Shown here: one piece after another, positions 1-52,018 of the stretch
Layout: every line of letters starts with the position of its first letter
Numbering within the stretch: the first letter of the stretch is position 1
Assembly: GCA_945787615.1 (NCBI GenBank)
Contig: CALZJI010000152.1
Location: 1 to 52,018 of the forward strand
DNA from: an uncultured Chromatiaceae bacterium
GTDB lineage: Bacteria; Pseudomonadota; Gammaproteobacteria; JAADHS01
Length of the DNA stretch: 52,018 bases
Reading direction: 5' to 3'
Notes under the pieces: model-generated
Told to the model about the DNA's origin: nothing
Databases searched by the model: none
The model's input: only the letters and a program-made list of their open reading frames with translations
Translations under genes and position numbers: made by a program

Positions 1-110
1 AATAGCACGCCCTCTTCATTCCATGTCTGCGTTGAAACTCCTCGCAATAGTCCGGCTATTACTCGTCATTTCGCCTTGCCACGAAATGAATATGACGCAC
101 TCTTAACACC
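1..110 (-). repeat. Partial nested-palindrome element (family E), truncated by window start
   Basis: Nested stems TTCATT(15-20)/AATGAA(85-90) and AATAG(46-50)/CTATT(56-60). Minus strand has CAAGGCG...CAACGCAG, as in family A. Followed by TAA (111-113). Confidence 0.55.
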
Positions 111-171
111 TAAATCTCAATCGCCATGGGTATATCTCAAATTTCGGAGGTCGGCTTCGCTGATACAGTTT

Positions 172-201
172 TGTTGGGTTTCGTTCCTCAACCCAACCTA
201 C
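172..201 (-). repeat. GTAG-type REP-like palindrome
   Basis: Minus strand GTAG-GTTGGGTT-GAGGAACGA-AACCCAAC-A: GTAG foot followed by an 8-bp perfect stem, the REP architecture. Confidence 0.65.
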
Positions 202-447
202 ATTAAATGCTACAACAACGTTAGTTGGGTACACGTAAGACGAACTCCGAAACTTGCTCTACGGATCCCCATTGTTTGTGTTTCCGACGCGCGTTTGATC
301 CCCGACTTCATTGCCGGCTTCATACCGTGTCGCGACCCCTTTTTGGTTCTCAGCCCAAGAAAGACGCTTTTCTACTGAACGAACATAGGGTTCTTACAGT
401 CAAAGTTACCAGGGACAATATACCCTTAAGCATTTTCCGCAATCTTT

Positions 448-1473
448 GTGCAAAACCGTGAGCGGCAAAAAAACGTGTTTTCATCAACGATATCTTCGCT
501 GGCGCTTCTTATCGCCAAAGCGATGGAGTCGTACGGCTACGACAGTAGAGTCGTGTTTCACCAAGTCGGGCTTGACGCCGATAAGTTGTACGACCCAAAT
601 GCTCGTTATTCATATTCAAAGATGGTTAGGTTGTGGGATCTGGCGATAGGTAAGACTAAGGATCCCTGTCTAGGGCTCAAAGTTGCGCAGTTTTGGCACC
701 CTACCACCGTGCACGCGTTAGGCTATTCTTGGCTAGCCAGTTCGTGTCTCAAGGATGCGTTCATGAGAGCGTCGCGCTACGGCCGCATACTTAATACCAG
801 CGTAAGGCTGCGATTAACGGAGACCTCGTCCAGTTATTACTTTATTATCGATGATTCCAGGCTGAGCCCACCGCTACGAGATGAAACGATGGATGCGACG
901 TTGGCAATCTTCATGATCATGTGCCGCGTTAGTTACGGGTCAGACGTCGCGCCGCGACGGGTTTTAATGCGCAGAACGTCGCCACAATGTAGCAACGAGT
1001 TTGTACGATTTTTCCGGGCTCCGATCACATTCGCCGCCTCTACGAATGGCTTTGTCTTTGACAGAGAATTGCTAAATACACGTTTGCCAACGGCTAACGA
1101 ACGTTTAGCATTGGCCAATGACAAAATTGTAATGGAGTATTTAACCGATCTGGACCAGACGGATATCGCCATGCGTGTCAAAAACACCATCATCGACAAG
1201 CTGTCGTCGGGAGAGTTTGGTGAAGAAACAATAGCCGATGCATTTAGTACGAGCCTTCGGAGTTTACAGCGCAAACTTCATGATGCGGGCACTTCTTATA
1301 AACAATTGCTCGACGAAACCCGCCGCGAATTAGCCGAGCAATACATTCAAAATTCCCAGCTAAAGGTTAACGAAATTACGTTCTTGTTAGGTTTTTCAGA
1401 ACCAAGCAGTTTCTCGCGAGCCTTTAAACGTTGGAAGGGAATCTCACCGACCTCCTATCGGCAAGTGAACTAA
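448..1473 (+). CDS. AraC family transcriptional regulator (OruR/arabinose-binding-like N-domain)
   Basis: C-terminal double HTH SLRSLQRKL...ITFLLGFSEPSSFSRAFKRWKGISPTSYR; ~340 aa. Start uncertain (GTG). Confidence 0.9.
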   Translation: MQNRERQKNVFSSTISSLALLIAKAMESYGYDSRVVFHQVGLDADKLYDPNARYSYSKMVRLWDLAIGKTKDPCLGLKVAQFWHPTTVHALGYSWLASSCLKDAFMRASRYGRILNTSVRLRLTETSSSYYFIIDDSRLSPPLRDETMDATLAIFMIMCRVSYGSDVAPRRVLMRRTSPQCSNEFVRFFRAPITFAASTNGFVFDRELLNTRLPTANERLALANDKIVMEYLTDLDQTDIAMRVKNTIIDKLSSGEFGEETIADAFSTSLRSLQRKLHDAGTSYKQLLDETRRELAEQYIQNSQLKVNEITFLLGFSEPSSFSRAFKRWKGISPTSYRQVN

Positions 1474-1632
1474 GGGCCACGGAAAAAAATAATTATCCAA
1501 CCTTTCTTGTCTTTTTGCTCAGATTCAAGGCGCGTCAAGTGGCGCATATTGGAATATGCAACACTTGCCGTAACGCAGAAGCTGAGCAAAAATCCAGCGC
1601 AATCTTTGGATAATTATTATTTTCCGCGGCCC
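1474..1632. mobile_element. MITE-like palindromic element family A, copy 1 (diverged, core inverted relative to arms)
   Basis: TIRs GGGCCACGGAAAAAAATAAT / ATTATTATTTCCGCGGCCC. Flanked by TAA (the AraC stop codon) and TGA. Homologous to copies at 18692, 35911 and 51761. Confidence 0.8.
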
Positions 1633-1655
1633 TGACGATGTAATGACGCAGTAAC

Positions 1656-2444
1656 CTACCGCGATGCATCCTTGAACAGGGAGAAAAAGTTTGCCGTTGT
1701 TGTTTCGGCAACGGTCTCAAATGATTCGTTGCGTAACGTGGCTATGTGCTCCGCGACATGTTTAACGTAAGCAGGTTGGTTCGTTCTCCCTCGATGGGGA
1801 ACCGGCGCAAGATACGGTGAGTCTGTCTCGATTAATATCTTGTCCGCCGGCATGGCCGCCGCAACCTGGTGTAACGTTTGCGCCGATTTAAAAGTGACAA
1901 TCCCCGAAAATGAGATATAGAAGTTGAGGTCCATGGCCTTGGCCGCCGTTGCCCAATCTTCGACAAAGCAATGCATCACACCGCCGACCTGGTCTGCGCC
2001 CTCTTCTTTTAGTATCCTCAGCGTGTCATCCCTCGCATCCCGACAATGAACGATTAGGGGTTTGGACGTTTGCTTCGCAGCCGCAATATGCACTCGAAAC
2101 CGTTCCCGCTGCCATTCCAAGTTCCCTTCTCCGCGAAAATAGTCCAAGCCCGTCTCGCCAATAGCGATGACGTTGCGGTCGCTTGCACGTTCCACTAACC
2201 CGTCAACGGTCGGTTCCGCACATTCGCGACTGTTGGGATGCACACCTACAGACGCGAATATCGTGTCGTGGTCGGTTGCGATTGCGAGAATTTCGGGATT
2301 GGTCTCCAGATCAATGGAAACGCATAACATGTAGTCAACGCCGTTATCCCGTGCGGTGGCGAGGGCGTTTTCTAAATCCCCGCCGAGTCTCTCGAATTCC
2401 AATAAATTCAGATGGCAATGAGAATCAACAAGTGTCGAGGTCAT
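1656..2444 (-). CDS. tatD: TatD family metal-dependent DNase (YcfH-like)
   Basis: VDSHCHL, GVHP, AIGETGLDY and ETDSPYLAPVPHRG motifs; position after holB-pilZ. Confidence 0.93.
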   Translation of the reverse strand: MTSTLVDSHCHLNLLEFERLGGDLENALATARDNGVDYMLCVSIDLETNPEILAIATDHDTIFASVGVHPNSRECAEPTVDGLVERASDRNVIAIGETGLDYFRGEGNLEWQRERFRVHIAAAKQTSKPLIVHCRDARDDTLRILKEEGADQVGGVMHCFVEDWATAAKAMDLNFYISFSGIVTFKSAQTLHQVAAAMPADKILIETDSPYLAPVPHRGRTNQPAYVKHVAEHIATLRNESFETVAETTTANFFSLFKDASR

Positions 2445-2493
2445 GGCGAAATGTCTTAAACCGAGAAGTTATCGGAGGTATGCGAGAAGGAAA

Positions 2494-2874
2494 TTACATA
2501 GTATGCGTAAGGCGATCGGATTTTAAAGCGCCGGCAAGATAGGTTTCGATCTTATTGCGGACCTTCTCGCCTTCATGATCAGCTGAAAACTGGACCCCTA
2601 TTCCCGAGACGCGATTGCCTTGCGCAGCTTGGGGTGTTTTCCATACAACCCTCCCTACCACGGGCATTTTGTCCGCTTCGTCCATCAGTTTGAGAAGCAT
2701 GAACACCTCGTCGCCAAGTTTATATGTTTTATTGGTCGGAATAAACAGTCCGCCATTTTTAACGTAGGGCATATAGGCCGCATAGAGAGCGCCCTTATCC
2801 TTAATGGTTAAGGACAGAATCCCCTGTTTTGGCGATTGTTGGTTTTCGCCACTTGGGTTATCGCCATTACTCAT
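2494..2874 (-). CDS. pilZ: Type IV pilus assembly protein PilZ
   Basis: LSLTIKDKGALYAAYMPYVKNGGLFIPT...GIGVQF...THTM, classic holB-linked PilZ. Confidence 0.93.
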   Translation of the reverse strand: MSNGDNPSGENQQSPKQGILSLTIKDKGALYAAYMPYVKNGGLFIPTNKTYKLGDEVFMLLKLMDEADKMPVVGRVVWKTPQAAQGNRVSGIGVQFSADHEGEKVRNKIETYLAGALKSDRLTHTM

Positions 2875-2880
2875 AGTCAG

Positions 2881-3897
2881 CTAAGATAGTTGTGATTGTT
2901 GCCTCGCAGGCACCCACCTAGGCGCGTCACTCACCCACGCTATCAGGACGTCCTCCAGTAAAAGCTGCTTATTGGCCTGCCCCTGTACACGACGCAAAGC
3001 ATCCGTGACGCGGTCATAGTGTTTAAACAATTCGGTCAAGTCTACCTTGTTTGCTAAGTCTTGCAAAGGCTTGCGAAAATCCGGATTCGCAATCCGCCTT
3101 ACTTCTGGATTGGCGGCGAGCTTTATCATATCCGCCGCACAGCTTTGCACCCAGCGTAATATTTGCGCTACATCCTGCTTCACCCATGCGGCCGCTACGA
3201 TGATTGGATCTTTTTTTTTGGCGGTGAGATCGAAAAAGTCCCTAAACGCGTTCTGACGTATCTTCATGGTGTCATTTTCGACCAGCGCCAACGCGGCAAG
3301 AGGCGCGCCTCTCGCTAGCGCTAAAAATAATTGTATGTGTTCCGTGTTACGCAGTTGAGCCGCCAACCACGCCTCTGCCAAAGGCGGCGGCGGGACTGGA
3401 AAATCCATGCGCTGACAACGGCTACGAATGGTGGCCGGCAAACCGACTACCTGATCGGTAATCAAAATCAGCATAACGCCCGCCGCAGGCTCTTCAAGGT
3501 TTTTCAACAATCCGTTGGCAGCATGCACGTTCATCCTATCTGCCGGCGAGATGACGACAAATTTACCTTTCGCCTCTTGACTCGTTAGCGCTAAGAATCG
3601 CCCAATTTCTCGAATTTGATCGATGGTAATGGCTTTACCCGCTTCCATGGGTGAAACGGTCAAGACATCGGGATGATTACCCGCATCAAACAGTCTACAA
3701 CTGCTGCACCGGCGGCACGGTTCGCCATTGTCTTGCGGAGTTTGACAAAGTAGGGCATTGGACAAACAGCGAGCAAAAGCGTTCTTCCCAACACCGGCAG
3801 GCCCCGCTAACAACAATGCGTGGGGCAGCGTCTCACTGTGTTTTCGCTGGTGTATCCGCTGCCAATTATCTTGTTGCCAGGGGAGAATGGACATCAC
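2881..3897 (-). CDS. holB: DNA polymerase III subunit delta'
   Basis: HALLLAGPAGVGK, Zn-module CxxCxxC, ANGLLKNLEEP, PATIRSRC; follows tmk. Confidence 0.95.
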   Translation of the reverse strand: MMSILPWQQDNWQRIHQRKHSETLPHALLLAGPAGVGKNAFARCLSNALLCQTPQDNGEPCRRCSSCRLFDAGNHPDVLTVSPMEAGKAITIDQIREIGRFLALTSQEAKGKFVVISPADRMNVHAANGLLKNLEEPAAGVMLILITDQVVGLPATIRSRCQRMDFPVPPPPLAEAWLAAQLRNTEHIQLFLALARGAPLAALALVENDTMKIRQNAFRDFFDLTAKKKDPIIVAAAWVKQDVAQILRWVQSCAADMIKLAANPEVRRIANPDFRKPLQDLANKVDLTELFKHYDRVTDALRRVQGQANKQLLLEDVLIAWVSDAPRWVPARQQSQLS

Positions 3898-4520
3898 GTT
3901 TCCTGAAGCAATGGTTTTAGCACCTGCGCGATCTCTCGCTGGACATCGGCTAACGATTGCGCGGCGTTGATCACACGATAGCGATCACCGTCTAGGCAAG
4001 CCATTTTCTGATAGGCGTCTCGCACGCCTTCGAAAAATGCCGCGCGTTCTTTTTCAAAACGATCCGGTTCACTACGCTTCCCGGCTCGCTCCAGCGCCAA
4101 CGGCACCGGCGCATCCAGTAAGAGTGTAACATCTGGCCGCAATTCGCCTTGCACCCATGTTTCGAGCGTGGCGACTCGGTCCCAGGGTATCCCGCGCCCT
4201 CCGCCCTGATACGCGTACGTCGCATCGGTGAAACGATCACATAACACCCATTGACCACGCGCTAGGCACGGTCGAATCACCTTGGCGATATGTTCAGCGC
4301 GCGCGGCAAACATGAGTAACAGCTCAGTGTCAGAGGCCATCCCATCGTGCTTATGATCGAGCAATAAGTGACGGATTTGCTCACCCAGAGGCGTTCCACC
4401 GGGCTCTCGTGTGACAATCACCTCCTTGCCTGCCACGTCTAGCTGTTGCCGAACAAACTCAAGATTAGAACTCTTACCAACGCCCTCAATACCTTCAATG
4501 GTAATGAAACGACCTCTCAT
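3894..4520 (-). CDS. tmk: Thymidylate kinase
   Basis: FITIEGIEGVGKS P-loop, TREPGGT, CDRFTDATYAYQGGGRG. Confidence 0.97.
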   Translation of the reverse strand: MRGRFITIEGIEGVGKSSNLEFVRQQLDVAGKEVIVTREPGGTPLGEQIRHLLLDHKHDGMASDTELLLMFAARAEHIAKVIRPCLARGQWVLCDRFTDATYAYQGGGRGIPWDRVATLETWVQGELRPDVTLLLDAPVPLALERAGKRSEPDRFEKERAAFFEGVRDAYQKMACLDGDRYRVINAAQSLADVQREIAQVLKPLLQET

Positions 4521-4577
4521 ATTCTCACACCGAATAGTTGAGTAACGAGTAAATGCCGCCAGTCCTTAGGGCTCGCG

Positions 4578-5618
4578 TCATTGGCGCGCGGTTTTACGCT
4601 CACGTCGTGGACGCAGTATCTGGTATTCGCGGACTGCCTTGTTGTGCTCCTCAAGCGTCGCCGAAAAGTAATGGCTGCCATCGCCGCGCGCGACGAAATA
4701 AAGATAATCGCGTTCATCGGGATGCAGCGCGGCATTAATCGCCGCTTTGCTAGGCATCGCAATTGGCGTCGGCGGCAAGCCTTTTCGCGTATAGGTGTTA
4801 TAGGGCGTATCTTTCAATAAGTCTTTACGACGAATGTTCCCGTCAAAGGATTCGCCCATACCGTAAATGACCGTCGGATCCGTTTGGAGGCGCATCCCTT
4901 TTTTCAGCCTACGTATAAACACACCGGCGATCCTATCTCGTTCTTCGGCAACGGCGGTTTCTTTTTCGACAATCGAGGCCAAAATAAGCGCTTCATCAGG
5001 CGTTTTAAGCGGTAAATCCGGCGCTCGCTCGGGCCATGCTTGCTCCAAATACGTTTGCATCTCTTCGTAGGCGCGTTGCAAAAATTCCACGTCGGTCGTT
5101 CCGCTTGGAAAGTGGTAGGTCTCCGGGCTAAAGCGACCTTCCGGATGTACACCTGAAAACCCCATTTGAGCCATAATCGCCTCGCCACTTAGTTCCGTAA
5201 GCGTACGCGTTAACGCCTCATGGTCATTAACGGCTTGCATCATTTGCTTAAATGACCAGCCTTCCACCAACGTCAGTGAATGCTGAACCACTCTCCCCGA
5301 CACGAGCATCTGTAGAAACTCATCCGGCGTCATATCGGCTTGAAGCCGATACTCGCCCGCTTGTAGCTTACGAGCGCTGCCCCGCCAACGCGCTAGCCAC
5401 TCAAAAAAAATGGGCTGTTCTATCACGCCTTGCTGCGATAGATTTTGAGACAGTTGCTTTACGTTGGTTCCCGGAGGTACGATTATGTTAGTACTCGAAT
5501 CTTCGACATTCAATGGCGTTTTCACAAAATGTTGCAACTCCATCCCCAGCCAACCGCCGCCAAGACTCAGAATAATTACAACAACGCCCGTTAACTTAAA
5601 AAAAATATTCCGCATCAC
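4578..5618 (-). CDS. mltG: Endolytic transglycosylase MltG
   Basis: N-terminal TM, LASIVEKET, GMRLQTDPTVIYG, PYNTY, GLPPTPI. Confidence 0.96.
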   Translation of the reverse strand: MMRNIFFKLTGVVVIILSLGGGWLGMELQHFVKTPLNVEDSSTNIIVPPGTNVKQLSQNLSQQGVIEQPIFFEWLARWRGSARKLQAGEYRLQADMTPDEFLQMLVSGRVVQHSLTLVEGWSFKQMMQAVNDHEALTRTLTELSGEAIMAQMGFSGVHPEGRFSPETYHFPSGTTDVEFLQRAYEEMQTYLEQAWPERAPDLPLKTPDEALILASIVEKETAVAEERDRIAGVFIRRLKKGMRLQTDPTVIYGMGESFDGNIRRKDLLKDTPYNTYTRKGLPPTPIAMPSKAAINAALHPDERDYLYFVARGDGSHYFSATLEEHNKAVREYQILRPRRERKTARQ

Positions 5619-5632
5619 CGTCGATATAGTAC

Positions 5633-6460
5633 TTAGCTAATCCAGCCATTGTTCCATGGTGCTAACTTTTCAGCAACCTGTTGCGTGATAAGCCCGGGTC
5701 CATAAGTGCACCGTTCCAGCTGCATAACTGGCCAAATCCCAATCAAGCTATTCGTTAGAAAGATCTCGTCGGCCTGTCTAACATCGTCGAGTGACAGCTC
5801 GGTCTCAGCTGAAGAAACGCCAAGGTTCTCGGCTATATCAATCACGCCATCACGAACAATCCCTTTGACGCCGCAAGATGTCAAATCCGGGGTATATAAC
5901 CTTTTATTTTTTACAACAAACACATTAGTCATTGTACCTTCGACTACATTTTCGCCCGAATCAAGCATTAAACCCTCAGCCACGTCCGGTTCGTCCCATT
6001 CGCTACGCGCTAGGACTTGCTCCAAGCGATTGAGATGTTTTATTCCCGCCAATGCAGGGTTGGCGCCCAAGCGATGTTGACATACTCTCACCTTCACGCC
6101 GCGACTCCAGTATTGAGAAGAATATTCCGGATAGGGATGAATCTGTACGATTCGAGTCGGATCGCTTTGCGCTGAGGGTCGATAGCCACGACCTCCCGCT
6201 CCCCGCGTAATTACAATTTTTAGTACGGCGCGCGCCTTATTCGTGCATAACGCCTCTGCGTCTGCGCGAAGCTTTGCTTCCTCAACACCGCCAATCCCTA
6301 ATCGCGAACATCCTTCCTTTAGTCGCTGCATATGTTGTCGCCATCGTCGCGGCGCCCCATCGACAACCAATAACGTCTCGAACAGGCCATCGCCATACAA
6401 AAGGCCGCGATCCTGACAACTCACTGTTCGCCTCGCTTCTCCGTTTATCAATACGTCCAT
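5633..6460 (-). CDS. pabC: Aminodeoxychorismate lyase
   Basis: DRGLLYGDGLFET, GIKHLNRLEQVL, class IV PLP fold; synteny with mltG. Confidence 0.95.
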   Translation of the reverse strand: MDVLINGEARRTVSCQDRGLLYGDGLFETLLVVDGAPRRWRQHMQRLKEGCSRLGIGGVEEAKLRADAEALCTNKARAVLKIVITRGAGGRGYRPSAQSDPTRIVQIHPYPEYSSQYWSRGVKVRVCQHRLGANPALAGIKHLNRLEQVLARSEWDEPDVAEGLMLDSGENVVEGTMTNVFVVKNKRLYTPDLTSCGVKGIVRDGVIDIAENLGVSSAETELSLDDVRQADEIFLTNSLIGIWPVMQLERCTYGPGLITQQVAEKLAPWNNGWIS

Positions 6461-6465
6461 ACGGT

Positions 6466-7881
6466 TTAACGTTGATCGCTGTTCAAAGCGAGCAAAATAC
6501 CCTGTGCCTTAGCCCGCGTTTCGGCGAGTTCCATTTCCGGTTCAGAGTCGGCCACGATACCCGCTCCGGCGCGTAGAGAAATCCGATTTTCCTCGACGGA
6601 CAGCGTTCGAATTAAAATATTCAAGTCCATGGAACCGTCCCGATTAATATAGCCAAACGAGCCGGTATAGGGACCTCTCGGCGCGCCTTCAAGTTCGGCA
6701 ATGATTTCCATACAACGCACCTTTGGACAACCGGTTATGGTACCGCCCGGAAAAACGGCTGCAACTACCTGCCCCGGCGCCGTATCGGGCTGGAGGCGAC
6801 CCCGCACGTTCGAGACGATGTGATGGACATGAGAATAAGATTCCAAAACCATCAGTTCATTCACTTTCACGGACCCGGCACGACAGATCCGGCCCAGATC
6901 ATTGCGTTCGAGGTCTATAAGCATAATATGCTCGGCCCTTTCCTTAGGGTGAGACATCAACACCTCCGACAGCTGTCGATCTAACGTTATTCCGCTACCA
7001 CGAGGCCGAGTTCCCGCGATGGGCCGCGTTTCAACACGCTCGCCGGACACTTTCACGAGACGCTCTGGCGATGAACTTAAGATATAGTTTGATCTGTGGC
7101 GAACCAATCCCGCAAAGGGCGCAGGATTGGTTTGACGTAGACGCTTATACAGGGTAACAGCATCAACGTGGGGCGAAAAACACCCCTGCCAGACGCGCGA
7201 AAGGTTAACCTGGAACACATCACCGGCGACGATATAGTCCTTTATCCGCCTCACGCCCGACAGAAAGCGTTGTGGGTCCTCTTCTTGAAGAGACTCGGAA
7301 AGACCGCCAATTTTCTCGCCAGATTCGTTTCGTTGGATCCCAGCCAGGTCCTGTTCCATCGCATCAAGCAGATATCTATGGTCTTCCTCGGCCACTAAAT
7401 AAATGGCTCGCTCCGTGTGGTCTCTGATTACCGCGGCAGGAATACGTGTAGCGAACGCAATAGGCAACGTTTTCTGAAACGCCAACGGTAGTCGCAGACG
7501 CGGCTCAATCTGTTGGGCGAGCTCGTAGGCCATGTATATAAACCAGCCGCCGTCAAACGGCAGCTGAGGGCAAGCCCGTTCGTCCGTTCGCTCTCGCCGC
7601 CACCACTCATCAAAACCGTCGAGGAATGTTTCATTACTCGTGGACCCCTCCGGGCTGATCAGTTGCCCATTAGGACGTAATACCAACTGCTGCTGGGGAA
7701 ACGCGAATAAAACGTCAAATCGGCTGTTGGTCGAGCCCCGCGCAACGCTCTCTAACAAAAACGGATAGCGATCCGAAAACGCGGAGTGAAGAAGCAACAG
7801 ATCAGCGTATTGGGAGGTGGCGCGGACAACTGCGCTCCCCATCGCTTTATCGCTAGTCAATGTGAAGGGTGAACTGGCCAC
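6466..7881 (-). CDS. pabB: Aminodeoxychorismate synthase component I
   Basis: Chorismate-binding motifs SSSPERL, RPIAGTRPR, KERAEHIMLIDLERNDLGR, FPGGTITGCPK; next to pabC. Start may be the later ATG. Confidence 0.88.
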   Translation of the reverse strand: MASSPFTLTSDKAMGSAVVRATSQYADLLLLHSAFSDRYPFLLESVARGSTNSRFDVLFAFPQQQLVLRPNGQLISPEGSTSNETFLDGFDEWWRRERTDERACPQLPFDGGWFIYMAYELAQQIEPRLRLPLAFQKTLPIAFATRIPAAVIRDHTERAIYLVAEEDHRYLLDAMEQDLAGIQRNESGEKIGGLSESLQEEDPQRFLSGVRRIKDYIVAGDVFQVNLSRVWQGCFSPHVDAVTLYKRLRQTNPAPFAGLVRHRSNYILSSSPERLVKVSGERVETRPIAGTRPRGSGITLDRQLSEVLMSHPKERAEHIMLIDLERNDLGRICRAGSVKVNELMVLESYSHVHHIVSNVRGRLQPDTAPGQVVAAVFPGGTITGCPKVRCMEIIAELEGAPRGPYTGSFGYINRDGSMDLNILIRTLSVEENRISLRAGAGIVADSEPEMELAETRAKAQGILLALNSDQR

Positions 7882-7932
7882 CGCATCAACGCCCCATAGG
7901 TGTTTTTACTCCATACTGGAGTGAACCCGTTA

Positions 7933-9177
7933 TCAGGGCGCCTTGCGCAAAACAAGCGTACCGTTGGTTCCTCCAAAGCCAAAGGAGTTCGATAGCGCCA
8001 CGTTGATGGGCATCTTTCGCGCGGTACCCGGAACGTAATCCAGATCGCAGTCAGGATCCGCCGTAAATTGATTGATCGTGGGGGGGGCGACCTGGTCACG
8101 CAGCGCTAACGCACAGAAGATAGCTTCGATGCCGCCGGCCGCGCCCAACAAATGGCCTGTCATTGACTTCGTCGAGCTCATCGCAACTTTATAGGCATGA
8201 TCACCAAAACTTCGCTTAACAGCCAGCGTTTCGGCAATGTCGCCAACCGGTGTCGAGGTCCCATGGGCGTTGATATAGTCAACATCCTCGGTATTAACTC
8301 TCGCATTACGTAGCGCATTGTCCATACAGCGGCTCGCACCCTCTCCACCTTCTGAGGGCTGCGTCATGTGGTAGGCGTCACCGCTCATACCAAAGCCCAC
8401 GACTTCGGCGTATATCGTTGCGCCGCGCTTTTTGGCGTGCTCATATTCTTCCAGCACGACCACCCCGGCGCCATCACTTAGCACAAAACCATCACGGTCC
8501 TTATCCCATGGACGACTCGCCGTTTCCGGGTCATCGTTACGGGTCGATAATGCGCGCGCGGCGGCGAAACCACCGAGGCCGGTAGGTGAAGCTGCCATCT
8601 CCGCGCCGCCCGCTATCATCACATCCGCCTCGTTACGTTCGATGATACGCGCGGCTTCGCCAATGTTATGGGTGCCTGTTGTGCAAGCCGTTACGATGGC
8701 GATATTCGGCCCTTTCATCCCGTAAATAATCGAAAGATTCCCGGAGATCATGTTAATGATGTTGCTGGGTACAAAAAACGGTGAGATTTTACGAGGCCCC
8801 CCCTTTACGAGAGCGTCGTGGCCTTTTTCAATGCCAGTGATACCGCCGATACCCGAACCGATCGCCACACCAATGCGATGGTCGTTATGGTCAGTTACCT
8901 CCAGGCCTGAGTCTTCAACGGCCTCTTTCGCTGCGGCGATCCCATAGTGGATGAACGCATCCATCTTTTTCGCGTCTTTACGATTAATGTATTGCGTGAC
9001 ATCGAAACCCCACACAGAGCCGCCAAATCGTACGGTAAAATCTGAGACGTCGAAATGGGCAATTGGGCCAATGCCGCATTTTCCCGCTAATATGTTTTCC
9101 CAAGAATCGCGAACATTGAGGCCTACGGGCCCTACCATGCCCAGACCGGTTATTACTACACGTCTTTCACCACCCAC
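7933..9177 (-). CDS. fabF: 3-oxoacyl-ACP synthase II
   Basis: [31 protein letters not shown]. Confidence 0.97.
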
Positions 9178-9395
9178 GGGACTACCTTCTCCTGGTAAAA
9201 CTATTTCTTGACTACAGAATTGCGATAATACGTTGAACGCTCGAACGACACGCTGTCCTTCGGACCTTACGCGCAGTATTTACACGTAAAGTGCGTGCGC
9301 GTTACCAAAATCTTTACGGCTTAGCGCTGCCAACCGTAGAAATGGCGAGCCGCTACCAGACAAGGCCGGCAGCGGCTTTCATAAGCAATTGCCAA

Positions 9396-9632
9396 CTATT
9401 TGATGTTGGCGTTGATATAGTCTATCGCTTGCTGAACAGTTGTTATTTTTTCTGCTTCTTCATCAGGTATTTCACACTCGAATTCTTCCTCGAGCGCCAT
9501 GACTAACTCTACAGTGTCTAACGAGTCTGCGCCAAGATCGTCTACAAAGGAGGATTCGCTGTTAACTTCCTCTTCCTTGACGCCAAGTTGCTCAACAACA
9601 ATCTTCTTGACGCGTTCCTCAACGTTACTCAT
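9396..9632 (-). CDS. acpP: Acyl carrier protein
   Basis: [20 protein letters not shown]. Confidence 0.98.
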
Positions 9633-9894
9633 AACTCTTTATGCCTCCCATCTATGGTAAAAGGGGTATCTCGAAAAGCCGCTAGTTTGTACTTTATTCA
9701 CTACCTACCTGTTTTTGATACGGGCTTCAATCCATTGCGTTACCCCGGCTATCTTCCAGGGTTGCCATCATATAACAAAAACACTCATCGGTGGTGATGC
9801 GCTCGCGGTCGGTATTGTAGTGAAAACGCAGCGGATATTCCAGCGACTCCTTCCAGGGCTTGGCCGAAAATCCGGTTCGCGATATTTATCCTTT

Positions 9895-10638
9895 TTAATT
9901 CATATACATACCACCATTAACGTGTATCGTTTCACCGGTAATGTACGCGGCTGCGGGTGATGCGAGAAACCCCACAGCGGCCGCCACCTCCTCAGCACGG
10001 CCCAATCGTGCTAACGGAATTTGCTGTAACAATGCCTCTCTTTGCCCCTCTGGCAGACCCCGAGTCATATCAGTATCAATAAAACCGGGGGCCACGGCGT
10101 TGACCGTAATGCCCCGCGACGCAACCTCTCGGGCCATGGACTTACTGAAGCCAATCAGCCCCGCCTTAGCTGAGGCATAGTTGGTCTGACCGGCGTTTCC
10201 ACTAAAACCCACTACGGAGGCTATGTTGATTATGCGCCCTTTACGCGACTTCATCATTCCGCGCAGGCAGGCTTTTGACAACCGGTAGACCGACGTTAAG
10301 TTTGTTTCTATGATATCCGTCCACTCCTCATCCTTCATACGCATCAACAAGTTATCGCGGGTTATCCCTGCATTATTGACTAAAATACCGGTGCTCCCAT
10401 AATCAGAAGCAATAGCGCTGATTAATGCATCGATAGATGCCAATTCGGTGACGTTCAACACTGCGCCGCGACCTGAGACGCCGTTTTCGCTTAAGTAGCT
10501 CGTTATTTTTTCCGCACCACTTTCTGTTGTGGCGGTTCCAATCACCGTAGCGCCGTGCCCCCCCAGCTCCAACGCAATGGCACGACCAATTCCTCGGCTC
10601 GCACCCGTAACTAGCGCAATTTCATTTTCTAATGGCAT
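9895..10638 (-). CDS. fabG: 3-oxoacyl-ACP reductase
   Basis: VTGASRGIG, NNAGITRDNL, NYASAK. Start moved to ATG 10638 (MPLENEIALV) to avoid overlap with fabD. Confidence 0.96.
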   Translation of the reverse strand: MPLENEIALVTGASRGIGRAIALELGGHGATVIGTATTESGAEKITSYLSENGVSGRGAVLNVTELASIDALISAIASDYGSTGILVNNAGITRDNLLMRMKDEEWTDIIETNLTSVYRLSKACLRGMMKSRKGRIINIASVVGFSGNAGQTNYASAKAGLIGFSKSMAREVASRGITVNAVAPGFIDTDMTRGLPEGQREALLQQIPLARLGRAEEVAAAVGFLASPAAAYITGETIHVNGGMYMN

Positions 10639-10678
10639 TATTTTCGTCCTTGCCTCTGAACAACGGTATATATCTTGG

Positions 10679-11614
10679 TTATATCTCCAAGGCGCTACGG
10701 GCTTTCTCCAGTGTCGCCGTATCATAGACGGGTAACGCCTGGAGATCGGGCGTAATCCGCTTGTTTAGTCCCGCGAGCACCTTACCTGGCCCGCATTCTA
10801 CGACGTGTGTCACCCCGCGGCGCCCCATTTCTCGGATAGTCTCCACCCACCGTACGGGGCTATAGAGTTGTTTTATTAACGCTTCTTTTATGTCCTCGGG
10901 CCTTTCACGAAGCGCGACGTCAACATTATTGATGACGGGGATTTCCGGCGATTTCATTTCAACGGTGTCGAGTAAGTTCGCCAAGCGATCGGCGGCGGGT
11001 TTCATCAATAGGCAGTGAGAAGGTACGCTTACCGGTAAGATAAGCGCCCGCTTTGCACCGCTTTCTTTGGCCTGATCCACAGCCCGGGTTACCGCTTCTT
11101 TGTGACCTGCAACAACGACCTGCCCAGGTGAGTTAAAATTCACTGCCGACACGACTTGCCCTTCTGCGGCTTTATCACACAATTCCACAACCGTATGATC
11201 GTCCAAGCCTAAGATAGCGGCCATCGCGCCCTGCCCAACCGGCACGGCCTCTTGCATGAAGCGACCGCGCTCCGCAACGACATTGACAGCTGCTTTGAAA
11301 TCGAGCGTACCCGCGCAAACTAACGCAGTATATTCGCCCAAACTGTGGCCTGCCAAAACATCCGGCTGGCCGTAACCCAGAGAACGCCATGCCCGCCATA
11401 CGGAAAACCCAGCGGCCAGCATCGCCGGTTGAGTAACGCGGGTATCATTAATCTCTGCTTCCGGGCCGTGTTGAACCAACTGCCATAGGTCGTAATCCAA
11501 AATCTCAGAAGCCTCGGCAAATGTTTGTTTTACATGGTTAAATTGATCGGACAATTCCGATAACATGGCGATGGATTGCGAGCCTTGGCCCGGAAATACA
11601 AATCCTAGTCTCAT
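10679..11614 (-). CDS. fabD: Malonyl-CoA:ACP transacylase
   Basis: FVFPGQGSQ, GHSLGEY, VSVPSH. Confidence 0.97.
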   Translation of the reverse strand: MRLGFVFPGQGSQSIAMLSELSDQFNHVKQTFAEASEILDYDLWQLVQHGPEAEINDTRVTQPAMLAAGFSVWRAWRSLGYGQPDVLAGHSLGEYTALVCAGTLDFKAAVNVVAERGRFMQEAVPVGQGAMAAILGLDDHTVVELCDKAAEGQVVSAVNFNSPGQVVVAGHKEAVTRAVDQAKESGAKRALILPVSVPSHCLLMKPAADRLANLLDTVEMKSPEIPVINNVDVALRERPEDIKEALIKQLYSPVRWVETIREMGRRGVTHVVECGPGKVLAGLNKRITPDLQALPVYDTATLEKARSALEI

Positions 11615-11836
11615 TGTCTAAAATTTCCCCGTCGTCTCGAAATCATCGTCGACCGGTTTCCGAACGTACCGTGTTGAGCCCGCGTATTTCTTTTTGTCGC
11701 TGCAAAGTAGCCTCTCACAACTAACGGTTAGAAAATCTCTTAAGCCTTCCAAACAACTGGAAAAAGAGTGAATTTAAAAACTTTTTTGTTTTTTGTGGGA
11801 GAAAGCACAACACAACGCGCCGAAGTGATTCATTTG

Positions 11837-12805
11837 CTAGTACTTAACCAGGGCCGAGCCCCAGGTAAACCCACCACCAAAGGCCTCTAATAATAGCATG
11901 TCACCTTGTTTCACCCGCCCGTCTCTAACGGCCACGTCCAAGGCCAGCGGCACCGACGCCGCCGACGTGTTGCCATGCTCAGAAACGGTAAGAATAACGC
12001 GATCCATGGACATTTTTAATTTTTTTGCCGTCGCGGCGATAATACGCGTATTGGCTTGATGCGGTATCAGCCAGTCGATGTCGCTTTCAGCGAGGCCGTT
12101 GGCGGCGAGCGTTTCATCGACAATACGCCCTAGAGTATTAACCGCCATTTTAAACACTTCTTTGCCCTCCATTTGGATGTACGCTTCACCGTTTTGGACG
12201 GCATCGTACCCTTGCGAGATGCCCTTTGGTACGTGCAGCAACTCCTCGAATTGGCCGTCAGCATGAAGGTGCGTCGATAGAACGCCTGGAGTGTCCGATT
12301 CTTTGAGTATGACGGCGCCAGCACCGTCGCCAAACAATACGCAGGTGCGCCGGTCAGTCCAATCGATGATACGAGACAACGTCTCTGCGCCAATCACTAA
12401 GGCGCACTTCGCACTACCGGTCTTGATGAATTTATCAGCAACGGACAAGGCATAAATAAACCCCGTGCAAACGGCCTGAACATCAAACGCGGGCGTACCG
12501 TGAATGTCGAGACGCTGCTGCAACAAACAGGCCGTACTGGGAAACACTTTATCGGGCGTGGTCGTTGCAACAACGATAAGATCGATATCTCGATTTTTGA
12601 TGCCCGCCGAGTCGATAGCGCTGTTAGCGGCCACCTCCGCTAGATCGCATGTGGTTTCACCGTCAGCGGCGACGTGTCGCTTGCGAATACCCGTTCGGTC
12701 GGCAATCCATTCGTCCGTGGTATCAACCAGTTTTTCCAAATCGGCGTTGCTAACGACTTTCTCTGGCAGAAACCCTCCCGTTCCTACGATTCGGGAGAAC
12801 TTCAA
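11837..12805 (-). CDS. fabH: 3-oxoacyl-ACP synthase III
   Basis: [34 protein letters not shown]. Confidence 0.97.
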
Positions 12806-13824
12806 CCTGTGCGCCTCTCTTGTAATAACGTTTCGAGTTGCGTACTGATACGTTGCGGCACGGCTTTTTCAACTTCCAACATCGCTTCTTTGATAGCGTT
12901 GCCGAAGGCTAGCGTATCAGCGCCACCGTGACTTTTTATCACAATCCCCTGCAATCCTACGAAGCTGGCGCCGTTATATCGTCGCGGGTCAATCCGTCGC
13001 CGGAAAGCTTTTAACACAGGGAGCGCGACGACCGCCGCAAACCGACTAAACAGATTGCGCTGGAATTCTTCCTTCATGAAGTGGGTAATCATTTTTGCTA
13101 CGCCCTCACTGGTTTTTAAGGCGACGTTTCCAACAAAACCATCGCAAACAACCACATCTACCGAGCCTCGATAGATATCGTCGCCTTCTACAAATCCCGC
13201 ATAGTTAATATTGCTATCAGCTAAAAGGGTCGCGGCCTCCTTGACCTGTTCGTTGCCCTTTATTTCCTCTTCACCAATGTTGAGCAATCCCACCGTGGGT
13301 GAAGGTTTGTTTTCAACGGCTTCCGTTAACACGGATCCCATCAGGGCAAACTGCACCAAGTGTTCGGCGCGCGTATCCACATTCGCCCCTAGATCGAGCA
13401 TGTGGATCTGACCCCTCATGGTTGGCAGCGTCGAAACGATAGCCGGCCTATCGATACCGGGCAGCGTTTTCAGCACATACCTGGCGGTGGCCATCAAGGC
13501 ACCCGTGTTCCCCGCACTAACGCACGCTTGTACTACGCCTTCTTTAACCAAATTGATCGCCACGCGCATGGACGAATCTTTCTTCCCACGCAACGCTTGA
13601 GAAGGAAGCTCATCCATCTCAACCGTCTGCGTGGTATGCCGAATCGTTAGCGCCCCCCCCACATTGGCGTTGCGCTTACGCAGCTCCAGCATTATCAGCT
13701 CTTGGTTACCAACTAAGTGTAACGCTAGATCGGGGTATTTCGCTATGGCATCGAGAGCAGCTGGAATTACGACACTGGGGCCAAAATCCCCACCCATGGC
13801 GTCCAGAGAGATCGATACGCTCAA
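12802..13824 (-). CDS. plsX: Phosphate acyltransferase PlsX
   Basis: [33 protein letters not shown]. Confidence 0.97.
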
Positions 13825-13827
13825 ACT

Positions 13828-14007
13828 TTAATCGCCCTTTGTCTCAATGACTTTGCGTCCTCGGTAGTAACCGTCTGAACTCACGTGGTGACGACGGTGG
13901 GTTTCGCCGCTCTCTCGGTCAATGGACAACGTGGGCGTCGTGAGGGAATCATGCGCGCGGCGCATGCCACGTTTAGATGGTGACTTTTTATTTTGTTGCA
14001 CAGCCAT
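13828..14007 (-). CDS. rpmF: 50S ribosomal protein L32 (59 aa, absent from the ORF track)
   Basis: Hand translation [59 protein letters not shown]; AGGAG SD upstream; between yceD and plsX. Confidence 0.97.
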
Positions 14008-14241
14008 TATGACTTCTCCTGTTGTAACAATCCCTAACGTTTAAAACCTCTTTTGCCACGATTAGCGCGCTTGGTGACACGCTTTCGCGGGTATCCTGGT
14101 ATCAATATGCCTTTGCTGTGCTAGTCCGATGAGGCATGCGCTCCGCCCCTCACCTCAATGCTCACACAATAGCAAGACAAAGATCATCCACCCAGGCCGG
14201 TTGTTCTCACTGGCCTTGGACATCATTTTAAAATACTTAAT

Positions 14242-14757
14242 CTATTTCGCTAATTTAAGGTCAGCCAGCACCGCAAATGGATTTTCGCGACCGGGACTTT
14301 GCGACGTTAATTCCGCCTCACTGGGCAACACTGAAGAACACACGCCCTCCGGATGCTTGGCAATATCGGGCAAGCTTAGTATCAGTTCGTCCTCGACAAG
14401 ATCAAACAACGAAAGCGTTTCCCTGTCTACGATGCATGGTTCGTAGCCTTCCGGCACTCGATTCGCTTGTTCGTCTGTTCTAACTATCGCCACAGACACG
14501 TCGACATCAAGCACCAGCGGCATATCTTCCATGCAACGCTGACACTGTACGGCGACTTCGCCTTTAATGGTACCGGCGATATAGCGAATCCCTTGTTCGT
14601 CAACGCCAAACTTCAGGTTCGCCTCAATTGCCCCCTGCGAGTGTCTCACCAAAGATGATAACCGCTTTAATTCCGACACCTGGATGCGAAGACATCGAGA
14701 CTGACCTCTTTCGGCAAGGACAAATGGATCAATAGCCCGCTGCTTATCTTTGGACAT
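14242..14757 (-). CDS. yceD: YceD/DUF177 23S rRNA accumulation protein
   Basis: CQRC, LVEDELILSLP, ENPFAVLADLK; upstream of rpmF. Confidence 0.92.
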   Translation of the reverse strand: MSKDKQRAIDPFVLAERGQSRCLRIQVSELKRLSSLVRHSQGAIEANLKFGVDEQGIRYIAGTIKGEVAVQCQRCMEDMPLVLDVDVSVAIVRTDEQANRVPEGYEPCIVDRETLSLFDLVEDELILSLPDIAKHPEGVCSSVLPSEAELTSQSPGRENPFAVLADLKLAK

Positions 14758-14897
14758 AACCGCAAAATCATATAATTATCGTAGCGTGGTGTCAAAATTT
14801 GATGATTTTCAACACGTGCGGAGTGATTATGGCTTGACTTCGAGCGAGGATTCCCGTACATACCGGGGAGCGAGTACGGCCTTGCTTCTTGCTCCTA

Positions 14898-14943
14898 ATC
14901 GTACCGGGTCTGTCCGCGCGATCGTACCGGGTCTGTACGCGCG
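14898..14943. repeat. 23-bp tandem duplication
   Basis: ATCGTACCGGGTCTGTCCGCGCG / ATCGTACCGGGTCTGTACGCGCG (22/23 identical). Confidence 0.85.
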
Positions 14944-15203
14944 CATCATACTGGAGATTGTTCTAACACGATTTTTTCGACGCGCGGTGGACCTTGACAG
15001 CCGGTCCACCGGGATGTAAGAAACGCGATCCAAAACAAAAAGCTAAACAATGCGGTTGCGGATAGTATTGCGCACCGACATAATGGCATTTGTATGTTGA
15101 CTTTTACGATGTAACACTGAACTGGGGGAATTCTACACGCGTAAACCAGATTGCATTAAGGACAGCCCCGTTTTCGTAACCTAACGAATTAAATGGAAAA
15201 AAT

Positions 15204-16625
15204 TTGACCATAAAGAAAGTTCTCATAGCCAATCGCGGCGAAATCGCCGTGCGGATTGTAAGAGCATGTGCAGAGATGGGCATCAAATCGGTGGCGGTAT
15301 ACACCGATTCGGACCAACATTCCCTCCACGTTAAAAAAGCAGACGAAGCCTACAACATTGGACCCGCCTCGGTAGCGGGCTACCTGAACGCCCACCGCAT
15401 TGCGAACCTGGCGGTTGCCACGGGGTGTGATGCCGTCCATCCCGGCTATGGATTCCTTTCCGAAAACCCACAGCTTCCGGATATATGCAAACGACGCCGC
15501 ATACGCTTTATAGGGCCCAGTGCGACGGTCATTCGCCGGATGGGAGATAAAATCGCCGCTCGCCAAGCGATGATTGAAGCCGGAATCCCGGTCACGCCCG
15601 GTAGCGAAGGCAACGTTAACGACGTAGCGGAGGCCTTGGTTTGCGCGGAACAAATCGGCTACCCTGTCATGCTGAAAGCGACTTCCGGTGGTGGCGGCCG
15701 CGGCATTCGCCGATGTAGCGACGCCGCGGACCTAAAAAGGAATTACGACCGCGTGGTCTCGGAAGCCACAAAAGCCTTTGGTAGCGCCGAAGTCTTTTTA
15801 GAGAAATGTATCGATAATCCACTTCACATTGAAGTGCAAATACTTGCCGATAGCCATGGCAACGTGATTCACCTTTTCGAGCGTGACTGCTCTATTCAGC
15901 GCCGCCACCAGAAACTCATCGAAATTGCACCCTCACCTCAAATCGACAATACCCTACGCAAGAAACTAGGTGGGTGGGCCGTGGCAGCCGCCAAAGCTGT
16001 GGAGTACGAAAACGCCGGCACTGTGGAATTTCTCGTCGACAAGGACAAAAACTGCTATTTCATGGAGATGAATACGCGACTACAGGTCGAGCATCCTATT
16101 ACGGAACAAATTACGGGCATCGATATAGTGCGCGAGCAAATCCGCGTCGCCTCTGGCCTAAAGCTCTCTTATCAACAGAAAGATGTGAAAAAACGCGGTT
16201 ACGCGATGGAGTTTCGTATCAACGCCGAAGACCCAAGAAACGACTTCTTACCCAGCTTCGGTCGAATAACGCGCTATTTTGCCCCCGGTGGGCCGGGCGT
16301 GCGTACCGACGGCGCAATCTATACCGGTTACGAGATTCCGCCATACTACGATTCGCTGTGCGCAAAATTGACCGTATGGGCATTAACCTGGGATGAATTG
16401 TTAGACCGGGCCAATCGTGCGCTGAACGATATAGCGGTGTACGGCATTAAAACCACTATCCCCTACCATCTGGAAATCATCAAATCGCCTGAGTTTCGGG
16501 CGGCGAGGTTTGACACCAGTTTCGTCGAAACCCACCCGGAACTGGTCAATTATTCAATTCGCCGACCCGCTCGAGAGCTGGCCGCAGCCATTGCCGCGGG
16601 TATTGCCGCCCACATGAGGCATTAG
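15204..16625 (+). CDS. pycA: Biotin carboxylase, pyruvate carboxylase subunit A
   Basis: KVLIANRGEIA, HPGYGFLSEN, GGGGRG, RDCSIQRRHQK, EMNTRLQVEH; paired with a carboxyltransferase-biotin subunit. Confidence 0.85.
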   Translation: MTIKKVLIANRGEIAVRIVRACAEMGIKSVAVYTDSDQHSLHVKKADEAYNIGPASVAGYLNAHRIANLAVATGCDAVHPGYGFLSENPQLPDICKRRRIRFIGPSATVIRRMGDKIAARQAMIEAGIPVTPGSEGNVNDVAEALVCAEQIGYPVMLKATSGGGGRGIRRCSDAADLKRNYDRVVSEATKAFGSAEVFLEKCIDNPLHIEVQILADSHGNVIHLFERDCSIQRRHQKLIEIAPSPQIDNTLRKKLGGWAVAAAKAVEYENAGTVEFLVDKDKNCYFMEMNTRLQVEHPITEQITGIDIVREQIRVASGLKLSYQQKDVKKRGYAMEFRINAEDPRNDFLPSFGRITRYFAPGGPGVRTDGAIYTGYEIPPYYDSLCAKLTVWALTWDELLDRANRALNDIAVYGIKTTIPYHLEIIKSPEFRAARFDTSFVETHPELVNYSIRRPARELAAAIAAGIAAHMRH

Positions 16626-16808
16626 CACGATTTTGCTATGGCGGTAACGATCGATTCGAATGCACGTAATTGCACACTCAAGAGAGCTCGAAATTGTCGA
16701 CACCTCGAAAATCGCTGTTTGCGAAAGCGAAGACGAGAAGCCGTTTATCAGTCCCAGCAACGCAGGACCATTAATCATCGTTTTGTCAACCACGAACGAG
16801 ACTGAGCC

Positions 16809-18629
16809 ATGTCAAAGATCCAGATAACCGACACAATTTTACGTGACGCGCATCAGTCACTGATTGCAACACGCATGAGAACTGAAGACATGCTTCCCAT
16901 CTGCGGGAAGCTGGATGAAGTGGGTTTCTGGTCATTAGAAGTGTGGGGGGGCGCGACGTTTGATGCGTGCTTACGGTTCCTTAAAGAGGACCCATGGGAG
17001 CGGCTACGCCGCTTACGCAGCGCGCTGCCTAACACGCGTTTACAGATGTTATTGCGGGGGCAAAATCTTCTTGGCTATCGCCATTACTCTGATGATGTCG
17101 TAAGCGCTTTTGTTCGATGCGCTGCTGACAACGGCGTCGATGTGTTTAGAATTTTTGATGCCTTAAATGACGTACGCAACTTTCGCGTTTCCGTCGAGGC
17201 GGTCAAGGCAGCAGGAAAACACGCACAGGGCGCTATATCGTACACGACCAGCCCCGTTCACGGCACACCACAGTTTGTGAATATGGCAAAGCAACTCCAG
17301 AGCATGGGGTGTGACAGTATCGCGATAAAAGATATGGCGGGCCTGCTAACGCCCGCTGCCACCGCGGAGCTTGTCATCGCGCTAAAAGAAGTTATAACAG
17401 TCCCACTACAACTCCATAGTCACGCCACCACCGGTTTAGCCAGTATGTGCCAACATAAAGCGGTAGAACTCGGCTGCGATAGAATCGACACGGCCATATC
17501 TACCTTTTCTGGCGGAACAAGCCACCCTCCCACCGAGACTATGGTAGCAGCGTTCCGAGGAACCCCCTATGACACGGGATTGGACCTAACGCTCCTCCAA
17601 GAAATCGGCTATTACTTCTACGAGGTTCGGAAGAAATATAGAGCATTTGAGAGCGAGTTCACTGGTATCGACACACGTGTGCAAGTCAATCAGATCCCTG
17701 GCGGTATGATCTCCAATTTGGCCAACCAATTACGTGAACAAGGCGCGCTGGAACGAATGAACGACGTGCTAAACGAGATCCCGCGTGTACGCGAGGACTT
17801 GGGGTATCCCCCACTCGTGACCCCTACTTCGCAGATTGTTGGAACGCAAGCGGTGTTGAACGTGTTAACGGGTGCGCGATACAAAAACATTACCAACGAA
17901 GTGAAATACTACCTGCAAGGACGATACGGAAAGGCGCCGGGAACGGTCAATTCAATAGTCAGACAACAAGCTATTGGCAACGAAGACGTGATAGACTGCC
18001 GTCCGGCTGACTTATTGCGCAACGAAATGGAATCGCTACAAGAAGAAATTGGCGCACGTGCAAAGTCGGAAGAAGACGTGCTCTCGTACGCAATGTTTCC
18101 CGAAGTTGGCCGTAAATTTCTCGAAGAGCGAGAAGCGGGCACGCTTATTCCGGAACCGTTGGAACCATTAAGCGGGGGCGCTGAATTCTGCGGACCCTCC
18201 CCTGTCGAGTTCAACGTTACGATGCACGGAGAGACATATCACATCAAGGTGACAGGAACGGGGCACAAGACTCAAAATCAGCGCCCCTTTTATTTATCGG
18301 TCGACGGTGTGCCTGAGGAAATCTTGGTGGAAACGCTGGATGAGATGTTTATCGGGGGCGAAGAAGGGGGCGCTACCGGTCAAGCTAAAGGGAGCAAGCG
18401 GCCGAAAGCCAAACAGCCGGGTGATGTGACTGCGTCAATGCCGGGAACGATAGTCGACGTGTTAGTAAAGGAAGGTGACGAGGTCAAAGAAGGCGACCCG
18501 GTTTTAATAACGGAGGCCATGAAGATGGAAACGGAAGTCCAGGCGCCGATCTCCGGTAAAGTGGTGGCCGTTAATGTTAGCAAGGGGGACAGTGTCAATC
18601 CCGATGAGACATTGGTCGAAATAGACTAA
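16809..18629 (+). CDS. pycB: Pyruvate carboxylase subunit B (OadA-like carboxyltransferase plus biotinyl domain)
   Basis: LRDAHQSL, EVWGGATFD, IKDMAG, HSH, C-terminal EAMKM biotin site; no oadB/oadG adjacent. Confidence 0.85.
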   Translation: MSKIQITDTILRDAHQSLIATRMRTEDMLPICGKLDEVGFWSLEVWGGATFDACLRFLKEDPWERLRRLRSALPNTRLQMLLRGQNLLGYRHYSDDVVSAFVRCAADNGVDVFRIFDALNDVRNFRVSVEAVKAAGKHAQGAISYTTSPVHGTPQFVNMAKQLQSMGCDSIAIKDMAGLLTPAATAELVIALKEVITVPLQLHSHATTGLASMCQHKAVELGCDRIDTAISTFSGGTSHPPTETMVAAFRGTPYDTGLDLTLLQEIGYYFYEVRKKYRAFESEFTGIDTRVQVNQIPGGMISNLANQLREQGALERMNDVLNEIPRVREDLGYPPLVTPTSQIVGTQAVLNVLTGARYKNITNEVKYYLQGRYGKAPGTVNSIVRQQAIGNEDVIDCRPADLLRNEMESLQEEIGARAKSEEDVLSYAMFPEVGRKFLEEREAGTLIPEPLEPLSGGAEFCGPSPVEFNVTMHGETYHIKVTGTGHKTQNQRPFYLSVDGVPEEILVETLDEMFIGGEEGGATGQAKGSKRPKAKQPGDVTASMPGTIVDVLVKEGDEVKEGDPVLITEAMKMETEVQAPISGKVVAVNVSKGDSVNPDETLVEID

Positions 18630-18691
18630 CTAAAGGTGATCCGCGGTCAATAGCCTGGTCACGCCATCGTGTTATTTCTCTTCCGAGTTAA

Positions 18692-18851
18692 GGGCCACGG
18701 AAATAAATAATTGTCCAAAGATTGCGCCGGATTTTGGCTCAGATTCAAGGCGCGGCAAGGGGCGCATAATCGCTTTATGTAACCCTTGTCGCAACACAGA
18801 AGCTGGGCCAAAAGACAAGCAAAATTGGATGATTATTTGTTTCCGCGGCCC
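18692..18851. mobile_element. MITE-like element family A, copy 2
   Basis: 160 bp, TIRs GGGCCACGGAAATAAATAAT / ATTATTTGTTTCCGCGGCCC, TAA on both sides; about 6 differences from copy 4. Confidence 0.88.
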
Positions 18852-18854
18852 TAA

Positions 18855-19033
18855 GGGCGGGCGAAAAAATAACTTCGTATTTTTCGCGCCCAGTTTTGGG
18901 TCATGTTTGGACAATCCGATTGAGCAAAACCGCGGGACTAGCCCGGCTAATTCGAGGTTTTTGCCATTGAGGATTATTCAAAGGTGGCGCGAATATGGGA
19001 TGCGAAAATCGTAAGTTATTTTTTCGCGAGCGC
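18855..19033. mobile_element. MITE-like element family B, copy 1
   Basis: 179 bp, TIRs GGGCGGGCGAAAAAATAACTT / AAGTTATTTTTTCGCGAGCGC, TAA on both sides; nested internal stems; second copy at 51924. Confidence 0.85.
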
Positions 19034-19081
19034 TAAGTGCGTCGTTGACGCATTCATAGCATTTTAGAAAGGGAGTTTTTT

Positions 19082-19471
19082 ATGTCACGAGAGGCGATCT
19101 ATACCGAAACTGCGCCGAAAGCCATCGGTACGTATTCGCAAGCCGTTAAAGTTGGAACCACGGTGTACTTATCGGGCCAGATCCCCTTGCTGCCGGAAAG
19201 TATGGAACTCGTCGATGGCGATATGGAGGCCCAGATTCGCCAGGTATTCGAGAACCTCCAAGCGGTTGCCAAAGCGGCGGGAGCGCGTTTGGCTGATGTG
19301 GCGAAGTTGAATGTGTTTCTCACGGATCTTGGTGACTTTCCTCTGGTCAATCAAGTTATGGCAAACTATTTCGTTGAGCCGTACCCGGCTCGCGCGGCCG
19401 TTGGCGTTGCGGCGTTACCCAAAGGTGCCCGGGTTGAAATGGATGCGGTACTCGTTGTTGCTGATGAGTAG
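19082..19471 (+). CDS. ridA: RidA/YjgF family enamine deaminase
   Basis: [33 protein letters not shown]. Confidence 0.92.
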
Positions 19472-19586
19472 CATCAGTTGCCACATTTGACTATGAGTTA
19501 TTATCAGCGGAATAGCGATTTTTTGACATCGTACCGTGCGACGCTAGAATTCATACGCTAGCAAGCTTCAGCGGATTCTTTTGGCC

Positions 19587-21701
19587 ATGCCCACCTCTCT
19601 CTCTCGCAACCCCATTACTGTACTGACGGGCGTCGGCCCTCGGATGGCCGAGAGGCTCGGGCGGCTGAATATCCATACTGTTGAAGACCTCTATTTCCAT
19701 CTTCCAACCCGTTATGAAGACCGAACGCGCGTGTGGTCAATTGGGGAATTATCCGCCGGTGACACCGTATTGGTAGAGGGTACGGTTGTAGTAACCGATA
19801 TTCGCTTCGCTCGACGTCGTATGTTAGTGTCCAGGCTCCGCGACAGTAGCGGCGAAATCCTATTGAAGTATTTTCATTTTTCCTCTAGCCAAAGGGCGCG
19901 TCTTGCGCCTGGGACGCGTTTGCGTTGTTTTGGAGAGGCGCGTTTAGGCGCCGCAACGTTAGAAATGGTTCATCCTGAAACTCAGGTGCTACGCGACGCC
20001 GCGCCGTCCCTGGCTACTCACTTAACGGCGATTTACCCGGCCGTTGATGGAATCCGACAAGGGGTGTTGCGTCGATTGGTCGACCAAGCGCTAAAGCTTA
20101 CTTCAACGGTTGACCCCCTAGAGGTTATCGAAGAAGACCGCGCCTGGAATGTTGCGGAACTATTGCCTCGGGAGATATGCAAAGCGCTAGGATTGCCGAC
20201 GCTGGTTGATGCCTTACGGTTTCTCCATCAACCGCCTGTCGATGTTTCTTTGACCCTATTGAACCAAGTCCGCCATCCCGCGCAGCAGCGCCTAATCTTC
20301 GAAGAGTTACTTGCACACCATCTGAGTCTAAAGCAGCTGCGCCTACAGGTGAAAAATGAGAGCGCGCCGGCGCTAACGGCGCCCGATTCGCTAACACGCG
20401 CACTTCTAGACGCATTACCTTTCAGGTTAACGGCGGCGCAGCAACGGGCGTTGGATGAGATTCGTTCCGATATAGCGCGTCCCCATCCAATGCACCGGCT
20501 GTTGCAAGGGGATGTGGGATCCGGGAAGACATTAGTCGCTACGCTGGCGATGTTAACCGCGATAGAAGCCCGCTATCAGGCGGTGATGATGGCTCCGACA
20601 GAATTGTTGGCCGAGCAGCATTATACTAATTTGCGGCGGTGGTTGGAGCCGCTTGGGATACGTACAACATGGATCGCTGGCACTATGCAGAAAAAGGCCA
20701 GGCGCGAAACACTCGATCGGGTAGCGCGTGGAGAGGTGGCATTGGTCGTTGGAACCCATGCTTTATTCCAGGCGGACGTGTCATTTGATCGTCTAGGAAT
20801 AATTGTTATTGACGAACAGCACCGGTTCGGGGTGCACCAACGGCTCGCCCTGCGAGAGAAGCGCGCCGATGGCTCAGAATACCCGCACCAGTTGACGATG
20901 ACGGCGACACCGATTCCTCGAACGCTGGCGATGACGGCTTATGCTGACCTTGACTTATCGGTGATCGATGAAATGCCGCCAGGTCGTCAGCCCGTGGAGA
21001 CAGTTGCAGTGTCCGAGAAACGCCGCGAGGACGTGATGACTCGTATCCTCGAGGCGTGTAGGAGTGGGCGCCAGGCTTTTTGGGTCTGTACGCTTATTGA
21101 TGAATCGGAATCGTTGCAATGCCAAGCGGCGGTGGAGACGTTTCAGTGGCTGGCTGAGAGATTAACTGGGCTGCGGGTGGGGCTCGTACATGGGCGGCTA
21201 AAGTCTTTAGAGAAAGAAGCCGTGATGAATGCGTTTCGGCGCGGCGACATTGATCTGCTTGTGGCGACGACGGTGATTGAAGTGGGTGTCGATGTTGAAC
21301 AGGCCACACTGATGATCATCGAGAACGCCGAGCGGTTGGGGCTGGCTCAGCTCCACCAGTTGCGTGGCCGAGTTGGGCGCGGCACCGAGAGGAGCGTTTG
21401 TGTGCTGATGTATCGAGGACCGCTGTCCGAACCGGCACGTGCTCGCCTGGCGGTGATGCGTGATACAAATGATGGTTTTGAAATTGCGCGACGCGATCTG
21501 GCGTTGCGTGGCCCCGGTGAGGTGCTCGGAACACGGCAAAGCGGCGATTTCAATTTCCGCATAGCAGATTTGGTGAGGGATCAAGGGCTAATTCAGGAAG
21601 TCGAGAGGGGTGCTAAGTTATTGTTGAAACGGTATCCGCGCTACGTCCAGCCACTCGTTCGCCGGTGGCTGGGCGATGTTAGCCGGTACGGCGGCGTATA
21701 A
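19587..21701 (+). CDS. recG: ATP-dependent DNA helicase RecG
   Basis: LLQGDVGSGKT, DEQHRFGV, MTATPIPRTL, QLHQLRGRVGRG; ATG start at 19587. Confidence 0.97.
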   Translation: MPTSLSRNPITVLTGVGPRMAERLGRLNIHTVEDLYFHLPTRYEDRTRVWSIGELSAGDTVLVEGTVVVTDIRFARRRMLVSRLRDSSGEILLKYFHFSSSQRARLAPGTRLRCFGEARLGAATLEMVHPETQVLRDAAPSLATHLTAIYPAVDGIRQGVLRRLVDQALKLTSTVDPLEVIEEDRAWNVAELLPREICKALGLPTLVDALRFLHQPPVDVSLTLLNQVRHPAQQRLIFEELLAHHLSLKQLRLQVKNESAPALTAPDSLTRALLDALPFRLTAAQQRALDEIRSDIARPHPMHRLLQGDVGSGKTLVATLAMLTAIEARYQAVMMAPTELLAEQHYTNLRRWLEPLGIRTTWIAGTMQKKARRETLDRVARGEVALVVGTHALFQADVSFDRLGIIVIDEQHRFGVHQRLALREKRADGSEYPHQLTMTATPIPRTLAMTAYADLDLSVIDEMPPGRQPVETVAVSEKRREDVMTRILEACRSGRQAFWVCTLIDESESLQCQAAVETFQWLAERLTGLRVGLVHGRLKSLEKEAVMNAFRRGDIDLLVATTVIEVGVDVEQATLMIIENAERLGLAQLHQLRGRVGRGTERSVCVLMYRGPLSEPARARLAVMRDTNDGFEIARRDLALRGPGEVLGTRQSGDFNFRIADLVRDQGLIQEVERGAKLLLKRYPRYVQPLVRRWLGDVSRYGGV

Positions 21702-21765
21702 TTGCGTTCGCTAGTGCTCGATCTCCCTTTTACGTTTTTAATTTTGCAGCAACGGATCAAAAAGT

Positions 21766-22335
21766 TTGAGTTTTAATAGTGAACCGGTGTGGCGTGCGTT
21801 AAAGCACGTGAGCGGAGAGAAACCACCGCCTCAATTGTTGTTTTGGCTCATGGATGCGGAGTCGTTGACGAAACGAATGCGAACTCTGTGCGGTGAGCGC
21901 TTTCGCGTGGCATTACTGCAACAGAATTGGCAGCGTCCAATGCGCAGCGAGCGCATAGCGTTGAATATGACGGAGCGCGGCGTTGGCCTAATACGACAGG
22001 TCCACCTTATGTGCGGCGACCGCCCGACCGTATTTGCGCGGACAGTTATCCCGCGAACGACGCTCCGCGGTAAACAGAGGCGCCTTGCTCAGCTCGGTAG
22101 TAAGCCGCTCGGTGAGATGCTTTTTTCCGAAAAGTCGATGCGCCGTGGGGAGGTGCAGATAGCGGCCATAACCGTTGGCCAGCGTTTGTTTAGCCAAGCG
22201 CTCGCCGACGGGGGTAAAGGCGTCACCTCTATTTGGGGTAGGCGCTCAGTGTTTTGGTTGGACAACAAGCCGCTATTAGTAAGCGAGATTTTTCTGCCGG
22301 CGTTGGATGTGGCGCTACAGAAACAGGTTACCTAA
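21766..22335 (+). CDS. ubiC: Chorismate pyruvate-lyase
   Basis: WL..ESLT, FARTVIP, LGSKPLGEMLF, WGRRSVF, LLVSEIFLP; upstream of ubiA. Confidence 0.9.
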   Translation: MSFNSEPVWRALKHVSGEKPPPQLLFWLMDAESLTKRMRTLCGERFRVALLQQNWQRPMRSERIALNMTERGVGLIRQVHLMCGDRPTVFARTVIPRTTLRGKQRRLAQLGSKPLGEMLFSEKSMRRGEVQIAAITVGQRLFSQALADGGKGVTSIWGRRSVFWLDNKPLLVSEIFLPALDVALQKQVT

Positions 22336-22528
22336 AAATTGGAATTAGCCCTTTGGAGCGTATAGCTAAGAGACTGTGAAAAGGTTGCTGTGTTTGCGAA
22401 TACCGTGTTGGTTCTCGGCTCGGAATGCTCATTAAGTACTATGAATTTTTATTATGAGCTTCGATTTTTTGTAAAAAGCGCTTTGTCTTCACGCGCTCGC
22501 AACACGCGTTCACAGGTTTAAGTCTACA

Positions 22529-23389
22529 ATGATTCAACGTATTTTTAATTATGCATTGCTGATGCGGCTGGACCGACCCATTGGTATTCTGTTGTTGCTC
22601 TGGCCAACGATGTGGGCGCTTTGGATAGCTAGCGAAGGAAACCCCAATTGGCAAGTATTTACAGTGTTTACGTTAGGGGTTATTTTGATGCGCTCGGCCG
22701 GCTGCGTCATTAACGATTACGCTGATCGCCATATCGATCCGCACGTTCGGCGAACTCGGAACCGCCCGCTGGCGGCGGGCCTGGTGTCGCCGCGCGAGGC
22801 GCTTACGCTTTTCGTATTGTTGTGTTGTGCCGCGTTTGGGCTTGTGTTGCTTATGAATCCGTTAACTATTGCCTTGTCGTTCGGTGGTGCGTTATTGGCG
22901 AGCATTTACCCATTTATGAAGCGCTATACGTATATGCCACAGGTTGTACTTGGGGCCGCTTTCGCTTGGGCAGTGCCAATGGCATTTGCGGCGCAGACAG
23001 GAACGGTGCCGACCGTATGCTGGCTCGTTTTTATTGCCACAGTACTGTGGACCGTCGCCTACGATACGATGTATGCCATGGTTGACCGAGAGGACGATCT
23101 TCGTATTGGTGTAAAATCGACGGCGATACTATTCGGTGACGCCGACAAGCTGATTATCGGTTTTCTCCAAATGGGCGTGCTGGCTATTCTGTTCCTCGTG
23201 GGGGAACAATTGGGGATGGGTGTTTACTACTATGTTGGTCTTGCGTGTGCCACGGTGTTAGCTCTTTACCAGCAGTCTTTGATCAGGGACCGAAGTCCGG
23301 GGGGGTGTTTCAAAGCATTCCTCAACAATAATTGGTTTGGCATTGTCGTTTACGCAGGAATCCTTGTCCATTATCTCATTGATTCCTGA
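22529..23389 (+). CDS. ubiA: 4-hydroxybenzoate polyprenyltransferase
   Basis: [34 protein letters not shown]. Confidence 0.97.
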
Positions 23390-23534
23390 ATGGGTGGGCC
23401 TACGCCTTCATCACTGCGCTCTGGTTGGCTCAGGCGCACGTAGCGTGTAATCGCCGGACTTATCAAGGCTGCGTAGTTGTTAGGTGCGGGTTGTAACTAT
23501 ATGTTAAACAGGGAAATTTCATAGGTAAGGGGTC

Positions 23535-24506
23535 ATGCTCGAGTCGGTGCTTGCTATTGTTGTCGGTTTCGCCCTGCTGGTGTGGGGTGCCGATAGGTTT
23601 GTCGCGGGTGCGTCGGGTATTGCTCGTCATCTCGGTGTTTCGCCGCTTATTATCGGTCTTACGATCGTGGGATTCGGTACCTCTGCTCCCGAAGTACTGG
23701 TTTCGGCGGTGGCCGCGTTTGAGGGTAACCGCGGTTTGGGCGTCGGAAACGCGTTGGGCTCCAATATTGCCAATGTGGCGTTGGTGGTTGGTGCGACGGC
23801 TTTGGTTATGCCATTGTTGGTACAGTCAAACGTATTACGCCGAGAATTTCCGGTCCTTCTTGTGACGATGTTTGCTGTGCTGGCACTGCTTTGGGACAAA
23901 GAGCTGAGCCGTATAGATGGTGTGCTGCTGATTTCTGGAATGATCGTAATGATTGTACTCGTTGTAAGAATCGGGCAAAAATCTCAAGTCGATGATCCGC
24001 TGGCCGCCGAGTTTAATCTCGAAATACCGCCTCCTCTGAAGATGAGTTACTCCGCTGCCTGGTTCGCGCTAGGACTGGTAACACTTTTAGTCAGTTCGCA
24101 AGCGCTTGTGTGGGGTGCGAGTAATGTTGCCCAAGCGATGGGGATCAGTGATCTCGTTATTGGTCTGACTATTGTTGCCATAGGCACAAGCCTTCCTGAA
24201 CTGGCCGCATCAATAATGGGCGCCTTGAAGAACGAACACGATATTGCCATTGGCAATATCATCGGTTCCAACATGTTTAATATTCTTGCGGTTATGGCTA
24301 TGCCAGGCCTTATCGAACCGGGTGCTATTGAACCGCAAGTTTTATCGCGAGATTATCCTTTGATGTTGGTGCTTACCCTCGCGCTCTGGGCGATGGCGCA
24401 CGGCATGCACGGTCGACCGGGTAAAGTCACTCGTACTGAGGGCGGATTCCTGTTGGCGGCATATATTAGTTATTTAGTTTGGTTGTACATGACCGAAGTC
24501 GCGTAA
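23535..24506 (+). CDS. yrbG: Calcium/sodium antiporter (YrbG)
   Basis: Two alpha repeats GTSAPE...GSNIAN and GTSLPE...GSNMFN; upstream of kdsD. Confidence 0.92.
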   Translation: MLESVLAIVVGFALLVWGADRFVAGASGIARHLGVSPLIIGLTIVGFGTSAPEVLVSAVAAFEGNRGLGVGNALGSNIANVALVVGATALVMPLLVQSNVLRREFPVLLVTMFAVLALLWDKELSRIDGVLLISGMIVMIVLVVRIGQKSQVDDPLAAEFNLEIPPPLKMSYSAAWFALGLVTLLVSSQALVWGASNVAQAMGISDLVIGLTIVAIGTSLPELAASIMGALKNEHDIAIGNIIGSNMFNILAVMAMPGLIEPGAIEPQVLSRDYPLMLVLTLALWAMAHGMHGRPGKVTRTEGGFLLAAYISYLVWLYMTEVA

Positions 24507-24663
24507 AGTAGTGCAAGGGTAGTGGTTTGTGAGCAACGTGTTTCCGCAGGTGGGACGGTTTAATGTGTTGAGCGTGTAATGTGGTGGCGGCCTCACCACT
24601 ATGGGCAAAGATCACGCGCGGGTGACCGGGTCTGGTGAGTAATATAAAAACTGAGGGAATAGA

Positions 24664-25662
24664 TTGAAACGGCTCGAAAAGACGGCAGTCAAGGATGTTC
24701 GAAAATTGCGGGAGCTGGGACTGGCCGTAATCGAAACGGAAGCAAAAGCCGTTGCCGCGCTTGCCGCGCAGGTGGACGAGAATTTCGTCAATGCGTGTCG
24801 CCATATGCTTGCGTGCTCCGGGCGTATTGTTGTGCTTGGTATGGGTAAGTCGGGGCATATCGGCGGCAAGATTGCGGCCACCCTGGCTAGTACTGGAAGC
24901 CCCGCGTTCTTTGTTCATCCAGGTGAGGCGAGCCACGGGGACTTGGGCATGATTACCAGCAAAGACGTCGTCATAGCCATATCAAACTCAGGGGAAACCG
25001 AGGAGATATTAACTATTTTACCCATCATTAAACGTCTGAATGTCCCTTTGATTGCCTTGACAGGCAGCCCATCGTCGACGCTGGCGACCAGCGCGACGGT
25101 TCACATTAATGTCGGCGTTGAGCAGGAAGCATGTCCGCTTGGCCTGGCGCCAACGTCGAGTACCACCGCAACGCTTGCCATGGGTGATGCGTTGGCGGTT
25201 GCATTGCTCGAAGCACGCGGTTTCACGGCCGATGATTTCGCGCATTCCCATCCTGGCGGGCGCTTGGGGCGACGATTACTCCTCCATATTAGCGATATTA
25301 TGCACACGGGTGAGGGGATCCCTGCCGTAGCCTACGACGCGCCGTTGAAAGAGGGGCTAGTGGAAATGAGCAAGAAGGGTCTAGGTATGACTGCAGTGGT
25401 TGATGAACAACGTCGGGTAATGGGTGTCTTTACCGACGGTGACTTACGTCGGACACTGGATCACGGCGTCGATTTTCATCGCGCAATGATCGCGGACGTT
25501 ATGACAACGAATTGTAAGACCGTCGACCATGACATTCTTGCCGCCGAAGCCTTGCAAATAATGGAGTCAAGTAAGATCAACGGGCTTTTGGTCATTGATG
25601 AGAATAACAAGCTCGTCGGTGTACTGAATATGCATGATTTGTTGCGCGCCGGGGTTGTTTAA
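24664..25662 (+). CDS. kdsD: Arabinose-5-phosphate isomerase
   Basis: SIS domain GMGKSGHIG, HPGEASHGDLG, plus a CBS pair. Confidence 0.95.
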   Translation: MKRLEKTAVKDVRKLRELGLAVIETEAKAVAALAAQVDENFVNACRHMLACSGRIVVLGMGKSGHIGGKIAATLASTGSPAFFVHPGEASHGDLGMITSKDVVIAISNSGETEEILTILPIIKRLNVPLIALTGSPSSTLATSATVHINVGVEQEACPLGLAPTSSTTATLAMGDALAVALLEARGFTADDFAHSHPGGRLGRRLLLHISDIMHTGEGIPAVAYDAPLKEGLVEMSKKGLGMTAVVDEQRRVMGVFTDGDLRRTLDHGVDFHRAMIADVMTTNCKTVDHDILAAEALQIMESSKINGLLVIDENNKLVGVLNMHDLLRAGVV

Positions 25663-25683
25663 AGCGGACGGAGAGCACTTTTT

Positions 25684-26217
25684 ATGGACGATGCTTACAC
25701 GCGCGCAGAGAAGATCAAGTTAGTCATTTTTGATGTAGACGGCGTACTTACTGACGGTCGTCTATATTACGCTCATGACGGACGGGAATTAAAAGTGTTT
25801 CATTCTCGCGACGGACACGGCATGAAGATGTTGCGCCAAAGCGGGGTCGAGATCGCGATCATTAGTGCACGCGTCTCGCAAGCCGTGGCCCACCGGATGG
25901 CGAATCTTGGTATTGTCCACGTTTACCAGGGTCAGTTGGAAAAATTACCGGCTTTTGAGGCGTTGTTGGAGAAACTGGCGCTGGATTCGAGCCAAGTCGC
26001 GTACGTCGGTGACGACGTTGTGGACTTGCCCGTGATGATGCGGGTGGGTTTTGCTATTGCGGTGGCGGATGCCCACGAGGCGGTTGTTGCCCGTTCTCAT
26101 TGGCAAACCCCTAGTGTCGGAGGACATGGCGCTGCCCGAGAAGTTTGTGAAATGATAATGAAAGCGCAAGGTACCTATCAAAACCTCTTGCAGCAGTACC
26201 TTCACGTTGATACATAG
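25684..26217 (+). CDS. kdsC: KDO-8-phosphate phosphatase
   Basis: FDVDGVLTDG, YVGDDVVD, GGHGAARE. Confidence 0.95.
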   Translation: MDDAYTRAEKIKLVIFDVDGVLTDGRLYYAHDGRELKVFHSRDGHGMKMLRQSGVEIAIISARVSQAVAHRMANLGIVHVYQGQLEKLPAFEALLEKLALDSSQVAYVGDDVVDLPVMMRVGFAIAVADAHEAVVARSHWQTPSVGGHGAAREVCEMIMKAQGTYQNLLQQYLHVDT

Positions 26218-26235
26218 TGAGGTTTCGGCGGTTGC

Positions 26236-26820
26236 ATGGTAATAATAGGGCGTAATCTAGCGCAAGAAAGCGTGAAGATAGTGGCGCTTCTGACGCTTGT
26301 AGGAATCTCTTGGTGGTTACTGGATCAAAATCGCTCTGCGCCGTCGGAGGGCGTGAGCGACGACGCACAAGAGCCGGATGCATTCATACGCGATTTTGTG
26401 GCGACTACGACAGATAATGCGGGCAGACCTCAGTATCGGCTCGAGGCGCAGAGCATGGTCCACTATCCTCACAACGACACCTCCGAAATGGAGAAACCCT
26501 ATCTCACGTTGTACAGGGAGGATGAACTTCCCTGGTATGTCCGAGCCGAGCGCGGCCTGATAGCTCCTCAAGGCGAAACTGTATTTCTGTTGGGAAAGGT
26601 TTACATGGAGCATGAAGACGGAAGGGGGCGCCAGCTGCAAGTGCATACCCATGATTTAGAAATTTATCCGGATGACCAATACGCTGAAACGGATCAAAAA
26701 GTGACTATCTTGCATGACCTGGGTACGACCCACGGTATTGGGCTCGAAGCTTTCCTTCGAGAGGGTCGGTTATCACTGCTTACCAATGTAAAAGGAGAAT
26801 ATGATCCAACACCTAAGTAG
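26236..26820 (+). CDS. lptC: LPS export protein LptC
   Basis: N-terminal TM plus beta-jellyroll-like region; kdsC-lptC-lptA-lptB synteny. Confidence 0.88.
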   Translation: MVIIGRNLAQESVKIVALLTLVGISWWLLDQNRSAPSEGVSDDAQEPDAFIRDFVATTTDNAGRPQYRLEAQSMVHYPHNDTSEMEKPYLTLYREDELPWYVRAERGLIAPQGETVFLLGKVYMEHEDGRGRQLQVHTHDLEIYPDDQYAETDQKVTILHDLGTTHGIGLEAFLREGRLSLLTNVKGEYDPTPK

Positions 26821-27358
26821 CCTATGGCGCTGGACAATAATCTTAACGATAGTGTTTTCCGGTAAGGCGATCGCGCTGTCCAGTGACCGAGAACAGCCTG
26901 TAAAAATCGAGGCAGACCGGCTCGACGTGGATGACGTCCAAGGAATCAGTACCTATCGCGGCAACGTTATCGTTACTCAAGGCTCGTTAACCCTGAAAGC
27001 TGATGTAATTGTCATCCGTACCACCAAGCGGCGGGCCTTAAACCGTATTGAAGCGAGCGGAAATCCAGCGCTGTTTAGTCAATTAATGGACGAAACAGGT
27101 GCGCAACTGCGTGGCCAAGCCCAGCGAATCGAATATGATGTTAGCGACGAGTATGTCTTGTTTAACGGATTGGCCCATTTCTGGCATTGCGGCGACGAAT
27201 TCTCAGGGAATCGCGTTGAGTATTTCGCTAAACAAGAACTGGTTAAGGCGAGTAAAGCAACCAGTGGTGAAGAGCGGGTCCACGTGGTTCTGCAGCCACG
27301 CCCCGAAAACAGTGACCAAGGGGAGCGGCCGTGTGATACGACGCAGGACCCGCCGTGA
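26801..27358 (+). CDS. lptA: LPS transport periplasmic protein LptA
   Basis: Signal peptide, [26 protein letters not shown]. Confidence 0.92.
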
Positions 27359-28080
27359 GCGTACTTGCAGTGAAGCATCTTGCTAAGCGTTATCGGTCAC
27401 GGGCCGTTGTGAATGATGTCTCCCTTGACGTTAACAGTGGCGAGATCGTGGGTTTGCTGGGGCCTAACGGTGCCGGCAAAACGACCTGTTTTTACATGAT
27501 CGTCGGTCTAATAACGTGCGATGAGGGCGCCATCATTCTCGATGGCCATGATATTAAAGATTATCCCATGCACGCGCGCGCGCGGATGGGCGTGGGTTAT
27601 TTACCTCAGGAGCCGTCAGTATTTCGAAAACTAACGGTTGCGGAGAATATCATGGCTATTTTAGAAGCTGTTCCAGGGCTCAATAGAGATCAACGGCATA
27701 CACGCCTTGAAGAATTGCTCCAAGAACTCCATATTACACATATACGCGATAGTTTAGGTATGAGCTTGTCGGGCGGCGAGCGACGCAGAGTGGAGATTTC
27801 TCGCGCGTTGGCGACCCGGCCGCGTTTTCTGTTGCTGGATGAGCCTTTCGCCGGAGTCGATCCAATTTCCGTTCTCGATATACAAGGCATAGTAAAACAA
27901 CTGCGTAATAGTGGGATAGGCGTGCTTATTACTGATCATAATGTGAGGGAAACCTTGGGGATCTGCGAAAGAGCCTACATCGTCAGTGAGGGTGGAGTGA
28001 TCGCCGACGGTGCGCCCGAGCATATTCTCAGTAATCATAAGGTTAGGGAAGTGTATCTCGGAGAAAATTTCCGTTTGTGA
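27355..28080 (+). CDS. lptB: LPS export ABC ATPase LptB
   Basis: [36 protein letters not shown]. Confidence 0.97.
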
Positions 28081-28121
28081 GAGGCTGGCCCGCATTGCTC
28101 GCAGGGACGTGTGAAAATCGC

Positions 28122-28159
28122 GAAGACCCTGTGAGAGATGGAAGATCCCGTGAGAGATG
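28122..28159. repeat. 19-bp tandem duplication
   Basis: GAAGACCCTGTGAGAGATG / GAAGATCCCGTGAGAGATG (17/19 identical). Confidence 0.75.
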
Positions 28160-28698
28160 TGGGCTAGGATGGCGCCACCTTATTGTCGGTCAACTGTGCA
28201 GGTTGCTTAGGGGCTGAAGGGTGTCGCGCTTTGTCCGAAAACAATAAATAGAGTCGACGATAAAGTCTAACCGTCTCTTCGGTGGAGTGCTATGGTGTAG
28301 ACGCTGATTTGCAAAGGCGAATACGGTAAAATGGCATTTAAGGTGTATGATTTATGTCTGGGTAGGTTAAATGTGACCCAGTACGGCGATACAGTCATAA
28401 CATTTTGTTTTTGATCGCAAAAGTACTTTGCCGACGAAAGCAGAGGAGGATTCATAAGATCTGCGTCGCTAGGATCACGCCGACTTTAAAAATAGATGTT
28501 ACTGGTCAGCACAACGTAGAAATAACGTAAAAAATATTGAGCAAATATTTCAGATTACCTCTTTTTGGTTTCAGAGCAAGGATAAATACCGATGCATGGG
28601 CAGTTCCGACGCCGTGCTCGATCCCGAGAGAGGTGAACTGAATAGTCGCAAGAAATTTAGCGAGTTTTTAGTGCGTATGCGAGGCAAACAGAAATAGC

Positions 28699-30216
28699 AT
28701 GAAACAATCCCTCCAGCTGCGGCTCGGGCAGCAGCTAACAATGACTCCCCAGTTGCAACAAGCGATTCGCTTGCTGCAGCTCTCAACATTGGATCTACAA
28801 GCCGAGGTACAAGAGATACTCGAGGCAAATCCGATGCTCGAGCTTACAGAAGGTGAAGAGGGTGAGGCCTCCACGCAAAGTGATGAGTGGGAAACGGGCG
28901 ACCGTTCGGAGTCTGTTGAAAATCAAGCGCTCCAGTCTGATACCACGCAATCATCCGAGCCCACACCCGAACCGGAAAGTCGCAATGACCGTGAGTCAGC
29001 CCTCTCTGAGATTCCTGATGACCTGCCCGTAGACAGTAATTGGGACGATATTTACGATGTTCCTACGACCTCGGCGAGTTATTCCGACCAGGATAATGCG
29101 CCGTACGAAGGGCAAAGTAGTAGTACCTCTGAGACATTGCAAGACCATTTAGTGTGGCAAATGCGGCTTAATCGATTTAGCGAAACCGACGAGTTGATTG
29201 CCGAGGCCATCATCGACGCCATAAGCGAAGACGGTTATTTGTCATCGAGCCTGGAAAGTCTTTGGGAAAGCCTTAAAGACGAACTGGATATCGAATTCGA
29301 CGAAGTGGAGGTCGTCTTGCATCGGATCCAATCGTTTGATCCAATCGGGGTTGGCGCCCGCGATCTGCGCGAATGCCTATTGCTTCAGTTGCAGCGATAC
29401 GTCAACGCCAGTCCCGCCATGGCAAGAGCCAAGAAATTGGTTTCGGAATATTTAGACGTGTTGGGAAATCGCGACTATACACAACTGATGCGCCGGCTAC
29501 AATTGAGTAAGGAAGAGCTCCAGGAAGTGATCGTATTGATACAGTCTCTTAATCCGCGGCCTGGAACTTTAGTGGCGTCGTCGCATGCCGAATATATTGT
29601 TCCCGACGTGATCGTTAAGAAAAATAAGGGCGTGTGGCGTGTTGAGTTGAATTCGGACGCGGTGCCTAGGTTGAGGATTAACTCAGGGTACGCGGGCTTG
29701 GTAAAGAGAGCCGATAATAGCGCCGACAATACTTTCTTAAAGAATAACTTACAGGAAGCTCGTTGGTTTATAAAAAGCTTACAAAGCCGCAATGAAACAT
29801 TGCTTAAAGTGGCGACATGTATCGTCGAGCGCCAGCAGGGCTTTCTCGAGCACGGTGAAGAAGCCATGAAGGCATTGGTTCTGCACGACGTCGCTGAAAC
29901 GGTTGATATGCACGAATCCACAATCTCGCGTGTAACAAATCAGAAATATATGCATACACCGAGAGGTATTTTTGAGCTTAAGTACTTTTTTTCCAGTCAC
30001 GTTTCTACGGCGAGTGGGGGGGCATGTTCTGCGACCGCAATACGCGCCCTTATCAAAAAACTTATTGCAGCCGAAAACGCGCAGAAGCCGCTGAGTGACA
30101 GTAAGATCGCCAACGTCTTGTCTGACCAAGGCATTAACGTGGCGCGGCGCACCGTGGCGAAATATCGGGAGGCGATGTCTATTCCACCGTCAAACGAACG
30201 TAAACGGTTAGCTTAG
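28699..30216 (+). CDS. rpoN: RNA polymerase sigma-54
   Basis: [25 protein letters not shown], RpoN box [10 protein letters not shown]. Confidence 0.98.
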
Positions 30217-30243
30217 TAGTAAAAACAACCGGAGGACAAATAC

Positions 30244-30558
30244 ATGCAGATACAGCTCACGGGACATCATGTTGATGTCACACCTTCTTTGCGCGATTAC
30301 GTCAACAATAAGTTTGAGAAACTTGAGCGACATTACGAGCATGTAAATGATGTACATGTTGTGCTGACGGTCGAAAAATTGACACAAAAAGCCGAAGCAA
30401 CGATTCAAATTAGTCGTGGAAACGTCTTCGCGGACGCGCAAGCTGAGGATATGTATGCCGCGATTGATGCATTGGTGGATAAGCTGGATCGCCAGATAAA
30501 GAAGCACAAGGAGAAAAACGCTGATTATCGTAGTAAGGTCGTACCACAACAAGTCTAA
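30244..30558 (+). CDS. hpf: Ribosome hibernation promoting factor
   Basis: MQIQLTGHHVDVT...DMYAAID...KLDRQIKKHKEK; follows rpoN. Confidence 0.95.
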   Translation: MQIQLTGHHVDVTPSLRDYVNNKFEKLERHYEHVNDVHVVLTVEKLTQKAEATIQISRGNVFADAQAEDMYAAIDALVDKLDRQIKKHKEKNADYRSKVVPQQV

Positions 30559-30564
30559 CTAAGG

Positions 30565-30605
30565 GCGGGTACGCTCGGCGCAGTTCTAGTGAGGAGCGTA
30601 CCCGC
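30565..30605. other. Intercistronic hairpin with perfect 12-bp stem
   Basis: GCGGGTACGCTC-N17-GAGCGTACCCGC between hpf and ptsN; no U-tract. Confidence 0.6.
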
Positions 30606-30617
30606 GAGACCATAAAA

Positions 30618-31106
30618 ATGAATATCGCAGATTTGCTATCTATACAACGAGTCGTTTGTGGTGCACAGGTCGCGAGTAAAAAGCGTGCGATAGAATTATT
30701 GAGTCAACTGCTTGCGAGTTCGAACGAGTCGCTTATTCAGGTGGAAGTTTTTGAGAGTTTGCTTTGCAGAGAGCGATTGGGTAGCACCGGACTAGGGCAC
30801 GGGGTCGCGATACCACACGGGCGTATGGCTGGCCTAACGGAGGCAGTGGCAGCCTTTGTGCAGCTTGGTGAGGGGGTCGATTATGATTCAATTGATCAAC
30901 AGCCTGTGGATTTGCTGTACGCATTATTAGTACCCCAAGAAGCGACCGACGCGCATTTACAAATTTTAGCTTCGTTGGCTGAGATATTTAAGGATCCGGA
31001 CCTTCGGGAGCGCTTAAGACAAGCTGAAACTGCGGAAGAGCTGCACGCTTTACTGACTCGTTCTTCTATCGAAGAGACGTCCCATGCGGAGTCTCCTCTT
31101 ATATAA
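30618..31106 (+). CDS. ptsN: PTS EIIA-Ntr
   Basis: RERLGSTGLGHGVAIPHGR. Confidence 0.93.
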   Translation: MNIADLLSIQRVVCGAQVASKKRAIELLSQLLASSNESLIQVEVFESLLCRERLGSTGLGHGVAIPHGRMAGLTEAVAAFVQLGEGVDYDSIDQQPVDLLYALLVPQEATDAHLQILASLAEIFKDPDLRERLRQAETAEELHALLTRSSIEETSHAESPLI

Positions 31107-31112
31107 ATATCC

Positions 31113-32075
31113 ATGCGAGAGCCGTTAACCGCCAAAGCGTTGTACGATTCGCTCCAGGAAAAGCTACAACTCAACTGGCGTTCGGGGGACATTGATGCGG
31201 ATCGCAATTTGCTTTTGGCGGCGCCGAGAGGAAAGGACGTTAGTTCCGGTTCTGTAACGCTGGTTGGTTATTTAAATTTTATTCGACCTCATCAGATTCA
31301 AGTTCTTGGGCAGCAGGAACTGACGTTCTTGGCCCAGCTAGGCAAGAACTCACGTCAGGATTCTCTCGACCAATTATTCGCAAACGGCCCGATATGCATC
31401 ATAGTCGGTGATGATCAAGTCGCACCGGAGGTTCTCGTATTCGAGGCAGACCGTAACAACACTCCACTGTTTACTTCGCGCTTAGGGGCCGACGAAGTGG
31501 TGGAATATTTGCGACATTATTTTTCCAGTCGCAGTGCGCAGCGCGCAACACTGCACGGTGTTTTTATGGAAGTAATGGGTATTGGTGTCTTGATGGCTGG
31601 GCCAACGGGAGTGGGAAAGAGCGAACTGGCGCTTGAATTGATCACACGTGGTCACCGGCTAATTGCAGATGATGCGCCCGAATTCTATCGAGCCTCGCCT
31701 GAGAATATAATGGGCAAGTGCCCGAAGCCGTTAAAGGATTTCCTGGAAGTTCGCGGGCTGGGTATTTTAGATATTAGGGCGATGTTTGGCGATAATGCGT
31801 TAAAGCACGAGGAAAGGTTACGCCTGATTGTGCAACTGAAGCGTTTTCCGGAGCGAGAGGTTGTTAATATGGATCGGCTGAAAGCCAATATGCAGATTCG
31901 CCAAATACTGGGAACCGAAATCCCGGAGATAACGTTACCGGTTATCATGGGGAGCAATTTGGCAGTGCTGGTTGAAGGCGCTGTACGTAATCATTTGTTA
32001 TTCATGAAGGGGTATAGCGCGACCGAAAAATTTATTACCCAGCAACGACGTTTTATGGCGCAAGATGATAAATGA
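31113..32075 (+). CDS. hprK: HPr kinase/phosphorylase
   Basis: LHGVF, GPTGVGKSELALEL, LIADD, LEVRGLGI. Confidence 0.95.
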   Translation: MREPLTAKALYDSLQEKLQLNWRSGDIDADRNLLLAAPRGKDVSSGSVTLVGYLNFIRPHQIQVLGQQELTFLAQLGKNSRQDSLDQLFANGPICIIVGDDQVAPEVLVFEADRNNTPLFTSRLGADEVVEYLRHYFSSRSAQRATLHGVFMEVMGIGVLMAGPTGVGKSELALELITRGHRLIADDAPEFYRASPENIMGKCPKPLKDFLEVRGLGILDIRAMFGDNALKHEERLRLIVQLKRFPEREVVNMDRLKANMQIRQILGTEIPEITLPVIMGSNLAVLVEGAVRNHLLFMKGYSATEKFITQQRRFMAQDDK

Positions 32076-32929
32076 AACTGATTATTGTTAGCGGAACGTC
32101 CGGTGCCGGTAAGAGTATCGCTCTACAGGCGTTAGAGGATCTAGGTTTTTATTGTATCGATAATTTACCGATTGGGATGTTGCCCGTATTCGCAACGCAG
32201 ATTGTGAGCCCATCCCAACGAGGCTATGACGACGCCGCCGTGGGGATTGATGCGCGCAATCTAAAGGGCGACTTTAGTCAATTTCAAAATATGTTGGACG
32301 GAATCCGCCGTGCGGGATTGGCCTGCGAGATCTTTTTTTTGGATGCGGATACCTCAACCTTATTGAAACGGTACAGTGAAACGCGACGTCGCCATCCGTT
32401 GACAAACTCGAATGTGCCGCTTTATGAAGCGATCAAGGCGGAAAGAGGGTTATTAAAGCCGATGGCTGAGTGCGCAGACTGGCATATTGATACAAGCCGT
32501 ACGACGATTCACCAGCTGCGCGAGATTATACGAGAGCGGGTTAAAGACAAAATATCTCAATCACTGTCACTATTGTTCCTGTCCTTTGGTTACAAGCACG
32601 GATTGCCTAGCGATGCGGATTTCGTCTTCGATCTAAGGTGCTTACCTAATCCCCACTGGGACCCGTTTCTGCGTCCAAAAACTGGACGAGACGATGAAGT
32701 TGTTGAGTTTTTACAGTCGCAATCGTCGGTCGAGAAAATGTTGGGTGGTATTGTCGGCTTTCTGAATGACTGGGTGCCATATTTTGAAGCCGAAAATCGC
32801 AGTTACTTAACGGTCGCTGTTGGATGTACGGGGGGGCAGCATCGTTCTGTATACATGGTGGAGGCGTTGGCGGCGCGGTTGAGGCCAACGTATCCTAACG
32901 TGTTGGTTCGCCATAGGGAACTGTCGTGA
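32072..32929 (+). CDS. rapZ: RNase adapter RapZ (P-loop protein)
   Basis: SGTSGAGKS, FYCIDNLP, SFGYKHG, GCTGGQHRSV. Confidence 0.95.
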   Translation: MKLIIVSGTSGAGKSIALQALEDLGFYCIDNLPIGMLPVFATQIVSPSQRGYDDAAVGIDARNLKGDFSQFQNMLDGIRRAGLACEIFFLDADTSTLLKRYSETRRRHPLTNSNVPLYEAIKAERGLLKPMAECADWHIDTSRTTIHQLREIIRERVKDKISQSLSLLFLSFGYKHGLPSDADFVFDLRCLPNPHWDPFLRPKTGRDDEVVEFLQSQSSVEKMLGGIVGFLNDWVPYFEAENRSYLTVAVGCTGGQHRSVYMVEALAARLRPTYPNVLVRHRELS

Positions 32930-33327
32930 GTATCGGCGTTGTATTGGTGACGCATGATGATGTTGGTTCTGTATTATTGAATACAGCCACGGCAATGCTG
33001 GGCATGTGTCCGTTAAACGTCGAACTATTGTCTGTGCGTCGCGGGGATGATCCTCAGCAGCTCATTGGCAAAGCGCAGCAAATTGTAGAAGAACTGGATC
33101 AAGGGGCGGGCGTATTGGTTTTAACGGATATGTATGGTTCGACACCTAGCAATGTCGCCAGCGCGTTATTAGCTACAGATAGCGTTCGCATCATTGCGGG
33201 CCTTAACTTACCGATGTTAATTCGCATCCTCAATTATCCCCGTTTGACTCTAGACGAACTGGTGTACAAGGCAGTGCAAGGAGGCCGCGAAGGTGTGATG
33301 ACATGGACCTTCGGGGCTAATACCTAG
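32926..33327 (+). CDS. PTS EIIA, mannose/fructose family (stand-alone)
   Basis: VVLVTH, VLTDMYGSTPSN, AGLNLPML. Confidence 0.9.
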   Translation: MSIGVVLVTHDDVGSVLLNTATAMLGMCPLNVELLSVRRGDDPQQLIGKAQQIVEELDQGAGVLVLTDMYGSTPSNVASALLATDSVRIIAGLNLPMLIRILNYPRLTLDELVYKAVQGGREGVMTWTFGANT

Positions 33328-33339
33328 ATCTAGCGCGTT

Positions 33340-33609
33340 ATGATTTGCAGGGAAATAACGATTATTAACAAATTGGGTTTGCACGCTCGCGCCGCGGCAA
33401 AATTTGTTACTATGGCTTCTGTTTTTGAGTGCGACGTACGTCTGGTGAAGGGCGAACGCGAAGTAAACGGGAAAAGCATCATGGGTGTGATGATGTTAGC
33501 GGCAGGGCGTGGTAGCCAGCTTGAGATTGTTGCCGACGGTAAGGATGAACAGCAAGCAGTATGCATGCTAACGGAACTTGTGGAAAAGCGCTTTGGTGAG
33601 ACAGAGTAA
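33340..33609 (+). CDS. ptsH: Phosphocarrier HPr/NPr
   Basis: GLHARAA (His15) and GKSIMG (Ser46). Confidence 0.93.
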   Translation: MICREITIINKLGLHARAAAKFVTMASVFECDVRLVKGEREVNGKSIMGVMMLAAGRGSQLEIVADGKDEQQAVCMLTELVEKRFGETE

Positions 33610-33868
33610 CCACAGCTCTGGCGCGCAATCTCAACGTTGATGGCAGGTCGTAAGATCGGAGCGGGCTTTACCACGCCATCAACTTCTTTACAAATCTCTG
33701 GGGAGAAGAAGGACGAGGATCCGCCAGGAAGGTCGGGATTAGGCGGAACACAGGATCTAGGCCGAATTTCTCCACGGTACGGGCGGATATACTGTAACCG
33801 TTTGTTTTAAAATAGATTTTCTCCTAACAAGGGGCCGAGGTCCGAACTAGAATGCACGGCGTATATCC

Positions 33869-33938
33869 GCGCGAACAAAAATCCGCCGGGAGCGGATTTT
33901 CGCGCAAGCCCCGGAGGGGTTAGGCGCAGGGATGCGTC
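33869..33938 (+). other. Three tandem hairpins, each with GGA in the loop
   Basis: AAAATCCGC-CGGGA-GCGGATTTT; CCCC-GGA-GGGG; GGCGC-AGGGAT-GCGTC. Confidence 0.55.
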
Positions 33939-34138
33939 GAAGAATATTTTTCGTGGAAATACCGCGTTCCCCCTTGTGGGGCGGGGGAAGGCAAGCTAGG
34001 GCGACCGGATCCGGTTTGAAATGTGGGCAATCCATGACGGGCACTAGGACAGGAAGTAAACACGAAAGGTGGTTGCCAGGGAGGGTGTAGGTGACTGAAT
34101 ACGATCTTTTGACGGTGAACTAAGGTCTCTTTTTAGCC

Positions 34139-35881
34139 ATGACGTTAGCGCTCTACGGACTGGGAGTATCGAGAGGGATTGCCATCGGCCAAGCTTACGT
34201 GTTGGCGCACGATGAACTAAGGATAACCGAATACAAAATCGCGGCCGATCAGGTAGACAAGGAAATCGCGCGATTTGAAGATGCCCTCGATACGGCACTC
34301 CAACAACTGCAACAGGTTCGCTACCAGATTCCAACTAACACCCCCGTTGATATTCAGTCATTCATTGATACGCATCTTTTGATGCTGAAAGATGCCGCAC
34401 TTGCTCAAGTACCCATAGATACAATAACAATGCGACGCTGTAACGCAGAATGGGCACTACAGCTGCAACGTGATGCACTGGTTAACGTCTTTGAGGCGAT
34501 GGATGATGCCTACTTGCGTACTCGCCGGGATGACGTGGATTTCGTTGTTAGCCGGGTGCAACGAATTTTGCTAAACAGATCCGAGCATCCGTCAGAACTT
34601 CTGGGCAATCCATTGCGCGATGCTATCGTGTTGGCCGATGATTTGTCGCCGGCGGACGTGGTGTTAATGCAACATCAGGGTATAGCGGCATTTATTACGG
34701 AGTTTGGTGGCACGACTTCCCATACCGCAATACTTGCTCGTAGTCTGGGTATTCCGGCGCTAGTGGGTGTGCACAACGCAAGACGTTACCTCAAAGATGG
34801 CGAGTTGTTGATTGTTGATGGTCGCCGGGGGGTGTTATTAGCAAGCCCCGACGACGCTATCGTGGAGTTTTTCATTAGCCGCCGACAGCAAGAGAGCGCG
34901 ACGGCCGCGGAACTGAATAAGCTAAAAGGGCGGCCTGCGATAACTCACGATGGCAAGAAAGTTAACTTGTTGGCTAACGTGGAACTGCACGAGGATCTCG
35001 TGGCTATCGAACGGGTTGCCGCTGAAGGTATCGGGCTTTACCGAACCGAAATGCTATTTATGAATCGTCCTGATCTGCCCAGCGAAGAAGAGCAGCTCGA
35101 GACCTACTTGAACGTGTTAAATGCTGTCAGTGGCGCGCCTGTCACGATCAGGTCTCTGGATATTGGTGGAGATAAAAACGTTACGTGGCCGCAGCAAAGT
35201 TGCAGCATTGTATCGAATCCAGCACTTAGCCTTCGGGGCATACGTCTATGTCTAAAGGAGACGGCGGTCTTTCGCGTCCAGCTACGTGCCATATTGCGGG
35301 CCTCGGCTTACGGCGAAGTACGATTGATGCTGCCCATGTTGAGCAATTTGGGAGAGTTAACGCAAGTAAGGCGGCTTATCGACACGGTAAAAAAGGAACT
35401 AACCGCTCAAGGCCTCAAATTCAATTCCAAACTCCCCGTGGGCGGTATGATCGAAGTGCCCGCCGCGGCCCTAAGCGCGGAAATGTTTGCAAAATACCTG
35501 GATTTTTTATCCATTGGAACGAACGATCTAATTCAGTATACGGTCGCAGCAGATCGTATTGATGATGCGGTGAGCTATTTGTATGACCCGTTACACCCAG
35601 GTGTTCTGCGCCTCATCAAAATGACGATTGACGCAGGAAACACTGTGGGGATTCCCGTCGCTATGTGTGGTGAAATGGCGGGGGATATTCGGTACACGCG
35701 TTTATTACTGGGACTGGGTCTGCGTGAATTTAGTATGCATCCAGCGTTTTTGCTCGAGGTAAAACGGCGGGTAAACAATAGTGACTTTGATCACCTTAAA
35801 AAGCAGGTGGGCGAGATATTGCCGGTTGCTGAACCGGCCGTGATTGTCGAATTGGTCGACACCTTGAACGACGACCTCTAA
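34139..35881 (+). CDS. ptsI: PEP-protein phosphotransferase (Enzyme I, no GAF domain)
   Basis: GGTTSHTAILARS, GIGLYRTE, SIGTNDLIQY, MCGEMAG; 580 aa. Confidence 0.93.
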   Translation: MTLALYGLGVSRGIAIGQAYVLAHDELRITEYKIAADQVDKEIARFEDALDTALQQLQQVRYQIPTNTPVDIQSFIDTHLLMLKDAALAQVPIDTITMRRCNAEWALQLQRDALVNVFEAMDDAYLRTRRDDVDFVVSRVQRILLNRSEHPSELLGNPLRDAIVLADDLSPADVVLMQHQGIAAFITEFGGTTSHTAILARSLGIPALVGVHNARRYLKDGELLIVDGRRGVLLASPDDAIVEFFISRRQQESATAAELNKLKGRPAITHDGKKVNLLANVELHEDLVAIERVAAEGIGLYRTEMLFMNRPDLPSEEEQLETYLNVLNAVSGAPVTIRSLDIGGDKNVTWPQQSCSIVSNPALSLRGIRLCLKETAVFRVQLRAILRASAYGEVRLMLPMLSNLGELTQVRRLIDTVKKELTAQGLKFNSKLPVGGMIEVPAAALSAEMFAKYLDFLSIGTNDLIQYTVAADRIDDAVSYLYDPLHPGVLRLIKMTIDAGNTVGIPVAMCGEMAGDIRYTRLLLGLGLREFSMHPAFLLEVKRRVNNSDFDHLKKQVGEILPVAEPAVIVELVDTLNDDL

Positions 35882-35910
35882 CCGGCATTTTTCGCGAGGC
35901 CGCGAATAAT

Positions 35911-36067
35911 ATGCCGCGGAAATACATAATTGTCCAAAGATTGCGCCGGATTTTAGCTCAGATTCAAGGCGCGGCAAGGGGCGCATAATCGCTTTATGTA
36001 ACCCTTGCAACACAGAAGCTGTGCCAAAAGACAAGCAAGATTGGATGATTATTTGTTTCCGCGGCCC
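35911..36067. mobile_element. MITE-like element family A, copy 3
   Basis: Same core as copies 2 and 4 with a 3-bp deletion; left tip decayed (ATGCCGCGG); right end TTTCCGCGGCCC then TTA. Confidence 0.85.
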
Positions 36068-36070
36068 TTA

Positions 36071-36327
36071 GGACTCGCGTCAAAATTAATTCACATTTTG
36101 GACGTCGATCCATCTCGCCTGGCTGCGTTGCCTACATGGACGTAGGTAAGGGGCGAGAGCACGCCTACAGGGACGACGCACATGGATGTGCTAGTGTCAT
36201 GAGAGGGCAGGAGCCCGAAGTGACCGTAGGTGGTAGGGCAACGCAGGACGCAGTTGCCGAGGACGCGGTAGCTTTGCCAGGCGAGCGCCTCAACGCCCAA
36301 AATGTAAATTAATTATGACGCCAGCCC
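36071..36327 (+). mobile_element. MITE-like element family C, copy 1, carrying six GGA motifs mostly in hairpin loops
   Basis: TIRs GGACTCGCGTCAAAATTAATTCACATTTTGG / CCAAAATGTAAATTAATTATGACGCCAGCCC; TTA direct repeat on both sides; inverted copy at 50420. Confidence 0.85.
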
Positions 36328-36369
36328 TTAGGTCTCCGGTTGGTTGTTCCGTCCTGATATAGTCCAAAG

Positions 36370-37728
36370 ATGTCTGAACAAACAGAAGTCGAAAACAGTC
36401 AAGAGCGGCTTAAAACGTTTAAGCGGGCGCTGGAGCGTCGTGCCTATTCGGAAGCTCGTTCAATCATCAACGGGCTGCATCCGGCGGAAATAGCGTTGTT
36501 ACTGGAGTCGCTGCCACCGGATGAACGCGAGCCCGCATGGGACTTGGTGGACCCTGATCATGGCGGGGACGTACTCCTTCATGTTAATGAGGATTTGCGA
36601 GCGGGATTTATTAGGGATATGGCGCATACCGAGCTGGTCGCAGCCACGGAGGGGCTAGAAACCGACGATCTCGCGGATATTATCCAAGATCTCCCGGGGC
36701 AAGTGATCCAAGACCTGTTGAAGTCGATGGATCACCAGGACCGGATACGCCTTGAGGCCGTTCTCTCCTATCCAGAGGACACGGCCGGTGGTTTGATGAA
36801 CACCGACACCATCACGGTTCGACCCGATGCAACGTTGGACGTGGTGCTTCGGTATTTGCGATCACGAGGCGAAGTTCCGGACATGACCGACAGTCTGATC
36901 GTGGTAGATCGGGACGATACTTTTTTAGGTATTTTGCTAATCACCGACCTATTAATCAAATCACCATTGGCGACGGTCGCTGATGTGATGACACGGGAAG
37001 TGGAAGCGATCTCCGCGCTGACTCCTGCTCACGAGGTTGCGACGATATTCGAACATCGCGATCTTATTTCGGCGCCGGTTGTTGACATAGCGGGCAAGCT
37101 CGTCGGCCGTATTACGATCGATGATGTGGTCGACGTCATTCGCGATGAGGCGGACCATTCGCTATTGAGTATGGCGGGACTAAGCGAAGAAGAGGACATG
37201 TTTGCGCCTGTCGTTGTGAGCGCGCGTCGCCGTGGTATCTGGCTGGGTCTAAATTTAGTGACGGTGCTGATTGCGTCATGGGTCATCGGCCTGTTTGAGG
37301 CGACCATTGAGAAAGTAGTGGCGCTTGCTGTGTTAATGCCTATTGTTGCCAGCATGGGCGGAATAGCCGGAAGCCAGACCTTGACTATCGTAATACGGGG
37401 CATGGCACTAGGCCAGATCGGGAACACCAACGCGCCATGGTTGATGGGTAAAGAATTAGCAGTCGGGGCGCTAAACGGAGTCTTGTGGGCCCTCGTAATT
37501 GCGTTGATTACCATGTTCTGGTTCGACGATTTTCAGATCGGCGTAATTATCGCGTCGGCTATCGTGATTAACCTTGTAGTGGGGGCGCTAGCAGGGGTTA
37601 CGATTCCGTTCGCTATGCGTAAATTTGGCGCGGATCCCGCTTTAGGCGGGTCGGTACTATTGACCGCAGTGACGGATGCGGTAGGCTTTTTTTGCTTCTT
37701 AGGGCTCGCAACCGTGTTTTTGCTCTAA
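36370..37728 (+). CDS. mgtE: Magnesium transporter MgtE
   Basis: N-domain, CBS pair (GRITIDD), MPIVASMGGIAGSQT, DPA...TAVTD. Confidence 0.96.
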   Translation: MSEQTEVENSQERLKTFKRALERRAYSEARSIINGLHPAEIALLLESLPPDEREPAWDLVDPDHGGDVLLHVNEDLRAGFIRDMAHTELVAATEGLETDDLADIIQDLPGQVIQDLLKSMDHQDRIRLEAVLSYPEDTAGGLMNTDTITVRPDATLDVVLRYLRSRGEVPDMTDSLIVVDRDDTFLGILLITDLLIKSPLATVADVMTREVEAISALTPAHEVATIFEHRDLISAPVVDIAGKLVGRITIDDVVDVIRDEADHSLLSMAGLSEEEDMFAPVVVSARRRGIWLGLNLVTVLIASWVIGLFEATIEKVVALAVLMPIVASMGGIAGSQTLTIVIRGMALGQIGNTNAPWLMGKELAVGALNGVLWALVIALITMFWFDDFQIGVIIASAIVINLVVGALAGVTIPFAMRKFGADPALGGSVLLTAVTDAVGFFCFLGLATVFLL

Positions 37729-37733
37729 GTTAG

Positions 37734-37891
37734 CCCGTGTTTCGCAATTCGAAGTGGGAAGATCGCGTCGGGAATTGGTTTCTCACGCTATTTTTGGAAG
37801 GAGCGGGATCGCTACGCTGTCTCCGACTGACAAAAATCGCGTGAGGAATAAAAGACCAAGCGAGGGCGCGGGGCGAATTCCGAAAGACGGG
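37734..37891. mobile_element. MITE-like palindromic element family D (single copy in window)
   Basis: TIRs CCCGTGTTTCGCAATTCG / CGAATTCCGAAAGACGGG (16/18), TTAG direct repeat at 37730-33 and 37892-95, internal stem CTCACGCTATTTTTG / CAAAAATCGCGTGAG. Confidence 0.7.
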
Positions 37892-37964
37892 TTAGCAATT
37901 TAGTATATAGTTACGCTACGTCGAGCGAATCTTGGCGTCGGCAATAATTTTTATCTTAGCCTAG

Positions 37965-39944
37965 TCAACTACTCCGGTTGACCTTTCCCAATAACAAATT
38001 GCCGTACCGATCCTTTTGACAATACCAGCCGGCGGCGACATAAGTTGTTGACACGGTTTCGGTAACAAGGAGCGGCCCGGGAACGCGTGTATCGACAGGC
38101 ATGTTGTCGCGATGCCACACCGCTACGGTGTTCTTAACGCCGTAGAGGGTCGCTTGAGCATAAGGCGCGGGATTAGGGTCGCAGGCACATGCCGGTTCCA
38201 GTTTAATGGCCGGCACCGGCCCACGAACGGCAACACGAACATTGACGAGCTCAACGGGCAGGGGTAGCTGGTGCCCATAACGTTGTTCATGAGCTTGGTG
38301 AAAATCCTTGTCAATCGCTGCCAGCTCAGACCATGGGAGAGTGAGTGTATACGATTGGCCCCGATAACGAAGGTCGGCGCTACGGGCCACTGTGAGCTCG
38401 GAGGCGGCAATGCCTTCTTCGGTTAATGCGACAGAACCTTCATGTTCCAACGCCTGAAACAGCACGGATATACGGGCGAGTGTAAACTCAGAGACGAGAC
38501 CGGTTACTGTACGCGATAAGTGGCGCGTCCGAGGCGCGACCAGCATGCCTAACGCGGATAGAACCCCTGCATGTAAAGGGACTATTGCTCGGGTCATACC
38601 CAGTGCCTCGGCTAGGGCACACACATGGAGTCCGCCAGCTCCGCCAAAAGAAACTAAGGTAAAGTCTCTTGGATCAAGACCGCGTTGCACGGAGATAACG
38701 CGTAATGCCTGCGCCATATGTTCGTTTGCTACACGTATGATGCCCATCGCCATTTCTTCTATAGTCATGCCTAACGGGTCGGCGCACTTCACGATAGCGT
38801 GGAAGGCGGCATCGATATCAAGCGACATCGAGCCGCCGAGGAAGGCATCCGGGCGCAATCGCCCTAACACGGCATTTGCGTCTGTGACTGTTGGCTGTAG
38901 TCCGCCGCGTCCGTAACAAGCAGGTCCTGGCGCCGCACCTGCTGAATCCGGGCCAACTTGGAGTAGACCCCCGGCATCGAGTTTGGCGATAGAGCCACCG
39001 CCTGCACCTATGGTGTGTATATCAACCATTGCGACGCCGACAGGATACCCGCCGATTGACCCTTCCGAGGTGAGGCGTAGGTCGCCATCGACCAATGAAA
39101 CGTCTGTCGATGTGCCGCCCATGTCAAACGTGAGCAGCTGATGATTGCCGCTGGCCGCCGCAATGGATTGCGCTCCCGCCAGCCCGCCAGCCGGCCCGGA
39201 TAACAACATACGGACAGCTTGCTTGCCTGCTTGCGAGGCCGAGATTGTCCCGCCGGAACTCTGCATTACGCTAATGGAGCAGCGAGGTAACTGATTGGCA
39301 AGTCGCGCCAAGTAACGTTCCACAATCGGCCCGACCCACGCGTTTAACCAGGTTGTCATGCCGCGTTCATATTCTCGATATTCTGGCAAGATGTACGATG
39401 ACCGCGAGACGAAGATGCCGTCGGGTACGATGCCCTCTATGGCACGTTCAAATCGCTCGTCAAGAAATGAGAACAACAAATTTATGGCCACCGCTTGAGG
39501 GGAGAGCTGATCGAGTTTCTGTTGCAGGTCGATTAGATCCTGTTCGGTTAACGGTTCGACGACCTGGCCACCGGCATCAAGGCGCCCGCCCGTTTCAAGG
39601 CAATAGGATCGAGGGACGGGTATGGGATTAGGGGCGGGCTGTAGCGCGTAGAGTTGGCGGCGAGCTTGTCGACCGATGGTGAGCATGTCACCGAGGCCGT
39701 GGTTGGAAATAAATACCGTTTTTACGCCTTTCCTTTCCAAGACCGCGTTCGTCGCTACGGTAGAGCCGTGAACGACATGCAATTGTTCATGAGGGATGCC
39801 AAGGTCGGCGATTCCTTCAAGTATGGCCGCTTCGGGGTTCGCGGGGGTCGACAACCGCTTATGAATACGTAACGAGTGTCCGTCGAATAGCACAAAATCC
39901 GTGAAAGTACCTCCTGTGTCGACACCAAGTAGCCATTTACTCAT
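37965..39944 (-). CDS. Hydantoinase/5-oxoprolinase subunit A family
   Basis: GVDTGGTFTD, HGSTVATNA, LSGPAGG, FDMGGTSTD, TIGAGGGS, FGGAGGLH; ATG start at 39944. Confidence 0.92.
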   Translation of the reverse strand: MSKWLLGVDTGGTFTDFVLFDGHSLRIHKRLSTPANPEAAILEGIADLGIPHEQLHVVHGSTVATNAVLERKGVKTVFISNHGLGDMLTIGRQARRQLYALQPAPNPIPVPRSYCLETGGRLDAGGQVVEPLTEQDLIDLQQKLDQLSPQAVAINLLFSFLDERFERAIEGIVPDGIFVSRSSYILPEYREYERGMTTWLNAWVGPIVERYLARLANQLPRCSISVMQSSGGTISASQAGKQAVRMLLSGPAGGLAGAQSIAAASGNHQLLTFDMGGTSTDVSLVDGDLRLTSEGSIGGYPVGVAMVDIHTIGAGGGSIAKLDAGGLLQVGPDSAGAAPGPACYGRGGLQPTVTDANAVLGRLRPDAFLGGSMSLDIDAAFHAIVKCADPLGMTIEEMAMGIIRVANEHMAQALRVISVQRGLDPRDFTLVSFGGAGGLHVCALAEALGMTRAIVPLHAGVLSALGMLVAPRTRHLSRTVTGLVSEFTLARISVLFQALEHEGSVALTEEGIAASELTVARSADLRYRGQSYTLTLPWSELAAIDKDFHQAHEQRYGHQLPLPVELVNVRVAVRGPVPAIKLEPACACDPNPAPYAQATLYGVKNTVAVWHRDNMPVDTRVPGPLLVTETVSTTYVAAGWYCQKDRYGNLLLGKVNRSS

Positions 39945-40233
39945 GTTTAATCCTGCGAGTTCCCCGTCTTTATCTTCCCCGATCGAACTTGTTTTCCGTG
40001 TAATCACGGACTAGCTACTATAATAATCGGGAGCATACGTGGTTTTCTACGCTTTTAGGGATTAATAGCATCTCATTGCCCTTAGATCACCGGGCGCCGA
40101 CAATTTGTATTCATCGGTGTGGATCCCGCTACGGGTGCCAATTCCCGGCTTATGCACCGCGCGCGCCTCCTCGTAATCGGTGTACAATCCCCGAGATATT
40201 GTCGGCACCGTCTTACCGAAGGAGCAAGCCTTC

Positions 40234-41202
40234 ATGACTACAACTGCTTTGGTGCGTGTTGTTAACCTGGTTCGTGATTACGGTACACTTCGCGCCGTTG
40301 ATGATTTGAGCTTTACTGTGAATAAAGGCGAAGTGCTGGGTTTGTTGGGACCGAACGGTGCAGGAAAATCTACCACCCTGCGGCTACTTAGCGGGAGCTT
40401 AGCACCGACAGCAGGCACTATATGGATTAACGAGTTCAATCTTTTTACTCAGCCAATATTAGCCAAGGCACAGTTAGGCTATCTCCCAGATAGGCCGCCC
40501 CTATACGGCGAATTGACCGTGGACGAGTATCTGCAATTTTGTGCGAGTGTTAATCGTATCCCGCGAAGTCAGCGGCGCAAGGCGGTTGATTTTGTCAAAG
40601 AGCGTTGCGGATTGACAAAGGTTGGCAAACGGTTATTGAGTCAGCTTTCGAAAGGGTATCAGCAGCGCGTTGGGATAGCTCAAGCCGTTGTGCATATGCC
40701 AGCGTTAGTGATTCTGGATGAGCCAACGGTTGGGCTTGATCCTATTCAAATAAAGGAAATAAGAACATTGATTCGTGAATTAGGCGGGGAACATAGTGTA
40801 ATATTGTCGTCACACATCCTTCCTGAAGTGCAAACGATCTGCGATCGCGTGCAAATTTTGAATCGTGGAAAATTGGCGTTTTCCGATACAGTCTCACAAT
40901 TACAACAGGCAAGTGACTTCCTTAACGTCGCTTTTCGCAATCCTCCATCTCGCGAAGCGCTGGAGTCCATTAGTGGCATAACACGCGCTGATTATCGACG
41001 GCCTAATCGGGTAAGGTTGCTGATTGAACCCGGGACAGACGCTGCGGAACAGCTTGTGCAGACGGCCGTGAATAAAGATTGGCGACTTTATGAGCTAACA
41101 CCGGAAAGTGTTTCGCTGGAACAGGTCTTTTTTGACATTGTAAGTGGGGATACCGGTGAGGCGTTTGCGGCGAGGCCCGAACACGGGGAGGGCTTGTCGT
41201 GA
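40234..41202 (+). CDS. ABC transporter ATPase, GldA-like
   Basis: GPNGAGKST, LSKGYQQRVGIAQA, LDEPTVGLDP; AAGGAG SD before ATG 40234. Confidence 0.9.
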   Translation: MTTTALVRVVNLVRDYGTLRAVDDLSFTVNKGEVLGLLGPNGAGKSTTLRLLSGSLAPTAGTIWINEFNLFTQPILAKAQLGYLPDRPPLYGELTVDEYLQFCASVNRIPRSQRRKAVDFVKERCGLTKVGKRLLSQLSKGYQQRVGIAQAVVHMPALVILDEPTVGLDPIQIKEIRTLIRELGGEHSVILSSHILPEVQTICDRVQILNRGKLAFSDTVSQLQQASDFLNVAFRNPPSREALESISGITRADYRRPNRVRLLIEPGTDAAEQLVQTAVNKDWRLYELTPESVSLEQVFFDIVSGDTGEAFAARPEHGEGLS

Positions 41203-41954
41203 TTCTAACGATAGCGAGGCAAGAATTGCGTGCTTTGTTTTTGTCACCCCTGGCGTGGGTGATCTTAGCGGTTGTTCAGGCGTTGCTGGGGTATATATTT
41301 CTATCTCAAGTGGAAAATTACATAGTCAACCAAGGGCAATTAGCCGCTATCACCGGTACACCCGGAATTACACGTTTCGTTGTGGCGCCGTGGTTCGGCA
41401 ATGTGGCGTTTGTGTTGTTTCTCGTCGTGCCCATGTTGACGATGCGCCTGATAAGTGAGGAACGGCGTAGCGGAACCATAGCGTTACTTTATTCTGCGCC
41501 CATTTCCATGACCGAGATTATTCTCGGAAAATATTTAGGTATTGTCGTATTTCTGGGGATTATGGTGTCGATGCTCGCACTAATGCCCCTGAGCCTGTTT
41601 TTGGGGGGGAGTATTGATATAGGATTGCTCGCCGCATGCCTTCTTGGTTTAACGCTATTAGTTGCAAGTTTTGCCGCGCTCGGATTGTTTATGTCATGTC
41701 TCACCGCGCAGCCTGTCGTTGCGGCAGTGAGTACGTTCGGATTGTTGTTGATGTTATGGGTTGTCGATTGGGGCGGTACTGCTAGCACGGGCGACGTGAG
41801 CAACTATTTGTCGTATTTGTCGTTGTTGCGTCACTACGAGCCGTTATTAAAAGGCGTTTTTGACAGCAGTGATGTGGTCTACTACGTTTTATTTATTAGC
41901 TTGTTTCTTGGTTTAAGCATTCGCCATTTATCGCGAAAACGACTCCAGCCTTAG
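41199..41954 (+). CDS. ABC-2 permease, GldF-like
   Basis: LFLSPLAW, PMLTMRLISEERRSGTIALL, LGKY; about 6 TM segments. Confidence 0.88.
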   Translation: MILTIARQELRALFLSPLAWVILAVVQALLGYIFLSQVENYIVNQGQLAAITGTPGITRFVVAPWFGNVAFVLFLVVPMLTMRLISEERRSGTIALLYSAPISMTEIILGKYLGIVVFLGIMVSMLALMPLSLFLGGSIDIGLLAACLLGLTLLVASFAALGLFMSCLTAQPVVAAVSTFGLLLMLWVVDWGGTASTGDVSNYLSYLSLLRHYEPLLKGVFDSSDVVYYVLFISLFLGLSIRHLSRKRLQP

Positions 41955-41999
41955 CTCAGTTGGCGGTAACATTGAGAGTGAGGAGAACAGGATAAGTCT

Positions 42000-43352
42000 A
42001 TGGGACGGCGCTTTACACAACTAAAAAGCTATGCCGTGCTAGTGCTACTTTGGGGCGTCATTGCGCTACTCGCCTGGCTAAGCCATGTGTATCATTTCCG
42101 GCTCGACTGGACGGCTGCTGGGCGCAACACGCTGTCGCAGGCTTCGATGGAACTGCTGGACACTATTGATTCGCGTATCGATATTACGGCTTTCGCGCGC
42201 CAAAATCCGCCTCTGCGTAAACGCATCAGTGATTTAGTAGGCCGGTATCAGCATTACAATAACAACATTCAGTTAACCTTCGTTGATCTCGACCAAGAGC
42301 TGGAACGAGCACGCAAGGAAGGGATTAGTGCGGGCGGCGAATTGCTGGTCGAATTTTCTAACCAAAAGCAAATCGTACGCGACCTAAGTGAACAAAATCT
42401 AACCAATGCGCTGAGTAACGTTGTGCGCGGTGGTGAGCGTTGGTTGGTATTTCTCGACGGCCACGGTGAGCGTGATCCATTGGGTGCGGCAAACTACGAT
42501 TTGGGCACCTGGGGGCAAACAATGCGTGACAAGGGACTACGAGTTCATACGCTTAGTCTGGCGAATGCACCCGCCATTCCGGAAAATATTGCCGTGTTGG
42601 TTATTGCTGGACCGCGAGTCGGCCTTCTACCAGGCGAGGTCACTTTAATTCGGGATTATCTCGAGCGAGGCGGAAACTTACTGTGGTTGCTAGAGCCCGG
42701 ATTGTTGCATGGTATGGAGCCCGTGGCTAAATGGTTGGGAATTGGTTTTCACCCCGGCGTGATTGTGGATCCGACGACGCAATTAATGTCGATCGACAAT
42801 GCAGCGATTACCTTGGCCGCAGGTTACGGTTCCCACCCAATTACGGACGGGTTTGAGGCGTTAACGGTCTACCCTTATGCTGCAGGACTTTTTAGTATGC
42901 CCAAAGAGCATTGGCAAAGCGTTGCGATCGTGGTGACTAACGCGGGCAGTTGGGCAGAGAATAGTGCTATTGTAGACGAAGTTCGTTTTGACCCGGAGCA
43001 AGATGTAGGCGGCCCTTTACATGTAGCCATTGCTTCCGAGCGCGTTATTGCCGAACAGGCGGGTGAATCGGCGTTCGAACAGCGCCAACGGGTCGTTATC
43101 GTCGGTGACGGTGATTTCTTATCGAACACGTATATTGGTAACGCTGGAAATTTAGAATTGGGTATGCGTATTATTAACTGGCTAAGTTGGAACGACCGGT
43201 TAATTCGTATTCCACCAAAGACGGCGCAAGATCTTACCTTAGAATTGTCGCGAACGCAGACAGCGGTGATTGGGTTTGGCTTTCTCTTTATTTTGCCCAT
43301 ATGTCTGTTATTAGTGGGCTCAGGCATCTGGTGGCTGCGTCGGCGACGCTAA
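42000..43352 (+). CDS. GldG-like ABC auxiliary protein
   Basis: RLDWT...TLS, FLDGHGE, YLERGGNLL, VIVGDGDFLSN; TM segments at both ends. Confidence 0.85.
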   Translation: MGRRFTQLKSYAVLVLLWGVIALLAWLSHVYHFRLDWTAAGRNTLSQASMELLDTIDSRIDITAFARQNPPLRKRISDLVGRYQHYNNNIQLTFVDLDQELERARKEGISAGGELLVEFSNQKQIVRDLSEQNLTNALSNVVRGGERWLVFLDGHGERDPLGAANYDLGTWGQTMRDKGLRVHTLSLANAPAIPENIAVLVIAGPRVGLLPGEVTLIRDYLERGGNLLWLLEPGLLHGMEPVAKWLGIGFHPGVIVDPTTQLMSIDNAAITLAAGYGSHPITDGFEALTVYPYAAGLFSMPKEHWQSVAIVVTNAGSWAENSAIVDEVRFDPEQDVGGPLHVAIASERVIAEQAGESAFEQRQRVVIVGDGDFLSNTYIGNAGNLELGMRIINWLSWNDRLIRIPPKTAQDLTLELSRTQTAVIGFGFLFILPICLLLVGSGIWWLRRRR

Positions 43353-43405
43353 ACCGTTGTGCTTGTATAGTTTCGCACTTCTTATTTCTATAACCTGATA
43401 CTTCC

Positions 43406-44221
43406 ATGCCAGAATTGCCAGAAGTAGAGACCACACGACGCGGTATTGCTGAGCATATCGTTGGCCGACGCATTACCAAGGTCACAGTGAGAGAGCGTAG
43501 GTTGCGTTACCCCATTGCGGCAAATTTAGCCGCTACCTTGCAAGGGCGGACGGTGGCTGGTGTAGATCGCCGCGGCAAGTATCTGCTAATAGCATGCAGC
43601 GGTGGAACGTTAATTGTCCACTTGGGCATGTCGGGTAGCTTGCGTATAACAGCGGCCACAACGCCGGTCGAAAAGCATGACCATGTGGACCTGGTGTTAG
43701 ATGGAGATATGTGTTTACGTTTCCGTGATCCGCGACGATTTGGGGCCATCCTGTGGACCGCTCGAGATCCCTCGAAGCATAAACTCCTAAAAAATCTTGG
43801 CTGTGAACCGTTGAGTGACGAGTTTAATGGCGACTATTTGCGGGTTCGCTCGCGCGGCCGAACGATTACCGTTAAGCAGTACATTATGGACGGTCGCGTT
43901 GTCGTGGGTGTGGGTAACATCTATGCCAATGAAGCGTTGTTTTTAGCGAACATACATCCGCAGCGATCGGCAGCGCGAGTCGCCCGGGCGCGCTATCAAA
44001 TTCTCGCCGCAACGATTAAGCGAGTACTGGGTGACGCGATAAAATCAGGAGGAACGACGTTGCGCGATTTTGTAAACGGCGCGGGAAGTCCCGGGTATTT
44101 TCAGCAGTGCCTCAGGGTATATGGTCGGCGAGACGCGCCTTGCCTGGTGTGTGGGCACCACATTAAGTTAAACCGGCTGGGGCAGCGTGCCACCTATTAT
44201 TGCCCTCATTGCCAACGTTGA
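43406..44221 (+). CDS. mutM: Formamidopyrimidine-DNA glycosylase
   Basis: MPELPEVE, HLGMSG, GVGNIYANE, C-terminal Zn finger. Confidence 0.98.
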   Translation: MPELPEVETTRRGIAEHIVGRRITKVTVRERRLRYPIAANLAATLQGRTVAGVDRRGKYLLIACSGGTLIVHLGMSGSLRITAATTPVEKHDHVDLVLDGDMCLRFRDPRRFGAILWTARDPSKHKLLKNLGCEPLSDEFNGDYLRVRSRGRTITVKQYIMDGRVVVGVGNIYANEALFLANIHPQRSAARVARARYQILAATIKRVLGDAIKSGGTTLRDFVNGAGSPGYFQQCLRVYGRRDAPCLVCGHHIKLNRLGQRATYYCPHCQR

Positions 44222-44241
44222 TACGGACTTGCCATCCAACA

Positions 44242-45720
44242 CTACGACGTTTTGTCCGTGCTCTCTTCAGTTTCTTGCGCTGGCTGTTGGTCTATCGTAT
44301 GTTCGGTATTTCCGCGAAGATGAATAACAACCCCGCCGTCTTGAATTGAGAGCGTTTCGGCTACGCCTGCTAATTCGGCGATATTGCGAGCCAGCGCTTT
44401 ATTGTTCTCGTCGTTATGATCAAAAATAAGGTGAGTGATGCCTTTTACGTTTTCGAGTAGTGCCGCGCCGCTTTCCTGCGCTTGTGGAAGAGGGAACACG
44501 TCACGTCTACAAGAAAGCATGGTGCGAGCGGGCCATTGGCTGGCGGCTTTGAAATTGATCTCGGCCTCTTCAGGCACGTCTTGGCATAGCGTTTGAATAA
44601 GCGTATCTTCTGAACTCAGGAGGCCCATGGAGATGCTCCTCGCGTAACCTTTGTCTACCATCATAAACAGCGTCGAAACCGCGAAAACCGCGACAATGAC
44701 CAGCCCGCGTTGTCCCGCGAGACTTTGGTTGCGAAAAGACCGATTTACCGCAATTAGCTGTGGTAGTCCTCGATACATCAGCAGGGTTAGCGCAATAACC
44801 GCCCACGTCGCGTCGGCCGTCGTTAACCCAATGATAAGGCCGAATAACAGCACTGTTGCCATAAAATCCTTCATTAGCGCGTGCCTGTCACGGAGAAGTA
44901 CCACCAGCAACAAGGTAATAACGACAGCGCCGATAGCGATGTTCGCCGGTTCGGCAGCACCGCTCATACCGTTTCTGATAGCGTCGGAAAGCGTTGCTAA
45001 AGGGTTGTTAAACCAAGCCACATCGTCTTGCCAGCCCCAGCGAAACAGCACAATTAGGCCCGTGACGAGCGCTGATCCGATGAAAATGGATCGCTTTCGT
45101 TTTCCAGGAGCAATGGTGTCTTTTTCGTTGGCGACAGGGTTCTTCTGCCAAAGCCACGCGAGTGCGAGCGGATAAGCGAGACCCGCAGGGTGGATGCTGA
45201 CCGCCAGCGCGACAATCAATAATTGGATGAAATACCAACCACCGAGGTGGCGGCCCTTCGCTCGGTATCTATCGTTTGCCCAATGGCCCAATGCGAACGC
45301 CAATAACAGGTAGACGCCCGTTCCGATGGAGTCTATCTGGGTTATGGTGAGCGGGCAGATCAGTAACACAGCGGAAGCGATCAGTGCTGCTTCTTCGCCG
45401 TTTTCTTTTCGGCTCCATGAATACAAGAGGTAGATGGCGGCAAACGTCATCATCATCGTAAAAACTTTAGCGGCGACAATACTTCCGGGCCAATACATCG
45501 TGACAGGTAGAAACAGCAGCGTTCGGAAATCGGGCGTTCCGAATGTCCCGGCCGGGCTCGTGACGCGATCAACGATAGACCAAAGCAATATAAGGTCTTT
45601 CGCCGCACCCTCGGTTATTCCGACGACGTCAAAACGAACTAAACCAAAACTGAGTAGCGCCGCGCCCCAGACGAGGAGAATAGCCAAAGCGTAATGGCGA
45701 GTTGAAAGACGAAAATTCAT
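44242..45720 (-). CDS. Polytopic membrane protein, possibly GT-C (ArnT/PMT-like) glycosyltransferase
   Basis: Many TM segments, pattern AAIYLLY...AALIASAVLLICP, soluble C-terminal domain. Family assignment is inference. Confidence 0.55.
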   Translation of the reverse strand: MNFRLSTRHYALAILLVWGAALLSFGLVRFDVVGITEGAAKDLILLWSIVDRVTSPAGTFGTPDFRTLLFLPVTMYWPGSIVAAKVFTMMMTFAAIYLLYSWSRKENGEEAALIASAVLLICPLTITQIDSIGTGVYLLLAFALGHWANDRYRAKGRHLGGWYFIQLLIVALAVSIHPAGLAYPLALAWLWQKNPVANEKDTIAPGKRKRSIFIGSALVTGLIVLFRWGWQDDVAWFNNPLATLSDAIRNGMSGAAEPANIAIGAVVITLLLVVLLRDRHALMKDFMATVLLFGLIIGLTTADATWAVIALTLLMYRGLPQLIAVNRSFRNQSLAGQRGLVIVAVFAVSTLFMMVDKGYARSISMGLLSSEDTLIQTLCQDVPEEAEINFKAASQWPARTMLSCRRDVFPLPQAQESGAALLENVKGITHLIFDHNDENNKALARNIAELAGVAETLSIQDGGVVIHLRGNTEHTIDQQPAQETEESTDKTS

Positions 45721-46036
45721 ATTCGATCTCGATCTCAATAATGCGGCAGACTAATTTTTTGATGGGGTTGGCATGTTAACGGAGTCAGTTATCCCGCTAT
45801 TCCGTATGAAGCACCACTATAAGGCAACAGAAGCAATGCCTTATATGGCGAGGCGCCCGCTCTCCTAGTCATCGCGACGTGGAGTTCTTGGTGTTGCCGG
45901 TGGCGGTTAAAATCCGGTTGCGTATTTTCTCTACCCCCAACCTATCGTGTAAATCAATTCTTTATTTTCGTCTATGGTGGAGTATTAAGAGTAACAGGCA
46001 GGATCTATGCCGCACGGTGATATTGTTGGCCGAACG

Positions 46037-46067
46037 CCTAAGGCGCCCTATTGCAGGGCGCCTTGGG
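46037..46067. terminator. GC-rich hairpin, possible terminator for the minus-strand small ORF
   Basis: CCTAAGGCGCCCT-ATTGC-AGGGCGCCTTGGG, 47 bp beyond the stop at 46114; no clear U-tract. Confidence 0.45.
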
Positions 46068-46113
46068 TTAATCCCTAACCCCAATATCAGGTTAGCTTCT
46101 ACTAATAGTCTTG

Positions 46114-46194
46114 TTAATTGCCTAACGCTAAAGGCAATATAATAAAAAACAACGCTACTAAAGTTAATGTAATTGCAGGCATAGCACTATTCAC
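46114..46194 (-). CDS. Putative 26-aa single-TM small protein
   Basis: GAGGAGGGGAG SD, GTG start, (M)NSAMPAITLTLVALFFIILPLALGN*. Confidence 0.55.
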   Translation of the reverse strand: MNSAMPAITLTLVALFFIILPLALGN

Positions 46195-46555
46195 GACAAC
46201 TCCCCTCCTCGATTTTCCAAAACGCAACCTGACGCTGCGGACAATGAGTCTTTCCCCCGACTGCAGCGTTTCTTCCCAAAAGCCCAGCAACGATTTATTT
46301 ATCTAAAACTACTGCCAACGCTTAGGGTTAAAAGAATACTAAGCACCGATATTAATTGTCAACAACGTTTTACGATGTTGTTCGGCAGGCATCTGGCGGG
46401 ATGTCAGTTATTGACGCGTTTCTTGAAAGAGCTGCGATTACTAGCCCTGCAACGGATGTGTCGCCTACTCAAAGAAATCCATATCGCGTTGAACAGCGGT
46501 TAGGTCAATTTATCAACGCGTTATGCTAACAACTCAGCGAAATTGGTGTCCAAAA

Positions 46556-46618
46556 CTACAATGATACGTCTGGCATGTCTTGCATGCGTGGAGTGGATAG
46601 CTGCTGGTCTGGACTCAT
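46556..46618 (-). CDS. Putative 20-aa peptide ORF
   Basis: Perfect TAAGGAGGT SD 8 nt before ATG; MSPDQQLSTPRMQDMPDVSL*. Confidence 0.4.
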   Translation of the reverse strand: MSPDQQLSTPRMQDMPDVSL

Positions 46619-47069
46619 AATAATATACCTCCTTATGTTATAAATTCAGCGCGAGAAGTTGAAGTTAAAGCGTAGCTTGATTTTGAATTTAGCTCCCCCT
46701 CCAAGAGTCATAAGATTGTACCGCTTCCGCTTTCGAGGGGTTTTCTTTGCCAATATCGTTCGCGCATTTGCCGCCGCGGGATATCGTCTACGCAGAATAT
46801 TTGCAAACGCTTGGCTAAAGGGGATATTATTAATCGCTGTAGCCTTAAAATGAAATATTTGAGATGTCAGGATAGAGTGTTAAATCAGCGATAATAAACT
46901 CTTTGGGGATGGGAATTTTCGTGGACTTAGTGCTTGAATCTTTGGGCCGTGTCGTGTAAAACTAACCAAAATAGTAGCCTGTAGGGCAGCTATACGGCTA
47001 TAAATAACGAAAAGCAGTGCTTTCTCTGCGAATAATGACTTTGCTGTAACAAAAAAAGGAGCGATTACC

Positions 47070-47162
47070 ATGTTAGTAACAAATGAAGTGGCTATTGTAT
47101 ATATTCTTTGGTTTGTCTTAGCGCTTGGCCTAGCAGCGTTGATGTTGAAGGTGAATTCTTAA
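47070..47162 (+). CDS. Putative 30-aa single-TM small protein
   Basis: AAAGGAG SD 8 nt before ATG; MLVTNEVAIVYILWFVLALGLAALMLKVNS*. Confidence 0.62.
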   Translation: MLVTNEVAIVYILWFVLALGLAALMLKVNS

Positions 47163-47364
47163 GCTTAATTTCTTCGTTTAGCGATTTATTGTCCCAACAA
47201 GAAGGCCGGGTGGAGGGAATATGGCTGTCAAGTTGGGGTGTCGTCTACCGTAAGCGCGGTAGGCCGACAGGGGATTAGGAAGAAGATGTCAGAGCGATTG
47301 CTTCTTCTTAAGGTGTTATTTTTGAGGAGATAGGTTCCGTATCAATTCGGGAGGGGGTCTTGAA

Positions 47365-48093
47365 ATGCGAAGATATTTAATATCGGTAACGGCTGTAGCG
47401 TTTGTTGCAGGTGTATTTACCACCAGTGCTATGGCATCTGCGCAGTTTCCTAAGGGAGACGGCAATGTTCAGAATGGACAAGCAATTTATGAAAACGGAA
47501 AAGGGGATGTCCCTGCGTGTAATTCGTGTCACGGTGCTGATGGTAGCGGTGACGATGCGTTGGGCACGCCGCGGTTATCGGGTCAATGGTTTACCTTTCT
47601 TTTGAAACAGCTCGAAGATTTCGCAGCAGATAAGCGCATGGATACGACGATGTTTGTGATGAACGCCAACGCGAAAGGGCTTTCTCCGCAAGATCGTCGG
47701 GATGTGGCTACATATCTTGCAGCCAAAAAAATCGAATTTAAGGGCTCTAACCTTCAGGAATTAAAAGACCAAGGTATCGAGGTTGGTGCGACGAACTTCG
47801 GTAAGTCGCTGGTAGAGTTCGGTAGTGTGCAGTTGTCTGCATGTAAGTCTTGTCACGGTTATGCGGGGCGTGGCGCGCCACCTGTTTACCCGATCATCGG
47901 GAAGCAGCGCTACACCTATCTTGTTAGCCAGTTGAAGAAGTGGCGCGACGGTAGCCGCGCAAACGACCCGATGGGTCAAATGCAGGCGATAGCGCGTAAG
48001 CTCTCCGATGAAGACATCAACAACGCGGCGGCTTATCTGACATCCGCGAATCCGTATTCTGTCGGTAACGTAGCTACGCCGTACGACCACTAA
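47365..48093 (+). CDS. Periplasmic diheme cytochrome c4-like protein
   Basis: Signal peptide (AMA), CNSCH and CKSCH, each followed by a PxL/I-x-GQ/KQ...LxxQL pattern and a distal Met. Confidence 0.9.
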   Translation: MRRYLISVTAVAFVAGVFTTSAMASAQFPKGDGNVQNGQAIYENGKGDVPACNSCHGADGSGDDALGTPRLSGQWFTFLLKQLEDFAADKRMDTTMFVMNANAKGLSPQDRRDVATYLAAKKIEFKGSNLQELKDQGIEVGATNFGKSLVEFGSVQLSACKSCHGYAGRGAPPVYPIIGKQRYTYLVSQLKKWRDGSRANDPMGQMQAIARKLSDEDINNAAAYLTSANPYSVGNVATPYDH

Positions 48094-48134
48094 GGCGTGT
48101 CAATTAAAAAGCCTCTAGCGGTAAGTACCGCTGG

Positions 48135-48166
48135 AAAAAAAGCGGGCCTCACAGCCCGCTTTTTTT
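48135..48166 (+). terminator. Rho-independent terminator (bidirectional form)
   Basis: A7-GCGGGC-CTCACA-GCCCGC-T7 after the cytochrome c4 stop. Confidence 0.85.
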
Positions 48167-48270
48167 CTACACAGCTATTACAACAATAATTACACCTATA
48201 GTCTTCGGAAACTTTCCGCCGCTTGCCCGGTCTCTCTGAATATATTATTAAAACAGAGTGCAGAATAGTT

Positions 48271-48867
48271 ATGAAACAAAAACAGCCGTTAAAATCTGGA
48301 GAAAAAATCCTTCTATCCGTATTCGGGGTTTTTTTTGTCTTGGCGTGTATTGGGTACGTTATTCTCGAGTCGGTGAGGCTGACGTCCGATAAGCCGATGT
48401 TTCAACAAACAACCTTTTTTGATTTCTCGCCGGAAGGAAAAATGGGCGCTGGTATCTACCAGGCCTCTAACTGTAACGCTTGTCATCGTTCCATGCGCAG
48501 CGGAACCAGTATGGGTTTGTCGCTAGACGGTATCGGATCTAAGCGCTCTGTAGAATGGCTCGAAGCTTTTCTTGGAGACCCTGAAAACGTATACGGGGCG
48601 CCGACGATAGATCATGGTATGCGCCCCAAAGAGGCTGCGTTCATATCGGATATGTCGGCGGAAGATCGGCGTCTCTTAGCGGTTTACTTATCTGAGCTAC
48701 GCGCGGTTCCTGGATCGTCTGTCGCCAAAGTGCCGCCACCGGAGCACTCTGAATTCATTGACACCATGGTAAAGGCGTGGGCGCCGGCTGACTGGCAGCA
48801 CAAATACGAAGACATAAGAGTTCGAATAAAGCGGGAGCAGGCGGAAGAGAGTGAAATCAATGAATGA
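48271..48867 (+). CDS. Membrane-anchored monoheme cytochrome c (NorC/CcoO-like)
   Basis: One N-terminal TM, CNACH, GLSLDGIGSKRSVEWLEAFLGDP resembling the GPDL...WL...DP segment of NorC/CcoO. Confidence 0.75.
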   Translation: MKQKQPLKSGEKILLSVFGVFFVLACIGYVILESVRLTSDKPMFQQTTFFDFSPEGKMGAGIYQASNCNACHRSMRSGTSMGLSLDGIGSKRSVEWLEAFLGDPENVYGAPTIDHGMRPKEAAFISDMSAEDRRLLAVYLSELRAVPGSSVAKVPPPEHSEFIDTMVKAWAPADWQHKYEDIRVRIKREQAEESEINE

Positions 48868-49384
48868 GTCGTGGTTACATCCACAAGAAGTCGTCTATCG
48901 CCGCTACACGCTATGGTTCGTTTATGCATGTGTAATCTACAGTATTATCGGGTTTTCCTGGGGAGCAATTATGGGCGGCATGGCGGATTTTCGCCATTTC
49001 GTTGATCACCGATTGCATGGCAATCTTATCGTTCGGGCCCACACCCATATCAACCTCCTAGGCTGGGTCGAAATGGCAATTTTCGCCGGCGTATACTACA
49101 TCATCCCGCGGCTAGCGAAGCGCCCGATCTTTAGTTTGAGTTTAGTGAAAGCTCATTTTTGGATTCATAACCTGGGGCTAATCGGCATGGTCGTTTTTTT
49201 TACCGTGGCCGGAGCGCTGGGTGGCATGGCAAGCGTGGAGGCAACGCCTGCCGAGGTGGAGAGTATCGTTGCTCCCCTTTTGGCGACAATGGGTATATTC
49301 GGTACGCTCGTGTTGCTCGCAAACTGTATATGGGCTTTTAATATCTTTCGGACGTGTGCTGGGTGGGAAAAAGCGTATGAGTAG
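48860..49384 (+). CDS. Short 4-TM heme-copper oxidase subunit I homolog (single unit)
   Basis: AHTHINLLGW...YYIIPRL...SLSLVKAHFWIHNLG matches the helix X-XI region of cbb3 CcoN; only 174 aa; overlaps both neighbours. Confidence 0.8.
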   Translation: MNESWLHPQEVVYRRYTLWFVYACVIYSIIGFSWGAIMGGMADFRHFVDHRLHGNLIVRAHTHINLLGWVEMAIFAGVYYIIPRLAKRPIFSLSLVKAHFWIHNLGLIGMVVFFTVAGALGGMASVEATPAEVESIVAPLLATMGIFGTLVLLANCIWAFNIFRTCAGWEKAYE

Positions 49385-49889
49385 TAAATGGCGTAAAGGT
49401 TTTGGTTCTGGTCTAATCGTGCTTACAGTCGCTATTGCGACGGCTTGTTACGCTCCGGAGGGGGTCTTACAGGTGGGGGCTGAAGCGCCAAGCCTTAGAA
49501 CCAAAACGTTGCAGGACGTTGGCGGCGATTTCAGCAGGATTACCAGCTATCGCTATCCCGATGAGCGCATGTACCAGTACTCTCTCGACAAGGCCATTGA
49601 GCAAGGGAAACCTATTGTGCTCGAATTTGCCACGCCGGGACATTGTACCGTCTGCGATAAGCAACTCCAGATGCTAAAAGCGCTGCTTAAAAAGTACGAG
49701 AAGGACGTTATCTTTCTCCACATGGATCAGTATCAGAATCCAGAAGCGTTCATTGCGTTTAAGGTTCGCGGAGACCCATGGACGTTTGTGATTGACCAAG
49801 ACCAGAAGGTTCGCTTTCGTAGGGCTGGGCGTATGCTGTTCGGAGAGCTCGATGGTGTAATTAATGACGTTCTACAAGGTAAAGGTTAA
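49377..49889 (+). CDS. Thioredoxin-fold lipoprotein (CTVC)
   Basis: ATG 49377, signal ending in lipobox-like ATAC, LEFATPGHCTVC, cis-Pro loop GDPWTFVID. Confidence 0.75.
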   Translation: MSSKWRKGFGSGLIVLTVAIATACYAPEGVLQVGAEAPSLRTKTLQDVGGDFSRITSYRYPDERMYQYSLDKAIEQGKPIVLEFATPGHCTVCDKQLQMLKALLKKYEKDVIFLHMDQYQNPEAFIAFKVRGDPWTFVIDQDQKVRFRRAGRMLFGELDGVINDVLQGKG

Positions 49890-49912
49890 GTTACTAATCG
49901 TAGGTAAATTGG

Positions 49913-50371
49913 ATGGCTAAGAAGGAGAAACGCTGTACGTTAATACAAGATATAAAGGGCATGTGGTGGGACTTGGCGTTGTACGTGCCTACCGTAGTGT
50001 TTTTGTTATCGATTGGGTTTAAGCTCTGGTATACGGCGGACAAAAACTGGACCTATCTCCTCGTATTCCTCGCAACTTTTTTCTTTCTCGCTGGTACCAA
50101 TAGAATTTTAAAAACGCGGATGATGTTGTTGCCGTCTTCGCCCATAGGGATAGATGCCAATAAGCAACGCGTGTTGCTACAGTTGCGGAGCGGACAGCAG
50201 GTGGAGTTAGTGAAAGCGCTTCGTTATTATCCTGATTTTGTCGGTAAGAGCTTTGCCTTGTCGGGTCTAGACTTGTCGGGTGCTAAGCGACAGCATGTTT
50301 TTCACCGAGGCCAGTTTGCGAACGACAAGGAATACCAAGAGATGCGCGATTTCTTGCGCGTGTTTGCATAA
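49913..50371 (+). CDS. Hypothetical 2-TM membrane protein
   Basis: 152-aa ORF, two hydrophobic helices then a soluble tail; 23 bp after the previous stop. Confidence 0.75.
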   Translation: MAKKEKRCTLIQDIKGMWWDLALYVPTVVFLLSIGFKLWYTADKNWTYLLVFLATFFFLAGTNRILKTRMMLLPSSPIGIDANKQRVLLQLRSGQQVELVKALRYYPDFVGKSFALSGLDLSGAKRQHVFHRGQFANDKEYQEMRDFLRVFA

Positions 50372-50419
50372 CCTCGTCGCTGTCTTTCGATAATTCTGAG
50401 ATCTGTGCCAACACGTTTA

Positions 50420-50823
50420 GGGCTCGCTTCAAAATTACTTCGTATTTTTGGGTATTGAGGCGCTCGCCTGGCAACGCTTCCGCGTCCTCGATTGCCGTTC
50501 CCGACGCAATTCTACCACCTACGGTCACTTCGGGCTCCTGCCCTCTCGTGACACTAGCGCATCCATGTGCGTCGTCCGTGCAGTCGTGCTCACGCCCCTT
50601 GCCTACGTCCCTGTAGGCAAAGCTTCCGCGTCCTCGGCAACTGCGTCCTGCGTTGCCCTACCACCTACGGTCACTTCGGGCTCCTGCCCTCTCATGACAC
50701 TAGCGCATCCATGTGCGTCGTCCCTGTAGGCGTGCTCTCGCCCCTTACCTACGTCCCTGTAGGCAACGCAGCCGGGCGAGAGGGATCGACGTCCAAAAAG
50801 TGAATTAATTTTGACGCGAGCCC
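50420..50823 (-). mobile_element. MITE-like element family C, copy 2, with 146-bp internal tandem duplication
   Basis: Reverse complement of 36071-36327 plus duplicated unit (50470-50615, 50616-50761); ends GGGCTCGCTTCAAAATT / AATTTTGACGCGAGCCC; flanks TTA and TAA. Confidence 0.87.
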
Positions 50824-50969
50824 TAAGTGCGGCGGCGAGAGTTAGAACGTAAGGTAGCAGAGACATCGCTCACGAACGCGATGAACCTCGTGGTACGCGT
50901 GCGGTCGAAGATTAGAAAGGTCTCCACGAATATTGAAAAACGCTAATGTAAGCATAGCCGAGCGATTCT

Positions 50970-51407
50970 ATGGCGAAAACACAGCTTCTCGCGGTTGCAC
51001 TTTTTACACTATGCATAACGTCGTCCCTAGCAGATGTCGCGAGAGACAATTTAAAGTTAGAACTCAAGCAGAAAGAGGCGAGTATTGAACAGAAAAATCA
51101 ACAGCAAATAGAGAAAATACGAACCGATCCGGCTACGCTCCCTGATAAGCAGCAACTCGATAATGAGCAGCAGCGAGAGCGCTTAGAACAACAAAGACTC
51201 GAGGAAAGCCAACTCAAGGAACGCACCGGGTTACGATTAAGGTTGAAAAGTGATCGTGACATCGACGCAGCCTCGAAACTCAATCAACAACAACTCAAAT
51301 TCGAAACGCAGCAACAACGACAACTATTAGAGTTTCGCATGAATCAACAGATTCGATCGACGCAGCCAACAACAGGAATTCCGAGCGTATCAGAAAGTTT
51401 AGACTGA
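50970..51407 (+). CDS. Secreted Gln/Glu-rich helical hypothetical protein
   Basis: Signal peptide (SLA-D), Q/E/K/R-rich coiled-coil-like body. Confidence 0.7.
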   Translation: MAKTQLLAVALFTLCITSSLADVARDNLKLELKQKEASIEQKNQQQIEKIRTDPATLPDKQQLDNEQQRERLEQQRLEESQLKERTGLRLRLKSDRDIDAASKLNQQQLKFETQQQRQLLEFRMNQQIRSTQPTTGIPSVSESLD

Positions 51408-51713
51408 CCTTGGTAGCAAGCCGAAACTTTAGTGTAAGGAATCCAGGATCCTTAAGACGCTTCTTTCTAGGTGAAAACGATTAGAAACTCTACTTTTTTC
51501 AATATGATACGCCCGTAGATAACGGAGTATCTATCGGAACTAGCGCTACGCCGTAAGGACCGTGGTGCAGCCGTAGGGCGTGGTAATGGGTCTCTGTAGT
51601 CGGATACTGGTCCGCATGACTCACCAATGTTCCCAGCAATTTCTACGCGATCGCTCCTGCTTTAGCCAATCGCCCACATCCACGTAGGCCCGCATTGCTC
51701 TACCGGCAGTCAC

Positions 51714-51743
51714 TTTGGGCTTCATCCCGCTCACCCACCCCTC
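51714..51743 (-). repeat. Degenerate REP-like palindrome
   Basis: TTTGGGCTTCATCCCGCTCACCCACCCCTC loosely aligns with the REP-like unit at 172-201. Confidence 0.35.
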
Positions 51744-51760
51744 TGTGCTCCGTGGCTTAA

Positions 51761-51920
51761 GGGCCGCGGAAATAAATAATTGTCCAAATATTGCGCCGGA
51801 TTTTGGCTCAGATTCAAGGCGCGGCAAGGGGCGCATAATCGCTTTATGTAACCCTTGCCGCAACACAGAAGCTGGGCCAAAAGACACGCAAGATTGTATG
51901 ATTATTTGTTTCCGCGGCCC
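51761..51920. mobile_element. MITE-like element family A, copy 4
   Basis: 160 bp, TIRs GGGCCGCGGAAATAAATAAT / ATTATTTGTTTCCGCGGCCC, TAA on both sides. Confidence 0.88.
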
Positions 51921-51923
51921 TAA

Positions 51924-52018
51924 GGGCTCGCGAAAAAATAACTTCGTATTTTTCGCGCCCAGATTTGGGTCAGATTTGGACAATCCGATTGAGCAAAACC
52001 GCAGGACTAGCCCGGCTA
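51924..52018. mobile_element. MITE-like element family B, copy 2 (truncated by window end)
   Basis: About 6 differences over 95 bp from the start of B copy 1 (18855 onward); again directly after family A plus TAA. Confidence 0.85.

Follow-up and report, generated by a model that had tools for sequence, protein, structure and literature searches.

What is the element that lies between two genes of an uncultured Chromatiaceae bacterium, and is it a vehicle for CsrA-binding sites? The window analyzed here is a whole stretch of 52,018 nt (contig CALZJI010000152.1 of assembly GCA_945787615.1). In the preliminary description of this window, a miniature inverted-repeat element was read as a transposon carrying an array of CsrA/RsmA-type GGA hairpins, possibly a mobile sponge for the Csr/Rsm system. 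The features of the locus are listed below, with positions in the window.

34139–35881, + strand: upstream gene (context only) with the domains PEP-utilisers_N, PEP-utilizers, and PEP-utilizers_C
36068–36070, no strand: left copy of the target-site duplication, TTA (3 bp)
36071–36122, + strand: left terminal frame, consisting of the inverted repeat (GGACTCGCGTCAAAATTAATTCACATTTTGG...) and an end-specific inner part
36125–36161, + strand: 5′ part of unit U (48 nt), with the hairpin CCTAC-ATGGAC-GTAGG, an exact fit to (A/U)CANGGANG(U/A)
36162–36173, + strand: 5′ part of unit XZ (48 nt), placed in U at GAGAGCA^GGACGCGG on the basis of copies with versus without insertions
36174–36225, + strand: unit Y (about 51 nt), with GCAC-ATGGAT-GTGC, a TAGT linker, and a long hairpin that ends in GGGC-AGGA-GCCC
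36226–36260, + strand: 3′ part of unit XZ, with GTAGG closing the split hairpin and then GGCAAC-GCAGGACGCA-GTTGCC
36261–36275, + strand: 3′ tail of unit U (GGACGCGGTAGCTTT)
36274–36303, + strand: weak, outward-facing promoter-like site at the right end of the element
36276–36327, + strand: right terminal frame, the inverted repeat
36328–36330, no strand: right copy of the target-site duplication, TTA
36370–37728, + strand: mgtE, the downstream gene (context only, outside the element)
50420–50823, − strand: second copy of the element, inverted, 404 bp, with a cargo of two U-XZ-Y blocks and the flanks TTA and TAA

The element at 36071–36327 is 257 bp long and non-autonomous, with terminal inverted repeats of about 50 nt and a TTA target duplication. 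Its inverted arms lie at 36059–36108 and 36290–36339 (50 nt each, with 80% complementarity). The upstream gene is presumably ptsI, encoding PTS enzyme I. As had been described, the element is sense to mgtE and ends 42 nt before the start of that gene at 36370. The most likely reading is that of a neutral insertion. The + strand of the interior (36123–36275) has six GGA and no TCC. The predicted fold of this strand has an energy of −62.2 kcal/mol (z = −3.92), which none of 200 shuffles equaled, while the − strand gives −47.6 kcal/mol (z = −2.51), which 3 of 200 shuffles matched. Good stems are found in CCTAC-ATGGAC-GTAGG, GCAC-ATGGAT-GTGC, and GGGC-AGGA-GCCC. The preliminary description counted five clear GGA hairpin loops. 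All of the named hairpins are present, but GC-AGGAC-GC and CCG-AGGACG-CGG are weakly closed by two or three pairs only. The motif CAGGGACG is a split hairpin loop that was opened by the insertion of another unit. In the second copy, the loop variants are AGGGA, ATGGA, and ACGGA; that is, the base beside the GGA varies and the GGA is kept, just as had been noticed. No terminator-like site was found in the window element, and its sole + strand promoter-like site is weak and points outward. The proposed Rfam check returned no family at its gathering score in the entire 52-kb window. Even at E ≤ 10, the region 36000–36400 gave three noise matches only (two snoRNA models and one CRISPR repeat).

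Is the element repeated in the genome? The assembly searched is 4.06 Mb in 616 contigs and is 85% complete. The similarity of its MgtE to MAG records marks it as that of an uncultured gammaproteobacterium. It was found that it holds 212 copies of the element's end core (with two mismatches at most). There are 47 complete end pairs, enclosing elements of 87–404 bp, and 118 unpaired ends, 56 of which lie within 450 nt of a contig end. Among the 43 complete copies with both flanks readable, 28 have identical 3-nt flanks (TTA in 17, TAA in nine, CTA in one, and ATA in one), and the flanks of a further eight differ in the middle base alone, TTA versus TAA. The first part of the earlier claim, that of a non-autonomous inverted-repeat element with many copies and a duplication of 3 bp, is therefore confirmed by these ends and complete copies. 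The outer layer is a non-autonomous transposon remnant, a miniature inverted-repeat transposable element (MITE), with more than 100 copies and a duplicated 3-bp TWA target. Terminal inverted repeats, a target duplication of fixed length, a short body, the lack of a transposase, and many copies are all found. An autonomous partner with the same ends was not found in this assembly. None of the five DDE_Tnp_1 matches has the terminal inverted repeat within 2.5 kb in this 85% complete assembly of 616 contigs, and the same assembly has no match to DDE_Tnp_4. When the unpaired ends were ranked by their longest inner-side ORF, the ORF starts at the best 25 of the 118 read as host genes.

The commonest class of the MITE is 155 bp long (n = 14). 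It has an AT-rich center of 44 nt and no GGA hairpins. Together with the 87-bp and 104-bp copies, 16 of the 47 complete copies have neither GGA units nor any similarity to the cargo of the window element. Because these copies lack the units, the MITE is not a dedicated carrier of GGA cassettes. A related copy with the same ends and a different cargo was found in another genus of the family (locus L032 of genome G004), where it is flanked by rpsO-like and pnp-like sequences.

The cargo is a second repeat class, which is independent of the MITE. It consists of two-hairpin units of 48–51 nt with A-N-GGA-N loops. Unit U is composed of the hairpin CCTAC-A.GGA.-GTAGG, a spacer, and GC-AGGAC-GC, and its tandem period is 47–48 nt. 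U is interrupted at GAGAGCA^GGACGCGG by XZ or by a 48-nt variant, XZ′. The first hairpin loop of XZ (CCTAC-AGGGA...) is in turn split by Y, which sits directly after the GGA. Y can itself be interrupted in its second loop, at GGGCA^GGAGCCC, by another unit, W (48 nt). The three 48-nt units W, XZ, and XZ′ share one two-hairpin plan, in which the stems differ and the loops are kept as A[T/G]GGA[T/C]. Y is the unit that is conserved across orders and phyla.

At a coverage of 0.9 or more, the genome has 176 copies of U, 74 of Y, 45 of Z, 48 of Z′, 36 of W, and 47 of the AT-rich unit. These copies form 179 GGA-unit loci. In 78 of the 179 loci, there is no MITE end within 200 bp (26 of the 78 are near contig ends), and single Y and W units as well as YY and YYY arrays are among them. 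Thus, the idea of a transposon dedicated to CsrA cassettes fails from both sides, with MITE copies that lack units and units that lack MITE ends. Of the 74 Y copies, 49 follow ...GGA, 16 follow another Y, and the remaining nine follow some other sequence or a contig edge; 34 of the 36 W copies lie inside a Y loop. Composites were copied as wholes and the copies share descent, so that neither these nesting counts nor the unit counts above are counts of independent events.

Is the Y unit confined to this genome? A 24-nt pattern over the first hairpin of Y was searched for in a collection of species representatives and was found in at least 79 stretches. Among the matches listed, the gammaproteobacterial carriers are Acidiferrobacterales, Methylomonas, Kangiella, Dokdonella, Porticoccaceae/SAR92, Thiohalomonadaceae, and a tubeworm endosymbiont. 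The matches listed also include Lysinibacillus, Effusibacillus, and Bacillus of Bacillota and two MAGs of Eremiobacterota. Of 401 genomes sampled evenly from the class, 14 have the pattern with one mismatch at most, and the reversed pattern, used as a control, gave no match in the same 401 genomes. The window genome has 108 copies, the next richest genome has 35, and most carriers have 1–10. No match was found when the plasmid and phage collections were searched in distant mode with the 55-nt Y unit.

The second hairpin of Y lies outside the search pattern, and it was examined in an alignment of 81 complete units from the matches listed plus the window's Y. This hairpin is paired in 84–87% of the cells. 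In its stem, 21 cells are changed on both sides versus 4.6 in shuffled alignments, and none of 500 shuffles reaches the score. The second loop has its GGA in register in 61 of the 81 units from the matches listed, or in 70 of 81 when a small shift is allowed. The base after this GGA is free (T in 38, A in 12, C in 20, and G in 11 of the 81 units). The 11 units without a loop GGA were read by eye as six inverted doublets, two further insertions, and three plain losses. The further insertion at the second loop is clear in one locus (L126) and unclear in the other (L186). The covariation of the second hairpin and the loop GGA in other genomes are the strongest evidence for selection on the loop GGA. 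As far as the sequences tell, the loop GGA is under selection in the units; it persists in different phyla and in paralogous units whose stems differ. The stem mismatches in 64 canonical rows (12 G-T versus nine A-C) favor neither strand. This lack of a strand preference in the wobble pairs implies that the structure could function in DNA or in RNA of either strand.

The units of other genomes are also found in genes. By crude ORF calls, 46 of 82 units from the matches listed are inside long ORFs (31 sense and 15 antisense). Methylomonas has a 51-nt unit in frame within clpB (L176) and within recQ (L196). Between co-directional genes in other genomes, four units from the matches listed are sense and 12 are antisense, again by crude longest-ORF calls.

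Within the window genome, the unit columns are all highly conserved. A test of GGA-column conservation had been set beforehand, and the GGA columns did not stand out in it: with polymorphic columns excluded, mismatches amount to 1.2% versus 1.7% in other columns (Mann–Whitney P = 0.28–0.45). Position by position, the mismatches in the U hexaloop number 1, 52, 1, 0, 1, and 20 (n = 173), and those in the Y hexaloop number 0, 12, 0, 0, 0, and 16 (n = 74). In these hexaloops, variation is confined to both N positions of A-N-GGA-N. Genome-wide, ANGGAN is the top hexaloop class on 5-bp stems, with 291 of 10,608 readings versus about 41 under a uniform spread. In the window copy alone, six GGA compare with 4.33 ± 1.51 in dinucleotide shuffles (P = 0.21, within the G-rich composition), and four GGA in loops with at least three closing pairs compare with 1.95 (P = 0.11). 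The 10-nt pattern WCANGGANGW occurs three times in exact form in the window element. In the 52-kb window, it occurs nine times versus 4.55 ± 2.11 expected, and six of the nine lie within both element copies. Genome-wide, 345 of its 866 matches fall in the unit loci, which make up 1.04% of the genome.

Do these loops resemble CsrA sites? The hairpins ACAUGGACGU, ACAUGGAUGU, and ACAGGGACGA fit 5′-(A/U)CANGGANG(U/A)-3′ exactly. In an excerpt of the source, this is an RsmE-based consensus quoted beside the SELEX consensus (PMC6849547). The earlier reading of the cargo as a hairpin array with loops fitting the CsrA/RsmA consensus is thus upheld by three exact WCANGGANGW sites. According to an excerpt of another paper, paired sites are expected for the dimeric protein (PMC4383904), and the sites of the units come in pairs. 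High-affinity binding of CsrA dimers is predicted because the loops match the optimal site exactly and occur paired. RNA of the GGA strand probably does bind CsrA, if only by a modest balance of likelihood. The check for csrA turned out positive: the gene is present in this genome (92.5 bits). It is also present in 43 of 50 other carrier genomes (4 of 4 and 39 of 46), and the seven that lack it are small assemblies of 1.3–3.1 Mb. Some carriers have more than one CsrA-like gene. This co-occurrence carries little weight, since csrA is common in the class.

The arrangement of the units was assessed for signs of a role in the host. With co-directional neighbors in this genome, 23 loci are sense and 22 are antisense by crude longest-ORF calls, and the numbers are 18 and 18 after removal of the loci inside called ORFs. 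In the 85% complete assembly, none of the CsrB, RsmZ, and RsmY models reaches its gathering score (21.8 of 71, 20.9 of 44, and 16.1 of 57 bits, respectively). The best match of the CsrB model, at 21.8 bits against the cut-off of 71, is a YYY+Z′ array at positions 5083–5332 of contig C220, and the 400 nt around it (5000–5400) contain 15 GGA and one TCC. A match of the RsmZ model (contig C43, 4425–4535) was considered as a sponge candidate and was rejected; it is mostly a terminator hairpin with three GGA. A host-selected RNA role is disfavored by the unbiased orientation, by the many copies in genes, and by the separate spread of the MITE and the units. An adaptive sponge role or a cis-regulatory role of the units is improbable.

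How do these repeats compare with known ones? The MITEs and small palindromic repeats of bacteria include Correia, ERIC, RUP, REP/REPIN with RAYT, the Rickettsia palindromic elements, and the small dispersed repeats of cyanobacteria. Like the window element, they have terminal inverted repeats with a short duplication, no ORF, a high copy number, and fold-back structure. The Rickettsia palindromic elements have in-frame copies inside genes, as do the Y units, and the cyanobacterial small dispersed repeats are nested in other repeats, as are the units described here. The window element differs from all of these in that its cargo is a second repeat class, which is independent and is characterized by its GGA loops. 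A link to the REP/REPIN-RAYT type was not found, as none of the three Y1_Tnp matches in the genome is flanked by units. Two of them (contigs C87 and C326) have no unit locus and no unit-type GGA-loop hairpin nearby; the two 4-bp hairpins near C326 that have TCC in their loops are unrelated. For the third match, on C602, the sole check was the unit-locus table, which has no unit locus there. A literature search found no link of CsrA sites to MITE or REP elements. The units also resemble CsrB, RsmY, and RsmZ in being arrays of GGA hairpins that fit the CsrA/RsmE consensus. In contrast to those RNAs, which come from one or a few regulated genes, the units are hundreds of dispersed copies, and neither a dedicated promoter nor a terminator was seen at the window element.

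The closest likeness in structure is to two RNA motifs of Rfam. The unit loops ATGGAT, ATGGAC, AGGGAT, and AGGA(N) come in the two-hairpin arrangement of TwoAYGGAY (RF01731), and the TAGT linker is common to the RF01731 instances. In instances from other genomes of the class, a TAGT-like linker joins the AYGGAY hairpin to a second GGA hairpin, which stands on a long basal stem. Both kinds thus have two AYGGAY-type hairpins and a UAGU-like linker. As far as the published excerpts go, both are also multicopy, vary strongly in copy number, and have part of their copies in coding sequence. The units here differ in being 48–51 nt long without the long basal stem, in being nested in each other, and in lying inside an element with terminal inverted repeats. 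The RF01731 model has no match genome-wide at E ≤ 1 and none at E ≤ 10 in 36000–36400. Read in reverse complement, the second motif, Bacillaceae-1 (RF01690), has two hairpins with AGGAY loops. The Y-like unit of Effusibacillus (L163) and a match to RF01690 overlap on opposite strands. The 8-kb loci with the units of Lysinibacillus (L135) and Bacillus (L164) contain RF01690 matches as well. One of the three Bacillota units among the matches listed therefore overlaps an Rfam match. In the window genome, the RF01690 model has no match at E ≤ 1. Since Rfam finds neither motif in this genome, I did not file the units under TwoAYGGAY or Bacillaceae-1.

The idea that such repeats bind CsrA is already in print, at least in the excerpts available (PMC4333381; bioRxiv 10.64898/2026.09.22.753630). 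In the former, CsrA binding was proposed by Gardner and Eldai for TwoAYGGAY and for Bacillaceae-1 in reverse complement, and the strand of Bacillaceae-1 is called uncertain in the same excerpt (PMC4333381). In the excerpt of the latter, Li et al. describe the TwoAYGGAY of Pseudomonas as extremely variable in copy number, with 1,693 of 16,086 matches within coding sequence, with flanking repeats, and with variants that have additional AYGGAY hairpins; they suggest multivalent Csr/Rsm sponges and a mobile-element-like expansion and leave the link between mobility and regulation unresolved (bioRxiv 10.64898/2026.09.22.753630). Relative to these descriptions, as far as their excerpts extend, the nesting at GGA loops, the residence in an element with terminal inverted repeats, the unit sizes of 48 and 51 nt, and the cross-phylum, in-frame Y copies are new.

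What, then, explains the locus best? I favor, with a probability of about 0.65, a composite selfish repeat of two layers: the MITE outside and independent double-hairpin units with GGA loops inside. The units would propagate independently of the MITE, as tandem copies, within the GGA loops of other units, and singly in intergenic sequence; in further genomes they may do so in frame inside genes as well. The GGA-loop units would have colonized the center of the MITE. Transcripts of the GGA strand would be high-affinity ligands of CsrA dimers, and the repeats, with hundreds of sites, could titrate CsrA.

A different explanation, which I regard as possible and on the whole improbable, is that the GGA loops act on DNA, as recognition or target sites for a process that copies the units, and that the likeness to CsrA sites is coincidental. 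The actor might be an enzyme working on single-stranded DNA hairpins, for example, or the process might be template switching at hairpin tips. Units nested in GGA loops at three levels (XZ in U, Y in XZ, and W in Y) suggest this, as do the same kind of nesting in another order (L126) and the tandem arrays and inverted doublets of units. The large share of the listed matches that lies in long ORFs, the in-frame copies in clpB and recQ, and the lack of both an orientation bias and a strand bias in wobble pairs point the same way. Moreover, the conserved features of selfish copies usually mirror the requirements of their spread. However, a candidate enzyme was not found in the genome, where no Y1_Tnp match has flanking units, and solo units occur at sites free of GGA (W on contig C67; Y in clpB and recQ). 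Each nested composite may derive from a single event and then have been copied. In addition, a 10-of-10 fit to a protein–RNA consensus in which the N positions alone are free would be a notable coincidence.

Still less probable, in my judgment, is the original proposal that the transposon spreads CsrA-binding cassettes in the service of the host or the element, as sponge RNAs or by placing neighbors such as mgtE under Csr control. The cargo is indeed sense to both ptsI and mgtE and lies 42 nt upstream of the latter, with three exact consensus sites in a genome that has csrA. Furthermore, no CsrB, RsmY, or RsmZ match reaches the threshold in the 85% complete assembly, and the best CsrB-like match is an array of units. 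The same hypothesis has been raised for TwoAYGGAY, according to an excerpt of the study by Li et al. (bioRxiv 10.64898/2026.09.22.753630). Nevertheless, the complete copies without a GGA unit include all 14 of the 155-bp class, the units spread without the transposon, a sense bias is absent, and the element has no terminator-like site and a sole + strand promoter-like site that faces outward. Finally, a G-rich palindromic repeat that happens to hold GGA by chance is highly improbable, because, although the single-copy counts of GGA and of GGA in loops are within composition, the 10-nt consensus is strongly enriched, the loop GGA persists in paralogous units and in different phyla despite changes in stems and adjacent bases, and the reversed pattern has no match in 401 genomes.

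The composite selfish repeat may have a wider counterpart, which I put forward as a speculation with rather long odds. The units might be a cross-phylum class of very small mobile elements whose targets are GGA hairpin loops, their own included, and that tolerate in-frame insertion into genes; such homing would account for the nesting. Their spread might be tied to CsrA, either as a host factor or through a load of high-affinity sites that varies with copy number and shifts global post-transcriptional regulation. Cultured carriers of the Y unit exist for the CsrA question, as there are records from Methylomonas and Kangiella.

CsrA is a global regulator that is itself controlled by sponge RNAs. 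The window genome is an extreme case, with 108 copies of the Y unit versus 35 at most in the other 400 sampled genomes of the class. It has no fewer than 108 Y units, and 345 consensus sites fall in its repeat loci. If such mobile sites of high affinity, scattered in their hundreds, are transcribed, the copy number of a repeat would become a regulatory variable.

In the genome of the window (G000), it was found that Y units, the ~51-nt two-hairpin units recurring across orders and phyla, also form a tandem array. The array, Y-Y-Y-Z', lies at C220:5083-5332 without transposon ends. At 21.8 bits (E = 7.7e-4), below the cut-off of 71, it scores highest in this genome against the CsrB model. In the 400-nt stretch around it (C220:5000-5400), GGA occurs 15 times and TCC once. 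REPIN-like inverted doublets, in which an inverted Y unit comes immediately after the first half of a Y unit, occur in several other genomes (L134, L139, L148, L157, L178 and L189).

In G000, GGA units are also hosted by elements of a related family whose ends have diverged (...AAAAATAACTTCACATTTTGAAC... and ...CTCAAAAATGTAAACTTATTTTTGC), at the following loci:
C208:13219
C424:353
C62:36773
C127:4939
C65:16
C531:757

In G004, which represents another genus of the same family, a MITE with the same ends as the window element but a different cargo lies at ~1500-1710 of locus L032 (G004:C22:5411-8467), between a rpsO-like end and a pnp-like start. One U-like unit, reversed, is part of its cargo.

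Of the 82 units in other genomes, 46 lie within long ORFs, as judged by crude ORF calling. In two Methylomonas records, a 51-nt Y unit lies in frame inside a coding sequence, clpB-like in M. rosea (L176:7449-7502) and recQ-like in Methylomonas sp. (L196:6434-6487), adding 17 residues (DAQG.ASVAG...) to the gene product.

Most other carriers of Y-type units have a single CsrA-family match. The Acidiferrobacterales-type carriers G158, G160, G162, G164, and G198, reached via loci L124, L126, L128, L131, and L193, have 4-12 matches per genome, many of them partial and within longer ORFs.

Other hexaloop hairpins were counted throughout G000. TTGGAA/TTCCAA is another abundant class (107 on 5-bp stems), and CGAAGT/ACTTCG hairpins number 62. 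Both are probably other repeat families.

The ptsI-mgtE spacer of the window has further features:
35913-35937 and 36041-36065, the 25-nt arms of a separate inverted repeat (84% complementarity, spacing 103 nt)
36274-36303 (+), weak sigma-70-like site (TTGCCA, 18 nt, CAAAAT; 9/12)

The inverted repeat is just upstream of the element, with the right arm directly adjoining the insertion site. The sigma-70-like site lies within the conserved right frame of the element, facing outward to mgtE. If real, such a promoter would be carried by many copies of the element.

Follow-up and report, generated by a model that had tools for sequence, protein, structure and literature searches.

The catalytic subunit I of heme-copper oxidases (HCOs) is built from 12 transmembrane (TM) helices with three-fold pseudo-symmetry, and the HxH motif of its helix X ligates both hemes. 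Beside this fused architecture, Pei, Li, Kinch and Grishin are said to have described, in Protein Sci in 2014, independently encoded four-helix proteins of a single evolutionary unit, the HCO-homology (HCOH) proteins. These reportedly resemble helices 9-12 of subunit I most closely, keep its His pair and were proposed to form trimers; single-unit homologues have reportedly also been linked by genomic context to NO handling.

The closest described gene set is a cassette of Ca. Tenderia electrophaga (Tel_00405-00420, ALP51722-51725; Eddie et al., 2017, mSystems, PMC5371394; bioRxiv 10.1101/2022.05.06.490989). According to the accessible parts of these two genomics papers, it encodes, in this order, the diheme cytochrome 'Cyc1' (Tel_00405 / ALP51722.1), a monoheme cytochrome named 'Complex IV (1)' (Tel_00410 / ALP51723.1), a 'truncated CcoN' (Tel_00415 / ALP51724.1) and a thioredoxin (ALP51725.1), with ccoN and ccoO further downstream. 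The same parts list the gene set and contain no biochemical test of it, and the accessible literature on distal and proximal cbb3 oxidases and truncated CcoN likewise yielded no such test of the 4-TM protein, which bears out an earlier remark that functional data for such proteins are few. The cassette and its gene set are already known in print, and the copy reported here holds nothing new in that respect.

Gene order and neighbourhood of the locus

The window (the whole stretch of DNA analysed, 52,018 nucleotides) contains the following features.

44242..45738, minus strand: divergent 498-aa polytopic membrane protein (ORF list)
47365..48093, plus strand: diheme c4-type periplasmic cytochrome (two CxxCH motifs)
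48114..48166, plus strand: two tandem hairpins 3' of the diheme gene (RNA fold)
48271..48867, plus strand: N-terminally membrane-anchored monoheme cytochrome c (ORF, one CxxCH)
48860..49384, plus strand: 174-aa protein, a single HCO unit of four helices carrying the HxH pair H61/H63 (ORF, Pfam COX1)
49377..49889, plus strand: periplasmic thioredoxin-fold CxxC lipoprotein (ORF, Pfam, lipobox-like Cys)
49913..50371, plus strand: 152-aa protein whose N-terminal part forms two TM helices and whose soluble C-terminal domain belongs to no known family (ORF)

For all five genes, for the 8-nt overlaps and for the terminator that follows the diheme gene, the ORF list and the sequence bear out the preliminary description. 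The ATG of the 4-TM gene overlaps the stop of the monoheme cytochrome gene by 8 nt and the lipoprotein gene overlaps the 4-TM gene by the same length, so that the 4-TM gene is translationally coupled at both ends, as had been noticed; the 2-TM gene follows the lipoprotein gene after a gap of 23 nt. The order diheme, monoheme, truncated CcoN, thioredoxin is shared with Tenderia, and so are the small TM protein after the thioredoxin gene (position of ALP51726.1), the conserved left neighbour and, at 525 nt, the exact length of the truncated-CcoN gene, as far as the published descriptions go (PMC5371394; bioRxiv 10.1101/2022.05.06.490989). Two Ca. Tenderia sp. loci (L055 and L060) encode a unit 74% identical to that of the window, which stems from another genome of the same class. 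Co-conservation of the gene set also holds among the relatives: wherever a locus had room, the monoheme cytochrome gene lies directly 5' of the 4-TM gene (77/77) and the lipoprotein gene 3' of it (78/78), and the 2-TM protein gene is present (74/74).

To the left, the 498-aa protein has a weak match to Pfam PMT_2 that falls under the cut-off (E 0.0078). In 41 of 80 related loci tblastn places relatives, 37-58% identical, 5' of the cassette and on the other strand; among the gammaproteobacterial relatives the gene is the cassette's conserved neighbour on the left. Within the Tenderia region the corresponding place is taken by gene 1 (ALP51721.1), as given in the Fig. 2B legend (bioRxiv 10.1101/2022.05.06.490989). 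The diheme cytochrome (Pfam Cytochrom_C, 9.9e-17; Cytochrome_CBB3, 1.7e-14) is the positional orthologue of Cyc1. Its gene stands upstream of the cassette in 54 of the 69 loci with room, and each of the 15 loci that lack it bears the label Zetaproteobacteria or Mariprofundaceae. Two hairpins stand directly after its stop, the second having the A-tract, GC stem and U-tract of an intrinsic terminator; the fold of 48094-48175 reaches -35.6 kcal/mol (z -5.33), a stability seen in none of 200 shuffles. A consensus terminator scan left these hairpins without a flag, although the RNA fold did detect them, and an Rfam search of the window gave no match at the gathering score; for 47300-50400 no RNA holder is listed. 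A terminator-like element at this point agrees with the roughly 9-fold per-length transcript drop from Cyc1 (logCPM 12.35, Table S1) to the next genes in the available Tenderia data (PMC5371394).

To the right, 50 of 55 relatives with room have a full ccoN at a downstream distance of 1.7-2.7 kb, together with a long ccoO, and ccoN and ccoO follow downstream in Tenderia as well. The window, however, is a whole contig and breaks before ccoN. It ends 2.6 kb past the 4-TM unit with no ccoN within it, and its last 1.65 kb beyond the cassette hold repeats and a Q-rich ORF in place of the two small TM genes of the relatives. The possibility that the genome has no full HCO was rejected: at the end of another contig of the same genome (C564) lie the C-terminus of a ccoN (82% identical), a 320-aa ccoO and the next conserved gene. 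The term 'stand-alone', used earlier for the unit, is accurate for the gene and fails for the genome, because full ccoN and ccoO belong to the same conserved region. What had been taken for a redox cluster built around the 4-TM unit is the left-hand sub-operon of a known cbb3 supercluster, whose downstream ccoN was out of sight because the contig ends.

The association with this oxidase was also followed in 301 genomes spread across the class. Since these are related genomes and the counts are not independent, it can be said with that limit that 22 of the 301 have the 4-TM unit, that 20 of these 22 have a full-length long CcoO and that none of the 279 unit-negative genomes has a full-length long-CcoO match. 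In 15 of these 20 genomes a single contig carries both genes, that of the 4-TM unit and that of the long CcoO, at a distance of 3.9-4.7 kb. It is nearly certain that positions 47365-50371 are a copy of the left-hand sub-operon of a cbb3 supercluster conserved in Tenderiales, Zetaproteobacteria and related iron- or electrode-oxidising bacteria; the ccoN and long ccoO that lie on C564 would be its downstream part.

The four-helix protein

Of the three four-helix units that build HCO subunit I, the 174-aa protein represents a single one. It carries the motif RAHTHINLLGW and matches Pfam COX1 (PF00115) in part, over profile positions 310-433 of 436 (1.7e-16; 60.6 bits against a cut-off of 34.8). 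The ccoN profile TIGR00780 is matched over positions 340-462 of 474 with 54.0 bits, below the whole-protein cut-off of 583.15. Membership of DUF2871 (Pfam PF11070) was considered and rejected, the score of 19.3 bits (E 0.0014) lying under the gathering value of 27.4. Its relatives, of which at least 320 were confirmed in species genomes (the best 80 being 72-80% identical), place the protein far beyond chance.

The AF2 model (pLDDT 95.7) has four long helices and one short loop helix. In Foldseek it superposes on the CcoN structures 8smr_E, 9g6b_A and 3mk7_A over about 160 columns (TMq 0.80-0.81, rmsd 1.6-1.8 A) with the HxH pair kept, in line with the single-unit homology proposed before. The likeness to CcoN extends over the fold of helices 9-12, the HxH pair and the HFW motif of the third helix; in the alignment H61 and H63 fall on H345/H347, the helix-10 pair of 3mk7_A, and H63 is found in 81/81 and H61 in 79/81 aligned 4-TM units. 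CcoN has 12 helices, whereas the 174-aa protein has four and not the twelve of three four-helix units. Of its own it has neither the helix-2 His that serves the low-spin heme nor any of the CuB ligands (His of helix 6, His-His of helix 7), nor a cross-linked Tyr. No His stands 14 residues past its HFW motif, the place of CcoN H257/H258. The earlier description of a 4-TM protein lacking the CuB-ligand helices stands.

The extra loop histidines pointed out before (RHFVDHRLHG) vary even within the orthologues (H46 34/48, H50 44/48, H53 41/48) and are absent from 33 distant relatives; an essential metal site at this loop was rejected on account of their variability. R59, H99 and H103 are invariant in 48/48 orthologues and specific to them. 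With its own gene, about four TM helices, a likeness to helices 9-12 and a His pair, the unit agrees with the HCOH proteins as they have reportedly been defined, which are likewise four-helix, separately encoded and in possession of the pair.

The cytochrome, lipoprotein and small membrane protein

The anchored monoheme cytochrome c (Pfam Cytochrom_C, 1.1e-5) starts at ATG 48271, in agreement with the N-termini of its orthologues, and C68, C71, H72, M81, D114 and H115 are invariant in 34 aligned sequences. It had been called NorC/CcoO-like, a resemblance that proved marginal at most: the best solved structure for its profile is ACIII ActA (6btm_A, 1.9e-7), NorC (3o0r_C) follows with E 0.016, and FixO (PF02433) reaches 12.5 bits against a cut-off of 29.6 (E 0.1). 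What it has in common with CcoO and NorC is topology only, namely an N-terminal anchor and one periplasmic heme c.

The lipoprotein matches Pfam AhpC-TSA (7.8e-7) and Thioredoxin (5.9e-6), and its best solved match is a Thermus thiol-disulfide isomerase (3ia1_A, 1.4e-5). Among 33 aligned orthologues the signal-peptide Cys (C24, the lipobox Cys) is present in 33/33 and preceded in most by a lipobox-like L-x-[GAS]; also invariant are H89, C90, C93 and D94, within an H-C-T-x-C-D motif, together with H115 and D117. No Pfam or NCBIfam match was obtained for the 2-TM protein. In the ESM Atlas it falls near unnamed clusters only (0.96-0.97), and the nearest named entries, a PH-domain family and 2-TM families at 0.91, may serve as a lead only.

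Possible roles of the module

A phmmer search returns proteins of 390-530 aa that match the 4-TM unit three times. In such fused three-unit homologues from the representative library (P0013, P0019, P0021, P0022, P0030 and others), each third corresponds to a 4-TM unit with HxH on its second helix and the second His is kept in every third, although the units are covalently fused and the proteins only 30-39% identical to that of the window. The model of P0013 is a 12-TM protein (pLDDT 89.3) that superposes on the whole of CcoN (TMq 0.80). The family profile also matches all three thirds of CcoN 3mk7_A, placing the first His on H60 and the second on the CuB ligand H207. The reading that asks for the fewest assumptions is a homo-oligomeric heme-b module; what the fused homologues show is that the fold can be made from such units, not that the 4-TM protein is a trimer.

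The reading we favour, tentatively and at somewhat less than even chances, is a homotrimeric bis-His heme-b module that is fed by the anchored cytochrome c and serves the neighbouring distal-type ccoNO oxidase as an accessory for electron transfer or electron buffering. Three copies of the 4-TM unit would together make a body of 12 helices laid out like HCO subunit I. Each heme b would be ligated near the periplasmic side by two helix-2 residues of adjacent protomers, the first His (H61) of one and the second His (H63) of the next, much as H60 (helix 2) and H347 (helix 10) hold the low-spin heme in CcoN. Such a trimer could carry as many as three bis-His hemes and would lack CuB. The cytochrome translated along with the unit would dock on the periplasmic face, as CcoO and NorC do on their partners, and pass on electrons taken from the soluble Cyc1 pool; alternatively, the module could be the electron source for the CxxC lipoprotein. 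Since there is no open binuclear centre, the module itself would be neither an O2 nor an NO reductase, but an accessory. A redox role is favoured by the conservation of the unit between classes, which equals that of catalytic CcoN (72-80% vs 72-78%). It is also favoured by a second, paralogous unit in the same genome (C178, 31% identical) that again has its own monoheme cytochrome c, a pairing likewise reported for Tenderia (bioRxiv 10.1101/2022.05.06.490989, accessible part).

Against this redox role stand the transcript levels and the lipoprotein. In the accessible Tenderia data, cassette genes have logCPM values of 8.7 and 9.3, whereas ccoN reaches 13.7 and ccoO 12.8, a difference of about 30-fold in raw CPM and, after length adjustment (9.64 vs 12.91), of about 10-fold (PMC5371394). 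Transcripts this low fit a core subunit less well than a helper present in sub-stoichiometric amounts, and lipoproteins with a CxxC thioredoxin fold typically belong to maturation systems. Both points favour the main rival, which we regard as the less likely explanation: an assembly or maturation factor in which the unit mimics CcoN helices 9-12 outside the mature electron path. The unit would then hold heme b transiently or scaffold while distal-type CcoN is loaded, and the lipoprotein, which is of the TlpA/ResA/DsbE-like kind, would keep periplasmic thiols or copper chaperones reduced. This would also be in keeping with the co-inheritance of the unit with the long-CcoO oxidase (20/22 vs 0/279 genomes, related and not independent) and with a CcoG-type maturation gene in the same conserved region of Tenderia (bioRxiv 10.1101/2022.05.06.490989, accessible part). 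However, assembly factors are rarely 72-80% identical across classes, the level of a catalytic subunit. The unit moreover has a dedicated, translationally coupled cytochrome c, and the pairing recurs in the second paralogous module; this speaks against assembly because an insertion chaperone would not need such a partner.

It is quite unlikely that the anchored cytochrome c and a trimer of the unit make up a working heme-only mini-oxidoreductase, either with O2/NO/H2O2 catalysis or sensing of its own at a heme of the protomer interface, or as a hitherto unrecognised, CcoP-replacing electron-entry subunit of the distal cbb3. A minimal catalytic enzyme in the strict sense, a heme-only, CuB-less relative of NOR or cbb3 in which cytochrome c and unit would reduce O2, NO or H2O2 at a five-coordinate heme of the protomer interface, is very unlikely. 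An anchored cytochrome c with an HCO-fold protein does copy NorC/NorB and CcoO/CcoN, the invariant R59, H99 and H103 (48/48) hint at extra chemistry, and Pei et al. 2014 reportedly linked single-unit homologues to NO handling by genomic context. On the other side, there are no CuB or FeB ligands, and both His of the pair are conserved, from which six-coordinate hemes are predicted in a symmetric trimer. Nor were denitrification or NO-response genes seen in the loci with annotated neighbours (5/80), and the suggestion of an NO- or sulfur-handling complex found nothing in its favour on either count. We infer that a pmf-driven cytochrome c:quinone reverse-electron device is unlikely as well; it would have no obvious coupling, because all predicted ligands lie near the periplasmic side.

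That the gene is what decay or splitting has left of a full-length ccoN, as the public annotation name 'cbb3-type cytochrome c oxidase subunit I' and the match to only the last third of the COX1 profile might suggest, is scarcely credible, and the earlier denial of a broken ccoN was right: complete orthologous ORFs are uniformly 168-206 aa (52/52), the 120 homologues among the matches listed, out of 790 proteins at E<=1e-10, are 169-185 aa, none of 80 loci has a 12-TM gene at this position, and the unit is 72-80% identical across two classes, coupled on both sides and transcribed in Tenderia according to the available data (PMC5371394).

If the trimer is true, the 4-TM protein would be a natural unfused form of the repeat behind respiratory oxidases and would offer an experimental handle on the origin of the 12-helix catalytic subunit. 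A mini-oxidoreductase, if true, would be a surviving representative of the heme-copper oxidases as they were before fusion. How electrons pass from Cyc1 to the oxidase in neutrophilic iron oxidisers and electroautotrophs has so far only been modelled, and a trimer, if true, would add a further, still-unplaced component to their electron path.

Genes and signals of the cassette

The cassette at 47365-50371 was present in full in the ORF list and the sequence as given in the preliminary description, and elsewhere the window holds housekeeping genes of the usual gammaproteobacterial kind (fab genes, holB, recG, lpt genes, rpoN, pts genes and mutM).

Genes and signals of the cassette (window coordinates)
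47365-48093: diheme cytochrome, 242 aa, two CxxCH (Pfam Cytochrom_C 9.9e-17, Cytochrome_CBB3 1.7e-14)
Directly 3' of the diheme-gene stop: two tandem hairpins, the second an A-tract/GC stem/U-tract
48271-48867: monoheme cytochrome c with N-terminal membrane anchor
48860-49384: 174-aa unit, its ATG overlapping the stop of the cytochrome gene by 8 nt
49377-49889: CxxC thioredoxin-fold protein, 8-nt overlap with the unit gene
49913-50371: 2-TM protein, 152 aa

The RNA fold of 48094-48175 is stable (-35.6 kcal/mol, z -5.3; 0 of 200 shuffles equally stable); a simple consensus terminator scan did not flag the hairpins 3' of the diheme gene. The unit and the anchored cytochrome c are co-translated. 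The earlier designation of the cytochrome as NorC/CcoO-like proved marginal, with E values of 0.016 for NorC and 0.1 for FixO compared to 1.9e-7 for its best match, ActA of ACIII. The thioredoxin lipoprotein carries an invariant H-C-T-x-C-D motif and, further on, an invariant H-x-D, which may form either a thiol or a metal site. No family match was obtained for the 2-TM protein, a PH-like nature being a weak lead. Upstream, the 1.6 kb between a divergent membrane-protein gene and the diheme gene (45739-47364) has the lowest G+C of the region (0.43-0.47), and no convincing ORF and no Rfam family at gathering score were found in it.

A complete four-helix unit of oxidase subunit I

The 174-aa protein is one complete four-helix unit of heme-copper oxidase (HCO) subunit I with the helix-10 HxH pair (H61, H63), as had been read from the sequence at the outset. 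This follows from partial matches to Pfam COX1 (profile positions 310-433 of 436, E 1.7e-16) and NCBIfam ccoN (positions 340-462 of 474; 54 bits against a cut-off of 583), from the alignment of a profile of 81 four-helix relatives to CcoN 3mk7_A (9e-32, in three stretches, one per CcoN third), and from an AF2 model of four long helices (pLDDT 95.7, pTM 0.88) that overlays the CcoN chains 8smr_E, 9g6b_A and 3mk7_A at an rmsd of 1.6-1.8 A (TMq 0.80-0.81). The unit is without the CuB ligands. H63, G68 and Y79 are invariant in the 81 aligned units and H61 is kept in 79/81; the invariance of R59, H99 and H103 is confined to the orthologue group. The extra loop histidines stressed in the preliminary description vary among 48 orthologues (H46 in 34/48, H50 in 44/48, H53 in 41/48) and are missing in 33 distant relatives.

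The view that this is not a broken ccoN holds: complete orthologous ORFs measure 168-206 aa in 52/52 cases and no 12-TM gene occupies the unit's position in any related locus, so that a gene fragment is excluded by the uniform lengths and by the loci alike. Species genomes yielded at least 320 confirmed relatives; the best 80 share 72-80% identity and derive from gammaproteobacterial MAGs (labels Tenderia, Thiohalomonadales, Ectothiorhodospiraceae or Chromatiaceae) as well as from Zetaproteobacteria. At E<=1e-10, 790 proteins matched, with lengths of 169-185 aa in the 120 listed; among the matches listed, the named ones carry the label 'cbb3-type cytochrome c oxidase subunit I'.

A phmmer search with the unit over 1.84 billion representatives gave 502 matches at E<=1e-3, including many single units of 135-190 aa, true CcoN, and proteins of 390-530 aa that match the unit three times. 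In nine of these fused three-unit proteins the second His is kept in all three units.

Fused three-unit proteins of the representative library
P0013, P0019, P0021, P0022, P0030, P0038, P0046, P0048, P0066: 390-530 aa, tandem four-helix units, each with HxH

The P0013 model is a 12-TM protein (pLDDT 89.3) that superposes on CcoN as a whole (TMq 0.80, about 477 columns). Aligning the profile with CcoN puts the unit's HxH pair on H345/H347, its first His on H60, which ligates the low-spin heme from helix 2, and its second His on H207, the CuB ligand of helix 6. By symmetry, a homotrimer would place a first-His/second-His pair at every protomer interface and could hold as many as three bis-His hemes towards the periplasmic side, with no binuclear centre. 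That single-unit HCO homologues might form trimers was reportedly proposed by Pei et al. in 2014.

The cbb3 oxidase next to the cassette in relatives, and a second unit

The gene set is co-conserved across genomes. Counting only loci with room, the anchored cytochrome c lies immediately 5' of the unit in 77/77, the thioredoxin lipoprotein 3' of it in 78/78 and the 2-TM protein downstream in 74/74; the diheme c4 is upstream in 54/69, and the 15 loci without it are all labelled Zetaproteobacteria or Mariprofundaceae. One zetaproteobacterial locus (L075) has, divergent from the cassette, genes for a diheme cytochrome c peroxidase (CCP_MauG; 3115-4188, minus strand) and a THAP4-like heme-binding barrel protein (2524-3093, minus strand).

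Downstream, relatives carry a full-length ccoN (468 aa, matching COX1 along its entire profile) and a ccoO of the long type (311-320 aa, FixO). Of the 55 loci that offer 4 kb of room or more, 50 have these genes beginning 1.7-2.7 kb beyond the unit; in one further locus they lie upstream of it. They were out of sight of the preliminary description because the window, an entire contig, ends 2.6 kb after the unit, in an assembly of 616 contigs that is 85% complete. A COX1 search of the same genome found only two four-helix units; searches with FixO and a relative's CcoN gave further matches. The very end of a separate contig (C564, locus L088) holds the last 83 ccoN residues (82% identical) together with a 320-aa ccoO and the conserved gene that comes next. 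The genome therefore has the oxidase, which probably follows the cassette across a break in the assembly.

Among 301 genomes spread over the class, the unit occurs in 22, of which 20 have a full-length long CcoO, a pattern rather than a statistic since the genomes are related and not independent. In 15 of these 20 a single contig carries the genes of the unit and of CcoO, separated by 3.9-4.7 kb, and the two unit-positive genomes without a full-length long CcoO are assemblies of 270 and 780 contigs. A full-length CcoO match was found in 0/279 sampled genomes without the unit, two having a 100-residue partial match only.

Between the cassette and the end of the contig, 1.65 kb of sequence contain a tandem duplication of 146 nt (117-nt copies, 92% identical, at 50512 and 50658) and at least four direct and inverted copies of an element of about 30-40 nt (50417, 50795, 51751/51894, 51912-51953). 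This REP/MITE-like intergenic repeat at 50417-51953 may be behind the assembly break before ccoN; relatives have two small TM genes in its place. In the stretch after the cassette, a 145-aa ORF (50970-51407, plus strand) starts with a signal-peptide-like segment and continues in a coiled-coil-like body very rich in Q, E and K; it matches no family, and none of the 80 related loci has a relative of it. Downstream of ccoO on C564, a 216-aa protein (5658-6308, minus strand) is paralogous to the anchored monoheme cytochrome c. It is about 25% identical over some 150-175 residues to the cassette cytochromes of a Ca. Tenderia locus (L055) and of L075, and fits as the counterpart of the 'monoheme cytochrome' ALP51734 of the Tenderia region.

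The second unit of this genome, on contig C178, is 31% identical to that of the window and is accompanied by its own small cytochrome c; the second unit of Tenderia is likewise paired with a cytochrome c.

Second unit and neighbours (contig C178, locus L082)
605-1126, minus strand: second four-helix HCO unit, 173 aa, HxH kept
2123-2452, minus strand: monoheme cytochrome c, 109 aa, upstream of the second unit
1719-2126, minus strand: lipoprotein-like ORF, 135 aa, upstream of the second unit
27-617, minus strand: Cys-rich soluble ORF, 196 aa, 13-nt overlap with the second unit

Published record and possible role

The cassette is already in print as part of a known supercluster. For Ca. Tenderia electrophaga, the Fig. 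2B legend of the Tenderiales preprint names ALP51722 as diheme and ALP51723 as monoheme cytochrome, followed by ALP51724 ('truncated CcoN') and ALP51725 (thioredoxin), with ALP51729 (CcoN) and ALP51730 (CcoO) later in the list and ALP51744 as second truncated CcoN (bioRxiv 10.1101/2022.05.06.490989), to which the second unit on C178 probably corresponds. The preprint describes a 26-30-gene region as a possible 'alternative complex IV' earlier observed in freshwater iron oxidisers; 20 common redox genes, mostly hypothetical, were reported for Sideroxydans ES-1 and Mariprofundus PV-1 (Emerson et al., 2013, PMC3770913). Furthermore, rows of a Tenderia expression table (Eddie et al., 2017, Table S1, PMC5371394) give logCPM values of 12.35 for Tel_00405 ('Cyc1'), 9.27 for Tel_00410 ('Complex IV (1)'), 8.71 for Tel_00415 ('cytochrome oxidase CcoN'; 525 nt, the same length as the window's unit gene), 13.74 for Tel_00440 (ccoN) and 12.84 for Tel_00445 (ccoO).

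Our tentative preference is for a small redox module leading from cytochrome c to hemes b and serving the neighbouring oxidase or the CxxC lipoprotein, a reading favoured by the fused three-unit homologues, the register of the histidines on CcoN, the cytochrome pairing seen twice, and a conservation of the unit between classes equal to that of CcoN. A role of the cassette in assembly is less probable and rather doubtful, and keeps its share because the rows of PMC5371394 put cassette transcripts in Tenderia about 10-fold below ccoO per length and because the thioredoxin lipoprotein resembles a maturation component. A catalytic mini-enzyme is improbable.

To summarize, the feature is real and well conserved; since it is a known cassette of a known supercluster, nothing new in kind comes with the window. 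If it is a redox module, electrons would pass from the anchored cytochrome c through the hemes b of the unit to the neighbouring oxidase or the CxxC lipoprotein.
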